Positions 1-14,259 of a stretch of DNA of 14,259 nt are shown here, piece after piece (position 1 is the stretch's first letter; each line of letters begins with the position of its first letter). The stretch covers positions 1-14,259 of the forward strand of contig JBIOXB010000133.1 of assembly GCA_044869275.1 (NCBI GenBank). Direction: 5' to 3'. The notes below the pieces were generated by a model. That model was not told the origin of the DNA, ran no database searches, and saw nothing but the letters and a program-made list of their open reading frames with translations. The DNA comes from a bacterium. Lineage in GTDB: Bacteria > Zhuqueibacterota > Zhuqueibacteria > Zhuqueibacterales > Zhuqueibacteraceae. Position numbers and translations under genes: made by a program.

Positions 1-280
1 TGCTGGCGTTGAAATTTCCGGCGCGCAAGCGATACCAATACGTTCCCGAAGGCGCCCACTGCCCTTGCTCGTCCTTGCCATCCCAGATGATCTCGTAGGT
101 GCCAGGCAAGCGTGCATCTGAGAGCAAGTGGCGGACAATCTGGCCAGCAATATTGTAAATTGCAAGCTCAACTTTCACGAACTGCGTGCCCGGCAAATCG
201 AAGCGGATCATGGTGTGTGCGGCCGCCGTTTTTGCCGCCAGCGGATTGGGATAGTTTTGATACAAGGAAAATGCTCTCGG
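1..280 (-). other. C-terminal FlgD-Ig / T9SS-type sorting domain of the large protein (last few residues outside window)
   Basis: PRAFSLYQNYPNP...TMIRFDLP...VKVELAIYNIAGQIVRHL...GTYEIIWDGKDEQG...SGTYWYRLRAG. Confidence 0.9.
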
Positions 281-3200
281 CGCCGCGGTAGCGGTGGAAG
301 TGCCGTGCACGCCCGCCTGTACTTCGGCGTGGCGCAAATCATCCACAAAATCGGAGGCAGAAAAATCCGCAGCTGACACGGCTTCGCCTTTTGCGACATA
401 TAAAACGTGGAATAGCTCGCCGCCGGCAGTGGATAAAATCGCCTGCGTATGAAAACCGCCCACGAGAATTTCGCCGCTCGCTAGCGCCGCGCCTTCCAGT
501 TTCACCCAATCTCCGGTCAACGCCGCGCGTTCGATACCCACGAATTCGAGCCGGTCCGCGGGATATGCGAAACGCATGCCGAACGCTTGCAGACCTTGCG
601 GATTATCCGCTCGCACCGCGACTTTCACCACCTCGGGCAAATTCGAATTGGGCGGCGGCAATACCACGCGCGGCTGCCACGTCAAGCGATAGGGTTCTGT
701 GCGCGCGATTGCTTTCGCGGGGCCGGTACGCGCAAAACAATCCTGCGGCGCGCCGCCGCGAAGATAACGATTGAAAATTTCAAACGCATCCCCGGGAGTG
801 ACGGCGCCATCGCAATTCACATCGGCTGCGGTCAACTCGCAATCAAACTCCGGGGCATCGCAAGAGGCCGGCACCGTGCCCGCGTTCAAGAAAATATTGA
901 AGGCGCAAAACGCGTCACCCGGGGTCAAAGTCAAGTCGCTGTTGACGTCGCCGTCGTGCGCGCAGCTCGTGCAGATAAACTCGTTGCAGCAACCGGTCAG
1001 CCCGGCGACATCGTCGGTGAGGCCGGTGATTTGAATCTCGCTGCTGGCGTCGGCGTCACAAGCGACGGTAAAACACAAGCGCAACAGCACGCCGCTGCTG
1101 TTGGCGGGTATGGCCGTGGTGCCAAAGCCGCCACAGATGATCACGCCCGAGCCGGGAGGAGTTTGGCGGGCCTCCTTGGTGACGAAATTTTGCGTCAAGT
1201 CGCCCGCTGTGAAGCTGGTGAAGGCCAGGTGTGCGGGGTTGACTTTGACTTGAAAACCAAAAGCGCCGATAGGCTGGGTATTTTGTTGCACGCGAATATC
1301 GACGCAGATCGTGCTGGCATCACGGCCGGAAATCGGCTCGCCAGCATTTGCGCCGCCCGCGCGCACCGGAAAAATGACGGGTCCGGCGCACGCGGAAGGT
1401 AAACACGGCGGATTGTCAGGATATGTCCGGGTTCTTGTATTGTTCACTTCACTGTATTCCAAAACGTTGTTGTTCACGTCCACCACCCCCTGAATGATGT
1501 TGCTACCCGCGGGCCACGTCAAGGGGGTAATGCACACAGTGGTAAATGGAGGGCCAGGCTCGGGGCCTGCGGTGGTAATCACTTGCCCGCAGAGCACAGT
1601 TCCGTTTAGACGGATTTCGACAAGAAAATTGCCAGCGCTTCCGTCACCGGTATTTCGCCAATTGAAATGTGCGTAGTATTGCTGTCCTGCGACGGGGTGA
1701 TCTATTTCCGAACCGGAATTTATGCCAGTTCGGAGAGATAGGTCAGAAGCAACCAAATCGGCTCGGCGCTGTGAGGTAGGAACTGCAATTAGCGAATATT
1801 CACCCAGACGCAGGTAATCGAGATTTTCATAGTGCGCGTCCTCGATGCGATAGCCGCGATCGCCGCCATCGGTGACCACGCCCCAGCGCGAGGGATGCAA
1901 TGGCAGCCAGCCCTCCGGCGTGCCGTCTTCAAAGTTATCAAACACCGTGCAAGTGCCGCCCGTGCCTGGCTTGAGGCAGATCTCATCCCAAATCGCCGAA
2001 TCATTGAATGACCCCAGGCCCATCCCGCCGCTGCCATATTCCGCGTCCGTGGCCGTGCCCAAAAGCGCGCCGTCCCAATAGACCTGCAAGTTTCCGCCGG
2101 AGCGGCGCAGGAGCACAGTGTGATAGCTGTTGTCGGAAATGACGAACGCGCCGAGATCACCGACCAAGATGCGCTCACGCTCGCGCACTTTATAAACGCG
2201 CGTTTCATTCAGCCCGCGATTGAACATGACGTAGTAGTAATGGCGCTCGTCTTGATAGCCGTACACAAAGCAAATATCCGCGCCGCCGTTGTTGCTGAGA
2301 TTTTCCGTGGACCGAGTCTGGGCCGTGAAGTCGAAGTCGCCAAAACTCTGAAAACCGAATACGCGGCTGGCGGTGTTGTTGTTCTCCGTGGGTTCGGCCA
2401 GATGGCTGTGCACGTCGAGCGCGCCTTCAATCACGCCACCGCCGGAAGGCCATTGAATGGGCGCGTCGCACCACACCGTACGGGAAGCTCCCGCAGGTGC
2501 GGTGACGGAGCTCACCCCGCAGATTTCGGCGCCATTGAAATATATGGCATAGCGAAACCCTGAAGCTGCACCGCCGAGATTGCTCCAATCAAAATGAATA
2601 TAGTATTGCTGTCCGGCTACAGGATTGGCGACTTCGGCGCCCGAGTTGGGACCGGTACGCAGGTAAACGCGGCTGGCCGACAAATCTGGCGGTGGCGTGG
2701 CGTCGCCCGGCCCAATCTGAATGCTGAAGGTGCTCGTCCAGGGCCCGCCGTTAGCCGCGCTGATGGTCATGGTGAAAAGGGCTGTTCGGGTTTGACTGAG
2801 CCCGGAGTTGACGCTGAAACCGAAATTGCTGCTGCTTTCGGCGGCGAGGCCGCCCGGAATGTCTGGCCAGAGATTGGAATTGTCAAAGATGGTGACGTCA
2901 GAATCCGACGTTGAAAGTAACGCGCTGACGCCGCTCGCAGTCAGTTCTCCTTGATTGCGCACGCTGACGACCAATTCGACGCGCTCGCCACCCTCGGCGC
3001 GGCCGTCGCCATCGCCAGTACTCGCGCCGGAGGAATTGTCATCAATTAGATGCGAGGAATAAACCAGTGGCCCGACCTCACCGGAGCCTTCCAGACATCC
3101 GCTCACGGAAACATCATCGAAGCAGGCCGTGCTTTGGTACGAGCCGAATCCGATCAGCCCGCTCATGAAAGTGCCGTCGGTGGGCGAAAACAACAGCCGG

Positions 3201-5800
3201 GAATCGGCCAGCACGCGAATGTTCTGCCCCTGCCGCTCGATGCGAATCGTATGGTAATTATTGTCGCTGGGATAACTGCCGGCAGTTGTGGCGATAACGA
3301 CAGCATTGCCGCCCACACTGCGAAACAAATCCACCGTGCTGGGAGTGAAACGCAAGTAATAACTGTCCTCCGTACTGTTTGGAAAATCTTGCACGCCAAA
3401 AATGACAAAGAAGTTCTTGTTGGAAGTGGCCGACGAGCGCACGCGCAGTTCCAAAGTGAAGTCCCGCCAGCGGCCGGCGGCCAGCACGCTATACTCGTCG
3501 CCGCCGGGATTGCCTGACCTGATGCAAAAGGCGGGATTGCCGTTGACCGGATCCACGCCCCAGTTTGAGATGACGCGCGGCAGCCAGCCGTCAAAGTTAT
3601 TGTCGGAAAAATTATCGGCGAGGGTGGCGGGTTGACATTCACCACCGTCGCCAATATTGACAAGATGAACGCCATGGGTAGTGGCCACACCGAAATTATC
3701 CACCGCGCGAATGTAATATTCCACGTCCGCGAGCGTTACCGCGCTGGCGGGAATCGTGCCAGTGTAGTTATTGCCGCCGGCATTGGTCATGCTCTGCTGT
3801 GTGAATAGCAGCGTGCCGAAAACGCGAAAGTACAACTCTACGGTCGTGATGAAATTGGTATTATCCTGCACTATGCAACTAATGGCAATGGCATTGCCGG
3901 TTGCGCCGCTGGTAATTGCGGTGTGGATAATTTGCGGTGGTTGGTTTGGCAATACTGCAATCTGATAAGGAGACGCAGCGGCATTCACGGCCGGATCCGA
4001 CGAAGTGACCTGGCCATCCGTGGCTGTGAGGTAATAATCGATTCCGGGTGGCTGTACCGCTCCACCCAAAATGGCGGCTTGGTAAATATTGCCGCTGCCG
4101 CGGGCCATCGCTGTGGAGAAGTAGGCTGGATCTCCCGTCCTGCGGTAGAACAGGGTCGCACTTTGCGTGAAGGGTGCCACGGGGTCCGTGATCTCGGCGG
4201 CGATGGTAAGGCTGGATCCTGCGATCTGTGCCGAACTGCTCAGGCCGATGGTCGCCGGCGTGCGCACGATGCGTGGCGCGACGCATGGAATATAGCTGCC
4301 ATTGGCTGTCGTGGAGCTGCCAGCGTGCGTGACAGTGACGGCGACATTTCTCGTCACCCCGTCGCAGGAGGGATTGCTGGAACGATAACTGACAATGTAA
4401 GTTCGCGCAACAATTTCAGTAATATCATCGAGAATTGTGTTGAAAGGGCTGGTGACGTTGAAGAACTCTCCGCCCGTGGCATTCGTAATGCTGCCCACGC
4501 CGACATATTGCGGGTCTTCAATGGCGACAGCATAACAGTTGACACCTGCGTTCGCCATGAACGTGTTGATTTGGCTCAGAGACGGCGGCGGCGGAGTGAC
4601 ATAAGAAGGCGCGGGTGGAACATGGCTGGGTGCGTCCGTGATGAGGATGAAAATCTTTTGTGCGCCGGGGCGAAACGAAAAGGAGCTCAGCGCTACATTC
4701 AGGGCGCCAAACGAATTCTCCGGAATATCTCCGCCGGCGCTGGCACCCAAGGCATTGATCCAGCTTTGATATTGGCTGATGTTTTGCGTCAAAATGCCGC
4801 TGTTGTAGAGGGAGACGTCATCTTTGAACGTCACCAGTCCAAGCGCGTAGTTGATGCTTCTCGTTTGCAGCGCGGTGAGAAAGTTGTTGACATTGTTGCG
4901 CACGGCCGCGATCTCCTCGGCCATGCTGCCGGTGTCGTCGATCAAAAAGATGATATCCGCGAGGCGAACGCCGCCACCGGCGTCGGGTGGAGTCACTGAA
5001 AAAAAGTCCGTCTGCAGCACGCCGTTTTCACGCGCGACGAAATTGTGCTGCGCCAGAATGGGAAGGCCCTCCCCGATCACTTCTACGTTCATATACGTAA
5101 ATGGAAAATTTTGACTGTTGAGATTTCTTATGATTGCGCTGAATGCGGAGCTGGTGGTCTGCGCGATTGCTGCAGAGCTGATGTGCCAGCCCGCATAAGC
5201 GTTACTGGCGTCCGAGACGAGATGAAAGGCGAGCCGGATTTCACGACGGGCAAACGGGGTCAAGTCAATCTCATGTTCGCGGCCGTCATTCTTGCCGTCG
5301 CGCGCGCTCAACGTGATCCAGGTCAGACCGTCATCGAGCGAGACTTTGACATACCCGAAATCATAGCCGCTTTCGAGCTCAAACCGCTCATGCAAATGCA
5401 GCGTAAAACGTGTCCCAAACTGAGGGGCAAGAAGCGTGAGGCGCGGGCTGATGGCCCAATCGTCTGCCTGATTGGAGTATGGCGCAGACGAGTTGCTGAT
5501 GGCCAGCGACGACACCGGCTTGCTGTTCGGCTGCGCGAGAACCTGTTGTGGCACCGTCCACCCGCCAGTTATTCGCCAGCCCGGTGCGCCAGCTGAAAAG
5601 GTTTCACGAGATATGATCTCGCGGCTGTCATCCTCGCGAGTCTGCGAAAGGGGAATGGCTGGTGTTGCCAGTAACGATCCCTTGGGCAAGTGTTGCGATG
5701 CTTCTTGCGCCCCCGCTGTTGCGATCGTGAAGAGCAAGGCCAGCATTGTCGTTGCGCATGGCCTGGCGCGCAGGTACTGCGTCGTCGAAAAAGCACTCAT
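1..5800 (-). CDS. Large secreted multidomain surface/adhesin-like protein (>=1933 aa, 3' end just outside window): VWA, ConA-like x2, CARDB x2, cohesin x2, dockerin, FlgD-Ig/T9SS-like C-terminal domain
   Basis: Manual translation from the ATG at 5800 (AGGAGG at 5810-5805) found no stop down to base 2. It begins with a signal peptide, MSAFSTTQYLRARPCATTMLALLFTIATAGA|QE. Motifs: ESGYDFGYVKVSLDDGLTW (beta-sandwich), DIIFLIDDTGSM...GGDIPE...IFILITDAP (VWA), GDVNSDLTLTPGD/ADVNCDGAVTPGD (dockerin), FSLYQNYPNP...IYNIAGQIVR...WDGKDEQGQWAPSGTYWYRL (FlgD-Ig/CTD). Confidence 0.95.
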   Translation of the reverse strand, partial: MSAFSTTQYLRARPCATTMLALLFTIATAGAQEASQHLPKGSLLATPAIPLSQTREDDSREIISRETFSAGAPGWRITGGWTVPQQVLAQPNSKPVSSLAISNSSAPYSNQADDWAISPRLTLLAPQFGTRFTLHLHERFELESGYDFGYVKVSLDDGLTWITLSARDGKNDGREHEIDLTPFARREIRLAFHLVSDASNAYAGWHISSAAIAQTTSSAFSAIIRNLNSQNFPFTYMNVEVIGEGLPILAQHNFVARENGVLQTDFFSVTPPDAGGGVRLADIIFLIDDTGSMAEEIAAVRNNVNNFLTALQTRSINYALGLVTFKDDVSLYNSGILTQNISQYQSWINALGASAGGDIPENSFGALNVALSSFSFRPGAQKIFILITDAPSHVPPAPSYVTPPPPSLSQINTFMANAGVNCYAVAIEDPQYVGVGSITNATGGEFFNVTSPFNTILDDITEIVARTYIVSYRSSNPSCDGVTRNVAVTVTHAGSSTTANGSYIPCVAPRIVRTPATIGLSSSAQIAGSSLTIAAEITDPVAPFTQSATLFYRRTGDPAYFSTAMARGSGNIYQAAILGGAVQPPGIDYYLTATDGQVTSSDPAVNAAASPYQIAVLPNQPPQIIHTAITSGATGNAIAISCIVQDNTNFITTVELYFRVFGTLLFTQQSMTNAGGNNYTGTIPASAVTLADVEYYIRAVDNFGVATTHGVHLVNIGDGGECQPATLADNFSDNNFDGWLPRVISNWGVDPVNGNPAFCIRSGNPGGDEYSVLAAGRWRDFTLELRVRSSATSNKNFFVIFGVQDFPNSTEDSYYLRFTPSTVDLFRSVGGNAVVIATTAGSYPSDNNYHTIRIERQGQNIRVLADSRLLFSPTDGTFMSGLIGFGSYQSTACFDDVSVSGCLEGSGEVGPLVYSSHLIDDNSSGASTGDGDGRAEGGERVELVVSVRNQGELTASGVSALLSTSDSDVTIFDNSNLWPDIPGGLAAESSSNFGFSVNSGLSQTRTALFTMTISAANGGPWTSTFSIQIGPGDATPPPDLSASRVYLRTGPNSGAEVANPVAGQQYYIHFDWSNLGGAASGFRYAIYFNGAEICGVSSVTAPAGASRTVWCDAPIQWPSGGGVIEGALDVHSHLAEPTENNNTASRVFGFQSFGDFDFTAQTRSTENLSNNGGADICFVYGYQDERHYYYVMFNRGLNETRVYKVRERERILVGDLGAFVISDNSYHTVLLRRSGGNLQVYWDGALLGTATDAEYGSGGMGLGSFNDSAIWDEICLKPGTGGTCTVFDNFEDGTPEGWLPLHPSRWGVVTDGGDRGYRIEDAHYENLDYLRLGEYSLIAVPTSQRRADLVASDLSLRTGINSGSEIDHPVAGQQYYAHFNWRNTGDGSAGNFLVEIRLNGTVLCGQVITTAGPEPGPPFTTVCITPLTWPAGSNIIQGVVDVNNNVLEYSEVNNTRTRTYPDNPPCLPSACAGPVIFPVRAGGANAGEPISGRDASTICVDIRVQQNTQPIGAFGFQVKVNPAHLAFTSFTAGDLTQNFVTKEARQTPPGSGVIICGGFGTTAIPANSSGVLLRLCFTVACDADASSEIQITGLTDDVAGLTGCCNEFICTSCAHDGDVNSDLTLTPGDAFCAFNIFLNAGTVPASCDAPEFDCELTAADVNCDGAVTPGDAFEIFNRYLRGGAPQDCFARTGPAKAIARTEPYRLTWQPRVVLPPPNSNLPEVVKVAVRADNPQGLQAFGMRFAYPADRLEFVGIERAALTGDWVKLEGAALASGEILVGGFHTQAILSTAGGELFHVLYVAKGEAVSAADFSASDFVDDLRHAEVQAGVHGTSTATAAPRAFSLYQNYPNPLAAKTAAAHTMIRFDLPGTQFVKVELAIYNIAGQIVRHLLSDARLPGTYEIIWDGKDEQGQWAPSGTYWYRLRAGNFNAS
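320..1320 (-). other. Cohesin - dockerin - cohesin block of the large protein (cohesin ~1320-990, dockerin ~955-735, cohesin ~640-320)
   Basis: Cohesin-like VDIRV...IGAFGFQVKVNPAHLAF...GDLT...GVLLRLCFTV and VKVAVRA...LQAFGMRFAYPADRLEFVGI...GELFHV. Two EF-like dockerin loops at 949-914 and 823-788. Confidence 0.8.
1421..2689 (-). repeat. Two homologous CARDB-like domains (2689-2357 and 1762-1421) flanking a ConA-like domain
   Basis: PDLSASRVYLRTGPNSGAEVANPVAGQQYYIHFDWSN...EPTENNN versus ADLVASDLSLRTGINSGSEIDHPVAGQQYYAHFNWRN...EYSEVNN. The 14-mer tagtattgctgtcc is identical at 2601-2614 and 1674-1687. Confidence 0.8.
4270..5150 (-). other. VWA domain with MIDAS motif within the large protein
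   Basis: DDTGS at 4939-4925, then LGLVTFKD, GGDIPEN, FRPGAQKIFILITDAP, ATGGEFF. Confidence 0.9.
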
Positions 5801-5804
5801 AATT

Positions 5805-5810
5805 CCTCCT
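5805..5810 (-). promoter_or_regulatory. Shine-Dalgarno of the large gene
   Basis: AGGAGG-AATT-ATG on the minus strand. Confidence 0.8.
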
Positions 5811-5910
5811 GGCTCCAAAGAAAGATAAATGATGGGATGGGTTAAAAGGCTGTTAGGCGCGAACGGAACCTTGGCCGTATGCCCCAAAGGATGAGATGGC
5901 CGAAATATCG

Positions 5911-5926
5911 GACAAACGGCATGCCA
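5911..5926 (-). promoter_or_regulatory. Candidate sigma54 (-24/-12) promoter
   Basis: Minus strand TGGCATGCCGTTTGTC versus consensus TGGCACG-N4-TTGC. Spacing is correct, but the -12 element reads GT instead of GC. Confidence 0.4.
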
Positions 5927-6017
5927 CTATCAACGACAGAGAGTGAGATGCACGGCCATAAGTATTTTGAAATTAACCCATGAAAAGCCTCCGATCTACG
6001 ACACCTCAAACTTTCAA

Positions 6018-6103
6018 TGTTGCGCACATGCAACGGCGCTGGAGGCGCAAAACCTGCAAAGCGCGCTCCTGCAACGAATTGCTTCTGTTGCTCGAATGCA
6101 ACA
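6018..6103. promoter_or_regulatory. Two 18-bp palindromic sites TGTTGC-N6-GCAAC(A/G), candidate activator binding sites
   Basis: TGTTGCGCACATGCAACG (6018-6035) and TGTTGCTCGAATGCAACA (6086-6103). Confidence 0.55.
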
Positions 6104-6133
6104 TCCGGCGGCGTGGGGGCCTAAAAATCAAAA

Positions 6134-6604
6134 GTGGACTGGGGCAGTAACCACTACCGCATTATCAAACTCATCAACAATGGCGGAGTCGTGGTGAGTG
6201 AAGGTGGGGAAAAAGGCGTCTTCTGGCTTGATAACTTGTATCTTGCCCAATGGACGGATGTCGAATTGGGAAATCCTGGAAATGATTTTATCGGTTGCGA
6301 TACGACGCTGAATTTAGGATATGTTTATAATGGGAGGTCGATTGACGAAGAGTTTCGCAAATTCAAGCTTGCGCCTCCCGCGGTGGGGTATGCTCTGCTG
6401 CAAGGGCCGCGCATTTCCGTAACCGGCAGCAGCAGGGCGCTTTTTGATAGGAGAGCAATCAGCGCCTGGAGAAACCTGCCCATGACTTCATTCATTAATC
6501 ATCGCACTGGGGATCCGTTTGCTGAGCCCGGTGGGACGAATTATGAGCATACCACCCTGGTTTGGCACAAATTGTTGCGCTGCGCGTGGTTGAGCAAACA
6601 CTGA
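6134..6604 (+). pseudogene. Internal fragment of a large secreted (CTD-type) protein family
   Basis: LDNLYLAQWTDVELGNPGNDFIGCDTTLNLGYVYNG...PPAVGYALLQGP resembles, from memory, an internal segment of large secreted proteins of Ignavibacteria/Calditrichota/KSB1. No signal peptide, no good RBS, abrupt end. Confidence 0.6.
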
Positions 6605-6619
6605 GCCGGAAAATCGTGC

Positions 6620-7798
6620 TCATGCGATAGTTGCGCCGGAACGATCGCCGTTGCGTTCGTTTCCCGGATCAGGTGCGAAACCCGCCAGCAGGCCGATCAT
6701 GCCCCAAAACAGCATATCGCTGATGGGGTCGCCGATTAACCCGCCGAACAATCCAGCCAATGATACAGTCGTGAGGCCCGCCAGTAATGCTCTGGTTGCC
6801 GCTCGTGTTTCTGGCGAAGGCGATGACCGCAGGGCGATCCTGGCTCGGCCAAACGTTTTCCAAAGAATCCAGCCCAAGGCGAGCACGCTCACCAGCCCAC
6901 TTTCCACCCACAATTGCAAAACGAAGTTGTGCCACGCGCCGACGCCCCGGTCTTTGAGGCGATGGTGTTGATCAAACAAGAGATCAAAACTCGCCGGGCC
7001 ATAACCGAGCCAGGGACGGGCTTGCACGAGCTCCCATCCTTTCTGCCAAATCACAGGCCGGTCGCCCATGGCATACGGCCACAGGAAGACTTCGGCATAG
7101 CGCGTGCGAAAGGCGGGAATGATGGCCAATATCAGGCTGATGGTGGCGAGCAGGAGCAAAACTTGGCGGCGCGCGTGACTCCACAGCAGGCCTAATCCCA
7201 CCAGACACGACGCCACCCATGGTGCGCGGCAGAAAGTGAACGCCATGGCGACCAGCATGCTTGCCAAGCCCGGCAACCAGAGTTTTTTTGCGGCGAGAAT
7301 CCCGTTGATGAGCAAGGCCAGCCCGATCACAAAACCGGCAGCCAGGAGCATGGCTAAGGTCGTGGGACCGGAGGTCGTGGAATGCAAGCGCTGGAATCCC
7401 TGCATGCCGACCTGCATAAGGCCATAGACGCTGGCGATCGTGGCCGCGATCACAAAAGTGCGCAGCAACTTGATCACCTCCCGCGGCCCCTGCTGCGAGG
7501 CGAAAGCCGAAAGGGGAAAGAAGACGAGCACAAATGGAATCTTGCGCAATGCCACGAGGCTGGCGGCGGGCGACACCGCGGTGGCGATCGTCAACAAGCG
7601 CAGCAGGAAGAAAAGCAACAAGGGGCGATCCCAAGGCGTGCGGGCGTTGGGCGCACGACCACGGCGCCACAGCCACAATGCACCGAGGACAATCGCCAAA
7701 GTTTCGGCGAGAAAGGTGGAAAATATGAGAGAGGCAATCCAGCAATGCGCGACCAGGCGAAAAGTGCGGTGAAGCCGTTGCGAATGCAATTCTGTCAT
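6620..7798 (-). CDS. O-antigen ligase family (Wzy_C/WaaL-like) polytopic membrane protein
   Basis: About 10-12 hydrophobic segments, TFCRAPW, R..IW..G..L...RPWLGYGP..F and GAWHNFVLQLWVESG (HN motif). ATG at 7798 is preferred over TTG at 7807. Confidence 0.85.
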   Translation of the reverse strand: MTELHSQRLHRTFRLVAHCWIASLIFSTFLAETLAIVLGALWLWRRGRAPNARTPWDRPLLLFFLLRLLTIATAVSPAASLVALRKIPFVLVFFPLSAFASQQGPREVIKLLRTFVIAATIASVYGLMQVGMQGFQRLHSTTSGPTTLAMLLAAGFVIGLALLINGILAAKKLWLPGLASMLVAMAFTFCRAPWVASCLVGLGLLWSHARRQVLLLLATISLILAIIPAFRTRYAEVFLWPYAMGDRPVIWQKGWELVQARPWLGYGPASFDLLFDQHHRLKDRGVGAWHNFVLQLWVESGLVSVLALGWILWKTFGRARIALRSSPSPETRAATRALLAGLTTVSLAGLFGGLIGDPISDMLFWGMIGLLAGFAPDPGNERNGDRSGATIA

Positions 7799-7888
7799 GC
7801 AACTCAATGCGAGAATATGAGGGCTCGTAATGGAAAAACAAAGTTATATAAAAATCCTTTCTCACAAAAACAAGCGTTGAAAAATTGC

Positions 7889-7917
7889 TTGCTGTTTCTG
7901 AGATGATCGATTACCTT
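7889..7917 (+). promoter_or_regulatory. Possible sigma70-type promoter for the 8237-9553 operon
   Basis: TTGCTG-17 bp-TACCTT in an AT-rich divergent intergenic region. Confidence 0.25.
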
Positions 7918-7970
7918 GATTTTATGCGATTAACTTTTCAGACTCAGAATAAAATTCCAACTTTTTATCG

Positions 7971-8042
7971 CCAACGGATAGATTAAGACCAACTGATGAA
8001 AAGACTAAGAGTTCTATCCGTTGGAATTAATCTATCAGTTGG
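7971..8042. repeat. Imperfect inverted repeat whose arms are tandem 18-bp units CCAAC(G/T)GATAGATTAA (REP-like)
   Basis: Left arm CCAACGGATAGATTAAGACCAACTGATGAA; reverse complement of right arm CCAACTGATAGATTAATTCCAACGGATAGAA. Confidence 0.75.
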
Positions 8043-8131
8043 GGCCGCCCGCAGGGCTAAGGATTTCAGCTTGTCTGAAAATCCGTTGTAGTTCATTTCA
8101 AGGACAATCTGTGCTGTTTAAGCAAAGAAAT

Positions 8132-8202
8132 CCAAAGCTCAAAACTCAAAACCACTCTTGGATTTTGTATTTTGAATTTTGGCGTTCCGGCTTCTCCGGG
8201 TT
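8132..8202. repeat. Heptamer-periodic inverted repeat followed by a CCGG mini-hairpin (REP-like)
   Basis: ccaaagctcaaaactcaaaacc ... ttggattttgtattttgaattttgg, then ccggcttctccgg. Confidence 0.6.
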
Positions 8203-8236
8203 ACGTTATGCCAAATAATTCTTAAAGGAGAATGAC

Positions 8237-8480
8237 ATGCGAGAGCGCGCTTTCCCCGGCGCGAGGCTTTTCTGGGCTGCGGCAGATGAAGCTCGACCTA
8301 TATTCCTTTTTTCAAGAACAAGGCTACAAGAACCTTGTGAACCTGGCGCTCGCGATTGGCGGACAAAACGGCAGCGCCTCTCGGCTCACCCTGGCCGCGA
8401 CACCCACGGTTTCCGTAGGTGGCGTTCCAATAAAGTATCCGGGACAAATTCATATCGTTGATCAGGAGTTCAGAAATTGA
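8237..8480 (+). pseudogene. Internally deleted, frameshifted gene for an exported/LEA_2-like protein
   Basis: AAGGAG-6nt-ATG(8237) gives the signal-like MRERAFPGARLFWAAA. From ~8285 the conserved-looking C-terminus (MKLDLYSFF...NLALAIGGQNGSASRLTLAATPTV...KYPGQIHIVDQEFRN*) continues in another frame, and its stop overlaps the next ATG. Confidence 0.6.
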
Positions 8481-8851
8481 TGAATCGGTTCTGGCTGATC
8501 ATGGCGGCGATCTCGGGCTTTTTGTGCGTGGCGCTTGGCGCGTTCGGCGCGCATGCCTTAAGAAATGTCTTGGACAGCTACAGTCGCGGAATTTATGAAA
8601 AAGCTGTGCACTATCAAATGTTTCACTCCGTGGCATTGCTGGTGGCCGGCATTTTGCAAAGCTATTATCCGCAAAGTTCTTTCGCCGGCGCCGCATGGTC
8701 TTTTCTATTTGGCATCGTTCTTTTTTCCGGCAGCCTGTACTTGCTGGCCCTTACCGGCGTGAAGTGGTGGGGCGCGGTGACGCCGTTTGGCGGGCTGGCT
8801 TTTTTGCTGGGCTGGGCCTGGCTGGCCTATGCGCTGATGCGCGGAAAATGA
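8480..8851 (+). CDS. DUF423 (YgdD/TMEM256-like) membrane protein
   Basis: VALGAFGAHAL, AVHYQMFH, GIVLFSGSLYLLAL, GAVTPFGG..F.LGW. Start is TTG 8477 or ATG 8480. Confidence 0.93.
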   Translation: MNRFWLIMAAISGFLCVALGAFGAHALRNVLDSYSRGIYEKAVHYQMFHSVALLVAGILQSYYPQSSFAGAAWSFLFGIVLFSGSLYLLALTGVKWWGAVTPFGGLAFLLGWAWLAYALMRGK

Positions 8852-8869
8852 AAGATCAGAAGGGTTGCA

Positions 8870-9553
8870 ATGATTCCGTTAAAGGATGACAATCCCCGCG
8901 TGGCGTTTCCCGTGGTCAACACGTTGCTGATTGTTGCGAATGTCGCGGTGTACCTGCACGAGATGTTCCTGCCTCATGCCGAAACGGAGGCGTTCTTGAG
9001 GACTTATGGCGCCATCCCGGCGCAAATTGTCCAGGGCATGAATTATTCGACTCTATTCACTTCGATGTTCTTGCACGGCGGCATCCTGCACATTCTCGGC
9101 AACATGCTCTACTTGTTTATTTTCGGCGACAACATTGAAGGGGCGATGGGCTCGGTGCGCTATACGATTTTCTATGTGTTGTGCGGCCTCGGCGCGGCGA
9201 TGTCTCACATTCTGATTGATCCCAGTTCGGGGACGCCGATGGTGGGTGCGAGCGGAGCGATATCCGGCGTGTTGGGCGCCTATATGCTTACCTACCCCAA
9301 GGCCCGGGTGTTGGTGCTGTTCCCGATATTTATTTTTTATGTCACGACTTTTCGCGTGCCCGCTCTGGTCGTCCTGGGGTTGTGGTTTGTGAATCAACTG
9401 ATCAGCGGTTTGATTTACCAGAGGGATCCGCATGGCATGGGCGGCAGCATCGCTTGGTTTGCCCACATCGGCGGGTTTATCATTGGCATGCTGCTGGTCA
9501 AGCTGTTTGTCAACAAACAGCGCCCAGACGATGGGACACATGATTACACTTGA
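8870..9553 (+). CDS. Rhomboid family intramembrane serine protease
   Basis: MIPLKDDNP N-terminus, SMFLHGGILHILGNMLYLFIFGDNIE, catalytic GASG and AHIGG. Confidence 0.95.
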   Translation: MIPLKDDNPRVAFPVVNTLLIVANVAVYLHEMFLPHAETEAFLRTYGAIPAQIVQGMNYSTLFTSMFLHGGILHILGNMLYLFIFGDNIEGAMGSVRYTIFYVLCGLGAAMSHILIDPSSGTPMVGASGAISGVLGAYMLTYPKARVLVLFPIFIFYVTTFRVPALVVLGLWFVNQLISGLIYQRDPHGMGGSIAWFAHIGGFIIGMLLVKLFVNKQRPDDGTHDYT

Positions 9554-12312
9554 GGGGGCATGGGTTGGTGTTCATTGCTTCTCTTTTGGTATTTGCTCCC
9601 CGCCACTTCCACTCCCATCATCACCGCTGCGCCGAAAAGCAGACTCTCCAATCCCGACATGACGGTTTGCATGGGTTGGCCAAAACGGACTTTCCCGAAC
9701 ATGGCGGCGAACGAATCCATGCTGAGCTGTGAGTTGGCGAAAGCGCGCGCGATGATCGCCAGGCTGCCGCTGAAAAGATTGTAATGCAAAATCGCCAGGA
9801 GCAAGCCGGCGCACATCGCGCCGAGGCCTGCTCCCAAGACTTTTTGCCAGGGTCGCAACCGCGGCACCAAGCTCTCCACCACCACGGCGCCCAAGGCCAA
9901 CCCCACGCCGATGCTCGCCCCTTCCCACGCGCCCGTAATCCCGTTCAGATCCCGCCCGAACAAAGCGCGAAAAATATCCGTGCCGAGCTGATTTGCCAGG
10001 CCGCCAATCAATGCACCGCCCAGCCCCGCTCCGGGAACCGACCACCAGCGGCTATGGCGATAGGCAATATGGCGCACCGTCAACATGCCGAAACTCACAC
10101 CCAAGCCGCCCAATGCGCTCACGAGCACGGCAAGACTCACCAGCACCACGATAATGGAAGTGCCTTGCAGAATCGAAGTGTGCCGGGCCATCGCCAGGCC
10201 CGCGCCGAGCAGAACGCCGCCGATCGCTCCCGCACCGGCCGCGCCGAACATGCCTCCCAGGCCGCGGGCCATGATATCTCTGCCGCCGCGTTGCAGCCGC
10301 AACCCAATCAGACTGAAGAGAATCAATACTTGCGTCAGCAGGGTGTGGCGCTTGAGCCTCACCCAATCTCTTTGCTGATCGCGCAGCAAAGCAATACTGA
10401 AGGCCCGGCGCACCAGGCCGGCGCTTTCGCGCTCGTGATCTGCGCATAAAATGATTTCGGCGGATCGTGCCAGCCATTCGCCCAGGGCCACACTGGCGTG
10501 GCGGCGCACGCGCAATTCTTCATCCCAAAGCGCCAGCTCGCGCAGCAGCATCTGGCTTTCGGTGTTCCGCAACGTGGCACAAGCGGCGATGGCGCACAGG
10601 CGTACCTTCTCCTCTTTGTGCCGCGCCGCGGCAACCACGAGGCTTTGCGCGGAAGGAGCCGTCGTGCTCAGCCATTCCGGCGCGGGCTGGCCACGATTGA
10701 GCAAGCTCATCAGCAACAGATCCGCTTCTTCACCCGTGAGGCCAAGCTGGGAGTCGAAAGGAAGCAGAAGCTGCAAGGCATCAGCATCGATCAACAAACT
10801 GTGCGCGCGATAATTTTCCGCCGCGCGCTGGATGATGCCGCGCGCGCGCTTCAAAGCGATCGTTTCCGCCGTGATCCAGCGCATGATTTCCGGCAGCAAA
10901 AAGTCATGCGCCAGTTCCACCCAGCCTTCGCCGTCTTGATTGCGGTAGCGCACGATGCGGGCGGCCGCGAGCTCTTCCAGCAACGCGCCGGCGTGTTTGG
11001 TTTTCGCATGCATGCGCGCATGCAGCTCGGCGACGCGCAGCACCAAGCGCTGGTTGTCGGCGGAAATCAAAGCCGTCAATATTTCCCGCGCCGCTTGCAA
11101 ATCACTGGCGTTGAAGTGATGCAGCACGCGTTCCAAATAACCCGCCAGGATTCGCGCCGCCGTGCCGAGTTTATCATAAGCCGCAACCGTCAGCCGGCCG
11201 CCGTGGTCGCGCGCGTCGAACAGGCGGTCGCAGACGATTTGCAGTTGCGGCGGATCGATGCTGCCATGATCGCTCAAATCGGCCAGCACCCGCTCCACCA
11301 ATTCCGGCTGCCAAACGCTGCCAACGGCGCGCGCCGGCTCGATCATCGCGCGCACGGCTTGTTCGTGATTGAAGCGCTGCAAGCGGTATTCGTGGTGGAA
11401 AATTTCGGGAATCGCCGTTTTGAACTGGCTCATGTCGGCGAGGCGGTCTTCGCGCAAAGCGAACGCCAGGTGCAATTGCAGAGCTTCATTTTGGAACAAT
11501 GCCGCAAGCGCGCCAATAAACTCGCGCCGTTGGTCCCCGGGCAGGAGCAGAAAAAATTCTTCAAATTGATCGAAAAGAAAAATAACACGCCGCTGCGGTG
11601 CTTGCCGGTTCCAATGCTGTAGAATTTCCGCCAGGCTGAAAAGGTGGCAGGAAGGCAGATCCGAAACCGCGGCCTCGCGCAACGCCAGTGTCATTTGCTG
11701 CAAAGGGTTTTGGAAGCTGCGCATAACGAAGACGAGGTGCTGTTGCGCCTTGAGGCGCGGCAGCAAGCCCGCGCGCAGCAGCGAGCTTTTACCCACACCC
11801 GATCGGCCGTGCAAAATAAATGAACGGTGCGCCAAGATTTGCGAGCCGATGATTTCGATTTCCGCTTCGCGCCCGAAAAACAGAGCCGCATCATGTTCGG
11901 TGAAGTAATCTAAAAACTTGTAGGGCCGCGCACCGGACGCGGTTGGGGTGGCCGCGAGCAGCGCGCCGTTGGGCTCTTCCACGGCGACGGCTTGTCCGAT
12001 GAAAACATAACCGTGTTTCGGCACAGTTTTGATGTAACGCGGCTGCGCCACTTCATCCCCCAATTGCTTGCGAATATCCTTGATGCATTGCGTCAGCGCC
12101 GCGTCAGTGACGATCACGCCCTGCCACACTTCCTCAAAAATGCGCTGCTTTTCCACCAGTTGCCCTTGATGGCGGATCAGCAAATGCAGCACTTCGAAAT
12201 ACTTCGAAGTAAGGGCCTGCGGCTTTCCCGCACGCCAAAGTTGGCGATTGTGCACATCGAAGAAGAATTCGTCGCAACGATAGCCAGCGATTTTATGTTC
12301 ACTCACGCTCAT
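9544..12312 (-). CDS. Membrane-anchored regulator: OmpR/CadC-type winged helix + nSTAND1-type P-loop NTPase + HEAT-like repeats + Gly-rich multi-TM domain
   Basis: wHTH: FEVLHLLI...LVEK...VW.GVIVTDAALTQCIKDIRKQLGD...YIKTVPKHGYVF. STAND: RPYKFLDYF...FFGRE, GRSGVGKSSLLRAG, FLFDQFEEFF, PPQLQIVC, ELAHDFL. HEAT-like VRRHASVALG. About 7 hydrophobic helices at the C-terminus. Start is ATG 12312 or GTG 12318. Confidence 0.92.
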   Translation of the reverse strand: MSVSEHKIAGYRCDEFFFDVHNRQLWRAGKPQALTSKYFEVLHLLIRHQGQLVEKQRIFEEVWQGVIVTDAALTQCIKDIRKQLGDEVAQPRYIKTVPKHGYVFIGQAVAVEEPNGALLAATPTASGARPYKFLDYFTEHDAALFFGREAEIEIIGSQILAHRSFILHGRSGVGKSSLLRAGLLPRLKAQQHLVFVMRSFQNPLQQMTLALREAAVSDLPSCHLFSLAEILQHWNRQAPQRRVIFLFDQFEEFFLLLPGDQRREFIGALAALFQNEALQLHLAFALREDRLADMSQFKTAIPEIFHHEYRLQRFNHEQAVRAMIEPARAVGSVWQPELVERVLADLSDHGSIDPPQLQIVCDRLFDARDHGGRLTVAAYDKLGTAARILAGYLERVLHHFNASDLQAAREILTALISADNQRLVLRVAELHARMHAKTKHAGALLEELAAARIVRYRNQDGEGWVELAHDFLLPEIMRWITAETIALKRARGIIQRAAENYRAHSLLIDADALQLLLPFDSQLGLTGEEADLLLMSLLNRGQPAPEWLSTTAPSAQSLVVAAARHKEEKVRLCAIAACATLRNTESQMLLRELALWDEELRVRRHASVALGEWLARSAEIILCADHERESAGLVRRAFSIALLRDQQRDWVRLKRHTLLTQVLILFSLIGLRLQRGGRDIMARGLGGMFGAAGAGAIGGVLLGAGLAMARHTSILQGTSIIVVLVSLAVLVSALGGLGVSFGMLTVRHIAYRHSRWWSVPGAGLGGALIGGLANQLGTDIFRALFGRDLNGITGAWEGASIGVGLALGAVVVESLVPRLRPWQKVLGAGLGAMCAGLLLAILHYNLFSGSLAIIARAFANSQLSMDSFAAMFGKVRFGQPMQTVMSGLESLLFGAAVMMGVEVAGSKYQKRSNEHQPMPPQV

Positions 12313-12356
12313 GGTCACGTTTTTCTCACCGTTTTCTCATGCTGGGCTCACGTCTT
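12313..12356. promoter_or_regulatory. Four tandem 11-bp direct repeats, candidate wHTH operator
   Basis: GGTCACGTTTT / TCTCACCGTTT / TCTCATGCTGG / GCTCACGTCTT, with TCA at 12315, 12326, 12337 and 12348. Confidence 0.65.
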
Positions 12357-12564
12357 TTGGAATATTTACCCTTAAATTCATCCACACGAAGCGCGAGCGT
12401 AAAGATTCAATTTCATAAACCATTTCTTTGCGAAGTGAGTTCAGCTCCCGGCCGAAATATTTTGGACAACCATATCGCTCAAGCATAAAGAATACCGCAT
12501 GCAGAAGCAAGCGTTTTATCGTGACCCTCGAACGCAACAAAGTTGGATGCGCCGGAGAAGCTGC

Positions 12565-13308
12565 ATGACCTCTTCACAATTCCGGCAGTTGAGGATGCGG
12601 CTTGCACGACTCGTCTTGACCACTGCCGGAGCGGTGCTTATTTTTTGGACCGCAGCAACTATCGTCACGGAGAGAGCCGTGCCGTTTGCCGGCCCGCTGT
12701 TGCCCGCAAGCGCTTCGATTTCGGCGTCAGGATATGAGCGAGCCGTCGCCAGGGCGAGAGATCACATTCAGGCCATGATGCTTGAGCGCCAAATTCCCGG
12801 CCTGTCGGTGGCGGTCGCCGTAAAGGGAGTATTGGTCTGGTCCGAAGCTTTTGGCTATAAATGGGCCGCAGGCGGTTTTCTTTCGACGGCGGAGGATTTG
12901 GTGCGATTCGGTTCGGCGCATATGGCTCCGATGAATAAAGGATTTCTGAAGCCGGAAACCCTGGAGCTTCTGTTTGCACCGCGCACCGGGCCGGCCGGCG
13001 TGTTGGGTTACGGCTTGGGATGGATGACGGCGCGCGACTTGCACTTGCGCCGCGCTCACTTCCAATTTGGCGCAGCATCAGGCGGCACTTCCGTATTTGT
13101 GATTTATCCCGAACAAAGCGTGTGCATGGCAATAGTATGCAATCTCGGCCATGCCCGATTTCCCTTCGCGCGGCTGATGGGAGTGGTCAATCCCTTTTTG
13201 AGCGATCCCGCCAAGATCGTATTGAGGGTGGTCGCAGTCTTTTTGCTGGCAGGCGGCATGACCATCCTGCTCCGGTGTTTGAATAAACGAAACAAAGCAC
13301 TCAGATAA
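12565..13308 (+). CDS. Serine hydrolase (beta-lactamase-like) homologue with in-frame loss of the catalytic SxxK/YxN region; N- and C-terminal TM helices
   Basis: [22 protein letters not shown] is joined directly to [18 protein letters not shown]...YGLGW. GGAG lies 7 nt before ATG 12565. It may be a pseudogene. Confidence 0.75.
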
Positions 13309-13318
13309 AGGGCTTATC

Positions 13319-14074
13319 ATGACTCCAAACGATTTCATCGCATCAACAAGCACCGGATTGCACGTGGCGATCATCATGGACGGCAACGGCCGCTGGGCCA
13401 ATGCCCACGGCTGGTCGCGGCCGGCCGGGCATCGCGCCGGCGCGGAAAATGTGCGCCACATTGTCGAAGCTTCGCCGGAGCTCGGCATCAACGCGCTGAC
13501 TTTGTACGCCTTTTCTTCGGACAATTGGCAGCGCCCGGCGCGCGAAGTTGACGCGCTCATGCGATTGTTCGATTTCTATTTGCATGCTGAAATCGATCGC
13601 TGCGTGCGCAACGGCGTGCGCGTCAGTATCATCGGCCGCCGCGACCGGCTGTCGCCGGCTATTTTAGCAGCGGTGGAAGAAATTGAAAACACCACACGTC
13701 CCGGCCGGGTTTTGCATCTGCGCTTGGCGATCGATTATTCGTCGCGCGATGCGATTCTGCATGCCGCGCAAAAGCTCGCGCACAACAGCGCTGGATCACG
13801 CGAAAAATTTGCGCAAGTACTGGCGCAGGTGTATCATGAAGATTCGCCCGCGCGTGACGTCGATTTGCTGATTCGTACCGGCGGCGAGCAGCGCCTGAGC
13901 GATTTTCTGTTGTGGGAATGTGCTTATGCGGAATTGTATTTCACTCCGCGGCCATGGCCGGATTTTCGCGTGAATGATTTGGAAGACGCCGTACGGCAAT
14001 TCCAGCAGCGCGAGCGGCGTTTCGGGCGAGTGGCGGATATCGTCGTTCAGAAGCCCGCGGTCAAAGCAGCTTGA
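13319..14074 (+). CDS. uppS: cis-prenyltransferase (UppS/isoprenyl transferase family), divergent paralog type
   Basis: [68 protein letters not shown]. Confidence 0.95.
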
Positions 14075-14158
14075 TCAAGACCATTTTGAAGAGAGGATGA
14101 AACCGAAGGCCGCAAGCGCGGCGCATGGTTTGGGAACGAGCCTCTCGAAAAAATCAAA

Positions 14159-14259
14159 TTAGCGGGATACGAGAGTGAGAAATTCATTTACGAGCATGGG
14201 GATGAGTCTTTCAGCTCGAGCACCGTGTCTTATGTCATATCCTATCGCGGCATATTTCT
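14159..14259 (-). CDS. Possible C-terminal end of a gene entering from the right edge
   Basis: One minus frame is open from the edge: KYAAIGYDIRHGARAERLIPMLVNEFLTLVSR*. Too short to assign. Confidence 0.3.
   Translation of the reverse strand, partial: KYAAIGYDIRHGARAERLIPMLVNEFLTLVSR

Follow-up and report, generated by a model that had tools for sequence, protein, structure and literature searches.

The window analysed here is the whole 14,259-nucleotide stretch of contig JBIOXB010000133.1. A long regulator gene on the minus strand diverges from a short operon on the plus strand, and a predicted operator and two facing promoters lie at their junction:

9544..12318, minus strand: regulator gene encoding winged helix (wHTH), nSTAND1, helical arm and membrane domain (924-aa ORF; Pfam, model)
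12001..12225, minus strand: OmpR/PhoB-type winged-helix domain, Trans_reg_C, aa 32–106
10804..11925, minus strand: nSTAND1 NTPase module, aa 132–505, with Walker A, Walker B, sensor Arg, PPQLQ and LAHD motifs intact
10309..10803, minus strand: helical HEAT-like arm, aa 506–670
9574..10308, minus strand: Gly-rich membrane domain of six helices, belonging to no named family, aa 671–915 (model pLDDT 94, pTM 0.91)
12314..12350, minus strand: predicted operator TGAG-N7-TGAG-N7-TGAG-N7-TGAC with an 11-bp period, immediately ahead of the regulator start
12373..12378, plus strand: predicted -10 box TAAATT for the divergent target promoter, which has no consensus -35; the nearest repeat is 22 nt away
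12482..12510, minus strand: predicted sigma70-type regulator promoter, TTGCTT-17-TATGCT, facing the target promoter
12499..13308, plus strand: serine hydrolase of beta-lactamase/PBP fold, first gene of the target operon
13319..14074, plus strand: second uppS copy, a PRK14839-type cis-prenyltransferase (above the NCBIfam cut-off)

The ORF encodes a genuine, conserved protein of 924 aa. Its likely start is the ATG at 12312, and the database protein has 922 aa. Relatives cover 96–100% of the query at 53–77% identity among the 120 matches listed (119 besides the window's own protein), and the ATPase is present at 80/80 genome loci: together these rule out an assembly chimera, the concern attached to the original prediction. 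A contig from run X1, possibly the source sample, covers positions 9000–13389 with zero differences, and comparison with it listed no assembly joint inside the regulator gene.

The claim of an N-terminal wHTH is borne out by Pfam (Trans_reg_C, E 5e-18). The fold spans approximately aa 10–114 and aligns in Foldseek with the ToxR–DNA structure 8b4b (rmsd 1.6 over 109 columns), while the NCBIfam CadC model reaches 57.9 bits against a cut-off of 400, in the wHTH region only. For a BTA domain after the wHTH, a Pfam profile search of the regulator gave no BTAD match at E≤0.1; a disordered linker of ~20 aa leads instead to the NTPase. HEAT repeats had been predicted beyond the NTPase: the arm is all-helical in the model, but is HEAT-like only, the one HEAT_2 match (aa 560–614) being weak (E 0.002) and below the cut-off. 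With a DNA-binding domain and modelled TM helices in one chain, the regulator falls within the broad definition of a transmembrane transcription regulator.

The NTPase, predicted to be intact and of nSTAND1 type, is just that in sequence: it matches positions 1–373 of the 379 in the Pfam profile (E 7e-57), and the STAND motifs are invariant (126/126 aligned full-length sequences in each case) at Walker A G171, G174, G176 and K177, Walker B D250 and E253, R289, P357, and H471 of the LAHD motif. These motifs include those named sensor Arg (R289), GxP-like and MHD-like. As for the oligomerisation originally envisaged, modelling supports a symmetric dimer and lends no support to an NLR-type ring. 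The predicted STAND dimer scores 0.52 against 0.11 for the best control, with contact agreement of at least 19% and partner pLDDT of at least 79 across runs; the score mark is reached by 20/30 solved pairs and 1/23 single chains, counts that hold roughly because our own alignment and ligands were used.

Because nSTAND1 was described from counter-invader systems (PMC8195603), an Avs- or NLR-like anti-phage or conflict protein comes to mind. Yet PADLOC gave no match (0 families), each of 13 family genomes carries a single full-length copy, synteny with metabolic genes is stable with no recurring defence-gene cluster, and the C-terminal domain – where variability would suit defence – is conserved, a toxic effector domain being absent. 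Phage defence is unlikely and no observation hints at phage sensing; a conflict role of this kind is the least credible of the explanations considered.

The membrane domain, expected to contain about seven TM helices, is instead modelled as six long and two short ones. It is common to the long form and to short wHTH+TM regulators that lack the ATPase (Atlas TM-score 0.91), as had been supposed; the cytoplasmic loop YRHSRWW is specific to the long form. Residues D781, E799, S852 and E891 are conserved, the acidic ones also in short forms (E799 in 34/34, E891 in 33/34, D781 in 31/34), and in the model these acidic positions fall within the half of the domain that probably faces outwards. No named fold was recovered: Foldseek gave no match at E≤0.001, the domain sequence found nothing in the PDB below E 0.049, and Atlas features gave solely unnamed clusters, under 0.9. 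The best VIA fold scores (Z 9.6 and 11.2) lie below the helical-bundle level.

Among these sub-threshold likenesses are the ECF S-component RibU (Z 8.1, rmsd 4.1, 155 aligned; the S-component comparison in Atlas gave TM 0.45, under its bar) and the ADP/ATP carrier (Z 11.2, rmsd 4.9, 210 aligned). They would suit a metabolic sensor whose basket-like membrane fold binds a small molecule – a vitamin or isoprenoid precursor – and governs a lipid-modification pathway (uppS with B12 radical SAM and YjbQ; ribB with hpnCDE), as would the occurrence of ribB and yjbQ among the targets described below. Such a sensor is nonetheless improbable: every fold score is under the tools' helical-bundle level, weak S-component-type Pfam matches occur in only 1–2 of 98 members each, and the CreD and serine hydrolase targets do not suit a vitamin regulon.

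The operator came out of comparative footprinting, the repeat finder not having listed it. In the window all four predicted repeats are present on the minus strand (TGAG at 12350, 12339 and 12328, TGAC at 12317), although only three are conserved across relatives. At least 11 of 12 operator bases occur in 67/80 long-form upstream regions (0.06 expected in shuffles) and in 49/80 short-form regions (0.03 expected). Because the ATPase-less form appears to use the same operator, the STAND module is, on sequence grounds, an add-on to a core for sensing and DNA binding that both forms share. In 38/50 dereplicated long-form sites a TAnnnT box keeps one and the same offset – 22 nt from the operator to the -10 box on the opposite strand – whereas any other offset is seen in at most 6. 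Within the own family, operator plus promoter was found in 13/13 genomes with a full regulator (G001 and G014, both unpublished, among them), in 0/5 near-complete genomes of the genus where the regulator was not found, and, with the pattern reversed as a control, in 0 of 19. The pattern occurs in 28/29 Acidobacteriota long-form genomes (control 0), and a looser version in only 11/24 genomes of a third set; the genomes are related, so these counts are not independent.

This geometry bears on the sign of regulation. The nearest repeat coincides with the -35 position of the target promoter, and a transcript from the predicted regulator promoter would cross the operator. Such overlap with both the target -35 zone and the regulator's own leader would also suit a repressor that blocks the two facing promoters until a signal or proteolysis releases it, and a rhomboid protease gene adjoins the regulator in the window. 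Target promoters without a consensus -35, phased exactly to the -10 box, are however typical of activators, and we read the geometry accordingly; the rhomboid is found at 1/80 loci only, on which ground rhomboid-dependent proteolysis was rejected, and repression is very improbable. The sigma70-like pair recurs in 22/74 upstream regions of related genomes (~5 in shuffles). A second pair upstream of the regulator, GCAAC-19-TCTAA (14/74 regions against 0.35 in shuffles), was not accepted as an ECF promoter: it comes almost wholly from one Blastocatellia clade.

The second uppS copy is the main predicted target, the housekeeping uppS of this genome lying on contig C230. The serine hydrolase before it has lost ~180 aa through an in-frame internal deletion and is probably inactive, since the deletion left no SxxK motif. 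Elsewhere in the genome one further strong site stands before a DUF4153 gene (32 bits; the next scores 18.5).

KSB1, Blastocatellia, Latescibacterota/Gemmatimonadota and Calditrichota all contain long-form relatives, with uppS at 46/80 loci; the family tree is a quick, unrooted one. Where at least 3 kb of upstream sequence is available (n=64), 39 loci carry uppS and 19 carry squalene genes (hpnD), never both; in 5/6 genomes of the remaining loci the operator pattern precedes uppS elsewhere. A second site lies nearer uppS at 12 uppS loci. The gene is of PRK14839 type in KSB1 and Calditrichota and a PRK14830-type second copy in Blastocatellia; in G114 a site stands at a tsf-pyrH-frr-uppS-cdsA-dxr operon. 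The linkage of the TM domain to uppS, as originally predicted, is thus strong for the long form but not universal: the Latescibacterota/Gemmatimonadota regulators face ribB or an alcohol dehydrogenase, together with hpnC/D/E. UppS and HpnC/D/E both catalyse steps that consume FPP. The housekeeping uppS genes of G000, G063, G095 and G108 showed no site nearby, and none was found in the fetched regions of G084, G003, G012 and G005; in G084, G003 and G012 the gene caller missed uppS, and in G005 the contig stops before any promoter.

Short forms include proteins of cultured sphingomonads, one annotated 'transcriptional regulator, CadC'. That they sit beside uppS holds for 3/15 Acidobacteriota loci and for 0/80 metagenome loci, 48/80 of which face a small unnamed membrane protein. 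Genes for CreD-like proteins follow 6/20 fetched sites (the 4 scanned were all CreD) and are present at 4/15 Acidobacteriota short-form loci, YjbQ at 7/15. The further predicted targets – CreD, DUF4153, serine hydrolases, YjbQ, B12 radical SAM and an ABC transporter – appear, from sequence, to include envelope-stress genes such as CreD, in keeping with the link to envelope damage first suggested; neither YjbQ nor B12 radical SAM is a known envelope protein. The reports drawn on here describe a rise in CreD of more than 30-fold when late glycan steps are blocked in Burkholderia strains, as well as induction of CreD by colicin M.

Predicted sites precede lipid-carrier and envelope-repair genes, and the regulator therefore probably lets its hosts sense and fix cell-envelope trouble. 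We consider it fairly likely that it is a one-component membrane activator of an envelope and isoprenoid-lipid-carrier regulon, with STAND as an added switch. The six-helix domain would sense the state of the inner membrane, the signal most plausibly being that the undecaprenyl carrier or cell-wall intermediates have run short or are trapped. This signal would travel by way of the YRHSRWW loop and the helical arm, and the STAND module that receives it may change nucleotide state and pair up (the dimer comes from the model); the wHTH domains could then line up on the 11-bp TGAG repeats and, judging from the geometry, recruit RNA polymerase. The spare uppS, CreD, DUF4153 and serine hydrolases would be turned on, as would hpnC/D/E in one lineage, and autoregulation is suggested because operator sites lie across the regulator's own transcript. 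Short forms would act alike without the ATPase, STAND adding a threshold or amplifier.

What the ligand might be is a separate matter. A ligand that is cationic or bridged by metal would suit the conserved acidic residues better than would anionic Und-P bound directly, which counts against the activator model in its lipid form. The same activator on the same operator could instead bind, in an acidic outward-facing pocket, a cationic agent from outside the cell (antimicrobial peptide, lipopeptide, metal or pH), uppS being one of several repair outputs and the lipid-carrier level not being read directly; this differs from the favoured explanation in its ligand. The mixed targets (ABC transporter, serine hydrolases, small membrane proteins) agree with it, yet repeated independent capture of uppS or hpnC/D/E suggests an isoprenoid-lipid link, since both captured sets consume FPP, and we hold a cationic signal to be rather unlikely. 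Other points tell against the lipid-carrier activator: uppS is missing from the metagenome short-form loci, the sole uppS operon of Latescibacterota/Gemmatimonadota has no site in 3/4 genomes checked, and two target families lack a known envelope role. More tentatively, and with doubt outweighing belief, the family may use a new six-helix sensor to monitor the undecaprenyl (or wider polyprenyl/FPP-derived) pool directly, the NLR-type ATPase of the long form coupling the lipid signal to transcription from the membrane. If true, SigM homeostasis would have its counterpart in diderms, and a membrane lipid would be gating a STAND protein.

For the largely open question of how bacteria with two membranes keep watch on the scarce lipid carrier of their cell wall, this family is a concrete candidate: it offers a defined predicted operator, a promoter geometry, a list of targets and residues that can be mutated. 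Since cultured sphingomonads carry short forms, the idea can already be put to the test. In the short and long forms nature also supplies a comparison that would show what a membrane transcription factor gains from a STAND switch, and the membrane domain is a well-modelled sensor fold that has no name. The family is unstudied yet widespread: among the papers listed by a literature search that included 'nSTAND1', none concerned, by title and abstract start, the wHTH–nSTAND1–membrane architecture, although supplementary TTR lists of PMC10269533 may contain such proteins.

Several known systems share parts of this design. Avs and NLR-like defence STANDs with nSTAND1 have the same NTPase clade and the order N-effector, NTPase, C-sensor, whereas the regulator has a transcription-domain output with a defined operator, a membrane sensor and no defence context. 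CreBC (BlrAB), a two-component system, controls creD (PMC4689548); it is a kinase plus response regulator, and the present protein, alike in predicted creD control, has no phosphorelay domains. ToxR and CadC likewise tether a cytoplasmic Trans_reg_C wHTH to the inner membrane as one-component systems, but ToxR/CadC proper have a single TM helix and a periplasmic sensor, in contrast to six modelled helices, no large periplasmic domain and a 540-aa STAND-plus-arm insert. In the part of the transmembrane-regulator survey PMC10269533 considered here no such class is named, ATPase/AAA words occurring in its references only.

Large STAND proteins can be transcription activators, MalT being one. AfsR and the large SARP-STAND activators resemble the regulator in their N-terminal OmpR-type DNA-binding domain, STAND NTPase, helical arm and C-terminal sensor, but the regulator lacks the BTA domain, belongs to the nSTAND1 clade and carries a six-helix membrane domain in place of TPR. 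The 11-bp period is common to both: at AfsR promoters, 11-bp direct repeats occupy the core, the 3' one lying 8 bp from the -10 (PMC10936776), against 22 nt for the nearest conserved repeat here. ATP raised AfsR activation without a change in oligomer state in that report, a point against the model favoured above. SigM–YhdL/YhdK of Bacillus subtilis is alike in being a membrane-held regulator that answers to Und-P shortage – a comparison of workings only, for it is an ECF sigma/anti-sigma pair, whereas the regulator is one polypeptide, from diderm phyla, with uppS itself as predicted target. The SigM authors expect analogous lipid-carrier pathways to be common (PMC11081497). By analogy, the regulator is best read as AfsR-like in architecture and SigM–YhdLK-like in function.

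The original prediction proposed a winged helix-turn-helix domain (wHTH) joined to an nSTAND NTPase, and an HMM scan matched both. The gene lies on contig C133 of a 6.7-Mb genome, and its closest named relatives (among the matches listed) carry the label KSB1.

9544-12318, minus strand: regulator ORF, 924-aa translation
aa 32-106 of the regulator: Trans_reg_C (wHTH), Pfam match
aa 132-505 of the regulator: nSTAND1, Pfam match
aa 560-614 of the regulator: HEAT_2, sub-threshold Pfam match

A full-length AlphaFold model (pLDDT 77, pTM 0.41) gives the order wHTH, disordered linker, STAND module, helical arm and helical C-terminal domain: the proposed HEAT repeats appear as a helical arm, but with only a sub-threshold HEAT_2 match. 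Foldseek retrieved Cdc6/ORC, Apaf-1/NLR/MalT-type proteins and ToxR on DNA, and across 126 aligned full-length sequences the STAND catalytic motifs are all invariant or nearly so. Modelled in isolation (pLDDT 94, pTM 0.91), the membrane domain has six long and two short helices – not the seven or so predicted – and is of no named family.

At least 120 matches from a sequence search span 96-100% of the regulator. One full-length copy is present in 13 of 19 own-family genomes (carriers include the unpublished G001 and G014); none was found among 42 more distant genomes searched. Long forms were collected from 80 genome loci in KSB1, Blastocatellia, Latescibacterota/Gemmatimonadota, Calditrichota and Zixiibacteriota. 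A membrane-domain profile search yielded 362 representatives (50% clustering), and 85 of 150 listed, picked by length, were scanned for domains: the majority are short forms of ~350 aa (wHTH+TM), nine carry nSTAND1 and one has an unrelated architecture. Short forms were matched in 18 of 301 Acidobacteriota genomes. Short and long membrane domains superpose at TM 0.91 (Atlas); an alignment of the shared parts shows D781, E799, S852 and E891 – which by the positive-inside rule would lie in the outer half – to be common to both forms, and a YRHSRWW loop to be restricted to the long form. In a rapid, unrooted tree built from the regions common to both, 19 long forms separate from 42 short forms (SH-aLRT 97), a split that fits a single insertion of STAND plus arm without proving the direction of change.

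Upstream of the regulator start lies the motif TGAG-N7-TGA(G/T)-N7-TGAG, scoring at least 11 of 12 in 67/80 long-form regions (0.06 expected) and 49/80 short-form regions (0.03 expected). Of the 50 long-form sites left after dereplication, 38 have a TAnnnT box on the other strand at a distance of precisely 22 nt from the closest repeat, and no other offset accounts for more than 6. In long forms a repeat and an A-rich run occupy the -35 position instead of TTGACA: this layout suggests an activator-dependent promoter. Binding of the regulator to this predicted operator is very probable.

12314-12350: operator repeats
12373-12378: -10 box of the target promoter
12482-12510: sigma70-like promoter of the regulator, facing the target promoter
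12499-13308: serine hydrolase with an in-frame internal deletion of ~180 aa, between promoter and uppS

In several Blastocatellia loci (L037, L043, L047, L050-L052 and others) a GCAAC-N19-TCTAA element, which may be a promoter for an alternative sigma factor, is conserved and precedes the operator by ~32 nt.

The predicted linkage to uppS holds for long forms: uppS is divergently upstream in 46/80 loci, hpnD and hpnE are each found in 19, and among the 64 loci whose upstream sequence reaches 3 kb or more, 58 carry uppS or hpnD, never both. FPP is the substrate of both UppS (carrier) and HpnC/D/E (squalene). In the window, uppS is an additional, PRK14839-type copy; the regulated copy examined in Blastocatellia is of PRK14830 type, and all seven Blastocatellia-type genomes checked have two copies. 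Compared with its orthologue in the same operon of genome G016, the window serine hydrolase lacks ~180 internal residues including SxxK. Since contigs from runs X2, X3 and X6 leave 12520-13223 uncovered (flanks partly covered) and a same-genus locus is without the gene, it may be strain-specific.

For short forms the claimed linkage was seen at some Acidobacteriota loci. In 15 of the 18 matched genomes a single contig contains both parts; nearby genes at these loci include uppS (3), CreD (4), YjbQ (7), B12 radical SAM (3) and serine hydrolase (1), with the repeat motif at 12 loci. None of 80 metagenome loci (without taxon label; plasmid relatives are sphingomonads) has uppS nearby. The usual target there, facing 48/80, is a membrane protein of ~190 aa (L120:1364-1975, minus strand, and relatives; 1130 matches; no Pfam family below E 0.1), which also occurs in three long-form operons.

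Elsewhere in the window, DUF423 and rhomboid protease genes (8477-9553, plus strand) run towards the regulator gene, and the 3' ends of rhomboid and regulator share 10 nt, a pairing seen in 1/80 related loci. An AT-rich intergenic inverted repeat (7971-8042; 27 nt, 85% complementary, 18-nt gap) and a secreted protein of >1960 aa (2-5887, minus strand; MAM-like, VWA, CARDB and cohesin/dockerin-like domains, FlgD-Ig tail), interrupted by the contig end, were also noted.

Repeats plus -10 box at fixed offset occur in 13/13 own-family genomes with the regulator and in a further genome that is 59% complete, but not in any of five near-complete genomes from the genus in which no regulator was found (reversed-pattern control 0). 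They occur in 28/29 Acidobacteriota long-form genomes (control 0), and a looser pattern in 11/24 others (control 1). Among 20 sites inspected, mostly away from the regulator, uppS is first or second gene after seven (two adjoining the regulator), CreD-like genes follow six, serine hydrolases two, an ABC transporter with M1 peptidase domain two, YjbQ one and a permease/SPFH operon one; one precedes tsf-pyrH-frr-uppS-cdsA-dxr (L277, G114:C223, between rpsB and tsf). Five of six genomes without uppS or hpnD beside the regulator have a site before an uppS elsewhere. At twelve uppS loci an additional site lies nearer the uppS gene (excluded from matrix building). The housekeeping uppS operon carries the operator in one of four Latescibacterota/Gemmatimonadota genomes checked; its absence from three counts against universal uppS control. 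The own genome holds exactly one other strong site, and G004 has the same arrangement:

C250:8225-10184 (L213): operator and promoter in front of a gene for a DUF4153 membrane protein, 607 aa

The PRK14839-like uppS of G084, G003 and G012 (L285-L287), where the operator is absent, adjoins a small HTH gene and a membrane protein gene, which may point to another regulator acting on this paralog.

The analysis establishes the architecture, its conservation, the operator with its phasing, and the set of targets, while binding, activation, the signal and the part played by ATP are inferred. The predicted targets suggest envelope stress with isoprenoid lipids at its centre, and an envelope/lipid regulon is likely; that the regulator senses the lipid carrier directly is less likely than not. 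CreD rises >30-fold in Burkholderia strains blocked at late glycan steps, the authors suggesting a role in Und-P recycling (10.1101/2024.11.21.624715), and colicin M induces CreD (PMC3599342). For the proposed ATP-driven oligomerisation, modelling supports a symmetric dimer but demonstrates neither binding nor a ring: two copies of residues 128-510, modelled together with ATP and Mg, scored 0.52 against 0.11 for the best control (the mark is reached by 20/30 solved pairs and 1/23 single chains), with a predicted interface at aa 170-171, 290-297 and 305-312, contact agreement of at least 19% and pLDDT of at least 79. Because short forms share the operator without the ATPase, the most plausible role for the STAND module is that of a threshold or amplifier.

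Although nSTAND1 was characterised from conflict systems (PMC8195603; 10.1101/2023.09.22.558884), neither a defence-system scan nor the neighbouring genes gave any sign of a defence role. By analogy, the regulator may serve the function of SigM-YhdLK (PMC11081497). A literature search, covering main texts and few subscription papers, found no publication on the family. The layout resembles AfsR (PMC10936776), but the missing BTA domain and the repeat spacing set the regulator apart from SARPs; it falls outside ToxR/CadC and belongs to the transmembrane transcription regulators in the broad sense (PMC10269533). It is a real, uncharacterised and testable member of the STAND and transmembrane transcription regulators: what is new is a variant whose membrane sensor domain has no name and whose regulon can be recovered.
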